NCBI GenBank assembly: GCA_043822925.1
Contig: JBDRBF010000002.1
Location: 1-64,000, forward strand
Length of the DNA: 64,000 bases
Direction: 5' to 3'
DNA from: a bacterium
GTDB lineage: Bacteria > Babelota > Babeliae > Babelales > RVW-14
The position numbers and the translations under genes were made by a program. The number at the start of each line of letters is the position of its first letter. The stretch's first letter is position 1. Shown in pieces: positions 1 to 64,000 of the stretch. The notes beneath the pieces were generated by a model. The model was given only the letters and a program-made list of their open reading frames with translations, did no database searches and was not told the DNA's origin.

Positions 1-1619
1 GTCATTTTTTCGTTGCCTTTAGATTTAGAAATTTTTTCTTTGCCCGCAAGTACGTGTCCAGAAATAACGATGTTTTCCCACGGTAATTTGTCGTGGTGAT
101 AGTATGCTTTTATTATTGTGTAAAACGCCCAGGTTCTAATAATATCATGTGCTTGTGGTCTCATGGACATGGGTATAGTCGGCCAAGCTTCTTCTGGATT
201 AATATGGTCTGGCCAGCCGATATTGATTTGTGGGGTTAATGCTGAAGTATTCCAGGTGTCCATGATGTCTGTATCAGGTCTGATATTGGTACTGGAGCAT
301 TTAGGACAAATACTTTCTGGGCATGCTTGTTCGCGTGGGTCAACGGGTAAATCTTGTACTTGGGCAAATATAATATGGTCGCAATCTTGGCAGTGCCAGG
401 CTGGAAATGGGATGCCGGCAGAAAGTTGCCGTGATATGCACCAGTCCCAGTTTAAATGCTCAACCCAGTCGCGATAGCGTGCTTGCATAAACGCAGGTTT
501 CCAGTTTATTTTGTTTGCAAGTTCTAAGAATTTTTCTTTGTGTTCTAATATTTTGATAAACCATTGGGATAATATTAAATATTCGATTTCGTTTTTGCAG
601 CGTTCGTGTGCGTTAACTGCGTGAGTTATTGCTTTTTGTGAAAGTAATTTTCCTGCCTGTGTGAGCAATTCGATTGTTTTTTTTCGTGCATCGTGAACAG
701 TTAAGCCTTCAAGTATTCCAGCTTCTTTTGTCCATTTACCGTCAAAGCCAACAACTTGTATAAATGGTAGTTTATGCATTTTGTACCAGTATACGTCTGT
801 TTGATCTCCAAATGTACAGCACATAACCAGGCCGGAGCCTTTTTCAGGGGTTACTTTTGCATCTGGAAGTATTGGTACTTTTTTATTAAACACTGGTGTG
901 ATAGCAAATTTGCCATGCAAGTGTATATAGCGTGTGTCCTCTGGGTGATAAAATATTGCAACACATGCTGGTAATAATTCTGGACGTGTTGTTGCGATTA
1001 TCAGTTTTTGGCCATCTTCTGTTTGAAATTCGATATCGTTAAATGTACTAGAAACTTCGATATTATCTATTTCTGCTTGAGCGACTGATGTTCTGCAGGT
1101 TGTGCAGTACAGTGCTGGTTCATGCTGGCGATAGACGTAATTTTTTTTATAAAGCTCTAAAAAGCTATATTGCGATATTTTTTTTACTGGGTCTGAGATT
1201 GTTGTATATACATGGTTCCAGTCGACTGATAGCCCAATAGATTTCCAGAGTTTAATAAATTGTTCTTCAGCTTCGGCAACTTCTTTAAGGCATAATGCGA
1301 TAAAGTCTGAGCGTTTCATGAGATGTGATTTTGTTTTGTTTTTTTTCTCAACAAAGCGTTCGGTCGCAAGACCGTTATCGTCAAAGCCCATTGGGTAAAA
1401 GACGTTATAATTTTGCATGCGTTTATAGCGTGCAATAATATCAGCGTGAGTGTATGAAAATACGTGTCCAATATGCAATGTTCCCGAGACGGTTGGGGGT
1501 GGCGTGTCTATGCTAAATATTTCTTTGGTTTTTAGTTTGCTAAAAGCATACGTTTGTTGCTCTTCCCATAGTTTTTGAGCTTCTTGCTCGCTTTTTATAT
1601 GGTCGTAACGTGGATCCAT
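1..1619 (-). CDS. valS: Valyl-tRNA synthetase, archaeal/Rickettsia-type (runs off window start)
   Basis: Own translation: MDPRYDH...FSIDTPPPTVSGTLHIGH (HIGH motif), YPMGFDDNGLATER, DWCISRQ and KISKS (KMSKS-like) near position 20. Confidence 0.93.
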   Translation of the reverse strand, partial: MDPRYDHIKSEQEAQKLWEEQQTYAFSKLKTKEIFSIDTPPPTVSGTLHIGHVFSYTHADIIARYKRMQNYNVFYPMGFDDNGLATERFVEKKNKTKSHLMKRSDFIALCLKEVAEAEEQFIKLWKSIGLSVDWNHVYTTISDPVKKISQYSFLELYKKNYVYRQHEPALYCTTCRTSVAQAEIDNIEVSSTFNDIEFQTEDGQKLIIATTRPELLPACVAIFYHPEDTRYIHLHGKFAITPVFNKKVPILPDAKVTPEKGSGLVMCCTFGDQTDVYWYKMHKLPFIQVVGFDGKWTKEAGILEGLTVHDARKKTIELLTQAGKLLSQKAITHAVNAHERCKNEIEYLILSQWFIKILEHKEKFLELANKINWKPAFMQARYRDWVEHLNWDWCISRQLSAGIPFPAWHCQDCDHIIFAQVQDLPVDPREQACPESICPKCSSTNIRPDTDIMDTWNTSALTPQINIGWPDHINPEEAWPTIPMSMRPQAHDIIRTWAFYTIIKAYYHHDKLPWENIVISGHVLAGKEKISKSKGNEKM

Positions 1620-1855
1620 GTTTTAGGGCCTTTTCTTGTTAAGTTAGGCAGTTTTATTTTTAATAAATGGCAGTATAGCATATAATAAAAAAGTATTAAA
1701 TTTGGTGTGTTTATTGCAGTTATTGTTATTTTTTTTGTTGTTTTATTTTTGGTAAGCGAGAAAAGCTTTTACGAGACTGTTTTCTTTTGATATATATTGT
1801 TGCACTTGATATATAATATATTTTTAAAATAAGTAAGAATAAGTAGGGGTTTTTC

Positions 1856-2839
1856 ATGGCTTTCGGTAGAATTATTCGAATAGTATTTTTTTCTTTTGTT
1901 TTGTCTCTTTTCCAAAGTGCGTCTTCTGTTTGTTTGGCATCTTCTTTTGAGACGGCAGAACAACTGTCTGCGTTGGTTGCTTTGCCTGCAATATGGGTTG
2001 AGCGTTCTTATGAGAATCCACAGGGGGCTGGCGCAAAAAAAATGGCAAAAATTTCAAAGGTTTTTGCTCATATTGTACGCTTGGCCAGTGGGGCGTTAAC
2101 GCTAAAAAATCAATACGATTATGATAACGAAAATATGTGCCTGCAAAAGTATAAGTATACGGCACTGTGGCTTTTGATTGATGCGGTTAAATTGGGCATA
2201 GATATTTTGCCTGAGAGTTTTTTGGAGCAATTAATTGCTATTTTTCCTGATGATGCACTTAAAAATATTGATGAAGTATGTTTAACTGATTTTGAAAAGT
2301 CGATTCATCAGTTTTTTAGTACAGATAGGTTTGCAAAACGGTTACGAACGACCTTTTTGCCGGGCGTAGAGATGACAACGTTGTTAGTTTTGGCGTTTAC
2401 AAAGAATAAAAATCAAAATATAAAGTTTTATGCTTCTGGGATAAAGGGGCTATGTCGATCTTTTGATGAATATCTTGGTGCAACCAATACGACTGTTAAA
2501 CGATTGTTTTTGATATTATTCGTGGCCCATATTACGAGCTTAATTTATGATGGTTTTGAGCCTCCTGTTTTTGAAGAAAAGAAAAAAATAGTAGTTTCTA
2601 CAGTACGTACAAGTACCAATACAAAAATAAGTACAAGTACCAACCAAAAGCTTGAAAAAAAAGAAGAAAAGCTTCAAGAACAAAAAAAGAAAACAAAAAG
2701 CAAACAACAAAAAAAAATTATTTTAAATAATCCTGCAACTATCAATAACGCAAACTTTGATATTAACAATGCAGGTTTCGCCAGGACTCAACGTAAAAGG
2801 TCTGCAAAAAAGCAGCGTTTAAGGGCGCGTAAAAAATAA
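1856..2839 (+). CDS. Secreted/membrane hypothetical protein, orphan family member 1, basic tail
   Basis: 327-aa ORF with signal-like N-terminus; motifs shared with 2884-4842 and 43752-44402. Confidence 0.8.
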   Translation: MAFGRIIRIVFFSFVLSLFQSASSVCLASSFETAEQLSALVALPAIWVERSYENPQGAGAKKMAKISKVFAHIVRLASGALTLKNQYDYDNENMCLQKYKYTALWLLIDAVKLGIDILPESFLEQLIAIFPDDALKNIDEVCLTDFEKSIHQFFSTDRFAKRLRTTFLPGVEMTTLLVLAFTKNKNQNIKFYASGIKGLCRSFDEYLGATNTTVKRLFLILFVAHITSLIYDGFEPPVFEEKKKIVVSTVRTSTNTKISTSTNQKLEKKEEKLQEQKKKTKSKQQKKIILNNPATINNANFDINNAGFARTQRKRSAKKQRLRARKK

Positions 2840-2883
2840 ATTGTGTATAAATTGCCTTCAGATTTTTAATAGAGGATTAGGCT

Positions 2884-4842
2884 ATGTTTTTTGGTTTAAA
2901 GAGATTTCTTGCACTGGTACTTTTTATTGGGCTATTTTTTGAAAATAGTGCTCAGAGTGTGCCGCTGCCTCGTTTTGATCGTCCCGGGCATCAATCAACC
3001 GTATCTGAAAAGTCTTTTGATTGGGCAAGCGCGGCGAAAGTTGCTGAATTTACAACGGTAGCTCTTTCAATCCCCGCTCAAGCAGCATATAGAACAGTAT
3101 TATTGAAGTATGAAGATGGCAGACGATTAAAAAAACCGTTTTTTATAAAATCTTTAGTAAGTGGGTTGCGTATTCTTAATGGCATGTTAACGCTGTATAA
3201 TCAGGGATCTGTAAGTAATAATATTATGCGTCAACGTTATGCAGCTTTTTGGGTAATAATGGATACGGTTCAGTTTTTTTCTAATGCATTGTCTCAAGAC
3301 TCGCTTGATACTCTTAAGCGATATATTCCTGAGCGTTTAACGCGCAAATTTGATGAGTTGTTGAGCCAGGATACTCAGGTTGCTGATGAGAGTCTTTTTG
3401 CCAAAATTAATGAATTTTTGAATGATGACCAATATGTAAAATATTTGCGTCATTACGTTTTGCCTACGTTAGAAGAAAGCTTGCTTGTATGGACGGCGCT
3501 TGATACTGATTCAAGTGAAGTTGCACAGAAAAGAAAGTTATATGTTGCGGGTGTAAAGGGCGTTTGCCGTTGTCTGGAAGAGATTCTTGATACAAAAGAT
3601 ATATCTGCAAGAAAATTTTATATCGGTGTGCTTGTGACTCATATTATAAGTATGGGCTTTGATGTATTTGCGCCAGATTGTATTGCGGGGCAAGAGAAAA
3701 GAAAAGAAGAAGAGACTAAAAAAGAAAAAGAAGAAAAAGAGAAGCTAGAGCGCGACAAGAAGAAGAAAAATGGCAATGAAAAAGATGAAAAGAAAAAAGA
3801 CGATAATAAAAGTCCTAAGAGATCTAAAGATTTAGAAAAAGAATCTGACGACAAATCAGATGATTCGATTAAAAAAGATAATAAAAAACCTAGTGTAGAT
3901 TCAGATGATTCAAAAAAAGACGATCAAGATGGCAAAGACGATCAGGGTGGTTCTAAAAAACTAATTGATGTAAAACAGCCAGAACAAAAAGAAATTAAAG
4001 AAGTAATAGAGCTTAACGATGGTTCAGTTTTACCAACTGAAGAAGACGTTAATCTCATGGATACGGGTGATGTTGTTGAGCAATCAGAAAAAGTTGTTAG
4101 AGAAGAAAAGAAAACTAACGAATATCAGGTTTTGTCAGATGAAGAAGAAGCTAATATTATAGATACGAGTGGTGTTGTTGAAGTGGGAGCTGTGGATTTG
4201 TCAGATAATCAGTTTCAAGATGCATCATTAAATTTGAGCGAAACAGATTTTGATGGAAAACAGTGTTTATTTTCTGAAGAATCTGAAAAAAAATTGGATA
4301 CAACTGAGGTTAATAATTATGAGCAAGGTGAAGTAGTGACAGACGAAAGGCTTCGTGTCGGTTTCGATTCGCAAAAACAGATAAAACGAGAACAGGTGCC
4401 TGTTGAAGTTAAGTTATTTGAGAATGTGTTGAAAGCTGAATCTGTTAGTGGCTCTACTAAAAATGAAGTAGAAGTTGAGGATAATGAGCTGTTAGGTGAT
4501 GGTGGCGATGAGCTTTCTGATTCAGTAGTTCAGCCCCAGGCTCCGATACATGTGAACGTCCCTGTTCAGGGCAATGCTGATTTTGAAATGAATTATAGAT
4601 GGCCTGCGAAAAAAATACGCAAAGAGTTTAATGACGAAGTTGGCCGGCTAAAAGACTTAGCGGTAAAGGATTCTGTTAGTTTGGATGAACTTAATCAAAT
4701 TCAAACAGCGTTACGTTCAGTGGATCTTATGGCAATACGCAACGCTAGCTCTGAAAAGAATTGGATAAAAGTAAGAGAAAATGAGCTGGCGCCGTATGAG
4801 TATATTTTGAGAGAGATAAGTGACCGGCTTGAAGATAATTAA
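2884..4842 (+). CDS. Secreted hypothetical protein, orphan family member 2, long K/E/D-rich tail
   Basis: 652-aa ORF with signal peptide; GAGG RBS upstream. Confidence 0.85.
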   Translation: MFFGLKRFLALVLFIGLFFENSAQSVPLPRFDRPGHQSTVSEKSFDWASAAKVAEFTTVALSIPAQAAYRTVLLKYEDGRRLKKPFFIKSLVSGLRILNGMLTLYNQGSVSNNIMRQRYAAFWVIMDTVQFFSNALSQDSLDTLKRYIPERLTRKFDELLSQDTQVADESLFAKINEFLNDDQYVKYLRHYVLPTLEESLLVWTALDTDSSEVAQKRKLYVAGVKGVCRCLEEILDTKDISARKFYIGVLVTHIISMGFDVFAPDCIAGQEKRKEEETKKEKEEKEKLERDKKKKNGNEKDEKKKDDNKSPKRSKDLEKESDDKSDDSIKKDNKKPSVDSDDSKKDDQDGKDDQGGSKKLIDVKQPEQKEIKEVIELNDGSVLPTEEDVNLMDTGDVVEQSEKVVREEKKTNEYQVLSDEEEANIIDTSGVVEVGAVDLSDNQFQDASLNLSETDFDGKQCLFSEESEKKLDTTEVNNYEQGEVVTDERLRVGFDSQKQIKREQVPVEVKLFENVLKAESVSGSTKNEVEVEDNELLGDGGDELSDSVVQPQAPIHVNVPVQGNADFEMNYRWPAKKIRKEFNDEVGRLKDLAVKDSVSLDELNQIQTALRSVDLMAIRNASSEKNWIKVRENELAPYEYILREISDRLEDN

Positions 4843-4887
4843 AAACTACGTTTTAAGATCATAAGAAATAAGCATAGAGAGATTAAA

Positions 4888-4919
4888 AAGAAGAGCGGGA
4901 AAAAAATCCCGCTCTTCTT
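4888..4919. terminator. Bidirectional intrinsic terminator
   Basis: aagaagagcggga/tcccgctcttctt stem between convergent genes. Confidence 0.75.
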
Positions 4920-5157
4920 ACTGAGAGAGAATATTTTTTATTTTAGCAGCTACGTGATCAATCACATCGGTGATAGGTTTAACTTTCAGGATTACCAGGC
5001 CATAATAGATGAGCATGGCTCCGGCGATAAAAAGAATCATATCAAAGATTATTTTGTAGGCCCAAATCACAAAGACTAAGCCAAAAATAATGGCTAAAAT
5101 ACCTTTAATAATATTTAAATTTGGGATACTTGGTTTGTTTCCGTCTGTTCCGTTCAT
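4918..5157 (-). CDS. Small two-TM membrane protein
   Basis: 79 aa, two hydrophobic helices, AAGGAG RBS. Confidence 0.75.
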   Translation of the reverse strand: MNGTDGNKPSIPNLNIIKGILAIIFGLVFVIWAYKIIFDMILFIAGAMLIYYGLVILKVKPITDVIDHVAAKIKNILSQ

Positions 5158-5197
5158 GTCTCTCTCCTTTTCTTAGTAAAGATGGGTTCTTAACAAT

Positions 5198-5271
5198 TGC
5201 CTTCTTGAACTCGCCTGCCTGGCCGACCTGTCCTCCGTAGCCACGTATGGCGGAGGTGGGTTTCAGGATTC
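5198..5271 (+). repeat. Degenerate nested palindromic repeat
   Basis: cttcttgaactcg[...cctgtcctccgtagccacgtatggcggaggtggg]tttcaggatt; outer shell resembles 52471-52494. Confidence 0.6.
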
Positions 5272-5430
5272 AGATCTTTTTTAATACATGTTTGAATTTA
5301 GTCCGAGCTGTTATTAAAAATCAAGAAACGAGAGAAATTCGCGCGGTGACGGGGCTTAACTTCGTAGCTTATTGATAGGAGTTACAAAGCTTTTGAGCGC
5401 CGGTTTATTTTGCGGGGCGTTAAAAAGAAA

Positions 5431-5469
5431 GTAGGGCACATGTACGACGTCGTCGTACATGTGCCCTAT
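5431..5469. repeat. GTAG-tagged REP-like hairpin, possibly also the terminator of the mutS-like gene
   Basis: gtagggcacatgtacgac-gtc-gtcgtacatgtgccctat. Confidence 0.7.
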
Positions 5470-5524
5470 GGGTTGGCTTGGCTTTAAAGAGAGATTAAAA
5501 TCAGCATTTAACTGTTGTTATTTG

Positions 5525-7816
5525 TTATCCAGCTATTCTGCCACTTTTTAAACGATTAAGCATCGCATACGCGTTCTTTAATATTTCTGGATCAAAGCCA
5601 TCTTGAGTTAATAGGTCAAGTGCGATGGTTTGGTCGGAAATACCTGGAACGAGCTTGTATGGATATGATATTTTTCCCGTTACATCTTTATTAACATTTA
5701 CTTTAAAGTTTTTGATTTTGCCTGGTGTTTCTTTTTCAAGAGCTGTTAGTTCTTTATAGTGAGTAGCAAAGATGAGTGTGCTGTTATTGTAAGTTACTAA
5801 TTTTTTAATAACACCATACGCCGCAGCTTTACCTTCAAGTGGGTTTGTTCCGGTAAATAATTCGTCCATAACAACGAAAATAAATTCGTTTGGCTTTTGA
5901 TTTTTTACCAAGTTAATCAAGCGTGCAGCTCTATGCATTTCAGCTTGGAACAGCGATTCTGTGCCCGCATTATCAGTAATGTTCATGTAGGTGCAAATTT
6001 GATTGTATGGCGTAAGTGTCATAGATTGTGCTGTCGATATACCCAATGTTTGAGCAAGTACTATTGCTAAGGTGATGCTTTTAAGTGCTGTTGATTTACC
6101 ACCAGCATTTGGTCCGGTAACAATAATATTTTTTGCTGAGCTTCCACCGAGTTCGATATTGTTAGGTACTGGTTTTTCAATAAATGGGTGCCAATAGTTA
6201 TTAAGTTTAACATATGGTGTAGCATTTTTAATATATGTAGGGAAGCAACAGGCGTTGGTCGTCTTTTGTTTTGCTTGTACAAAGTTTGCGATAGCAACAT
6301 ATGCATCCAGTTGTCCCAATTTTTCTAACATGGTCTCAAAGTTTTCTTTGAGTTCGTTCATTAATGTAAAGGCGGTGATTGCACGGCCTTTATATGAGAA
6401 AAATGACGGTGTACTTTGGAATGTAGACGTATTGAGTAAGTCTAATAACTTTTTGACGTCTTGAGACTGCTTGTCTATTCCATCTGTGCCTACGAGTTCA
6501 CGTGAAATTTTAATAAATTGAGAGACTGTGTTCATTTTTGCGTGAATAGCATTTGTTGCTGCATTGTAAGCGGCTGTGCCTTTTACGGCGCTATATGGAA
6601 GCATAACGGCCATTACAGCAAGTGTTAGTATTGATTGGAGTTTGCTGGTTTTTGCTTGTAACGTTAGTAACTTTTGAATGAATGTTTGCTTTATAGCATC
6701 GTTACCCGTTTTTATTGGTGTTGTTTGGTTTTGACCAACTTGTGTTTGTTTATAGAGACCAAACCAACCAAGCCCAAGGCCGACCATTGACCATATAGGG
6801 TTCCAAAAAAGAGCAGATCGAGACATGAGTTCTGTTATCATTGGTTTTTTTTCTAAATATTTAATTATTGTGCCATTATTAAACGTGCTGTCAATTTGAT
6901 GTAAAAGAGGCACAGGGGTTGGAACAGCGGTTTGTTCAAGCTTGTTAAATGTTTTTTCACCGATATTTTTCCAAAACCATAAGAATTCGTTTTCTGTTTT
7001 TTTAAGTTCTGTGAGTTTTTGGTTTAGGTATGCCAGGTGAGCACTGTCGGCAAGTAATAGTTTGATAATTTCTTGTCGTTTTTGTAGCTCATCGATATTC
7101 GTTAATGGTTGTAAGAGCATTTTTTGAAGCTGGACTTTACCCAGCGCTGTATGCAAATGCGGCTCAAAAAGATCTGCTACGTTACGTTGTAAATTTTTCT
7201 GGCCAGAAAAAACTTCTAAATCTATGAGTGTTTCTGGGTCAAGATATTGTGGTGAGTTTACAATGGGTTTAATAGGCGTATTAATAGGTGTGTTAATAGT
7301 ATTGTTGGCGTTTTGGTTTTCTTGGTTATAAATAAGTTGTGCTTGGCGACGTTTTTCATCTAGTGAGTGAAAAATAAAGTATGCGTGCCGGAGTTTTTCA
7401 ATTTCGCCCAGCGCTGGTATTTTAACAGATTCACCGATTGATGAAGCACCTTTAGCTACAGCTTTGTTTTGTTTTTCAATGGCGGTAAGTTGCTCGATTT
7501 CTTTTCTTTCTTCTGCGGCTTTTGTTGGTAGATACATATAAGATAAGAGTTTATATATACTTACAGGCGCAATTTCTGCTGGTTGTGCTGTTATTTGTGC
7601 TTTTATTGCATCGGCTTGATCTGAGATGTCTAGTGGTTGTATGTCAGGTTGTTTGGTGTCTGTTTTTGTGCTTGCGCTGGCGCTGAGTGTTGATTCGTGA
7701 CTTGGAACGGCGTATATGTTTGATGGCGCATGAAAAACGCACGCAAGAAACAATACTCTATAGACGGTTCTATAAATAAAAGAAAAATAGTTATTACGTA
7801 TCATAAGTACCCCCAT
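5525..7816 (-). CDS. MutS-family ATPase (domains III/V) with signal-like N-terminus and TM segments
   Basis: TGPNAGGKST Walker A, ESLFQAEM, MDELFTGTN, FATHY motifs. Confidence 0.85.
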   Translation of the reverse strand: MGVLMIRNNYFSFIYRTVYRVLFLACVFHAPSNIYAVPSHESTLSASASTKTDTKQPDIQPLDISDQADAIKAQITAQPAEIAPVSIYKLLSYMYLPTKAAEERKEIEQLTAIEKQNKAVAKGASSIGESVKIPALGEIEKLRHAYFIFHSLDEKRRQAQLIYNQENQNANNTINTPINTPIKPIVNSPQYLDPETLIDLEVFSGQKNLQRNVADLFEPHLHTALGKVQLQKMLLQPLTNIDELQKRQEIIKLLLADSAHLAYLNQKLTELKKTENEFLWFWKNIGEKTFNKLEQTAVPTPVPLLHQIDSTFNNGTIIKYLEKKPMITELMSRSALFWNPIWSMVGLGLGWFGLYKQTQVGQNQTTPIKTGNDAIKQTFIQKLLTLQAKTSKLQSILTLAVMAVMLPYSAVKGTAAYNAATNAIHAKMNTVSQFIKISRELVGTDGIDKQSQDVKKLLDLLNTSTFQSTPSFFSYKGRAITAFTLMNELKENFETMLEKLGQLDAYVAIANFVQAKQKTTNACCFPTYIKNATPYVKLNNYWHPFIEKPVPNNIELGGSSAKNIIVTGPNAGGKSTALKSITLAIVLAQTLGISTAQSMTLTPYNQICTYMNITDNAGTESLFQAEMHRAARLINLVKNQKPNEFIFVVMDELFTGTNPLEGKAAAYGVIKKLVTYNNSTLIFATHYKELTALEKETPGKIKNFKVNVNKDVTGKISYPYKLVPGISDQTIALDLLTQDGFDPEILKNAYAMLNRLKSGRIAG

Positions 7817-8287
7817 TTAAGATCAAGAATATAAGAACAAGAAAAACCTCTATTTAAGATCAGGATTTGTAAAACAGATAAGACAGGATAAAAAGAGAAA
7901 TAACCTATGTCTATAAGCGTAACAGGCTTGTTTTATTAATCAAACGCCCCCCCCCCAGAAACGCGTATTCTAATTCAAAAAGCACAGATATAATTGCTTG
8001 GATTTTGTATTTTATTTATGCCTGAAAATAATTTCAAGTGTTTAGGTGGTGTGGTTTTATGTATGGGGGCGTGTTTATGGGGTGGGGGCGGTGTAAATTA
8101 CGTTGCCTTATGATTGTATGAAAATATAATACATAAAAAGAACTTATGATTCTTGTGTGCTTTTTTTGAGGGAGATTTGTATGAAGCGTGTTTGTTTGAA
8201 GAAGTTGTTTTTTGTTCTTTAACTGAGTTTGCTTTGTCTACGTCATTAACGACATCGTCAATGGCTCCACGGGCAAAGTTTTAAGAT

Positions 8288-9287
8288 GTGCAAAGTGTTA
8301 TTTTAGCAGCAGGCCAGGGGACCAGGTTTAAAACTGATACATCAAAGCTGATTATACCCATTTGTGGTCAGCCTATGGTGCTGTACGTTACAAAATTAAT
8401 AGAGCAGCTTTCTATACCTATGACGGTTATTGTTGGATATCAAAAAGAGTTAGTTTGCGCTGCTATAGAAAAAGCGGGTACAAAAGATGTGACATTTGTT
8501 GAGCAAAAAGAATTACTAGGCACTGGTCATGCATTGTTTGTTTCAAAAGATACGTGGAACGCTGAAAATATTTTGGTTGTTAATGGCGATGGACCGCTTA
8601 TTACGGCAGAGATTATTAAAGCATTATACGATGCACATATAAAAAAATAATGCGACGGCTAGTTTTATAACGAGTTATGATCTTGATCCGGCTAGTTGTT
8701 TTGGGCGTGTTATACGTACGGGTAATCATGTAAAGATAGTAGAAAGAAGACACTTTACGGGAGACTTTAAAGATAGTCCTGAGGTTAACGATGGTGTTTA
8801 TATTTTCAAGCGTTCTTTTTTAGAAAAATATTTAGGAAATTTAAAAGCAAATTCAACGGGCGCTAAAAAAGAATATTATATTACTGAGCTTATTGAGATT
8901 GCCAGTGACAATCAGCTTCCGGTAGTTACGGTGCCAATGCCTATGGAAAAATTATATGGAGCTAATAACTTTGAAGAATTGGTCCGTGTTGAACACATAA
9001 AGCATAATGAGTTTATTCATGCGCTTATGGCCCAAGGTGTACGCTTTACTATGCCAGAATCGGTTTATATTGATTATAACGTTACTATTGGGCGCGGGAC
9101 AGTTATTGAAGGTGCCGCTCAGCTAACTAACGGAACGACTATTGGCGAATTTTGCACGGTCAAGCCGTTTGTTGTTTTGGATCATGCGACGCTGGAAGAT
9201 AACGTTACTGTTGGCGCACAGTCTGTTCTTGAGCATGCGACCGTAAGTAAGGGAACTATAGTTGCACCGTTTAGTTTTATAAAATAG
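8288..9287 (+). pseudogene. GlmU-like sugar-nucleotidyltransferase split by a frameshift at an A7 run
   Basis: ILAAGQGTRFK and EQKELLGTGHA in frame 1; removing one A at 8641-8647 joins it to GRVIR..EVNDGVY..EYYITE and hexapeptide repeats ending at 9287. Confidence 0.8.
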
Positions 9288-9317
9288 CGAAAAGATTTTA
9301 TAGCGTAGATATCTAAT

Positions 9318-9341
9318 GGGTAGGCCAAGCCTGGCCTACCC
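9318..9341. terminator. Hairpin between convergent genes (GTAG-type)
   Basis: gggtaggcca-agcc-tggcctaccc. Confidence 0.6.
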
Positions 9342-9349
9342 CGATAAGT

Positions 9350-10270
9350 TTATAATTCTTGAGATTTTTCTACTCTTAGTTGCTCTTCGTGCAGCAACCA
9401 TGCAAGGGCATACATCCATCGTTGCACTGTTTCATATTTTTGATGATGAGCGTATCCAACAGCGTCTATATTTTTAAAAGTCTTAGGGAGCGTATTTCTG
9501 AATATATTTTCCAATATGCGCACATATGCTTGGTTTGTGGCGGCAAGACAATCGCCTGGCTCAGGATTGGTTTCAAGCCAGTATAAAAGTTGGTCTTCTG
9601 GATAGGGTTCTCTTAATGTCCCGGCTTCGGTTTTTTGTTTGGGTGTATTTACAAAAATAACGGGAAGCTTTTTCATATCTTCTGGTAAATCGAATGAGCT
9701 AAACACTGCTTTTGTTAATTCATATTCTGTTTTGCATGGGCGTGTTTTATCTATAGTTATGTTTTTATCTGATTCCCAATCGCCAGTTGTTAAATCTCTT
9801 TGGCCGGTCAAAATAACTATTTTTTCAAAACGTATGCCTTTTCTCCATAATTCTTTGAGTAATGCGAGCCGACAAAAAGTTACGCCAACCCAGCCAGATG
9901 GAACGAAGGCATACATATATTTTTTTTGATTAGTATCTTTGATGGGGTTAATTAATCCTAGTTTTTCAAAGAGGGGCCTGAGTTCAGGTTTTTTAGCTTC
10001 ATACGGTTTAAAATCATAGGTATCGATACCGGCTATCAGGTCTGGTGATGGATATGGCCATAGTGTGTGTACTTTTTTTGCAATATCTTCGAACGTGTTA
10101 TTGTGCTCGATATTAAATATTTTGAGCAGTTCTTTTAGATTTTCAGTGGGTTTATTATCGTTTGTTAAAATGCATGTTCTTAAATCCTGTGAAGTAAGCG
10201 CTTTATTTTCGCTTTGACCGCAGGCTGCGAGAGAAACTAATAAGAGAGAAAAGAAGATAAACTTTTTCAT
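9350..10270 (-). CDS. Hypothetical lipoprotein, possibly YdcF/DUF218-like fold
   Basis: MKKFIFF...LAAC lipobox; IVILTGQRDL and KTEYEL motifs; start chosen at ATG 10270. Confidence 0.7.
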   Translation of the reverse strand: MKKFIFFSLLLVSLAACGQSENKALTSQDLRTCILTNDNKPTENLKELLKIFNIEHNNTFEDIAKKVHTLWPYPSPDLIAGIDTYDFKPYEAKKPELRPLFEKLGLINPIKDTNQKKYMYAFVPSGWVGVTFCRLALLKELWRKGIRFEKIVILTGQRDLTTGDWESDKNITIDKTRPCKTEYELTKAVFSSFDLPEDMKKLPVIFVNTPKQKTEAGTLREPYPEDQLLYWLETNPEPGDCLAATNQAYVRILENIFRNTLPKTFKNIDAVGYAHHQKYETVQRWMYALAWLLHEEQLRVEKSQEL

Positions 10271-10501
10271 ATAAAAACTTTCTCTTATAAGAAATATGCG
10301 ATAAGTAAAAAAATAGTAAAAACATTTATAGCACATTGGGGCAAAAAGCAAAAGCATTGAGATCGTATTTGTCGTTATTGTAGACTAAATCGTAAGGCCA
10401 GATTTTGTATGATTTAAATTCTTGCATATATCTGGCCTGAAAAACGACGAAAAAAGAGCGGGGGTTTTTGACGTTTTTGTAACAAATTATGAGGGGGGAC
10501 C

Positions 10502-11242
10502 ATGAGTATGTACAAAATATTATTGATATCACTTTGTGTTTTTTTTGTTAGCGGGGAGTTACTTTTAGGTTCTTTATTTAAGGTGCGGCAGGAAAAAGTA
10601 CTTGTTTTTGCACCCCATCCTGATGACGATATTATTGGATGTGGGGGTAGTATTGCGAAACACCGTAAAAATGGGCATGAAGTTTCGGTTGTTTATATGA
10701 CGTCTGGTGATGCAGGGGACCCTTCGCAATTTTCAAAAAAAGAAGCAGCCCGTATCCGTGAGCAAGAGGCAATAAATGCTGAACAGATACTCGGTGTAAA
10801 AAAAATGTACTTTTTACGCAATCACGACGGGGCTCTTAAGTATGACCAAAAAAATTTAAATAAGCTTATTGATCTTATTCGCCAAGAACAACCAGATATC
10901 GTCTATGTGCCTCATTGTACAGAAGCTCACAAAGATCATGTGGTAACGTATAAGCTTGTTGTAGAGGCCGTAAGAATTGCAGCCCAAGAGGTTAAAAAGA
11001 AATATTCGGGAGTAAAAACGATTTTTTGTTATGAAGTTTGGACTCCGTTGCAAAAAGTTTCACATTCTGAAGATATATCTAAATTTATGACGTTAAAATT
11101 GCAGGCGCTGCGCCAGCATATTTCTCAGTTGGCGATTCGTAAATACGATGCTGGAGTTAAGGGGCTTAATCGGTATCGTGGAGTTATGAATGGGCGCGGG
11201 AAATATTGTGAGGCGTTTCATGTTATTCACAGGGGTAAATAA
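10502..11242 (+). CDS. PIG-L family deacetylase
   Basis: APHPDDDIIGCGG, REQEA, HKDH, QHISQ motifs. Confidence 0.9.
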   Translation: MSMYKILLISLCVFFVSGELLLGSLFKVRQEKVLVFAPHPDDDIIGCGGSIAKHRKNGHEVSVVYMTSGDAGDPSQFSKKEAARIREQEAINAEQILGVKKMYFLRNHDGALKYDQKNLNKLIDLIRQEQPDIVYVPHCTEAHKDHVVTYKLVVEAVRIAAQEVKKKYSGVKTIFCYEVWTPLQKVSHSEDISKFMTLKLQALRQHISQLAIRKYDAGVKGLNRYRGVMNGRGKYCEAFHVIHRGK

Positions 11243-11277
11243 GTTTTAGATAAAGCTGCGATAGCAGGTAAGACTGG

Positions 11278-11311
11278 CGTCCCCACAAAAGTTATAGCTC
11301 TTGTGGGGACG
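11278..11311. terminator. Bidirectional terminator
   Basis: cgtccccacaa/ttgtggggacg stem between convergent genes. Confidence 0.7.
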
Positions 11312-11336
11312 TTTGTGCTTTTTGAGTTTAATTAGA

Positions 11337-13490
11337 TTAATTATTCTCGATACTTACAGATCCAGATATAGTTTTTATAATAACTTGGTTGCCAAGAGCT
11401 AAGCATGCTCCAAGTTCAGGTAATTTACGCATAAGATCAAAATATTCAGGGCTAAATAATTTAATCTTAATTATTGGTGAGGCATCAGTATGTTTCGCAT
11501 CAATCCAAATAGTATCTTTTAAGTAAAATGTGCGTGCTCCAACGTTGCGAATTGTTTCTTGTGCGCCATATAAAGCGTTCGTTTCTTCGCTTATATCAGC
11601 AATAGAAGAACGGCTTAGTTGTTGGCTTTTGGCACGGGTAACAGAAGATTTTCCTGACATATCACATGAGGCATAGCTGAGCGATTGGCTTGCGCATTTA
11701 TACATCTCTTTGGTAAAAATGTCCCGGGTAAAGCTTTTTGCGTCCGAGTTAACTAAGAAAGATGTATATTCGGTGATTATGCCGTACATTCTGCTCAGGG
11801 TAACAATTTCATTAACAAGGTTTTGAGTTTCGCTTTCTAGGATAACTTGGTCAACCAGGTGCGCTATTTTTTTTCCTGCCCAAATGCGTGGTAAGAAGTC
11901 GTTATGTGTGTCTTGTGTTGCAAACTGTGGGGTAAATATAAACTGTTTTTTTGTATCGCTTTGGTTGCCCATAAGATTAAGTGTTACGGGGCCCCCGTTT
12001 GTATAGCGCCCGACGACAAGTAATTGAGACCCATAAAATAGGTCGGGTAAGATAATTGGGTAAATTTCTTTGACTTGTGTCCCTGTAACACTGAATGCTA
12101 GGTCTGTTAAGAATGGGTGAGCGACTTTTAAATAAAACTGTGAAACTTTTGCTTCAATGTTTTCCTGAGGTTCAATGTAATCAGATGTGCCTTTATTATC
12201 TAGTGAGATTTTATCAAGTAATGTCGTATTAACATCATAGCCGACGCCGAAAGCAAAAAGGCGTACGTTTGTTGCATTTGCTTTTTTAGTATTCTTAATA
12301 ATTTGTTTGATATTACATACACCTGCTGATGGCAATCCATCGGTCAAAAAGATAATCATGTTTGGATTTTTGCTATCTGGTAGTTGTTTTAATGCTTCAG
12401 TAAGGGCTGTGTTAATGTCTGTGCAGCCCCTATCTTGTATTGTATCTACAAATACGCGTGCATTTTTTATATTTTCAGGTGTTGCTTGTACTAACCCTGA
12501 TTTATACATATCAAGACGATCATCAAAGCTTATTATGTTAAAGTTGTCGTTTGTATTAAGCCGTTCAAGACAAAATACTAAAGCTTGTTTGGCTTGCTCA
12601 ATTTTTTTGCCGCACATGCTTCCTGATCTATCAACGACAAAAACAATATTTTTGGGCAATATTTTAGGTGTTTCTTTTTGGCTATTGATATTTGGCGACA
12701 TCATAGCCAGGAAGTAGCCATCGTCTTGGCCGTCTTTGTAGGTCAGAACGGTAAAGCCAATTTCGTCATTTGGCATGGTGTAATATAAAAGAAAATCGCG
12801 TTGTGGTCGCACGTTTTTTTCTTCGTATTTAACGTGAGCGTTAGTTTTGTCTGGTTGCGTAACGCTTATTCTGTGTGTTGGGCTATATATGTTTGTAATA
12901 GTTTGAGGTGCTTTGATATCGACGGTGACGGAGACGTCGTCTAGTTCTTTTGCTGAAAATTTTTCAGTTCCTAATGTGTAATGATATTTGACTGTTCCGT
13001 TTTGAGCTGTGAGTAATTCTGAGTACTGGATATTTACACGAATTTTCTGGTGTGCAGGGATAGAACTGATGTGGGCTGATATCATGCCGCGTTCAATAAA
13101 TTCTAGCAGCGCTGTGTCTTTGTGTTTGCGGGTCAGAGATTCATATTCAGCGCGTGCTGCATCTTTAGTTAAAATGTTTGTGTGTAATATTTTTTCGTTA
13201 ACATGTAACGCGAATTTATTGATGTTTGCTTGTTCTGGGACAGGAAATAGATACGTGCCTTCGATGGCAAAATCGTACGGATTTTCAAAAACTTGATCTA
13301 TTTTGGTTGTTGCAACTTGATGGTCTATTGAGACTGTTACGTGATGGTAAGCAACGTTAAGACGGGCCGGTTTTATGACTGGGTTAGGAGATAGATCGAT
13401 AATAATAAATCCGTCACCGAGTAATGCGAGCGGTGCAAATAATGTGACTATTGCAGAAAAGAATAGTGCTTTAAGTTTCTTAGTAACCAT
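11337..13490 (-). CDS. Secreted VIT + von Willebrand A domain protein
   Basis: QVFENP..EGTYLFPVP (VIT), VVDRSGSM MIDAS, FLTDG. Confidence 0.9.
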   Translation of the reverse strand: MVTKKLKALFFSAIVTLFAPLALLGDGFIIIDLSPNPVIKPARLNVAYHHVTVSIDHQVATTKIDQVFENPYDFAIEGTYLFPVPEQANINKFALHVNEKILHTNILTKDAARAEYESLTRKHKDTALLEFIERGMISAHISSIPAHQKIRVNIQYSELLTAQNGTVKYHYTLGTEKFSAKELDDVSVTVDIKAPQTITNIYSPTHRISVTQPDKTNAHVKYEEKNVRPQRDFLLYYTMPNDEIGFTVLTYKDGQDDGYFLAMMSPNINSQKETPKILPKNIVFVVDRSGSMCGKKIEQAKQALVFCLERLNTNDNFNIISFDDRLDMYKSGLVQATPENIKNARVFVDTIQDRGCTDINTALTEALKQLPDSKNPNMIIFLTDGLPSAGVCNIKQIIKNTKKANATNVRLFAFGVGYDVNTTLLDKISLDNKGTSDYIEPQENIEAKVSQFYLKVAHPFLTDLAFSVTGTQVKEIYPIILPDLFYGSQLLVVGRYTNGGPVTLNLMGNQSDTKKQFIFTPQFATQDTHNDFLPRIWAGKKIAHLVDQVILESETQNLVNEIVTLSRMYGIITEYTSFLVNSDAKSFTRDIFTKEMYKCASQSLSYASCDMSGKSSVTRAKSQQLSRSSIADISEETNALYGAQETIRNVGARTFYLKDTIWIDAKHTDASPIIKIKLFSPEYFDLMRKLPELGACLALGNQVIIKTISGSVSIENN

Positions 13491-13527
13491 GAAATTCCCC
13501 CTATGTACGTTAGAAAAATATACTGCT

Positions 13528-13588
13528 TGGGTCCTGAAACGAGTCCCAGGCTTTGCACAAGGCTACGCCGGGCACGGTCAGGATGACA
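13528..13588 (-). repeat. Nested palindromic repeat
   Basis: Reverse complement gtcatcctga[ccgtgcccggcgtagccttgtgcaaagcctggg]actcgtttcaggaccc, nearly identical to 35158-35216. Confidence 0.85.
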
Positions 13589-13715
13589 AGTACTCACTTT
13601 ACAAGTATGAGGCGTAGTTTTGCACGAGAAAAATAGGGTGTCAAATGGGGGTATTCTGTTTGAAAGAAGTGTGTTTTTATATGCGTTTGATTGTGCAATT
13701 TGCACAGGCGAAGAT

Positions 13716-13792
13716 TGGCGTCCCCAAGGGGATTCGAACCCCTGTTCCAGAATTGAGAATCCTGTGTCCTGACCAGGCTAGACGATGGGGAC
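13716..13792 (-). tRNA. tRNA-Glu(CTC)
   Basis: Cloverleaf GTCCCCATCG...TT-CTC-AA...GTTCGAATC...CCA. Confidence 0.95.
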
Positions 13793-13885
13793 GAAAAATA
13801 TCGAAGACGAGGATAAAAAAAATGCGTTTTGTACGTTGCTATCAAGAGCGAGTGTACAAAACGCTAATTTTTATATTGCGAAGAC

Positions 13886-13962
13886 TGGTGTCCCCAAGGG
13901 GATTTGAACCCCTGTTACAAGAGTGAAAATCTTGTGTCCTAACCAGGCTAGACGATGGGGAC
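13886..13962 (-). tRNA. tRNA-Glu(TTC)
   Basis: Cloverleaf, anticodon TTC, encoded CCA. Confidence 0.95.
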
Positions 13963-13971
13963 ATTTAAACA

Positions 13972-14047
13972 TGGTGAGCCGGACGGGATTCGAACCTGTG
14001 ACCCACAGCTTAAAAGGCTGTTGCTCTACCAACTGAGCTACCGGCCC
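13972..14047 (-). tRNA. tRNA-Lys(TTT)
   Basis: GGGCCGGTAGCTCAGTTGG...CT-TTT-AA...CCA. Confidence 0.95.
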
Positions 14048-14134
14048 ACGCTTAAATAATCTTTTTCAAAGAGAACGATAGAAATGTATAAGTTTACGCG
14101 TTTTTTGTCAAGAAAAGAGTCACAAAAATGCTAT

Positions 14135-15493
14135 TTAAAATATTCGGCTAAATATAAAGCAGTAAATAAGTATGCCTAAAATATCCATAAGTGTTGTTAA
14201 AAACGGTGCGGCTGAGTGTGCTGGATCGATATTAAAGTACTCAAGCATAAGGGGAATGATTGACCCAAGCATTATTGCTGTAATTACTATAAAAAATAAA
14301 GATAAGCTTACAGCGATTGCGCTTATGAGGTCCGCTGCCCAGTAAACTCTGCAAAAGCCGACAATAACTAAAAAAGAGGCCAGAATTAGTGAAATCCAGA
14401 ATTCTCTTAATAATAACTTAAGGGCATTTTGCCGGGTGATTTCGCCGGTGGTCAGGCCACGTATGACAAGTGTTGCTGATTGGTTGCCTGCGTTGCCGCC
14501 GGTGCCAACAAGCATGCTTAAGAAAAACGCGATCACGGGGAAATGGGTTAACATATCTTTATGATTTCCCAATATAAAGCTCGAGACACTTTGTAACAGT
14601 AATAACCCAATTAACCATTGGCCTCTTTGAAGTACGAATTTCCAGGTTGGCGTTGCGAAATAGCTATGTTCGACGGCAGATAAACCAAATCGTCTGTATG
14701 CGTCTTCGCTTTCTTCTTCTTTTATGATTTGTACTACGTCGTTGGCTGTAATAGCTCCTAAGAAGTGGTTATGTTTGTCGACTACAGGAACAGATGAGAG
14801 TTCGTAGTGGAGCATTTGGTTTGCGACATCTTCTTGGTCTTCATCGACGTATACATGTAATTCGTTTTTTTTTAGAATCTGGGAGAGTGGCGTTTCAGGT
14901 TTATTGAGTACGAGATTATCAAGTGTGATGTGCCCTACGAGAATATTGTCTTTATTCGTAACATAAATGCATTCTATAAGCTCTTGTTCTGGACTTAGTC
15001 TTTGAAGTAACGATATGCTTTGTTTCACCGTAAAGTCTTTTTGGAGGGTTATGATGCTACTGTTCATACGTCCACCAGCAGACTCAGGGTCAAAGTGTAA
15101 AAGTGATATTATCTGGTTACGTTGTTTTTTCTGTAATAATTTAAGATATGTTTTTAGGTCTTCGTCAGACAGGTGATCAAAAAGATCTGTTAGTTTGTCT
15201 GCATGCATGTGTTTAAGAATAGTTGTTGCGTGATCTATATCAAGAGCCGTAAGCAGTGTAGCTTGTAAAATTTCAGGGATTTTGTTGAAAACTTCAATAG
15301 AAAGTTCAAGTGGAAGTTTTTTGAGTAATTGTATCTGGTCGTCTTCTTTTAGGTTTTCAACAACAAGTGCTATATCTGCAGGGTGTTGCTCGATCAAAAT
15401 GTGCCACAAATCGCTCCCAAGGTGCGATTTGTTTTCTAGAACCTCTGTGATGTTGTTTTCGATCTGAAACAGGATTTTCTTTATTTCTAACAT
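14135..15493 (-). CDS. mgtE: Magnesium transporter MgtE
   Basis: N-domain, CBS pair, GGNAGNQS, IDPAHSAAPFLTTLMD. Confidence 0.95.
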   Translation of the reverse strand: MLEIKKILFQIENNITEVLENKSHLGSDLWHILIEQHPADIALVVENLKEDDQIQLLKKLPLELSIEVFNKIPEILQATLLTALDIDHATTILKHMHADKLTDLFDHLSDEDLKTYLKLLQKKQRNQIISLLHFDPESAGGRMNSSIITLQKDFTVKQSISLLQRLSPEQELIECIYVTNKDNILVGHITLDNLVLNKPETPLSQILKKNELHVYVDEDQEDVANQMLHYELSSVPVVDKHNHFLGAITANDVVQIIKEEESEDAYRRFGLSAVEHSYFATPTWKFVLQRGQWLIGLLLLQSVSSFILGNHKDMLTHFPVIAFFLSMLVGTGGNAGNQSATLVIRGLTTGEITRQNALKLLLREFWISLILASFLVIVGFCRVYWAADLISAIAVSLSLFFIVITAIMLGSIIPLMLEYFNIDPAHSAAPFLTTLMDILGILIYCFIFSRIF

Positions 15494-15661
15494 TTTGACA
15501 CCATGAAATTACTGAAACCCCAAGCCAATCTTTCTATTTGTCTTTATTTTACTAGAAAACGTATAAGAAAAGAAACAGTTTTTTGTATGTATTTGTACTT
15601 TTCTCATTATATATTATTTTTAGGTGGTATAATTCGTATACGAAAAATAAGTGTTTAATAA

Positions 15662-16675
15662 GTGTTTATAGAGAAAAAAGAGCTTATCATAGAGTTGGAG
15701 ATTATGACAGAAAAAGTGGTATCTATCACCTGCAGCGAGCCGAGCTTTAACCCTGAGCGGTTAGACAAGTATTTGCTTGGCCATTTCGCAACATATTCAC
15801 GGACCTATTTTCAGGGTCTTATTTCCAAAAATTTGGTGCTTGTTAATGGTAAAGTTATGTCAAAAAGTAGTTATCTTGTGCAATCTGGTGATCAAATTTC
15901 TTTTTCTTTTATAATGCCGGCACTTTATGACATAGCTCCTCAAGATGTAACTTTTCAGGTTATTGCTATCGAAAAAGATTTTTTAGTGATAAATAAACCC
16001 GCCGGGCTCGTTGTGCATGATGCTCCGAGTAATAAAGGGCAGCCGACGCTGGTCAGTGGCTTATTGCATCAGTTTCCTGAATTTCAAAAATTTGGAGATC
16101 AGGCTCAAAGACCGGGCATCGTACACCGTCTTGATAAAGATACATCAGGTATAATTCTTGTTGCGCGTAATTTTGAGGCGCAAATAGCGATAAGCAAGAT
16201 GTTTAAAGACCGAAAAATTCATAAGACATACTTGGCAGTCGTTAAAGGGCATCCTGAGGCTAAAGGCAAAATTGATACGTTTATTGGCAGGCATCCAGTT
16301 TTGCGTCATAAGATGGCTTGTGTAAATAACTCCCAAACACCTGAGAGTACTCGTAATCGTAGCATGGGAGTCTTAAGAGGGGCTCTTACGTTCTATGAGA
16401 CACTTAAGTACTATGAGCAAGATTCTCTTATAGCAGCCAGTCCCGTTACGGGGCGTACACATCAAATTAGAGCGCATTGTGCTTTTATTGGTCACGGGAT
16501 ATTGGGCGACAAGGTGTATGGGCACGTCAGTGGGCATATTTCTCGGCAAGCGTTACATGCGTGGAAAATATCTTTTGAGCTTAATGGTAAGCAGTATGCT
16601 TATCAGGCCGATGTTCCTGAAGATTTTTTATGTTTGCTTAAGGCTTTACATGCTCAGAATCTGCAGCCCAAGTAA
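15662..16675 (+). CDS. rluD: RluA/RluD family pseudouridine synthase
   Basis: S4 domain, GIVHRLDKDTSG, TGRTHQIR; true start probably ATG 15704. Confidence 0.9.
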   Translation: MFIEKKELIIELEIMTEKVVSITCSEPSFNPERLDKYLLGHFATYSRTYFQGLISKNLVLVNGKVMSKSSYLVQSGDQISFSFIMPALYDIAPQDVTFQVIAIEKDFLVINKPAGLVVHDAPSNKGQPTLVSGLLHQFPEFQKFGDQAQRPGIVHRLDKDTSGIILVARNFEAQIAISKMFKDRKIHKTYLAVVKGHPEAKGKIDTFIGRHPVLRHKMACVNNSQTPESTRNRSMGVLRGALTFYETLKYYEQDSLIAASPVTGRTHQIRAHCAFIGHGILGDKVYGHVSGHISRQALHAWKISFELNGKQYAYQADVPEDFLCLLKALHAQNLQPK

Positions 16676-16683
16676 AGAATAGT

Positions 16684-16711
16684 TTGACAAAGTCCCTGGT
16701 CATTCTATAAT
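16684..16711 (+). promoter_or_regulatory. Consensus sigma70 promoter of tRNA-fMet
   Basis: TTGACA-16 bp-TATAAT. Confidence 0.8.
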
Positions 16712-16753
16712 TAGCCTACGTTTAAAAACGGTCCTTTGAAATATTGATGTCGT

Positions 16754-16830
<77 letters not shown>

Positions 16831-16835
16831 AAATC

Positions 16836-17582
16836 TTAAAAAATCCCAACTATTAACTTAAGTTCTTCGAGTGTTACTAAGTACCCTGAGATATCGTCAT
16901 TTGCGACAATTTTATCTAATTCAAAAGCTGTTTCCAGCGAACAATTTCCAATTTTGGTACGTGTAAGTTCATAGGTTGTCGCGACAGTATTTGCTTTTTG
17001 AGCAATATCGTTTGCCAAAGACCGTATATATGTTCCTTTTGATACCGTTACTTTAAATATAAAAAATGGTAGCGTGAAATCGAGTAGTTCTATGTTAAGT
17101 ATTTGTACTTCTCGCTGTTTTGTTTTTGCAATTTCTTCTATTTGGCTGTGCTCAATAATTTTGTGTCGTGCGAGTTTATATAATGGCTCGCCTTGATGTT
17201 TAAGCGCTGAGTATACTGGTGGCGTTTGCATATAGCTTGAACCAAGATCTTTGATTGCTTGTTCTATCTCTTGGCGTGTGATTATTAAGTTATTTGTTTC
17301 TTGTACTATTTTGCCTGAATAATCGAGCGTTTCTGTTAGTTCACCAAGTTTTGCTTTTATAACATATTCTTTGTTAAGATTCATAAATAATGGGACTGAG
17401 CGAGTAGCCTCCCGTCCAGCACAAATTATAAGTAGTCCAGACGCTTCGTTGTCTAGCGTGCCGGTGTGTCCTATTTTTGTATTTTTGCTATATTTTTTTT
17501 TAATTCTTTTTACACAATCAAAAGAAGATACGGCAATTGGTTTGTTTATAATTAAAAAACCAGAAGATTGATTATTTTGCAT
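16836..17582 (-). CDS. truB: tRNA pseudouridine(55) synthase
   Basis: KIGHTGTLD, QTPPVYSALK, SKGTYIRSL. Confidence 0.95.
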   Translation of the reverse strand: MQNNQSSGFLIINKPIAVSSFDCVKRIKKKYSKNTKIGHTGTLDNEASGLLIICAGREATRSVPLFMNLNKEYVIKAKLGELTETLDYSGKIVQETNNLIITRQEIEQAIKDLGSSYMQTPPVYSALKHQGEPLYKLARHKIIEHSQIEEIAKTKQREVQILNIELLDFTLPFFIFKVTVSKGTYIRSLANDIAQKANTVATTYELTRTKIGNCSLETAFELDKIVANDDISGYLVTLEELKLIVGIF

Positions 17583-17705
17583 GACAATTTTTTCATAATT
17601 AAGTAGTGTAGAACGGCAGAATTTATTGTTTAATATATCATAAAAGAGCCTGAGTCACAATAATGGGGCAATGGGTTGAGTAGAGCGACATATTAGGGGT
17701 TTAAG

Positions 17706-18470
17706 ATGAATAGAAAGATGAAAAGAAACGTGATTTTGGGGTGTTTTGTTTCGTTTTTTTGTCTTGGGGGTTTTGTTACTACTTGTAATTTTGATAATAA
17801 AGATGGTGATATGTGGTCCTTTATTTCAAGATATCGAGAGAAATGGAAGCAAGTTGGGGCTGTTTGCCCAAGCTCTGACCAGTTGGCTGAAGCTATTACA
17901 TGTAAAATCCCAGATAAAGAGGCTTCTGCAAATAAAGATGCTTCTGTCAGCGAACCCGTGCACTATTTAGAGGTCGGGGCAGGAACCGGGTCTTTTACTG
18001 AGTATTTAGTTAAAAATAAACTTAAAAAAGGTGATATTCTTGATGCTATTGAAGTAGATCATGATTTTTGTGAGATCTTGCGTAAAAAATTTAAAAACTT
18101 TCCACAAGTACACATAATTGAGAAATCGATCACTGACTGGAATCCTGATTATACGTATAAATTTATTGTTTCTGGGTTGCCGTTTAATTCTTTACCTGCG
18201 AGCCTGGTTAAAGAAGTTTTGGCTAAGTACGCTCAATTAATAGAAAAGGGTGGGGTTATTTCTTATTTTGAATATATTGGGATTGCTTCGATACGAGAAA
18301 TATTTTTACGCATGATAAGTTTATTTAAAGATGAAAAAGAGACAAATGAGTATCAAAAATTTTTAGAAATACGAAAAATAGTCGATGAGTTTACTCAAAA
18401 AAATGTATTTGAAGAAACGTCTGTTTTCTTGAATGTGCCGCCGGCTCGCGTATTTTATTTAAAATTTTAA
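17706..18470 (+). CDS. SAM methyltransferase (PmtA-like phospholipid N-methyltransferase family)
   Basis: VGAVCPSS, LEVGAGTG, IVSGLPF, NVPPARV. Confidence 0.8.
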   Translation: MNRKMKRNVILGCFVSFFCLGGFVTTCNFDNKDGDMWSFISRYREKWKQVGAVCPSSDQLAEAITCKIPDKEASANKDASVSEPVHYLEVGAGTGSFTEYLVKNKLKKGDILDAIEVDHDFCEILRKKFKNFPQVHIIEKSITDWNPDYTYKFIVSGLPFNSLPASLVKEVLAKYAQLIEKGGVISYFEYIGIASIREIFLRMISLFKDEKETNEYQKFLEIRKIVDEFTQKNVFEETSVFLNVPPARVFYLKF

Positions 18471-19729
18471 GATAATTCTTCGTTATTCTTAAACACAAGT
18501 ACCTGAAAGACTCGACGCAAGCTTGCTTGCTGAACTTGAAAACAAAAGCCCTTATAAACAAGGCGTTCGCCTTTTTTTGGTAGATGCTGCAAGCGCTCGG
18601 CTAAAAAGCCAGATAATGTGACAGATGTTTCTGTATCGATTGCAATTTTAAGCAAATCTTCAAGATCTTCAAGATCCGCTCCACCATCAACCAGCCAGCC
18701 ACCATCTTCCAGGTGAACGATAGATGAACTGATTTTCTCGTGTTCGTCAGAAATATCCCCCACAATTTCTTCAAGTATATTCTCGAGCGTGATAAGCCCA
18801 ACCATGTTGCCGTATTCGTTTATTACAATAGCCATGTGTAAGCGTTTTTTTAAGAATTCGCTGAGCAGTTGGTTGATTTTTTGTGTTTCAGGTACAAATA
18901 AAATGGGCCGTACTATGCTTTTGAGTTGTTTTTTATCAGATTTATACAGGAGCTCAAAAACGTCTTTTTGATGAATAATTCCCATAATATTGTCTTCTTT
19001 GCCTTCGTATACAGGCAAGCGAGAGAATCTGGTTTTATTGAATATTTCAACTGCTTGATGGAGCGAAGAGCCCATTTTTATAGACGCGATTTCGTTTTTT
19101 GGAATCATAATTTCTCTGACAAGCGTTTGTCCAAGACTAAAAATATTTTGGAGCATCTCTGTTTTTTTAGACTCCATTAATCCCTTTTGGTCACTATAAT
19201 CGATTAAAAATTCGATTTCTTTTTCAGAGACATCATCTGCTTGTTTTTCGAGCATATGTTTTCTGCCGATTTTTGAAAAAAGAAAATCAGAAATTTTGAG
19301 TACGAGTGTTACCAGCGGGTATGAAACGCGGTAAATAATATTTATAAGCCATAAAAAAGATCTGAAAACTTTTTCATGATGAGCTTTGGCAAGTGTCTTT
19401 GGTATTATTTCTCCGAAGATTAAGATGATTCCTGTAGCCATAAAAATACCAATAGCAACACCAAGTGGCCCAAGAACTCTTTGCATCATATGTGATATAA
19501 GAACAGAAGTTACGACGTGTGCAAAGTTGTTTGCAATTAATATCGTAATTAAAATTCGTTGTGGGTTTTTTTCCCAACAGGCAAATAGACTATGATATTT
19601 TTCTACAGATATCTGTAATTCTTTTATTTTAAAAAGCCTGAGCGCTGTAAAAGCTGTTTCTAAAAAAGCAAAAAGAGCTGCAAAAAAGAGAGATATAATA
19701 AATAATAAAAACTCTGAAGAAATCTCCAT
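18467..19729 (-). CDS. CNNM/HlyC-CorC family transporter
   Basis: ETAF, FGEIIPK, CBS pair, CorC C-terminal domain. Confidence 0.9.
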   Translation of the reverse strand: MEISSEFLLFIISLFFAALFAFLETAFTALRLFKIKELQISVEKYHSLFACWEKNPQRILITILIANNFAHVVTSVLISHMMQRVLGPLGVAIGIFMATGIILIFGEIIPKTLAKAHHEKVFRSFLWLINIIYRVSYPLVTLVLKISDFLFSKIGRKHMLEKQADDVSEKEIEFLIDYSDQKGLMESKKTEMLQNIFSLGQTLVREIMIPKNEIASIKMGSSLHQAVEIFNKTRFSRLPVYEGKEDNIMGIIHQKDVFELLYKSDKKQLKSIVRPILFVPETQKINQLLSEFLKKRLHMAIVINEYGNMVGLITLENILEEIVGDISDEHEKISSSIVHLEDGGWLVDGGADLEDLEDLLKIAIDTETSVTLSGFLAERLQHLPKKGERLVYKGFCFQVQQASLRRVFQVLVFKNNEELS

Positions 19730-19743
19730 GAACTCTCCTTGAA

Positions 19744-21444
19744 TTAATCAGTCTGTTCTAAACGTGCTATTTGCTTCTTATCAATTTTTCCGGTTGCACT
19801 CATGGGCAGATCTGTTAAGCAAATAAATTTACGCGGGATTTTGTAGGGGGCCAGGTTGTTGTTGCACAGTTTTTTAAGACTGTGTTCCAGGCTTGTTTTT
19901 TGTTCTTCTGTAAAATCTTTTACGGCAACATAGGCAATAGGAACTTGTCCCGTCCCATCTTCTAGTTTTCCGACAACAGCAGCTTTAAAAACAGCTGGGT
20001 GAGACATAAGTATATTTTCTATTTCTTGGGGATAAATATTAAAGCCCTTATGAATAATAAGATCTTTGCTTCTTCCGGTAATATCCAGGAGCCCATTTGT
20101 GTTTATACGGGCCAAGTCTCCGGTGTTTAACCATTTGTCTTGCAGTACTTGAGCTGTTGCTTCAGGTGTTTTATAGTAACCAAGCATAATATTATCACCG
20201 CGAAGCCATAATGTGCCAATAGTGCCAACATCAACTTTTTGTCCGTTATTATCGCGAATTTCACAATCGATATGTGCAAGTGGGCAACCAACAACGGTTG
20301 TATCTTTTTCGTTATTATAAATATTAACTGCAACGACTGGAGATGCTTCGGTCAGCCCATATCCAGCGCAAATTTTTCTGCCATAAATCATGGCGAAACC
20401 TAAACGAATTTTATCTGGAAGCATATCTGCACCAGAAATAAAAAATTTAACATTTTCAAGTGGTGCTGTTTTCATTAAACACAATAAACCATAAAGGGCT
20501 GGAAATCCCAAAAATAATGTTGGTTTATTGGTAAGTCCCTCGAGTATCAGTCGTCGGTCTATTTTTCCGACAATTATAACAGAGCCGCCAGCTAAAATTG
20601 GGAGCCAAATACAGGTGTTTTGTGCAAATACATGAAAAAGTGGCAATACGCAAAAAAAACGTTCATCGCTGCGCAGGCCAAGTTTTATAAAGCGGGCCAT
20701 ACACTGCATCGCATTTGTTATAATATTGCGAGAAGAAAGCATGACGCCTTTTGGTTTGCCGGTTGTTCCTGACGTATAAAGTAATAAACATAATTCGTCA
20801 TATGCTAAGCGCGCTTGTGAGTTAGTTTCGAGTTGCGTTATATATTCGTTAATCGTCTGTTTGGTTATAGGTGTTTGCCAGTCGACATCTTGTTGTGTGA
20901 AAATATGTGTGTTCTCAAGTTTGTAATCTTGAGCTGAGTTTTCCCTGGTTTGCCAGCCCTTCGAAGCCACGTAGGGCGTAGTAGGGTCTAAGTTTTTTTT
21001 AAGTTCTTGAGATGCGAATATTATTTTTGGTTGCGCATCTTGTATGATAAACGCAAGCTCTTTGGCATGTAAATATATATTTAATGGGACAACAACGCTT
21101 CCAAGCATCCAGGCTGCATAATATGCAACGTAAAATTCTAACGAATTCTCAACATACAATAATACATGGTCTCGTGCGGTGACGCCTTGCTCTGTGTATT
21201 TTTTGCTTAATAAAATCGCGCGAAATAACAATTCTGTGTAGGTTACTTTTTTGTCTTGATATATAAGCGCTGTTTTATCTGGATAATGTTTGTATGCATA
21301 GGCAAGAAGATCGCCAACAAAAAAATCTTCACGTGATTCCATGAGCGTCGATTTAATGAGTTCGTAAAGATAGATTTCGTCATAGGTATTAGTGCTTGTA
21401 GTAAGAATTTTATTAAGTTGATCGATCATTTTTAGCTTTGTCAT
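19744..21444 (-). CDS. Long-chain fatty acid-CoA ligase
   Basis: YTSGTTGKPKG, GYGLTE, TGDLA, GRSKDLI. Confidence 0.9.
   Translation of the reverse strand: MTKLKMIDQLNKILTTSTNTYDEIYLYELIKSTLMESREDFFVGDLLAYAYKHYPDKTALIYQDKKVTYTELLFRAILLSKKYTEQGVTARDHVLLYVENSLEFYVAYYAAWMLGSVVVPLNIYLHAKELAFIIQDAQPKIIFASQELKKNLDPTTPYVASKGWQTRENSAQDYKLENTHIFTQQDVDWQTPITKQTINEYITQLETNSQARLAYDELCLLLYTSGTTGKPKGVMLSSRNIITNAMQCMARFIKLGLRSDERFFCVLPLFHVFAQNTCIWLPILAGGSVIIVGKIDRRLILEGLTNKPTLFLGFPALYGLLCLMKTAPLENVKFFISGADMLPDKIRLGFAMIYGRKICAGYGLTEASPVVAVNIYNNEKDTTVVGCPLAHIDCEIRDNNGQKVDVGTIGTLWLRGDNIMLGYYKTPEATAQVLQDKWLNTGDLARINTNGLLDITGRSKDLIIHKGFNIYPQEIENILMSHPAVFKAAVVGKLEDGTGQVPIAYVAVKDFTEEQKTSLEHSLKKLCNNNLAPYKIPRKFICLTDLPMSATGKIDKKQIARLEQTD
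20953..20986 (+). repeat. Hairpin repeat in-frame inside the acyl-CoA ligase
   Basis: ccagcccttcgaagccacgtagggcgtagtaggg, similar to the inner part of 43557-43617; reads PTTPYVASKGW. Confidence 0.7.
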
Positions 21445-21495
21445 CCTGGATTTTGAGCCTTATCTCCCCCCCCCGACTTTATCTGGGGTAGGTTT

Positions 21496-21732
21496 TTATC
21501 CTACTTTTTTAATTTCTTCTTCTTGATCAATAAATTCGATTTCGATTGCACTGACAGGGCACATGAGCGCCGCTTCGATTATCTTATCTTCGTTTTGTGC
21601 TATCGGTGCATTCTTTTTTACCTGAGCAACTTGTTTTATTTCAAAAATGTCAGGAGCGATCATGTGGCAAGAGCCACATGATACGCAACCTGGAACTATT
21701 TTGACATTTTTGATGGTTGGTTTAGCAGCCAT
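21496..21732 (-). CDS. Monocluster ferredoxin
   Basis: CVSCGSC...CPVSAI. Confidence 0.85.
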   Translation of the reverse strand: MAAKPTIKNVKIVPGCVSCGSCHMIAPDIFEIKQVAQVKKNAPIAQNEDKIIEAALMCPVSAIEIEFIDQEEEIKKVG

Positions 21733-21743
21733 TATTTTTTTTT

Positions 21744-21775
21744 GTCATCCTACGAAGCTTTATGCAAAGTAGGAT
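21744..21775. repeat. Short palindromic repeat
   Basis: gtcatcctacgaagctttatgcaaagtaggat. Confidence 0.55.
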
Positions 21776-21783
21776 ACAAATCC

Positions 21784-22497
21784 TTATTTTTTTGGTTTAG
21801 GTTTGTCAGCTGGTTTTTTGCTTGAAGCTGGGGTGAAAATATTCTTGTTGCCTTTTGTAGCTGGTATTTTATCTTCATCTTCGTCATCATCTTCTTCGTC
21901 TTCGCAACCCTCACAACCATCACAGCCGTCGCATTTTTCATCGTCGCAAAGCATGTTTTGGAAGTTTGCCAAGTCTTCGTCGCTGATGTCTTCATCTTCA
22001 TGTTCGCTGAGTAATGCTTCAAGAAACAGTTTAACCTGTTTAGTATCGCCTTCATTGATAGATGCCTTAATATCGCTGACCATTTCAATTAAAGCTTTTT
22101 TTGAAGCGTCATAGTCTTGATTGATTCTCGTTTTGAATTCTTTTGTTTCTGGCAATTCTTCTTCGTCATCAATGATTGCTGCAAGAAGTTCTTTTGCTTT
22201 TTTAGCATCTTTTACTTGTTTGATTTCAGCAAGAGCTTTAACTTGGTCATCCAAGAATTCAATATCACTTTCTACTTCTTCGGTAAACTGTTGAGCATGA
22301 CTGGTAAGCATTTCATGAATTTCTTCTAAGAGTTCTTTTGCATCTGCGCTTTGTGTTTGTTTTATCGTTGAATTAAGAAAAAGAAGCAGTTCAGAAAAAA
22401 TAGCTTGAGTCTCATCTTTTGCTTTATGCTGTGCGTGCAATAAATAATCGGTCTGTTCCATAAGCATTTCTAATCGTGACACGTGAAAACCTTTCAT
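21784..22497 (-). CDS. Acidic helical hypothetical protein with Cys cluster
   Basis: 237-aa ORF containing CDDEKCDGCDGCEGC. Confidence 0.75.
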   Translation of the reverse strand: MKGFHVSRLEMLMEQTDYLLHAQHKAKDETQAIFSELLLFLNSTIKQTQSADAKELLEEIHEMLTSHAQQFTEEVESDIEFLDDQVKALAEIKQVKDAKKAKELLAAIIDDEEELPETKEFKTRINQDYDASKKALIEMVSDIKASINEGDTKQVKLFLEALLSEHEDEDISDEDLANFQNMLCDDEKCDGCDGCEGCEDEEDDDEDEDKIPATKGNKNIFTPASSKKPADKPKPKK

Positions 22498-22655
22498 GTA
22501 ATTTTTCTCTTAGTCATTAATAAAAGAGAATAACGTAATATATGGGACTCAGGAAATACCTGTATGATAATAGCGTACTAGAAAAACGATTTCGCCACAA
22601 GAGGGCCTTGTGATATTGTGCTAAATCAAGAACCCACGTGTTTGTCATAATAGAA

Positions 22656-22678
22656 AAGGCACGTATAAAACGTGCCTT
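22656..22678 (-). terminator. Intrinsic terminator
   Basis: aaggcacgt/acgtgcctt stem with T-run on the minus strand. Confidence 0.6.
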
Positions 22679-22711
22679 CTAAAGTTTATTTGAAAATTTA
22701 TTAAAGTAAGA

Positions 22712-22987
22712 TTATTCGTCTTCTGTGTCTGACATTTCGTCTGTGTCATCAGACATATCTTCTTCATCTGCCATTTCTTCTGTATCGTCTGATACTTTGC
22801 CGACGACTTCATCAGATTCATCAGATACTTTGTCTACTTCTTCAGTTTCTTCGCCCGTTGCTGACATTTCGTCTGTATCATCAGAAACTACGCCGATTTC
22901 TTCTTCTTCATTAGCCAGTACGATTGATGGGGTTACGCTGAAAACGAGAAAACCAGCAAGGGCAGCGATCAAAAGCTTTTTGTTCAT
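22712..22987 (-). CDS. Small secreted hyper-acidic repeat protein
   Basis: Signal peptide, SDDT(D/E)EM repeats, AAGGAG RBS. Confidence 0.8.
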   Translation of the reverse strand: MNKKLLIAALAGFLVFSVTPSIVLANEEEEIGVVSDDTDEMSATGEETEEVDKVSDESDEVVGKVSDDTEEMADEEDMSDDTDEMSDTEDE

Positions 22988-23120
22988 CTTTTCTCCTTAA
23001 AACAACAAGAACATACGTTTTTTGTCGACAAGAATACGATCTAAAACTGATCGTAATTTGTTTTTAGTCTTTTGTCAAAATAAAACAGAGCCTAAAAAAT
23101 ACCCTTTGCAATATTATCAT

Positions 23121-23230
23121 AGAGGCCATGGATTTTGCCACATTGCCCCATGGCCTCTTTGTGTTTGTGTTGCTAATTTATCTTGATTTCTAGAACTTGA
23201 CCAACGCGCCTGCATGCATATTAGATTCGC
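23121..23230. repeat. Direct-repeat copy of the 3' end plus terminator of the 24185-26131 gene
   Basis: Matches 24062-24225 except for a 63-bp insert there, a different terminator loop and a few substitutions. Confidence 0.9.
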
Positions 23231-23236
23231 CCCATT

Positions 23237-24020
23237 ATCCCGGGGTCTCGCAGAGCTCGTGCCCGGGCTACAAAAAGCACAAGGTTACACCTTGTTTATG
23301 GAGTTTTTATATTGCCAGGGCTTGTTGGGTGCCAATTTAAAAATTGGTTTTTATTGCAAAAGCGTTGATCTGTTAGCATATGTTGTATTCGTTCGGGCTT
23401 TGTGTTAGCTTTTGTTTTTGTTCAATAATTTTATATATTTTTTATTTGGTGGCTTATGAGTGATACATATTCAAGCTTATATTTTCACTGTGTTTGGAGT
23501 ACTCAAAATCGATTTCCATCTCTTACTTCACCATTTGATGTTAAAGCGTATGGATTTATTGGAAGCATGGTAAATCGTGAAGGCGGCAAAATTCTTGCTA
23601 TTGGTGGGATGCCAGATCATGTACATCTTCTTTTTTCAATAAAACCGTCAGATTCGGTTGCGCGTATGATGCGTTATGTAAAAGGGGGATCATCAAAGTT
23701 GTTGAAAGATTCACATATAAATATGAAATATTTTGCATGGCAAAAAGGGTATGGGGTTTTTTCGGTAAGCAGGTCAAATATTGATGTGGTTGCTCGATAT
23801 ATTAAAAATCAGGAAATTCATCATAAAGAACGTTCTTCTGAATCTGAATTTGCCATGCTATTAAAATTGCATGACATAAAAATCTAGGCCAAGCTTAGGG
23901 ATTTTCGTATAAATTTGCCGTTTGGTATTTTTTAATAAAATGGCATTAAACAAGCCGTATGGCTTGTGTTTTTTGTAGCCCGGGCACGAGAAGAGCTTTA
24001 GCTCTGCGAGACCCCGGGAT
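23237..24020 (+). mobile_element. REPtron-like unit: Y1 transposase between inverted GTAG hairpins
   Basis: 23237-23283 is the reverse complement of 23963-24020 (the latter has an 11-nt extra loop). Confidence 0.8.
23456..23887 (+). CDS. tnpA: IS200/IS605-family (Y1/HUH) transposase, RAYT-like
   Basis: YFHCVWST, MPDHVHLL (HUH), WQKGYGVFSV, YIKNQ (catalytic Tyr). Confidence 0.92.
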   Translation: MSDTYSSLYFHCVWSTQNRFPSLTSPFDVKAYGFIGSMVNREGGKILAIGGMPDHVHLLFSIKPSDSVARMMRYVKGGSSKLLKDSHINMKYFAWQKGYGVFSVSRSNIDVVARYIKNQEIHHKERSSESEFAMLLKLHDIKI

Positions 24021-24060
24021 TATAATCAACCCCCGCGACCTCGAATTTCCCATTAAATCA

Positions 24061-24092
24061 AAGAGGCCACGGTTTTGCCCCGCGGCCTCTTT
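24061..24092 (-). terminator. Terminator hairpin after the barrel gene
   Basis: aagaggccacgg/ccgcggcctctt stem. Confidence 0.65.
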
Positions 24093-24121
24093 GTGTTTGT
24101 GTTGCTAATTTATCTTGATTT

Positions 24122-24172
24122 GTCATCCCAGACTTCGCGCTCACCCTGAGCTTGTCGAAGGGGCTGGGATCT
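24122..24172 (+). repeat. Nested palindromic repeat
   Basis: gtcatcccagactt[cgcgctcaccctgagcttgtcgaagggg]ctgggatct. Confidence 0.85.
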
Positions 24173-24184
24173 AGGTCAATTGTT

Positions 24185-26131
24185 CTAGAACTTGACCAAC
24201 GCGCCTGCATGCATATCAGATTCGCGAGGCATATTTTGTCCTGCGAATGTGTATGTACCGCCGACATAGAGGTTCATGTATTTATTTGCTTTCCAGTTGC
24301 TTTCAAAGAACACTCTGTGTGCAACAGCTTCTGTGTTTGCTTCTGCAAGTTTGTTGTCTAAAGGCATTTCATAGTCAACAAATTGAGAACCTTTGTTTGT
24401 TAAAGGATCTTTGTTTGTTTTCAAGATAAGTTTTCCAGCTGCATCTGCCCATGCTTTGCCTAAAGCATGATTTGTTGCGAAAGATTTCTTGAAGTTAATT
24501 GTTTCTTCCGTCTTGTAGTAAATTTGATACCCGATTGTTGTTGCAAGGTCTTCAGTCTTTGGATGATAGAATGTTGCATCTATCTTACCAATGAAGTAAC
24601 CCCAATCAACATCTGCATCAACTGATGGACCAAAGTTTTTGATTTTTGATCCTTTGAATACTGCAAGGCGATGTTCTGTATCTTCAAGTACGAAAGAGTA
24701 AGAAGCTTCTGCTTTAAGATTCATCCAATCAAAAGCTGCCCAGCCAATGTTACCACCAAGTTTAATTTCAAAGTGGTTGCTGTTGCCAAGTTGTTGAGTA
24801 AATGGATTGTTGAACATTTTGTCTGAGCCGCCTGTAGGCAAGCGTAGGCCAGCAAAAACTTCGCCGCGCCAGTTGTTATTGAATGTATGTTCGTAGAATG
24901 CATCAAGATCGATATCGCCAAGGCCTGTGCGTTGATTTGTTGCCATAACGAAGCCAGCGTTATCTTTCATGAATTCTTCAACGTTGTATCTGTAAACGTT
25001 TAAGAGATCATCGACGATTTTAATATCACCGTCTTTTGTAGGTCTTGTGTCAGAACCTAAGTGAACAGATGAAAGCCATAATTCATTGAAGTTTGGATCT
25101 TCATTTATTTTTGTATAGTTATGGGCAGCATCGTTGAGAAACACATAACCTTGATTTTGTTCTAGGCTTTCAAAACCAGATGTAGGCAACGCTTTAAGTG
25201 CTCCATAAGGGGCTTTCCAGAGATCAGTTCCACATGCTACAATACCAGCTTGTGCTTCCCATTGTGTAGAATCAGTAACTGGGTTTGGTTTTACCGTGAC
25301 GCCTGTTGGGGCTCCAAATGGAGGGAGTTTTCCAGGTTCTCCTTTTATGACGACCCAACTAATTAAGTTTCCTGTTTCTGCGTTAAGATTATCTCCGGAA
25401 AATTGGAAATCGTGTATTCCTGATCCTTTTACAGCGACGGTTCCATCTGCTAAATAAAGAAGCGGAACTATTTGACCCTGGTCATTAAGGTATAAAGTAT
25501 TGTCGAGCAATTGGAGTTTGTAGCGTGAGATGTTCTCAAATGCTTTAGGGCTTTGATGAGTAGGAGGAGCGACGACAGGATTACCGTCTGTGGCAACCAT
25601 GCGCGTTGCATCGCCCTTGATAATGGCGTTTTGTAGGCCAAGCGCTGCATCTTCGCCGTTATCATCTCTTTCCATACGAACTGTTTTGAATGGTACAGTT
25701 GCTCTTAATCCAACACGGCCCTTGTTATGCCACACAGGATATTCAAAACGGCCACCAAGTGTTGCGCCATATTCAGTGTAGCTGACACGTGGTGCGATTT
25801 TTGTTGTAGCTAAATATGGAGATCTGTTTTCTGTGAAATACTTTATTGGATTTGCATCTTCAAAAGCTTCTGCGAGTGTGAATTCTGATTTGCCAAAAAT
25901 TAAAGATGTCAGGGGGTGTGTGTCTGTGCCGTGTTTTAAGAACGCTTTGTTTGCTGTGCGGTAATGGCCGGTAGAAAACATATCAAAAGTGCATTTGTTT
26001 TTTTTCTTGTACAAGTCATAACGGAGCGGTCCGTCTTTTGAGATGAAAGGAGCTCTTGTTTCACTCGCCATTGCTGCAGAAGATACAGCAAGTACGGTAA
26101 AGAGCGTTGTGCTTAAAATTTTTCTTATCAT
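24185..26131 (-). CDS. Putative outer-membrane beta-barrel protein
   Basis: Signal peptide, amphipathic beta strands, GLGDIDL/GLRLPTG segments, terminal Phe. Confidence 0.7.
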   Translation of the reverse strand: MIRKILSTTLFTVLAVSSAAMASETRAPFISKDGPLRYDLYKKKNKCTFDMFSTGHYRTANKAFLKHGTDTHPLTSLIFGKSEFTLAEAFEDANPIKYFTENRSPYLATTKIAPRVSYTEYGATLGGRFEYPVWHNKGRVGLRATVPFKTVRMERDDNGEDAALGLQNAIIKGDATRMVATDGNPVVAPPTHQSPKAFENISRYKLQLLDNTLYLNDQGQIVPLLYLADGTVAVKGSGIHDFQFSGDNLNAETGNLISWVVIKGEPGKLPPFGAPTGVTVKPNPVTDSTQWEAQAGIVACGTDLWKAPYGALKALPTSGFESLEQNQGYVFLNDAAHNYTKINEDPNFNELWLSSVHLGSDTRPTKDGDIKIVDDLLNVYRYNVEEFMKDNAGFVMATNQRTGLGDIDLDAFYEHTFNNNWRGEVFAGLRLPTGGSDKMFNNPFTQQLGNSNHFEIKLGGNIGWAAFDWMNLKAEASYSFVLEDTEHRLAVFKGSKIKNFGPSVDADVDWGYFIGKIDATFYHPKTEDLATTIGYQIYYKTEETINFKKSFATNHALGKAWADAAGKLILKTNKDPLTNKGSQFVDYEMPLDNKLAEANTEAVAHRVFFESNWKANKYMNLYVGGTYTFAGQNMPRESDMHAGALVKF

Positions 26132-26209
26132 TCTCTTACCTCTCTTGAATTTGAGTTAGGTAAACTCTTGTTATGTACGTGTGTTATTTTTTCACGGGGG
26201 CTTTAGGTG

Positions 26210-26234
26210 AGGGCGTAGCTTAAAACTACGCCCT
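26210..26234 (-). terminator. Intergenic hairpin (partial terminator or mRNA stabiliser)
   Basis: agggcgtag/ctacgccct stem without a long U-tract. Confidence 0.5.
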
Positions 26235-26252
26235 TATAGTTGTTGCGTTTAG

Positions 26253-29200
26253 TTATGCTACTTCCATTGTACCAAATGCTGATGGGTCAATATCCAAGTC
26301 ACTACGTGCAATGGCAGTTCCAACATTAAGAGGGGTTCTGACGGAACCTTCTTTAATGACTGGGCTGTCAAGACGTCTGATGACGTTCATTGTTGCAGGA
26401 TATACAAGAGCGTTAACGTCAGCATTTACAAAGCCGGCAATTACATCAAAGCCTTCTGTTCCCCAACATACTTTTTTACGTGGTTGATCTTTAATTGTTT
26501 TAAATGAAAGCAGATTAAAGAATTGATCAAGAGTTGAGTATGTGAAGACTTTTCCACCATAGTATGCGCCATTATATATGTAGTTTGTTGCGGTGCTCAA
26601 GTCTGCAGCTATTGCTCTGTCAATAATAAGTGCTGCTGATGGAAGTATTGAGTAAGCTTCACCGTTGGCGAGTGCGCCAGCGTAATCCCAAACATTGGCA
26701 TTATAAATTGTGCCAAGGGTTGGAACTTTCATGATGTTACCACCACCACGAACTGTCGTGTATAGTGGGCCGTTTACTTTAACGACGTAGTTGTCTGTGC
26801 CGTTACGTGATGAAGGTCCAACTGCCATTAAAGAACCGTTAGCGCTTGAACCATCTGCAATGTTGTTGTGTTCAAATTGGCCACTCTTAAGATCAAGCGT
26901 TATTTGACCAACGTTATAAAGTGCTTGGATTGTCCAAGGGCTCTTAGCTGCTGTTACTGGAGCATCTACTCCGGTGAACATTGGCAAGCCATCTTCACCA
27001 AGAACTGCTTTACCATCTGCATCAACTACTGGGTTACCAGAAACGTTTACTGTGCCGGCTGCTGTTGCTGCGCCGTTGATCTTGTTGAACTTGTCGATAA
27101 CTCCTGCGCCAAGGCCAAAAAAGCCAAGACGGTCGATGTGGAACTTGCTGTTGATATCGCCAAGGATAAGGCTGAAGTTAACTGCAGCATCTGTGATTTC
27201 TACTGGGTTACCAACTTGGAATGCACCGCCAGATACTGTAGGTGTACCGATGTTAAATGCTGATTCACGTTGTAAGCTGATGGTAACATCTGTTATTGGT
27301 GTTTGTGTATCAGACTGTACGCCAACAAGTACGTTGCCATTAACCATAATTTGGGCATCTTTGTTTGTCCAAATTTGGCCTTTACCAACGATCTTGATAC
27401 GTTCTACGTCTGCTTTGGCTGCTGTCTCGAAAGCTTGAGTTACTGTTTGAGCTTCGCTGCCTTCTTGGAATATTAATTCAGATTCGTCATTGAAGTAAAG
27501 AACGACGCCGCCAACTACGCTTGATGCAGCTGGGAATCTGATTGTTGCGCCTGCTTCAATAACAAGGCTGACCTTGCCACCGAATGCAATTTCTTGTCTG
27601 TTTGTTGCTTGACCAAAGCTTGATAAATCAAGTTCGCCGCCTGCTGGGATAACGATTTTGTGTGGCATATCTGAGCGGAACGTGATTCTGTTTGCTTTTG
27701 TATCAGCGCTGAACATTGTTGAACAGACAATAGCGTTCTTATCTGCGATTATTATATCAGAATTCAAGTCTATGGTTCCATCACCAAGCGGAACTATTTG
27801 GACATGGTCTTGACCCAAGATTGTCCAAGAGTTACCACCTGAGTGTGAGTCCCAATCACGGCTACCAAGGCCAATACGTCCGCCGTATTCAAGGAACAAT
27901 ACTGCGTTATCGCCTTCACCAACAAAGTGATCAGTTGGCATATCGACTTGTCTGGATGCTGAAGTAAATTCACGTACGTGTCCTGGTGCTGGTAATATTT
28001 CATCGCCTGAAATATCAAGTTGGAACTTGTTGGATTGTGTTGCACCAGCAACGCGCATTTGCGCAATATCATCACCGGAACCGATGTACAGAAGTGATGT
28101 TGGTTTTGCGATAGGAGCTGTTATGTTTTGGGTGGCACGTGTTGTTGGGAATGAGAAGCGACGGTCACCTGGAGCAAATTCTCTGTTGTCGCCTGCTCTG
28201 TTGAACCAATTAATAACAACTTCTTCTGCGCCTGTTTGATCAAACTTAGCGGTCAGACCTGTGCGAGTATCGTTATTATTAAAGCTTAAGCGTACATAAC
28301 CATCTGTTTCATCAGATCTGTAAGCTAACATTTCTGGTGTGAAGCCGTATGGTTGTACTGCTGCATTGACCAAGAATTTAACTTGATCTGTTGGAAGGTC
28401 TACGCGGCCAGAGTATTCTACAACTCTATTTGTTCCATCGTAGTTGTAGTCGTTCCATGCTTTTTGAGCGATTATGGTTTCAACGATTGCTGTGTTTGTA
28501 TCCGTGATGGTTATTTTTCCACCATGGTTAACGTACACTTTACCGCTTTCATCCATGCGTTCAATTGGCGTTGCTGTGCAGTTACCATTTCTGTCAAATC
28601 CACTAAAGACCATGTATTTGCCATCAATGATTAAGCGTGCTTGTTTTACCCCTGCAACAGCGTCAAGGTCAAAGCGGTTTGCTGCATCTTCGCTTAAAAC
28701 TTCTTTGATTAACTTGTCGCCATAAAGTGTATTTTCGTATGGATAGCCTTCAGCACTGTCTCCTGAAGTTGTTGGCCAGCCGATTGCGATGTTTGCTGCA
28801 CCTTTTTCCATGGTGGACATCAAGATGAGGTGATGTGCGCGTTGGGCTGCGTACTCTTCGTCTGTAAAGCCATTAGTTGGAAATTGGTTGCCATTTTGTA
28901 ATGACACGTCAATTACGCTGGCGGTAATGCCTACAGCTGGGATGAAGCCATGTTTTCTGAAGATATTAAGATATGAACCTTCAGTTACCCAGTTTGTTGA
29001 ATTATCAGCCATCATGTTTTTGTATGAACCAAACATGAGTGCGCGACCAAAGCCCTTGAAGTCTGTGTCGTTAGTGTTGCCATGGTCAAAGAATTTAATA
29101 ACTGATTGGTTACCTGGACTTACTTCAGGCGTAACAGCAACAGCTCCGGTGATGTCGCGAACGACAAAACGGATACCGGAGGTGTTAAGTGATTCTTGAA

Positions 29201-31817
29201 GTTGAAGCATAGATGTATAAAGTCTTACTTCTGGGAAGCGGTAACGGTCTGGATCTACTCCATCATAGGTGATACGTTTATCTGCAAAGTACATGCGTTC
29301 GCCACCAAGCATTGCTGGATATGAGCTTGCTGGAACTCCGTCGATCATTTTTGTTACGTCGCTATGGACAATGTTCGTATCATAGAACGATGCATGGTTG
29401 TTAAAGAACATTGCAGGCGAGTTGTAACGCATGTATGAGTATTCTGGTAGAGCTGAAATTGTAAGTGGACGGGTTGCTACTTCATTGCCCATATAATCGA
29501 GCAAGATAGTTGGCATGTTTACAATACCAGCTTTATCAACTATTGAATCTGTTGCATAAGAACGAGGGGCAAGTGTTGTTGGATCAATAATTGTTGTGTT
29601 TGATACTGATGTTACATCCAAGAGTCCTTCAACTTCAACAACATGTTGTCCGTCTTGGGTTGTATGGTCGCCGTCTTTTAGGCGGTATCCATCAAAGTTT
29701 GTGTCATCAACCATAAGACCTAATTGATAATCAAAATCTGGATCATCAATTGGGTTCATAGGATAGATAAGTTCACCTGGAATTTCTCCATCAGGATATG
29801 GTATATAGTCTTTCCAGAAGTTGTAGATGTAGCCATATGTTGATGAACCGGAGCAACGGAAGAGAGCTGTACCGTTGCCGCGCAGTGCTACTTGGGCATG
29901 ACGATTAAGCAATGCAGGGTTTGCTGCGGTAAAAGAACTAAGTGATAATGATGGGTCAATACGATCAAACAGATTTGCATCAAGACCGTCAACAACAAAA
30001 GCTGCTGGGTTCTTTTTCATGATTGTTGCAAGTGATGTTAATTCTGGAAGATCTGCAGTTTCGTTAAAGTCGTTTTGAGCCAAAAGATCGGTACGGTTTA
30101 TGCTGCCGGCGACATAATCAAAGAAGGTATTGTGGTAAATATCAAGTTTACCGTTTACGCCGAGAACAAATCCGTTACGAACGATTGTTTGATAGTTTGC
30201 TGGATTTGAATAACACCAGTTGTAACCGTAGAGTTCTGAAGGTTCTCTACCTGTAGAGCGTTTTTGCGCAATTGTTTCTTCGCCTGGGGTTGTATTGAAA
30301 TAATCCAAATAAGGGTCTGAAGCACGTTTGGTTACTGATTGTGCATCGTTAATAACCAAGAGACCGCGTCTTGTTGTTGGGTCTACGACGTAAGGCTTTG
30401 TTGTAGTATTATTGTATGTAACATCGTCGACTGTACGTAAGAAAGCTTGTCCACCAGCTGGATATGAATAATCAAGTGATTCGCGAATTTCTGCTGGGGT
30501 ATAACCTGCAACATAGTGACCTTGAACAATGACTGCTCCATCGTTAAATGGGAAACGTGCGGTCATTTGTTCGTATTCTGCGTCATCTATGGTGTAGCCG
30601 TCTTGGAAGCCAAGAAGATATGCACCAAGAATAAAGAGAACCATGCGACCGGAACCGGTATTTGAAGGATCAAATGCCAAAGACGCAAAGTTGTTTAAAT
30701 CTGGAACAAATTCAGGGTCTTCTGTTTTTGGAAGGTGCTTGATACCGGTATCGTCATTTGATACATAGGTGATTATTGAGTTGTTACCAACGACAACGAT
30801 GTTTCTTTGGTCTGTGCCTGTTGCATGTTGGAAGACAACTTTGTTAATACCGTTGGTTACGTCAGCTTCTGTTTGTTCCATGGTTATGAAGACTTTTGTA
30901 CCGGCCATAGAGTTACCTACGCCTGTAAATGAGTCTCCATCTGTCATGTCAACATAGCTTGTTCCATCGATCTCGCCTAAGAATTTGATTGCGACGCCGC
31001 TTGCCATTTTGAAAATTGTTTGACCTTTACCTGCGAAGGTTAAGATCATATCAATTGCTGGCAGTGGAGCTCTTGAAGGATTAAGAATTTTTGTTCCATG
31101 TATAGTTTTGCTACGTGTTGTTAAGCCTGGGTTGATGCCAGAGAACTCAAGTGAGTTATTAACGTTGACGGTAATATTTTTACCTTCTGCAACGTTAAAG
31201 TGAACTTGAGCATGTCCCCAGCCGTCTAAATCTGGATTTGCTGGATATGGATTTACATAAGGCATGATGTACGTTGTTGGATTGTCAATATCGGCCACGA
31301 CGTTAATCGTCATATTTGCGTCTATTGCTTCCAGCGTTACATCACCATCAATCTTGAGGGGGCAAGATATTGTATGGCCATCACCATCAAGTACAGGTGT
31401 ACTTTCTTCGTCATGGTCAGGATACAAAACACCGTAAATGTTTAACGTGTTGTCTATAGTAGTAGCTGCAAATTCTGTGTTAGATTCAATGATGACTTTT
31501 TTACCACGTTTTGCAGATGTTTTAGGTTTTGCTTTGGTGAAGATTGCTTTACTGTCGTTTAATGTTTTTGAAACGACGTTAAAGCTTGAGGCTATATTGA
31601 TTTTTGAATAGTCTCTTAAAACACCTTCTGTGGTGTTATAGATATAGTCGCTTTGTGCATAGGTAGCAATGTCGCTCGATGTGTTGGCATAATCTATGCC
31701 GTCTACTGTTGTGACTTCTGATCCAACGGGCTTCCATTCAAATGCTTGTGCGTTGAATGAAGCAAGCCCGAAGACTGCTGCCAAAAGAAGCAGTTTTCTG
31801 AACTGTTTTGATATCAT
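26253..31817 (-). CDS. Giant (~1850 aa) secreted beta-rich surface protein
   Basis: MISKQFRKLLLLAAVFGLASFNAQA signal peptide after a GGGGAG RBS; G/T/D/N-rich. Confidence 0.85.
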   Translation of the reverse strand: MISKQFRKLLLLAAVFGLASFNAQAFEWKPVGSEVTTVDGIDYANTSSDIATYAQSDYIYNTTEGVLRDYSKINIASSFNVVSKTLNDSKAIFTKAKPKTSAKRGKKVIIESNTEFAATTIDNTLNIYGVLYPDHDEESTPVLDGDGHTISCPLKIDGDVTLEAIDANMTINVVADIDNPTTYIMPYVNPYPANPDLDGWGHAQVHFNVAEGKNITVNVNNSLEFSGINPGLTTRSKTIHGTKILNPSRAPLPAIDMILTFAGKGQTIFKMASGVAIKFLGEIDGTSYVDMTDGDSFTGVGNSMAGTKVFITMEQTEADVTNGINKVVFQHATGTDQRNIVVVGNNSIITYVSNDDTGIKHLPKTEDPEFVPDLNNFASLAFDPSNTGSGRMVLFILGAYLLGFQDGYTIDDAEYEQMTARFPFNDGAVIVQGHYVAGYTPAEIRESLDYSYPAGGQAFLRTVDDVTYNNTTTKPYVVDPTTRRGLLVINDAQSVTKRASDPYLDYFNTTPGEETIAQKRSTGREPSELYGYNWCYSNPANYQTIVRNGFVLGVNGKLDIYHNTFFDYVAGSINRTDLLAQNDFNETADLPELTSLATIMKKNPAAFVVDGLDANLFDRIDPSLSLSSFTAANPALLNRHAQVALRGNGTALFRCSGSSTYGYIYNFWKDYIPYPDGEIPGELIYPMNPIDDPDFDYQLGLMVDDTNFDGYRLKDGDHTTQDGQHVVEVEGLLDVTSVSNTTIIDPTTLAPRSYATDSIVDKAGIVNMPTILLDYMGNEVATRPLTISALPEYSYMRYNSPAMFFNNHASFYDTNIVHSDVTKMIDGVPASSYPAMLGGERMYFADKRITYDGVDPDRYRFPEVRLYTSMLQLQESLNTSGIRFVVRDITGAVAVTPEVSPGNQSVIKFFDHGNTNDTDFKGFGRALMFGSYKNMMADNSTNWVTEGSYLNIFRKHGFIPAVGITASVIDVSLQNGNQFPTNGFTDEEYAAQRAHHLILMSTMEKGAANIAIGWPTTSGDSAEGYPYENTLYGDKLIKEVLSEDAANRFDLDAVAGVKQARLIIDGKYMVFSGFDRNGNCTATPIERMDESGKVYVNHGGKITITDTNTAIVETIIAQKAWNDYNYDGTNRVVEYSGRVDLPTDQVKFLVNAAVQPYGFTPEMLAYRSDETDGYVRLSFNNNDTRTGLTAKFDQTGAEEVVINWFNRAGDNREFAPGDRRFSFPTTRATQNITAPIAKPTSLLYIGSGDDIAQMRVAGATQSNKFQLDISGDEILPAPGHVREFTSASRQVDMPTDHFVGEGDNAVLFLEYGGRIGLGSRDWDSHSGGNSWTILGQDHVQIVPLGDGTIDLNSDIIIADKNAIVCSTMFSADTKANRITFRSDMPHKIVIPAGGELDLSSFGQATNRQEIAFGGKVSLVIEAGATIRFPAASSVVGGVVLYFNDESELIFQEGSEAQTVTQAFETAAKADVERIKIVGKGQIWTNKDAQIMVNGNVLVGVQSDTQTPITDVTISLQRESAFNIGTPTVSGGAFQVGNPVEITDAAVNFSLILGDINSKFHIDRLGFFGLGAGVIDKFNKINGAATAAGTVNVSGNPVVDADGKAVLGEDGLPMFTGVDAPVTAAKSPWTIQALYNVGQITLDLKSGQFEHNNIADGSSANGSLMAVGPSSRNGTDNYVVKVNGPLYTTVRGGGNIMKVPTLGTIYNANVWDYAGALANGEAYSILPSAALIIDRAIAADLSTATNYIYNGAYYGGKVFTYSTLDQFFNLLSFKTIKDQPRKKVCWGTEGFDVIAGFVNADVNALVYPATMNVIRRLDSPVIKEGSVRTPLNVGTAIARSDLDIDPSAFGTMEVA

Positions 31818-32352
31818 AGCTTCTCCCCTTTCAGGATAAAACTGAGTCCACCATACAATATGGTTCGTTTTTGTTAGCACTTTGGTTAATTTCTCGACCA
31901 ACGGCCTCCTTTCTTAGATTACGAAAAATTTTTTAATTTTTTTTTCGTTGGATTTGATTAAATAATTAATACGTACAGATCAAATTTTTTTGTGGTTTTT
32001 TGTGGCTTGAAGACGTTTAAGATACTTTCCATGGAAAACTCTCCTTTTTTTGGTTGGTTTTCTCGGTCTTTACTCTCTTTTGCGTTTATTTTCTTTGTCC
32101 GCCTAAGCTTTAGGCTCGGCTGGGAGCTCATCGCAGGATTTTTTCTAGATTCTATATATCATGTTTAACATGTCCATTTGTTGTTTAAATGTCAAGATCA
32201 AACTTACAGCCTGTAATGACCAGCAAAATCCAGATCTTTTTTTAGACAAACTTTATAAAACATCTAAACTTTTTAGAATAAAGATACTTGGACAGGGTAG
32301 AATTTTCATCAATCAAAAGTAAAGAGTTTTTTTTAACCAACGAAAAGATTAT

Positions 32353-33567
32353 ATGAAAAAGAGCATTATTCCTTTTTTTTCACTTGAACGTCATATTCAA
32401 AAAATTGAAAAGCCATGTCTTGATGTGGTTGCTGAAATTTTCCGTAAGCAAAGTTTTATTGGCGGAAAATTCGTAGAAGAATTTGAAGCTAAATTGGGTG
32501 AGTATCTTGGGCTTGATGCGCAAAACGTTGTTGCTTGTAATTCTGGAACCGATGGTTTGTGGCTTGCGCTTAAAGCGTTGGGCTGCAAAAAAGATTCTCT
32601 TGTTTTGACGACTGCGTTTTCTTTTATTGCATCAGCAAGTGAAATTGCATCACACGGTGGGCATCCAGTATTTATCGATATAGATCCAACAACATATAAT
32701 ATAGATCCAAAAAAAATACGGAGCTGGTTGCAAGAAAATGCAATACTTAAAAACGGCAAAGCTGTGCATAAAGTAACTGGGTTACCTGTTGAAGGCATAA
32801 TTGTTGTTGATTTATATGGTCAATGTGCAAACTATGACGAGATTGTTGAAATTGCAAACGAATGGCATTTGTGGATTATAGAAGATGCGTGCCAAGCAAT
32901 TGGAGCACAACTTAATGGTAAACAAGCCGGAACATTTGGACACATTGGTGTTTATTCGTTCTATCCAACAAAAAATCTTGGTGCATTTGGTGATGGTGGC
33001 TGTGTAGTCAGTAGAGATGCTGAGCTTGCTGCTACTGTTCGTCAGCTTAAAAATCATGGTCGAAAGAGCCATTATAATTATGAAAGCCTGGGAATTAATA
33101 GCCGTCTTGATGCAATGCAGGCTGCGTTTTTAACTATTAAGCTTGGTGATCTTGATACTATAAATCAAGCGCGTCATGATATTGCACAAAAATATGAACA
33201 AGCATTTTCAAAGTTTACAGGTGTAATTACTCCAAAAGAAATTACCGGCAAGCATGTGTATCATCAATATTGTGTAACGTTTGCTGATAATCAAACCAGA
33301 CAAGCTTTTATAGCGCATTTAGATAATTATGGTATTGGTTATAATTTTTATTACCCACAAGCACTTACTGAAATAGACTTTTTAAATACACACAAAGATT
33401 TAGTAAATGCATGTCCGGTATCTGCACATTTACCAAAAACTATTTTGGCGTTGCCTATTTGGCCAGAATTAAATGAACAAGAAATTACTTATATTTGCTC
33501 AGCGATTACACAATTTGAACAAACAATTACACCAGCAGCTACAAAAGTATCCCAATTAGGGGCATAA
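32353..33567 (+). CDS. DegT/DnrJ/EryC1/StrS PLP aminotransferase
   Basis: NSGTDGL, IEDACQAIG, SFYPTKNLGAFGDGG. Confidence 0.93.
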   Translation: MKKSIIPFFSLERHIQKIEKPCLDVVAEIFRKQSFIGGKFVEEFEAKLGEYLGLDAQNVVACNSGTDGLWLALKALGCKKDSLVLTTAFSFIASASEIASHGGHPVFIDIDPTTYNIDPKKIRSWLQENAILKNGKAVHKVTGLPVEGIIVVDLYGQCANYDEIVEIANEWHLWIIEDACQAIGAQLNGKQAGTFGHIGVYSFYPTKNLGAFGDGGCVVSRDAELAATVRQLKNHGRKSHYNYESLGINSRLDAMQAAFLTIKLGDLDTINQARHDIAQKYEQAFSKFTGVITPKEITGKHVYHQYCVTFADNQTRQAFIAHLDNYGIGYNFYYPQALTEIDFLNTHKDLVNACPVSAHLPKTILALPIWPELNEQEITYICSAITQFEQTITPAATKVSQLGA

Positions 33568-33569
33568 AA

Positions 33570-34184
33570 ATGGCAGGTTTTTTTGTAATGATAGAAGGCA
33601 TTGATGGTTCTGGCAAGTCAGTTCTTGCGCAAGCAATTGCACAAAAACTAAAAGCACAAAATCGTGAAGTTCTTCTGACCAAAGAACCGGGAGGTTCAGA
33701 TTTGGGTAAGCATTTGCGTGCTATGTTACAAAAACAACCGGTGCCGATTTCTGGCAAAACAGAATTTTTATTGTTTGCTGCCGATCGTGCACATCATTAT
33801 GAAACAATTATTAAACCAGCTCTTGAACGAGGCGCGATTGTAATTTCTGACCGCGGGCCAGATTCTTCGCTTGCGTATCAGAGTTATGGACGTGGTGTTG
33901 ATAAAGATATGATCGAGCGTGTTAACCAGTGGGCCACGCTCAATATTAACCCCGATATTATTTTATATGTACGTGTTGATATAGACGTTGCATGCAAGCG
34001 TTTTGCTGATCGTGGTAAAGTTTTGACAACGTTTGAGAAAGAACAGAAAGATTTCTGGCAACGAGTCTCTCAGGGCTATGAGACTATGTATGCGGGGCGT
34101 ACAGACGTTGCTTTTATTGACGGTAATCAAAATAAACAAGCGGTGCTTGATTCGGCGTTAGCTTGTCATCCCACCTGGGGTTAA
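33570..34184 (+). CDS. tmk: Thymidylate kinase
   Basis: EGIDGSGKS, KEPGG, DR..SSLAYQ. Confidence 0.95.
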   Translation: MAGFFVMIEGIDGSGKSVLAQAIAQKLKAQNREVLLTKEPGGSDLGKHLRAMLQKQPVPISGKTEFLLFAADRAHHYETIIKPALERGAIVISDRGPDSSLAYQSYGRGVDKDMIERVNQWATLNINPDIILYVRVDIDVACKRFADRGKVLTTFEKEQKDFWQRVSQGYETMYAGRTDVAFIDGNQNKQAVLDSALACHPTWG

Positions 34185-34247
34185 AAACCGCCAGGCTAAA
34201 GAACGGGAACGCGTAGCGCTGCTACGCTCTTTGTTTACAATGATCAT

Positions 34248-35114
34248 TTGATTTTGGAGATATGCATGATGTGTTCTGGCGTTTCTACATACTTAATTGT
34301 CGGTCCAGGAACGTCGTTACAAGACTACACAGAATCGTTCATTCAAAAATCTCTCTGCCCAAATTATTCTGTTGTCATCCCAGACTTGCCTGTCCGCCAT
34401 AGCTCCACAGGAGCGACGGCTGGAATCTGGGATCCAAGTTCACATAATAGTAAAAATAAAGCATCCTGTTTTTGTGCGACGTGCAGAAAAATTAAAGCAC
34501 ATCAATATCATGCATTAGTTTGGATCTGCCCAGCCCAAGATTATAAAATCGAAGATATCGATATTATATTTGAAAAAGTTAGATTTTCGTTGGACCCAGG
34601 CGCACAGTTTTTCTTTGTGCTGGAAAAAGCAGAGACTTTATCGACGATTGTTGCTAACAAATTATTAAAAGTGCTTGAAGAACCACCAGCCGGGTATAAT
34701 TTTATTTTGACGACGACTAACCAGCAAGCAATTCTTAAGACTATATTTTCTCGTTGTTTTGTGATTAGATTGCCGGGCCAGTGCGATAGTACGCTTGAGC
34801 ATCCGGTACTCGAATATTTTATGTATTCTTACAAAATGTCTGACTCGTATGGTTTTACTCAAGCGCTGCGTGCCAATAGGTTATCTGATACAGATAGCAT
34901 GCTGCTGGCTGATTCTTTACTCGCGCACTTTGCGCATAAAGTAACAGAATATGTGAATAATTCTGAACTTGTTCAAGACGCGCAGCAAACGACCCAATAC
35001 GTACAGGCTCAAAAAGCGATAGAAGTTATCACGCATCATATGCGCAAACCGCCGCAGTCTGGCAGTTCTGAGTTGTTCTGGAAAAATTTGTTCTTACACT
35101 TTCCTCGCCCGTAA
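34248..35114 (+). CDS. holB: DNA polymerase III delta-prime-like subunit with in-frame repeat insertion
   Basis: ANKLLKVLEEPP, TIFSRC, CFCATC; follows tmk. Confidence 0.85.
   Translation: MILEICMMCSGVSTYLIVGPGTSLQDYTESFIQKSLCPNYSVVIPDLPVRHSSTGATAGIWDPSSHNSKNKASCFCATCRKIKAHQYHALVWICPAQDYKIEDIDIIFEKVRFSLDPGAQFFFVLEKAETLSTIVANKLLKVLEEPPAGYNFILTTTNQQAILKTIFSRCFVIRLPGQCDSTLEHPVLEYFMYSYKMSDSYGFTQALRANRLSDTDSMLLADSLLAHFAHKVTEYVNNSELVQDAQQTTQYVQAQKAIEVITHHMRKPPQSGSSELFWKNLFLHFPRP
34365..34439 (+). repeat. Nested palindromic repeat inside holB
   Basis: tattctgttgtcatcccagacttg[cctgtccgccatagctccacaggagcgacggctgga]atctgggatccaagt. Confidence 0.9.
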
Positions 35115-35148
35115 TATGGTTATGCATTATTTTTTCTTATGTTTTTTT

Positions 35149-35222
35149 TATTCTGTCGTCATCCTGACCGTGCCCGGCGTAGCCTTGTGCGAAGCCTGGG
35201 TCTCGATCTGGGATCCAAGTCC
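35149..35222 (+). repeat. Nested repeat upstream of GIY-YIG
   Basis: tattctgtcgtcatcctga[ccgtgcccggcgtagccttgtgcgaagcctggg]tctcgatctgggatccaagtcc. Confidence 0.9.
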
Positions 35223-35258
35223 TATTTCCTTCCTACCTATTTTTCCCCTGCTCTATTC

Positions 35259-35289
35259 TGTCGTCATCCCAGACTTGATCTGGGATCCA
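35259..35289 (+). repeat. Left palindromic repeat flanking GIY-YIG
   Basis: tgtcgtcatcccagacttgatctgggatcca. Confidence 0.95.
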
Positions 35290-35324
35290 AGTCCATATAA
35301 AACTAAAAAATAGGGGTATCAGTA

Positions 35325-35630
35325 ATGAAAATATACGTTGTTTACATTCTTACGAATAAACCACGTGGTACATTGTATGTAGGGGTTACTAATAATTTAA
35401 AATGTCGAATGCGAGAGCATAGGCTTGGGTTGGTTGATGGGTTTACTAAAAAATATGATTTAAAAATGTTAGTGCATGTTGAGCAGTCTGATTCTGCCAT
35501 TAGTGCGATATCCAGAGAGAAACGACTTAAAAGTTGGAATCGGAAGTGGAAAATCGATTTGATTGAAGAGAATAATCCGACGTGGGAAAACTTGTACGAA
35601 AAGATTTTTGGTCCTGATGATGAGGAATAA
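35325..35630 (+). CDS. Stand-alone GIY-YIG nuclease (UPF0213-like)
   Basis: YVVYILTN..GTLYVGVTNNL..RMREH, FTKKY, AISREKRLKSW, NPTW. Confidence 0.93.
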   Translation: MKIYVVYILTNKPRGTLYVGVTNNLKCRMREHRLGLVDGFTKKYDLKMLVHVEQSDSAISAISREKRLKSWNRKWKIDLIEENNPTWENLYEKIFGPDDEE

Positions 35631-35633
35631 TGA

Positions 35634-35698
35634 CCCAGGCTTCGCCAAGGCTACGCCGGGCAAGCTCTGGATCCCAGATCAAGTCTGGGATGACGACA
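35634..35698 (-). repeat. Right-flank repeats of GIY-YIG
   Basis: Inner-family hairpin 35634-35662 plus an exact reverse complement of 35259-35289 at 35668-35698. Confidence 0.95.
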
Positions 35699-35790
35699 TT
35701 TATGATAAATAATGAGAATAGGACGATAGAAATTCAGGATGTTTTACTATAAAGAATTAGGCTGTTTTATATGCCCATAGGCAATAGGCT

Positions 35791-36618
35791 ATGACCAGAA
35801 TTAAAAATTATCTTCTACAATTTGTTCAGATGCAGTTAATAATCACGATAATCGCGTTGCCTATATTAATACACTGGGGCCTGTCGATGTCCGTGATGTC
35901 TCTTGTCGGTAATTTTATTTTTACGCCGATATTTGCGCTGGTTATTATCCTGAGCTCGCTTATCTTTTATACAGAGCTTCTGTGTATCCCCAACAGTTTT
36001 TTAGTAACCTGTTATGAGCATGTGATATCTTTTTGGGACAGAATTTTGGATATCGGCCAAAAGTCTTGGCTTGTTGAGTATGCGCACCCGGGGCTTTGGG
36101 TGCTTCTTTCTATCCCACTTATTACTATTCTGTTTTTGTGTTCAAGAAGAGTAAATACGATATATAAGCGTATTTTGGGCATGTTTATTATTCTTGTTTT
36201 GAGCACGGTTGTGCTTTCGTACATTCAGGTGCAAAAAGTAAAAAGTTATACGCACGATTTTAATCACGAAGATTTTGTGATTAAAATAAATTCAGACAAA
36301 ACGCTTACGTTTATAGATAACGGTTTTTTTAATTCTAAACGCTCGCCGGAAAAAGTGGTCGAGTTTGAACTCAAGCAGTTTATAACGAAAAAATATGGTT
36401 CTACTGTTTTTGCTGAACTTATACTTATGCGTCCGGGCTTTCGCAGTTTTGAGGGTGCGTATGCATTTTGTCAGCAATTTCATGTGAGAAAAGTTATTAT
36501 GTCTGAGCTTACAGAAGCTAAAAAAAAGAAGCTGACCAACCAGGGTTGGTCAATCTTCTTTAAATTCACTGATTATTTGCGGGATAATAATATTGAGCTG
36601 AGTTCTTTGTTTAAATAA
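35791..36618 (+). CDS. Membrane protein resembling the C-terminal part of the ComEC competence domain
   Basis: QLIITIIALPILIHWG..SLVGNFIFTP pattern, several TM helices. Confidence 0.55.
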   Translation: MTRIKNYLLQFVQMQLIITIIALPILIHWGLSMSVMSLVGNFIFTPIFALVIILSSLIFYTELLCIPNSFLVTCYEHVISFWDRILDIGQKSWLVEYAHPGLWVLLSIPLITILFLCSRRVNTIYKRILGMFIILVLSTVVLSYIQVQKVKSYTHDFNHEDFVIKINSDKTLTFIDNGFFNSKRSPEKVVEFELKQFITKKYGSTVFAELILMRPGFRSFEGAYAFCQQFHVRKVIMSELTEAKKKKLTNQGWSIFFKFTDYLRDNNIELSSLFK

Positions 36619-36632
36619 TTGAGACTATTATT

Positions 36633-38762
36633 TTATTTAAATCGATCTTCCCATTCTTTATTGTAATAATTGCCGCCTTTAATTTGAGTATTGTTCTCTT
36701 CCACATTATACTTTACTTCAAATCTATAATTATATTCGTTGTATTCTTTGTTCCATTCATCTGGTTCGTATAAAACTTGATACCATTCTAAATTTTTGGT
36801 ATAGGGTGGCACGTTAAATACGCCAAGATTGAATTCTTTATTTATTACATCAAGTATTTCTTGGAGTTCTGTTTTGGATTTTGTTGTAATTTTGAGTTCT
36901 GGAACATCAACAAAAACGTCTTGCCTTGTTTGTTTGTTTTCTCCTGCGTAAAACTTTTTTATTTCTGTTGTTATAGTTACTTGAGGATCCGATACTATAA
37001 GTTTTTCTTTAAGTTGTTTTGAGTATTCGTAAATATATTCGTCAGGCTTATTTCCCGGTTTGGGATATTTGATTGGTCTGGTATCGTTTTCGGCCATGTA
37101 TTTGGTGAAAAAGGTGAAATCTAGGTTGACTTCTTTGCCAAAACGAATTATGAAAGTTGTGTTATTTTGAGGTTGATTTGCTTCGGATGAATAAATATAT
37201 CCGTTGCGACAAGCCCATGTATGATGTTCTCTTATTCTGTGATCCAACTTTGCTTGGCCGGGGGCATCGGTGTGTCGGCATCCAAAGCAGAATTTTGGAT
37301 GTCCACATGGGTTGATCATTTGGCAAGCTCCCCCTCTACCACCAGATTGTCCACATTTTGGACAGTTTTGTGTGTTTAAAAAGAGAGATTGCTCATTCCT
37401 TTCTTTTTCTTGGGCTTCTTTTTTTATTTCGTTTGGATCTTTTTTTATTTGGCATTCGTTTTCTTTATGGAATTTTTTACACGCTGGATGATATTTGTTC
37501 AAGCAAGGGTGACCCTGTTCGTTTTGCCCGAAGCAGTTGATTTCAATCATAGGATTAATTTCGTGGAAGCTTTGTCCATTTCCTAAGCGGTAATATTCGT
37601 TGCAAAGTGAGCATTCTCTATAATTTTCGTCAGTATTATTTTTTTTGGCTTTGGATCTTTTTGCTAGAAATTTAAGCCTATTTATTCTTTCTTTTTTCTC
37701 CATGAGTCTCCCCCCTCCTATTTTTCCTTCCCCTAAGTCAAATCCTCCAACTCTTCCATCGGTTACTATTTTTTCTAACTCTTCATCACTATCAGAGATG
37801 AGGAAGTTGCGGTGTTTGGGGTCAAAACAGGTCAATTCTGTTCCTTCATCGAGGTCAAGGATCCTTTGAATAGGGCAACCCCATGCGCTATTGAATTCAT
37901 CAAGGCAGTACATGGTCTCTTGACCAGGTTTATTGCAGCCACATTTTAATTCGGGGAATTCAGAAAGTGGTTTTTCTTCGAGGCAGATGTTGCATTTTTT
38001 CATTTCTGGTTTGAGAACATCCTTATTGAGTAATTCTATTCTGTCTTTTTTTGTCTTGTCTGTTCCCCCAGATATAAATACCTCCCCCCATTGATTTATG
38101 TTTGGATATCCTCCTGTGATTCCATTAGTTACTATTTTGTCAAAATCAGTATCTCTAATAAGTCTGCTGCATCCAACGCATTTTAATAATGTCCAGTTAT
38201 TACCATCAATGGTTGCCCAAATGGGTCCTTGAACTTTATTGTATTCATTCTTGCAATAAAACTTTTTATTCTTAGGGGCGTTGCAGCCACATAGTAATTC
38301 TGGGAACTTACTTGCATCTTTTTCTTTCTTGCATAGTTCGCAGGTTTTACGGGTGAGGCGTTCTTTTTCCAGTTCTGTTTTCCATTGTGTTCTCTTCTCT
38401 TCTAGCTTTTTTTCCTGTTCCTCGCTTTTTTCGATTTCTTTTCGGGCTTCTTCTTGTTCTATTTTTTCTTGTTCTTCTCGTGCTTTTCGTTCTTCGTCTG
38501 TTTCTACTGCGATATCTACGTTGGGTTCAGGTTTAGGTTCAGGAAGAATTGGGTTGACAGGTTTTGGGTCTTTAGGTTTATCTGGTTTATTAGGTTTTGC
38601 GAGTTTTTGTTTTGCATTATTTAATGAGCCGCTGAGTGCGACTAATTTTTGCTTAAGTGTAGTCAGGCTTTGTTTAAAGGTTTCTATTTTTTTTTCTATG
38701 CCAGAAATTTTATGTACACCAAAAAGACAAAATAGGGTTAAAATAAATAATATTTTACGCAT
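36633..38762 (-). CDS. Secreted Cys-rich protein resembling RING-IBR-RING (RBR) E3 ubiquitin ligases
   Basis: Signal peptide, two RING-like units, IBR-like unit, CPKC..GGAC..C..FCFGC. Confidence 0.7.
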   Translation of the reverse strand: MRKILFILTLFCLFGVHKISGIEKKIETFKQSLTTLKQKLVALSGSLNNAKQKLAKPNKPDKPKDPKPVNPILPEPKPEPNVDIAVETDEERKAREEQEKIEQEEARKEIEKSEEQEKKLEEKRTQWKTELEKERLTRKTCELCKKEKDASKFPELLCGCNAPKNKKFYCKNEYNKVQGPIWATIDGNNWTLLKCVGCSRLIRDTDFDKIVTNGITGGYPNINQWGEVFISGGTDKTKKDRIELLNKDVLKPEMKKCNICLEEKPLSEFPELKCGCNKPGQETMYCLDEFNSAWGCPIQRILDLDEGTELTCFDPKHRNFLISDSDEELEKIVTDGRVGGFDLGEGKIGGGRLMEKKERINRLKFLAKRSKAKKNNTDENYRECSLCNEYYRLGNGQSFHEINPMIEINCFGQNEQGHPCLNKYHPACKKFHKENECQIKKDPNEIKKEAQEKERNEQSLFLNTQNCPKCGQSGGRGGACQMINPCGHPKFCFGCRHTDAPGQAKLDHRIREHHTWACRNGYIYSSEANQPQNNTTFIIRFGKEVNLDFTFFTKYMAENDTRPIKYPKPGNKPDEYIYEYSKQLKEKLIVSDPQVTITTEIKKFYAGENKQTRQDVFVDVPELKITTKSKTELQEILDVINKEFNLGVFNVPPYTKNLEWYQVLYEPDEWNKEYNEYNYRFEVKYNVEENNTQIKGGNYYNKEWEDRFK

Positions 38763-38948
38763 TCTTGCCCCGATCAGGTTAAGTAATGTTGTTTACTCTT
38801 TTCTCCAATTCACATTGAATATTTTCTATAATTTAATCTAGCAAGAAAAAATTTTTGTGTAATTGTTTTTAAAAAAACATAGAAATCTCTATGGTTAAAG
38901 CCATATCCGTCTTGACTGGAAGCTTCGACGTGAGAAGAACCTCGTGTT

Positions 38949-39527
38949 TTAACATGAGGCTTTTTTGCGAGTTTCTTCTATTTTTTTTAATTCGTTAGTA
39001 ACATCACGTCGATAGAGTTGGTAGATAGCAAGATGAATAGGTTCGGGGGATATTATTGGGTGAAGGGCGTCTTTTTCTCCGATTTTGGTGAGCCCGTGTT
39101 TCCTGTAAAACCCGTCTGCTGATTCTAGCGTGTCTACTTCTATGGTGTGTAGGTGTGGGTAATAGTCAAAAAGAGAGAGCATGAGCCGCCAAGCCAGACG
39201 TTGGCCTTTATATTCAGGCACTGTGCCTAGATAATCGACATATAATTCGCCGGGTCTGTCTTCATAAAAGTTGCCTAAAATAAAAGATATTACGTTATTT
39301 TGTTCGTCTTTTATTGCGTGAAAATAATAGTTGAGATCACGTTTCTCGAGTGATTCGAGAACTTTTGGGAAGTAGTCGATCCAGTCTTGTTGTGTTTTTT
39401 CTTTTTCAAAAGACAAATTATAGGCGATATAGGTGTTTTTAAAATCTTCAAGATTGTTATAAGAGATCAAGAGCTTTTCGTTTTTTTTAGTGATAAAAAC
39501 ATCGCAGGTATTGTTATTATTGCTCAC
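38949..39527 (-). CDS. GNAT acetyltransferase
   Basis: LGTVPEYKGQRLA, FYRKHG; GTG start after AAGGAG. Confidence 0.85.
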   Translation of the reverse strand: MSNNNNTCDVFITKKNEKLLISYNNLEDFKNTYIAYNLSFEKEKTQQDWIDYFPKVLESLEKRDLNYYFHAIKDEQNNVISFILGNFYEDRPGELYVDYLGTVPEYKGQRLAWRLMLSLFDYYPHLHTIEVDTLESADGFYRKHGLTKIGEKDALHPIISPEPIHLAIYQLYRRDVTNELKKIEETRKKASC

Positions 39528-39560
39528 GTTTTCTCCTTTATATTGGGCTATATTGCGCAA

Positions 39561-40415
39561 TTAAATTTCACTGAGTTTTTCTTTTTTACGTGCTTTTTTT
39601 TCTTTTACTAGTTTTTCTGCATTTTCTCTTGTTAATTCGTAAACAGGATACATCTTTCCATCTGCTAAGTATTTTTCTACCTCTAATGTTTCGCCAATTT
39701 TTACAAAACCGTGTTTTAGATAAAATTTTTCTCCGGCTTGGGAAATGGCTATGCCTTGAATTGATTTTTCCATAGGATAACGGTCAAAAATAGATAACAT
39801 TATTTGCCAAGCAAGATCTTTATGCGCAAAAAGAGGGTGTGTTAGTGTGGTATGACAAAACCACTCGCTTTTGAACTTTCCGTATCGACATGAAATGATT
39901 GTATTATTATCATCTACTATTGCATGAAAATAAAATTTTAAATCATTCTTTTCGAGTGATTTAATAAGGTTTTCGTGGTCTTTTATCCATTTCTCTTTTG
40001 TCCACGCATCTTGCCCTGTTCTTTTAAATGCCACGTTTTCAAGTTCCCATGTATTTTTGAAAAGTTCAGGGTCGTTATAAACAAATTTGAGATGGTTAGT
40101 TTTTTTTGATTGAGATTCTTGTTCAGGTATTTCTGTTTTGATTAATTGGTAAATTTTGTTTTTTACTGAAAACTCGAGGTTTTCGCAAAGAGGTTCATTG
40201 AGCGTTAAGTTTGCAAAATCTTTTTCAAGTTCGTTTATTTTATAAAACGTTGGGTTTTTTTGTGAGAGAAGTGGGTTTGAGCTTGTGAATAAGGTTCTTT
40301 TGTTTGTCTGAGCTCGTAAGTGGTAATATTTTTGCATGGCTTGTGCTTCAAAGCATAGTGTTGCTAGTGGTACGAATAAAAGCGTGAAATATAATAGTTT
40401 TTTGTTCATAGTCAT
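39561..40415 (-). CDS. GNAT acetyltransferase with signal-like N-terminus, paralog of the downstream gene
   Basis: FYFHAI, LAWQIMLSIFD, FYLKHGF. Confidence 0.8.
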   Translation of the reverse strand: MTMNKKLLYFTLLFVPLATLCFEAQAMQKYYHLRAQTNKRTLFTSSNPLLSQKNPTFYKINELEKDFANLTLNEPLCENLEFSVKNKIYQLIKTEIPEQESQSKKTNHLKFVYNDPELFKNTWELENVAFKRTGQDAWTKEKWIKDHENLIKSLEKNDLKFYFHAIVDDNNTIISCRYGKFKSEWFCHTTLTHPLFAHKDLAWQIMLSIFDRYPMEKSIQGIAISQAGEKFYLKHGFVKIGETLEVEKYLADGKMYPVYELTRENAEKLVKEKKARKKEKLSEI

Positions 40416-40523
40416 ATCCTGAATTTAAGTATAATAAATTAGTGAAAAAGCATGTAAAATAAAGCATATTTTGCGTTGTTTAGTTATAGCAAGAAATTGG
40501 TATATAGCAATAAAATGATCGGT

Positions 40524-41618
40524 TTAGCGTTGTTTTTGATCTAAAAAAATAGAAAATGGTTCGTTCTGAAATATAAATTTATAGGCTGCATGGCATAGGG
40601 GCATGTGTAGGTTGTCGCGTTCAATTAGTTCGCGCAGAGAGAGCAGGGTATTAAGCCCTTCGGGAAGCGTCTTAAAATTGAGCGATAAATTTTCTATAGA
40701 TCGGTCTTGGGCGAGCAAGCGTCCAGCTTTGAGGTTTTTGCCGAGAGTCCCAGTGCAGCTTAAAATTAAATCGCCCAAGCCTGATAGCCCGTAGGCTGTT
40801 TGCGGGTCGCCACCGAGATGTTTGATCAAGTAAGCAATTTCACGCAGGCCCTGAGTTATTAAATAAGAAGCGGTATTTTCTTTATGTCCAGATCCGTAGG
40901 CGATGCCTATAATTAGCGCAAAAACATTTTTGATGGCGCCACATATTTGTGTGCCTATTGGGTCTTGTGACGGGAACGTCTTAAAATAATTATTATTAAG
41001 AAGCGTATCTAATTGGGTAATAAGTTTAGAATTTGTGCTTGCGATAGTTGCTGTTGTAAATTGTCTGTCGGCCAGTTCTTTGGCGAAACTTGGGCCACCA
41101 AGTACGGCATAATTTATTGGTGCTTTTAATACGTCTTGAATTATTTGGGATGGGAGTAAGCGTGTTTTTTGTTCGATGCCCTTACTCAGGATTACCCAGG
41201 ATGGGGCGCGCCCTTCGACAGGCTCCCAGGCTTCGCGTGAAGCTTCGCCGGGCACGGCAGGGTGAGTGCTCATGCTGAGTTTATCGAAGCATGAAGGGCA
41301 GGCCAGTCTGGGATGACGACATGTAGGGTCGGTTGCTAAAACTTGTTCAATAATTTGGCGTAAAAATTTGACGGGAATAGCTTCGAAAATTAAGCTTGCG
41401 CCGGTTATGGCTTCTTCGAGATTTGTTGTTGCGTTAATTTTTGGGCTCAGCGTAATATCAGGTAAATACTGGCTGTTTGTGTGTTGCTTGGTTATTTCGT
41501 AGGTAATTTCTGGTTCATGGCACCATAGGGTTACATGGTGGTCGTTGTGGGCCAGGAGCGTCGCGATAGCTGTTCCCCAAGCGCCTGCGCCAAGTATTGT
41601 TATTTTTTGTTCAGACAT
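40524..41618 (-). CDS. gpsA: NAD(P)H glycerol-3-phosphate dehydrogenase with ~40-aa repeat-derived insertion
   Basis: GAGAWGTA, SKGIE, GGPSFA, GAIKNV, GLGDLILSC. Confidence 0.93.
   Translation of the reverse strand: MSEQKITILGAGAWGTAIATLLAHNDHHVTLWCHEPEITYEITKQHTNSQYLPDITLSPKINATTNLEEAITGASLIFEAIPVKFLRQIIEQVLATDPTCRHPRLACPSCFDKLSMSTHPAVPGEASREAWEPVEGRAPSWVILSKGIEQKTRLLPSQIIQDVLKAPINYAVLGGPSFAKELADRQFTTATIASTNSKLITQLDTLLNNNYFKTFPSQDPIGTQICGAIKNVFALIIGIAYGSGHKENTASYLITQGLREIAYLIKHLGGDPQTAYGLSGLGDLILSCTGTLGKNLKAGRLLAQDRSIENLSLNFKTLPEGLNTLLSLRELIERDNLHMPLCHAAYKFIFQNEPFSIFLDQKQR
41205..41321 (-). repeat. Multiply nested palindromic repeat cluster inside gpsA
   Basis: Contains gtcgtcatcccagact, tgcttcgataaactcagcatgagc and ctcaccctg[ccgtgcccggcgaagcttcacgcgaagcctggg]agcctgtcgaaggg. 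Confidence 0.9.
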
Positions 41619-41640
41619 TTAGCTATTCCCGTTAAAAAAA

Positions 41641-42330
41641 TTACTTACCAAAGTTTCTCTGTATTGTCGTAAATTTTTCTAAACATTTTTTTAAGATATC
41701 TTCAGTGACGTCTGGCCAGAGTTCTTCAAGAAATAAAAATTCGCTGTAGGCTGCTTGATATAATAAAAAGTTACTTATTCGGGTGAGCCCACTGGTGCGT
41801 ATAATAAGATCTGGGGCTGGAATGTCTGCTGTCCAAAGAGATTTTGCAAATAGATCTGTTGTAATTTCTGAGATGTTTAGTGTGCCATCTTTTACTTGTT
41901 GTGCGAGTTTTTTTGTGGCGTGAACGATTTCTTGTTGTCCACCGTAACAAAATAATAAATTGAGATTTAGCTGCGTACAATCTTTTGTTGCTTCTTCAGC
42001 GTTTTTAACGGTGATGTTTACAACCTCTGGAAATATGCTTCTATCGCCGATAAAGCGAACGCGTATATTTTCTTTGATTAAGCTTGGGAGTTCTTTGGTT
42101 AATTGTTTTGAAAAGAGCTCTTCAAATAGATATCTTTTTTCTTGTTCTTCTCGTGTAAAGTTTTCGAGAGAAAAGATGTAAAAAGAGAGATGTTTAATAT
42201 TGTTTTTGATGCTAAATTTGATTGATGCGCGTATTGCTTCCAGGCCAGCTTTGTGTCCTAAAAATGTTTGGAGTTTGTTTTTTAAAGCCCATCGGCGGTT
42301 GCCATCTGGGATTATTGCAAGATGTTGCAT
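41641..42330 (-). CDS. uppS: Undecaprenyl diphosphate synthase
   Basis: IPDGNRRW, FSLEN, IRTSG..RISNFLLYQ. Confidence 0.95.
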   Translation of the reverse strand: MQHLAIIPDGNRRWALKNKLQTFLGHKAGLEAIRASIKFSIKNNIKHLSFYIFSLENFTREEQEKRYLFEELFSKQLTKELPSLIKENIRVRFIGDRSIFPEVVNITVKNAEEATKDCTQLNLNLLFCYGGQQEIVHATKKLAQQVKDGTLNISEITTDLFAKSLWTADIPAPDLIIRTSGLTRISNFLLYQAAYSEFLFLEELWPDVTEDILKKCLEKFTTIQRNFGK

Positions 42331-42864
42331 AAAAAGCCTTTATGGTTTCAAGCTATGTGAGCTTAGGTTTTTCTTGGGTGTGCTCAAGAGCGTTTTTTAC
42401 GATTGCTTTATACTACATGAACTACGGTTTCTTGCAATGTTTTACCTCGTGTTAATTCGTCTGAGCTAAGGCTTGTATGTGACAAGAACTTTGGGCTGGC
42501 AAGAGCGTTTCAGGCGACCTGTCACGTCGAAGTTTCAGTGAAGACTAATTGCTTTAAGGTCTTGCAAGCCTATGGTTTCAACTATAGGAATTACCAAAAA
42601 AAGAAGCTTTTTGAGCTTTTAGGCCATATTTTGGGGCTCCATTTGAGTTTAATTGGTTTTTGCTATATTATTTAAATATATGAATAAAATAATAAATCGT
42701 CAGTTTGCCACAAATGTTGTGGCATATCTCAGAACCAATTTCCCCATAAGTTTCAAAATCGTATACTTCGTTATCAGCAATGATGTATCTTATGTATACA
42801 AAATAACGAGTGGTGCGGGGGTTTTGATGCCCATTGGAAACATAATTATGGAAGGGGGAAAATC

Positions 42865-43548
42865 ATGGATATTATAAAAGGGAACGTCAAAGCGATAATT
42901 TTCGATATGGACGGGACCATTCTTAAGACGGAGCACATTTGGAACCAAGTGTCTCGCGAAGTACTGACGCATTGTGGTATTGCTACGTTGTCTCAAGAAT
43001 CCGAAGTTTTATTAGATTCTTTGAGCGGGTCTTCGTTGCTCAAGGCAGCAACATTGATGAAAGACGTGTTTAAATTGCCGCAGACAGAAGAAGAAATTCT
43101 TGATTTGCACATTAAGTTGTCAAATAAGTTATTTGAAGAGCGATGTGAATTTATTGAGGGATTTGAAGAATTTCATAAGCAGATTAGTTCTTATGCTATT
43201 CCAAGTAGTATTGCGACGAACGCTCATCATGATAATCTTAAGGGAATTGTTAAGGTTATGAGTTTAGATTCGTTTTTTGGTGAGAATATTTATTCTCCTA
43301 TTCATGTGAATAATAAGTTTAAGCCAGATCCTGCATTATTTTTACATGCGGCAAAAATGTTGAATGTAAATCCTGCTGAATGTGTTGTTTTTGAAGATTC
43401 TGTGTATGGATTTCAGGCTGCAAATGCTGCTGGCATGAAGTGCATAGCTATAAAAAATAAGCTTAATGCGCCACAGCTTGAGAATTATCAGTTGCACAAT
43501 GCGATTGAAACGTATCACGATGCGCTTGAAGCTTTACGCAAAGTTTAA
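42865..43548 (+). CDS. HAD-family phosphatase
   Basis: FDMDGT, KPDP, FEDS. Confidence 0.9.
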   Translation: MDIIKGNVKAIIFDMDGTILKTEHIWNQVSREVLTHCGIATLSQESEVLLDSLSGSSLLKAATLMKDVFKLPQTEEEILDLHIKLSNKLFEERCEFIEGFEEFHKQISSYAIPSSIATNAHHDNLKGIVKVMSLDSFFGENIYSPIHVNNKFKPDPALFLHAAKMLNVNPAECVVFEDSVYGFQAANAAGMKCIAIKNKLNAPQLENYQLHNAIETYHDALEALRKV

Positions 43549-43556
43549 CGCTGACT

Positions 43557-43617
43557 TGTCATCCTGGACTTGCCTGCCATTCGGAGCCACTTGGGCGTAG
43601 TAGAGATCCGGGATCCA
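43557..43617 (+). repeat. Nested palindromic repeat
   Basis: tgtcatcctggacttg[cctgccattcggagccacttgggcgtagtagag]atccgggatcca. Confidence 0.85.
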
Positions 43618-43719
43618 TCCTGTTCTTAATATATTGTCTGTTTAATTTAGGGCCCACATCGGGCCTCTTTTTTTTGAGTTTATGGGGCTGTTAAGAAATA
43701 AGATTTATATATTAAAAAA

Positions 43720-43744
43720 CGCTCACCCTGAGCTTGTCGAAGGG
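43720..43744 (+). repeat. Free-standing copy of the hairpin nested at 24138-24162
   Basis: cgctcaccctgagcttgtcgaaggg, identical 25-mer. Confidence 0.85.
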
Positions 43745-43751
43745 TTCTCCG

Positions 43752-44402
43752 TTATTTGTATGTTATATCAAAAATAAGTAGGCTTGTGTGGGCGATAAGA
43801 AGAGCTGTGTAATACTGCTTGAGAGTGTCATTTTTAGCGCATACTATTTCTTGAGCTGATCTGGTAATTCCATCAAGTGCTTTAAATAGGCAATCTAATT
43901 CTTCTGGAATATTTGTTGTTATAGATAGAGCTGTCGTTGTAATTATTTGGGCTTTGGCTGTTGTATCAAGAATAGATAAAATTGTTTTTTTTAGTTTTTC
44001 TTGGGCATCTGGTAATGTGTCTTCTTGTGTGGGAAAAAGAAGTTCGGCGAGTTTATTGAGTATTGGCTCCGGAATAAAATTTGAGATAAAATTAAGAGCA
44101 TCGATGGCCATCCAGATAAGAAGATATTTTTGTGATTTGTTGTTTTTGTGATTTATTTGGTTTTTGTATAGCGTGAGGCCTTTATTAATGGTAGATGCTC
44201 CGTCGCGTATTGTTTTAATGATGGGAGAGCTTGGTTTGTTACTGGTTGTAATAGTTATTCCTCGTGTGACTGCGTTGGTGAGTGTTATTGTGTCCAGATC
44301 GATGGCTTTTAGCGTAAAATTTGGGGCCAAAGTAAGCGTGAAAACGAGCCATAAAAGCCTGTTTAATTGGGTAATTTGATAAAAAACACTTTGTTTATTC
44401 AT
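43752..44402 (-). CDS. Hypothetical protein, orphan family member 3 (domain only)
   Basis: Motifs shared with the 1856 and 2884 ORFs. Confidence 0.75.
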   Translation of the reverse strand: MNKQSVFYQITQLNRLLWLVFTLTLAPNFTLKAIDLDTITLTNAVTRGITITTSNKPSSPIIKTIRDGASTINKGLTLYKNQINHKNNKSQKYLLIWMAIDALNFISNFIPEPILNKLAELLFPTQEDTLPDAQEKLKKTILSILDTTAKAQIITTTALSITTNIPEELDCLFKALDGITRSAQEIVCAKNDTLKQYYTALLIAHTSLLIFDITYK

Positions 44403-44506
44403 ATTTATTGTTATTTCTTGGTAAAAATTTAAACTTTTTACTCTGACTCTGGATGCATTTTGGCTTATTAATGCGTATTAATACAAGAGTTTAAGATAAA
44501 AGGGGC

Positions 44507-45106
44507 TTGAGTATGTTGGCAAATACTAATTTGGAACTTATTTGGTTTAAGCAAATTTTGGCAAATCAAGATTTGGTGAGCAACCTTGAAAATATTACGC
44601 TTATTATAACAGATGTTGATGGTTGTTTGACTGATGCCAATATCGATTATACTTGTGATCAGGAGTTTTCTCGTCGGTTTTCTATACAAGATGGCTTTGC
44701 AATTGAACAAGCATTAAAAGCGGGACTTCTTGTCGGCTTTATGAGCGGCAAAGCACATAGTTCCAGTAATATGCGTGCTCAGAAGCTTGGAATTCCGGAA
44801 GATTTAAATTTAGGTGGCAAAAAAGATAAAGTAGTCGCTCTTAAAACTATTTGCGAATCTCGTAATATAAATATGCAAAATATTTTGTTTTTTGGTGATG
44901 ATTGTTACGATGCGCGTGTAAAGCTTGCCGTTCCAGAGATTATTTTTGCTACGCCGAGTAATGCGCCTTTTTATTATCAAAATATTGCTAATATTGTTTT
45001 GCCTAAACAGGGTGGCCAGCATGTCTTTAGATTATTACTTGATTTAGTTTTGTATGTTCAAAAAAAGCATTTTTCTCAAGAACTAATCGATCGGCTTGTG
45101 CGGTAA
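44507..45106 (+). CDS. kdsC: KDO-8-phosphate phosphatase family HAD
   Basis: TDVDGCLTD, F.IQDG, FGDD. Confidence 0.85.
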   Translation: MSMLANTNLELIWFKQILANQDLVSNLENITLIITDVDGCLTDANIDYTCDQEFSRRFSIQDGFAIEQALKAGLLVGFMSGKAHSSSNMRAQKLGIPEDLNLGGKKDKVVALKTICESRNINMQNILFFGDDCYDARVKLAVPEIIFATPSNAPFYYQNIANIVLPKQGGQHVFRLLLDLVLYVQKKHFSQELIDRLVR

Positions 45107-45741
45107 TGCGTATATCTAAAAAAAATATAGTTTTGATTTTTGTAGGCATACTTGCACTTTGCAGTACGCTTGGTTACTTGATAAGTAAGCGCAATCAAGA
45201 TCTCAAGATAGCTACTAACACTGCGCAGCTTATTCGTTCAGAAGGGCAAGCAAGTAGTGTGAAAATTGAGCAAGATGCGGATATTGTTATTCGTGGTATA
45301 AAGTTGCAAGAAATGCGCCACGAAAAAAATAAAGATTATACATTGTTCATGAAGGCTAAACAAAGTTCTTTTTCTCATGTTTCTAACGAAATGGATTGTC
45401 GTGATGCTGTTTGTACGGTTGTGGACAAAACAGGCACGATAGCTCAATTTAAAGCAGATATTTCTTTGGTTGACCGTGAAAAACAGGGAGTTACTTTCCC
45501 GGGGCAAGTTGTTGGTAGGTTTGGCGACTATCGTATTTTAGGGCGCAATGCTTATTACGATCCGACGAAAAATAATATTGAATTTAAAGATCTTTTTTAT
45601 GGCACGTATAAAAATGTAAAATTTTTTGCACACCAGGGTTCTTTCGATCTCAAAACCAAATCGATATCTTTGGGCAATGGCGTGCGCACTGAGATTGAGA
45701 TCCCCGAAAAAGATAATAAAGACTGGAATATTGGTTTTTAA
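45106..45741 (+). CDS. LptC-like membrane-anchored beta-jellyroll protein
   Basis: Single N-terminal TM, beta-rich, coupled to kdsC (conserved synteny). Confidence 0.6.
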   Translation: MRISKKNIVLIFVGILALCSTLGYLISKRNQDLKIATNTAQLIRSEGQASSVKIEQDADIVIRGIKLQEMRHEKNKDYTLFMKAKQSSFSHVSNEMDCRDAVCTVVDKTGTIAQFKADISLVDREKQGVTFPGQVVGRFGDYRILGRNAYYDPTKNNIEFKDLFYGTYKNVKFFAHQGSFDLKTKSISLGNGVRTEIEIPEKDNKDWNIGF

Positions 45742-46259
45742 TTTCGAACAGGTATCTTTATAATAATTGGTTCATGTCCTATTTTTTGCATGCAGGTTAA
45801 AAAGTCTTCTGGGCGTAAGCCAATTGTCATATTGTTTTTAAGTGGGTGAAAGTTGACGTATGTAGACGTCATGAAATCTTGGTCTAAAACAAACGTAACT
45901 TTTTTTTCTTGATCAAACATGAGCCCAAATGGCGTGACTGAACCTGGTTCAAGCTTAATAAGCTCGAGCATATTTTCTGCTTTTCCAAAAGAAAACCGGC
46001 CACATTCTAGTTCTGTGCTTAAAGCTTTTAGGTCGACTCGTTTGTGTTCGTCGATACTTACTAGATAAAAAGTATTTTTTGTGTCTTTTAAAAATAGATT
46101 TTTGGATTGCATGCCTGGGATCTCGTCAAGATCGCTATCTATTAAAATTGGTTTTTCGTCTGAGGTGAACACTGCTTGATGCTTGTAAAGTGTGTATTTA
46201 ATATTGTTGGTGTTCAGGAAATCGAATACTATTTTTTCGTTTATCATATTATCTTTCAA
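45738..46259 (-). CDS. YbaK/ProX family tRNA-editing protein
   Basis: KNLFLKD, PGSVTPFG, FHPL.N. Confidence 0.9.
   Translation of the reverse strand: MKDNMINEKIVFDFLNTNNIKYTLYKHQAVFTSDEKPILIDSDLDEIPGMQSKNLFLKDTKNTFYLVSIDEHKRVDLKALSTELECGRFSFGKAENMLELIKLEPGSVTPFGLMFDQEKKVTFVLDQDFMTSTYVNFHPLKNNMTIGLRPEDFLTCMQKIGHEPIIIKIPVRN

Positions 46260-64000: not shown

Follow-up and report, generated by a model that had tools for sequence, protein, structure and literature searches.

A candidate RBR-type E3 ubiquitin ligase in a Dependentiae genome, highly divergent from its eukaryotic homologues

RESULTS

The gene and the N-terminal parts of its product

The window analyzed here is a stretch of 64,000 nucleotides from contig JBDRBF010000002.1. 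Positions 36633 to 38762 of this window hold, on the minus strand, an open reading frame (ORF) for a protein of 709 amino acids plus a stop codon, and the frame is intact across all 709 codons. The genes on both sides are bacterial housekeeping genes (tmk, holB, gpsA, and uppS), and local GC content is similar to that of the surroundings. A scan of the gene for promoters and terminators gave nothing decisive. An earlier note, made from the letters of the DNA, had called the product a secreted, eukaryote-like RING-between-RING (RBR) E3 ubiquitin ligase candidate; all of the motifs that it quoted were found in the translated ORF.

The note had also described a signal peptide, a coiled coil, and a Pro-rich linker, and corresponding elements are present. 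Residues 1 to 21 (38700..38762, minus strand) form a signal-peptide-like N-terminus consisting of MRK, a hydrophobic run of 13 residues, ILFILTLFCLFGV, and then HKISG. A crude test based on hydropathy and charge was positive, with a best 11-residue Kyte-Doolittle mean of 3.13, and the N-termini of the related proteins P0002, P0003, and P0005 are of the same kind. Residues 22 to 56 (38595..38699, minus strand) form an amphipathic helical leader, the consensus of which is roughly L..QI..F..SL..LK.KLV.LA..L..VK.KL. The linker that follows, residues 57 to 137 (38352..38594, minus strand), has a Pro/Lys-rich part and then a Glu/Lys-rich helical part (21 Glu, 14 Lys, and 10 Pro in 81 residues); it is mostly missing from P0002, the paralogue in the same genome.

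Two variant RING1 units

Behind the linker lie two homologous units. Unit 1, a variant RING1 plus a trailing linker helix, spans residues 138 to 245 (38028..38351, minus strand), with C141 C144 / C158 C160 / C170 E173 / C195 C198 in the zinc-ligand positions. Unit 2, built in the same way, spans residues 246 to 375 (37638..38027, minus strand), with C257 C260 / C274 C276 / C286 E289 / C312 H317. The two are 47/113 identical (BLASTP E value, 8e-22; z = 29.9 against 200 shuffles), so the duplication that had been claimed is real, but neither copy is a canonical RING1. Both have Glu in place of ligand 6 (Glu173 and Glu289) and an insertion of 9 residues between ligands 4 and 5.

It is unit 2 that occupies the canonical RING1 position; its alignment with the RING1 in 26 canonical RBR proteins of the Dependentiae holds column by column. 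Cys or His fills 7 of its 8 ligand columns, with Cys for His as ligand 4 and His for Cys as ligand 8; ligand 6 is Glu289. The 10-residue block means of the AlphaFold confidence score (pLDDT) were 74 to 91 in the RING part of unit 2 (residues 255 to 334) and 52 to 83 in its trailing linker; in unit 1 they were low, 33 to 67.

Unit 1 shares 54% identity with unit 1 of P0002 and 42% with unit 2 of its own protein. Unit 2 scored 186 and 173 against the unit-1 type versus 96 against its positional counterpart in P0002 and is thus, by sequence, nearer to the unit-1 type than to that counterpart. Canonical RING1 domains are found in unit 2 of P0002 and in the relatives P0003 and P0005; that of P0003 matched zf-RING_UBOX with 30.9 bits (cut-off, 25.2).

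The IBR and the Rcat

The IBR comprises residues 380 to 440 (37443..37625, minus strand), with the ligands C384, C387, C410, C420, H425, C428, H432, and C437. All 8 ligand columns hold Cys or His, with one Cys-to-His change and an insertion of 7 residues between ligands 3 and 4. In P0002, Pfam recognizes the region aligned with it as an IBR (40.5 bits; cut-off, 24.3), which bears out the IBR-like unit of the earlier description.

The Rcat (RING2), residues 463 to 520 (37203..37376, minus strand), contains C467-P-K-C470, the candidate catalytic C480, C486, H488, C492-F-G-C495, H513/H514, and C518. Cys480 (codon at 37323-37325) lies within G-G-A-C480. In a 30-row alignment, in which one row is incomplete at this point, its column is Cys in 29/29 covering sequences; the proposal of a catalytic Cys after a Gly pair thus agrees with the Rcat catalytic-Cys column. 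C467/C470, C492/C495, and C518 are retained. At the third zinc-ligand column, where all 25 canonical rows with coverage have Cys, this protein has a gap; H488, two residues after C486 and also His in P0002 and P0003, may stand in for it. The pLDDT block means were 77 to 91 over model residues 311 to 360 (protein residues 445 to 494).

According to a passage in PMC11354881, HOIP, parkin, and HHARI use the His two positions after the catalytic Cys (the +2 His) as a general base. Here the residue is Met482. Among 29 relatives, the +2 His is present in 16 and absent from 13, and none of the 4 subfamily members has it. Although frequent among RBR proteins, the +2 His does not strictly define them.

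Within one polypeptide, unit 2, the IBR, and the Rcat follow one another in the order seen in the 26 canonical RBR cores of the Dependentiae. Those cores have 24 conserved Cys/His columns; in this protein 22 of them are Cys or His, one is Glu, and one is a gap.

The C-terminal domain and tail

An alpha/beta domain, residues 521 to 670 (36753..37202, minus strand; motifs RFGKEVNLDF, DVPEL, and NKEFN), begins directly after the last Rcat ligand and is kept in all four members of the family. It is predicted to consist of two beta-hairpins together with two long helices. The pLDDT reached 96 when the domain was part of a long model and had a mean of 56.9 when it was folded alone. The domain had no match in Pfam, none in the Atlas at 0.9 or above, and none among PDB folds at an E value of ≤0.001, the best (0.015) being to generic alpha/beta sandwiches. 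Compared by hhalign with the tails of four other Dependentiae RBR proteins it gave a probability of 7.4% over 24 columns, so a tail domain common to those proteins finds no support. The last 39 residues (671 to 709; 36636..36752, minus strand) are rich in Asn, Glu, and Tyr, have a pLDDT below 50, and are peculiar to this protein, being absent from P0002, P0003, and P0004.

Homology to RBR ligases

A Pfam search with the protein itself returned no significant match and no IBR; a hit to PF18091 (E value, 2.2; 8.9 bits) was read as coiled-coil bias and not as a true match. When the protein alone was compared with the PDB by phmmer, the best matches, to the ribosomal protein uL30 (E value, 0.093) and to parkin (0.24), were insignificant. 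The uL30/L7 matches, to the eukaryotic protein, lay in residues 206 to 263 and had E values of 0.09 to 1.5; they were rejected as insignificant. A homologous-protein search with the 30-row alignment among 7096 candidates found the query alone at an E value of ≤1e-5.

The assignment to the RBR ligases is made via relatives and by structure, not by the protein's own Pfam result. P0002, the paralogue with the Pfam IBR, matches the protein with an E value of 2e-119. A profile of the four-member family, searched against the PDB, matched ARIH1 (5.4e-5) over RING1 and the trailing helix, HOIP (1.1e-4) over the IBR and Rcat, and the parkin Rcat (0.05).

A Foldseek comparison with Ariadne and parkin had been suggested as a check. 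With the AlphaFold model as the query there were 5 matches in the PDB at an E value of ≤0.001, HOIP being the best (2e-4), and among the matches listed, ranks 1 to 35 were all HOIP, RNF216, parkin, ARIH1, ARIH2, or HOIL-1L, that is, RBR ligases. The E values for HOIP, RNF216, parkin, and ARIH1 were 2e-4 to 2e-3, with probabilities up to 0.99 and alignments of 257 to 318 columns. The TM-scores were low (0.09 to 0.26), as expected from flexible multidomain chains and a moderate model (mean pLDDT, 68.8; pTM, 0.44). Against the viral structures of BFVD there were 13 matches at an E value of ≤0.001, with RBR-type E3 ligases of giant viruses first (2.3e-7). Three independent lines, the paralogue, the family profile, and the structure search, thus support the homology that had been proposed.

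Distribution and history of the family

Among 261 Dependentiae genomes, 45, some of them single-contig assemblies, had a Pfam IBR score above the cut-off; none of 14 control genomes did. In some Dependentiae genomes the RBR genes form tandem arrays. The remark in the earlier note that such ligases are unusual in bacteria therefore holds for bacteria generally but not for this phylum. Passages in PMC3305615 and PMC12375989 treat the RBR, or TRIAD, module as a hallmark of eukaryotes, although RBR ligases are common in the Dependentiae. A full-text search of the literature found no description of a bacterial RBR ligase; the supplementary domain list of Babela proteins in PMC4378268 might include an IBR or RBR protein.

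The ancestral form of the family would have had a single canonical RING1, as in P0003 and P0005. In the lineage of the two paralogues of the source genome, a variant RING1 copy would have been added in front of the canonical one, and in the protein described here the canonical copy itself would have been replaced by the variant type.

The source genome, that of an uncultured bacterium, is a draft assembly in 86 contigs, 92% complete and with an estimated contamination of 3.2%. P0002 is on another contig, between mutS and cmk. A search of viral contigs (IMG/VR) with a 6-row subset and with the family alignment found no relative; as only two peptide patterns were used per scan, this is a weak negative.

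Export signal and helical leader

The protein described here passed the crude signal-peptide test, as did P0002, P0003, and 23 of 25 further RBR ORFs from the Dependentiae. The test discriminates poorly, because 390 of the 776 ORFs of at least 250 amino acids in the source genome also pass. Judged by this unspecific test, the protein, which carries a signal-peptide-like N-terminus on eukaryote-type domains, appears to fit among the Sec-exported, effector-like proteins of the Dependentiae. Most ankyrin-repeat proteins of the phylum have signal peptides, and their secretion into the host has been proposed, according to passages in PMC4378268 and PMC6561590.

A hidden Markov model built from 6 leaders found 24 ORFs in the source genome (iE, <1e-3): in 13 the leader is directly behind a signal-peptide-like N-terminus, in 7 it is at the extreme C-terminus, and in 4 it is internal. 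Among the cargoes of these ORFs are RBR, RING, ankyrin, and USP proteins. The genome also encodes RING proteins, deubiquitinases of the USP type, and 3 secretins, which are circumstantial evidence for delivery into the host; a system dedicated to effector translocation was not identified in it. That a Sec signal leads to the oxidizing periplasm is a point against an effector that acts in the host cytosol. Searches of the source genome found no match to UQ_con (E2) or ubiquitin and none to F-box-like domains; the absence of UQ_con and F-box-like domains is not thereby established, because the controls gave no match either, UQ_con being unmatched in all 14 control genomes.

DISCUSSION

The Dependentiae (TM6) are obligate intracellular parasites of protists. 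We regard the protein as a true, although very divergent, homologue of the eukaryotic RBR E3 ubiquitin ligases, probably exported and acting as a ligase, and give this reading a probability of about 0.6. The order of the modules, the RBR homology, and the conservation of the candidate catalytic Cys480 are observed; secretion, targeting to the host, and ligase activity are what these features suggest. The protein would leave the cell through Sec and then reach the host cytosol by some further route. In that reducing environment the Cys/His modules would bind zinc, and the RING1-type unit would recruit a host E2~ubiquitin; the E2 is taken to be the host's because no gene for an E2 or ubiquitin was found in the bacterium, by a search that for E2 had no positive control. 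Ubiquitin would pass to Cys480 as a thioester and from there to a host substrate, which the alpha/beta domain fused to the Rcat might position, much as the LDD of HOIP positions the acceptor.

The protein could instead have kept the zinc modules of an RBR ligase and lost ubiquitin transfer, perhaps binding ubiquitin, an E2, or a host partner as a decoy, scaffold, or inhibitor. The canonical RING1 is gone, with Glu173 and Glu289 at a zinc-ligand position and the 9-residue insertion; the Rcat is short of one ligand and the +2 His; Pfam recognizes no domain; and P0002, which has a canonical RING1, could carry the enzymatic role. Against these losses stand the 22/24 ligand columns retained, the good confidence with which unit 2 was modeled, and the invariance of Cys480 and of the nearby FCFGC, HH, and AC motifs in 4/4 family members. 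The lack of the +2 His is not specific to this protein, because the 13 of 29 relatives without it include the other three family members. We consider a protein without transfer activity unlikely, while counting it as the chief competitor of an active ligase.

That disulfides form in the Cys-rich modules once Sec has exported the protein, giving an envelope or surface protein with a structural or adhesive role and no link to ubiquitin, would suit an N-terminus that leads to the periplasm, the lack of an identified effector translocation system, and a genome in which about half of the large ORFs pass the crude signal-peptide test. The Cys/His pattern, however, is that of RBR zinc ligands, column by column, and the same export signal is found on ankyrin, RING, and USP-type proteins, which are sensible only inside a eukaryotic cell (compare passages in PMC4378268); such a role therefore seems quite improbable. 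Misbinned eukaryotic or giant-virus DNA, or a decaying pseudogene, is hardly credible: RBR proteins typically belong to eukaryotes and giant viruses (BFVD matches; passages in PMC3305615) and the assembly is a slightly contaminated draft, but the 709 codons are intact, the housekeeping neighbors, ordinary GC content, and paralogue by mutS and cmk on a second contig argue against contamination, RBR genes recur in single-contig assemblies of the phylum, and the viral contigs, scanned with two peptide patterns at a time, held no relative.

The ligase reading can be set against known RBR proteins. ARIH1/HHARI (PDB 4kbl, 5udh, and 7b5l), the best match of the family profile in the PDB and among the top Foldseek matches, has the same RING1-IBR-Rcat order and shares the Rcat pattern CPxC...GC...FCxxC...H...C with its catalytic Cys. 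Unlike ARIH1, the bacterial protein has a duplicated variant RING1, a signal peptide, and no +2 His. It also lacks the Ariadne domain, the helical C-terminal domain that masks the Rcat and marks the Ariadne subfamily; the predicted fold in its place is the unmatched alpha/beta one. In HOIP/RNF31 (RBR-LDD; PDB 5edv and 6sc5), as here, an extra domain follows the Rcat directly without a linker, which suggests that the domain may position an acceptor, although no likeness in sequence or fold between it and the LDD was demonstrated, and the UBA, NZF, and PUB domains of HOIP are absent.

The best structural matches overall were RBR proteins of giant viruses (BFVD models from Fadolivirus, Hokovirus, Klosneuvirus, and Yasminevirus; E values of 2.3e-7 to 4e-4). 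These too lie outside cellular eukaryotes; they are without the C-terminal domain, and no signal peptide is reported for them. These viruses infect amoebae and other protists, a host range that the Dependentiae share. Canonical Dependentiae RBR proteins (for example, L012, L017, L020, and one on contig C66 of the same genome) share with our protein the phylum, the signal-peptide-like N-terminus (23/25), and the RING1-IBR-Rcat columns. They differ in having a single C3HC4 RING1, the full set of Rcat ligands, mostly GCxHMTC at the catalytic Cys, and no detectable copy of the C-terminal domain.

Known bacterial ubiquitin-ligase effectors imitate RING/U-box or HECT enzymes or rely on their own folds (NEL, SidC, and SidE). 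The Cys-dependent ones (HECT-like SopA/NleL, the former mentioned in a passage of PMC3305615; NEL IpaH/SspH; and SidC) hijack host E2~ubiquitin with a catalytic Cys and are secreted via type III or type IV systems; their folds are unrelated to RBR and of convergent origin. The protein described here differs from them in being a homologue of a eukaryotic enzyme and in having a Sec-type signal. If it is active, the Dependentiae would bring a third eukaryotic E3 mechanism into the repertoire of bacteria, by descent and not by convergence. Active members of the family would also be natural experiments on which RBR parts are dispensable (a canonical RING1, the +2 His, and one Rcat ligand) and would offer compact, apparently unregulated RBR proteins for structural work.

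A broader reading, which joins several suppositions and which we think improbable as a whole, is that the phylum has an undescribed, Sec-exported RBR arsenal of eukaryotic descent, which in the source genome would be part of a larger set of effectors. The helix of about 35 residues found in 24 ORFs, as the mark of that set, would then be a portable tag for delivery, docking, or host targeting. The paired Cys3-Glu variant RING1 units of the protein would make up a novel module for recruiting E2, perhaps selective for another E2 or ubiquitin-like modifier or capable of holding two E2~Ub together, and the alpha/beta domain would be a novel module for choosing acceptors.

The occurrence of RBR genes in 45/261 genomes, together with their tandem arrays, bears on gene flow among protists, giant viruses, and intracellular bacteria. 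Two of the canonical Dependentiae examples are annotated as "hypothetical protein."

Layout of the candidate ligase

The open reading frame (ORF) of the candidate RBR (RING1-IBR-Rcat) E3 ubiquitin ligase, hereafter the target, is intact: a residue-by-residue check of the layout gave 709 codons at 36633-38762 on the minus strand. In order, and all on that strand, the protein has a signal-peptide-like segment (residues 1-21; MRK and then a 13-residue hydrophobic run), an amphipathic helix (22-56), a linker that is first Pro/Lys-rich and then Glu/Lys-rich (57-137), Cys-rich units 1 (138-245) and 2 (246-375), an IBR-like unit (380-440), an Rcat-like (RING2-like) unit (463-520), a domain without detectable family (521-670), and a tail unique to the target among the proteins compared (671-709). 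The earlier note, made from the sequence alone, had described a signal peptide, a linker, two units, an IBR-like unit, and an Rcat-like unit, and every detail was borne out. Units 1 and 2 are homologous, as it had said (BLASTP E = 8e-22, 47/113 identities; z = 29.9 versus shuffles). Its description of them as a duplicated RING1 holds in part: the duplication is real, but both copies are variant, and a canonical RING1 is absent from the target.

Homology with RBR ligases

With the target alone, Pfam found no domain, and a PDB sequence search gave no significant match, the best being uL30 (E = 0.09) and parkin IBR-RING2 (E = 0.24). The weak, insignificant likeness to one region of eukaryotic ribosomal protein uL30/L7 (E = 0.09 to 1.5) lies in the linker after unit 1 (residues 206-263, 38100-38130 region) and is probably due to chance. 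A search of 1.84 billion cluster representatives recovered only four proteins at E ≤ 1e-3, namely the target itself and P0002, P0003, and P0004. P0002 is a paralogue (E = 2e-119) whose gene lies between mutS and cmk on another contig (C26) of the target's genome, and its Pfam IBR domain (40.5 bits; cutoff, 24.3) is precisely where the IBR-like unit of the target aligns. Both P0003 and the full-length form of P0004, termed P0005, combine a signal-peptide-like N terminus with a single canonical C3HC4 RING1 and an IBR, and they share the Rcat and C-terminal domain of the target. Compared with solved structures, a profile of the four members matched ARIH1 over RING1 and its trailing helix (E = 5.4e-5), HOIP over IBR-Rcat (E = 1.1e-4), and parkin Rcat (E = 0.05).

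An AlphaFold model of residues 135-709, from a 30-row alignment, had a mean pLDDT of 68.8 and a pTM of 0.44; unit 2, Rcat, and the C-terminal domain were modeled with good confidence, and unit 1 with poor confidence. Among the Foldseek matches listed from the PDB (ranks 1 to 35), all were RBR ligases, namely HOIP, RNF216, parkin, ARIH1, ARIH2, or HOIL-1L (best E = 2e-4), and the top matches in BFVD were giant-virus RBR-type E3 ligases (E = 2.3e-7). TM-scores were low, as expected for flexible multidomain chains. Thus, the Pfam IBR of P0002, the profile matches, and the Foldseek matches establish the target as an RBR homologue, and the RBR identity proposed in the earlier note is upheld. The target descends from the eukaryotic RBR ligases and is proposed to work as they do. 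It is not an orthologue of Ariadne, parkin, or HOIP: an Ariadne domain is missing, and the domain at its C terminus found no fold match in the PDB at E ≤ 0.001.

Candidate catalytic residue and zinc ligands

Our alignment combined the target, its three relatives, and 26 canonical RBR cores drawn from contig C66 of the target's own genome and from the genomes of other Dependentiae. At the 24 ligand columns (Cys or His in ≥75% of canonical rows), the target has Cys or His at 22, Glu at one, and a gap at one. The ligands of unit 2, the RING1, are C257 C260/C274 C276/C286 E289/C312 H317; it departs from the canonical pattern by Cys for His at ligand 4, Glu at ligand 6, His for Cys at ligand 8, and a 9-residue insertion that separates ligand 4 from ligand 5. 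This pattern recurs in unit 1, where the Glu is E173. All eight IBR ligand positions are occupied; Pfam misses this domain because His has replaced Cys at one of them (H425) and 7 residues are inserted. In the Rcat, C467, C470, C486, C492, C495, and C518 are conserved, and the column of C480, the candidate catalytic Cys, is Cys in all 29 covered rows. The third Rcat zinc ligand is absent; judging from the alignment, H488 could possibly replace it, and P0002 and P0003 likewise have a His beside the Cys equivalent to C486. At position +2 from C480, the target has Met in place of His. In the portion consulted of PMC11354881, HOIP, parkin, and HHARI are said to use this His as the general base; it is present in 16 of 29 relatives and in none of the four subfamily members.

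We put the probability that the target is an active ligase at roughly 60%. An inactive binder derived from an RBR ligase would accommodate the Met, the Glu substitutions, and the missing Rcat ligand, and would leave the invariance of C480 to be accounted for; we regard it as rather unlikely.

Proposed mechanism

The analysis shows RBR homology and module order in the target, together with conservation of the candidate catalytic Cys and of most zinc ligands. An active ligase would be exported by Sec and then pass to the host, with secretins or outer membrane vesicles as candidate routes; the genome encodes three secretins, and vesicles are suggested as an export route in the part consulted of PMC6561590. 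Zinc would be loaded in the reducing host cytosol, a RING1-type unit would recruit host E2~Ub, and ubiquitin would move by transthiolation to Cys480, from which it would reach a host substrate. Directly after the last Rcat ligand starts the alpha/beta domain, which is modeled far more confidently with Rcat than alone; this suggests that the two form one unit. The domain may also select the acceptor, the analogy being with the LDD of HOIP. A role as an envelope protein would also fit the export signal, but the Cys/His pattern of the target follows RBR zinc ligands; we consider this role improbable.

A full-text literature search turned up no description of an RBR ligase in bacteria, and RBR/TRIAD proteins are treated as eukaryotic in the parts consulted of PMC3305615 and PMC12375989. 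The target stands out as a bacterial, export-tagged RBR whose Cys3-Glu variant RING1 is duplicated and whose C-terminal domain is new.

History of the RING1 duplication

Unit 2 of the target scores 186 against its own unit 1, 173 against unit 1 of P0002, and 96 against unit 2 of P0002, its positional counterpart, which is a canonical C3HC4 RING. On the simplest reading of these similarities, the family ancestor probably had a single canonical RING1, as in P0003 and P0005; the lineage of the target and P0002 would have gained an upstream variant copy, and in the target the variant type would later have overwritten or taken the place of the canonical RING1. This makes the target the sole family member without any canonical RING1.

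RBR proteins in Dependentiae and beyond

Pfam IBR scored above its curated cutoff in 45 of 261 species-representative Dependentiae genomes versus 0 of 14 control genomes, and at E ≤ 0.001 it occurred in 31 of the 145 genera of the phylum. The target belongs to a phylum-wide RBR set that is absent from the literature searched. The four-member profile found matches in 34 of the 261; only in the target's own genome did a match reach into the C-terminal domain of the target. Among the loci taken from this search, 25 ORFs had a profile match across most of RING1-IBR-Rcat. In a second, mostly identical set of 25 RBR ORFs, to which the C66 protein belongs, 23 passed a crude signal-peptide test, which is unspecific (390 of 776 large ORFs in the target's genome also pass). 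Two canonical RBRs carry the public name "hypothetical protein."

With 13 Pfam IBR matches in G242 and 11 in G194 (contigs C1 and C2), some genomes of the phylum carry RBR arrays, which suggests local tandem expansion; the matches of G242 lie mostly within ∼15 kb (G242:C1:585000-601000).

When each prokaryotic species was represented by one genome, a scan limited to peptide patterns gave 27 RBR-like loci. Those titled by taxon were mostly Dependentiae, Babeliales, or TM6, and the remaining titles said no more than "uncultured bacterium" or "uncultured Pseudomonadota." A few partial matches occurred in metagenome-assembled genomes (MAGs) of Myxococcota, Planctomycetota, Endozoicomonadaceae, Competibacteraceae, and Acidobacteria. 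Locus L059, on a Myxococcota-titled MAG contig, has a near full-core match (31% identity, query residues 13-210), and L066, on an Endozoicomonadaceae-titled one, matches in the Rcat only; either may be a true gene of its lineage or a binning error.

Genomic context and ubiquitin-related repertoire

The genes around the target include the housekeeping genes tmk, holB, gpsA, and uppS, and its GC content is unremarkable. Contamination or a pseudogene, which the eukaryotic affinity might bring to mind, is scarcely credible beside this setting and the intact ORF. Upstream on the same strand is a GNAT acetyltransferase gene (38949-39560, minus strand; Pfam, 35.1 bits) and, farther upstream, a signal-peptide-bearing ORF without a Pfam match (39561-40415, minus strand). 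By eye these two share motifs such as ..YFHAI.D..N.IIS and could be a pair of duplicated acetyltransferases, partly exported. Converging on the target is a 275-aa ORF (35791-36618, plus strand) that matches only the tail of the Competence (ComEC) family (profile positions 158-265 of 270; 21.6 bits; cutoff, 23) and could be a comEC that has been truncated or split.

In this genome, which is 92% complete, we found no match to ubiquitin and, in a search without a positive control, none to E2. It encodes RING-finger proteins, a canonical RBR on C66, and two USP-type deubiquitinase loci. This set fits the ubiquitin-directed, signal-peptide-bearing repertoire of Babela massiliensis and Chromulinavorax destructans, for which the parts consulted of PMC4378268 and PMC6561590 name USPs and Ulp1-like proteases as well as an F-box and a RING protein, with RBR unmentioned there.

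The C66 RBR (L007:133-1716, plus strand; 528 aa; Rcat CPKC..GGCDHMTC..FCWRC) has a large hydrophobic N-terminal region that starts with a YAEMGLALA.IP.D.AAH-like motif. The motif also occurs in RBR ORFs of two other loci within this taxonomic family, L036 and L038, and by sequence the three look like a membrane-anchored orthologue group.

A shared helical leader

A helix motif of ∼35 residues, L..QI..F..SL..LK.KLV.LA..L..VK.KL, occurs in 24 ORFs of the target's genome at iE < 1e-3, among them the target (38595-38699, minus strand), C36:2-1108, C14:3640-4392, C38:730-2121, C63:2811-3656, C35:6068-7687, and C9:17189-21115. It directly follows a signal-peptide-like N terminus in 13, is at the extreme C terminus in 7, and is internal in 4; the proteins include RBR, RING, ankyrin, and USP types. 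A similar leader is present in P0003, a protein not placed in this genome. The motif may be a shared targeting, docking, or oligomerization tag. On C36 (L004:2-2487, minus strand), two adjoining ORFs, which may be a single gene interrupted by a frame break, together hold ankyrin repeats and several C3HC4 RING fingers along with the helical leader.
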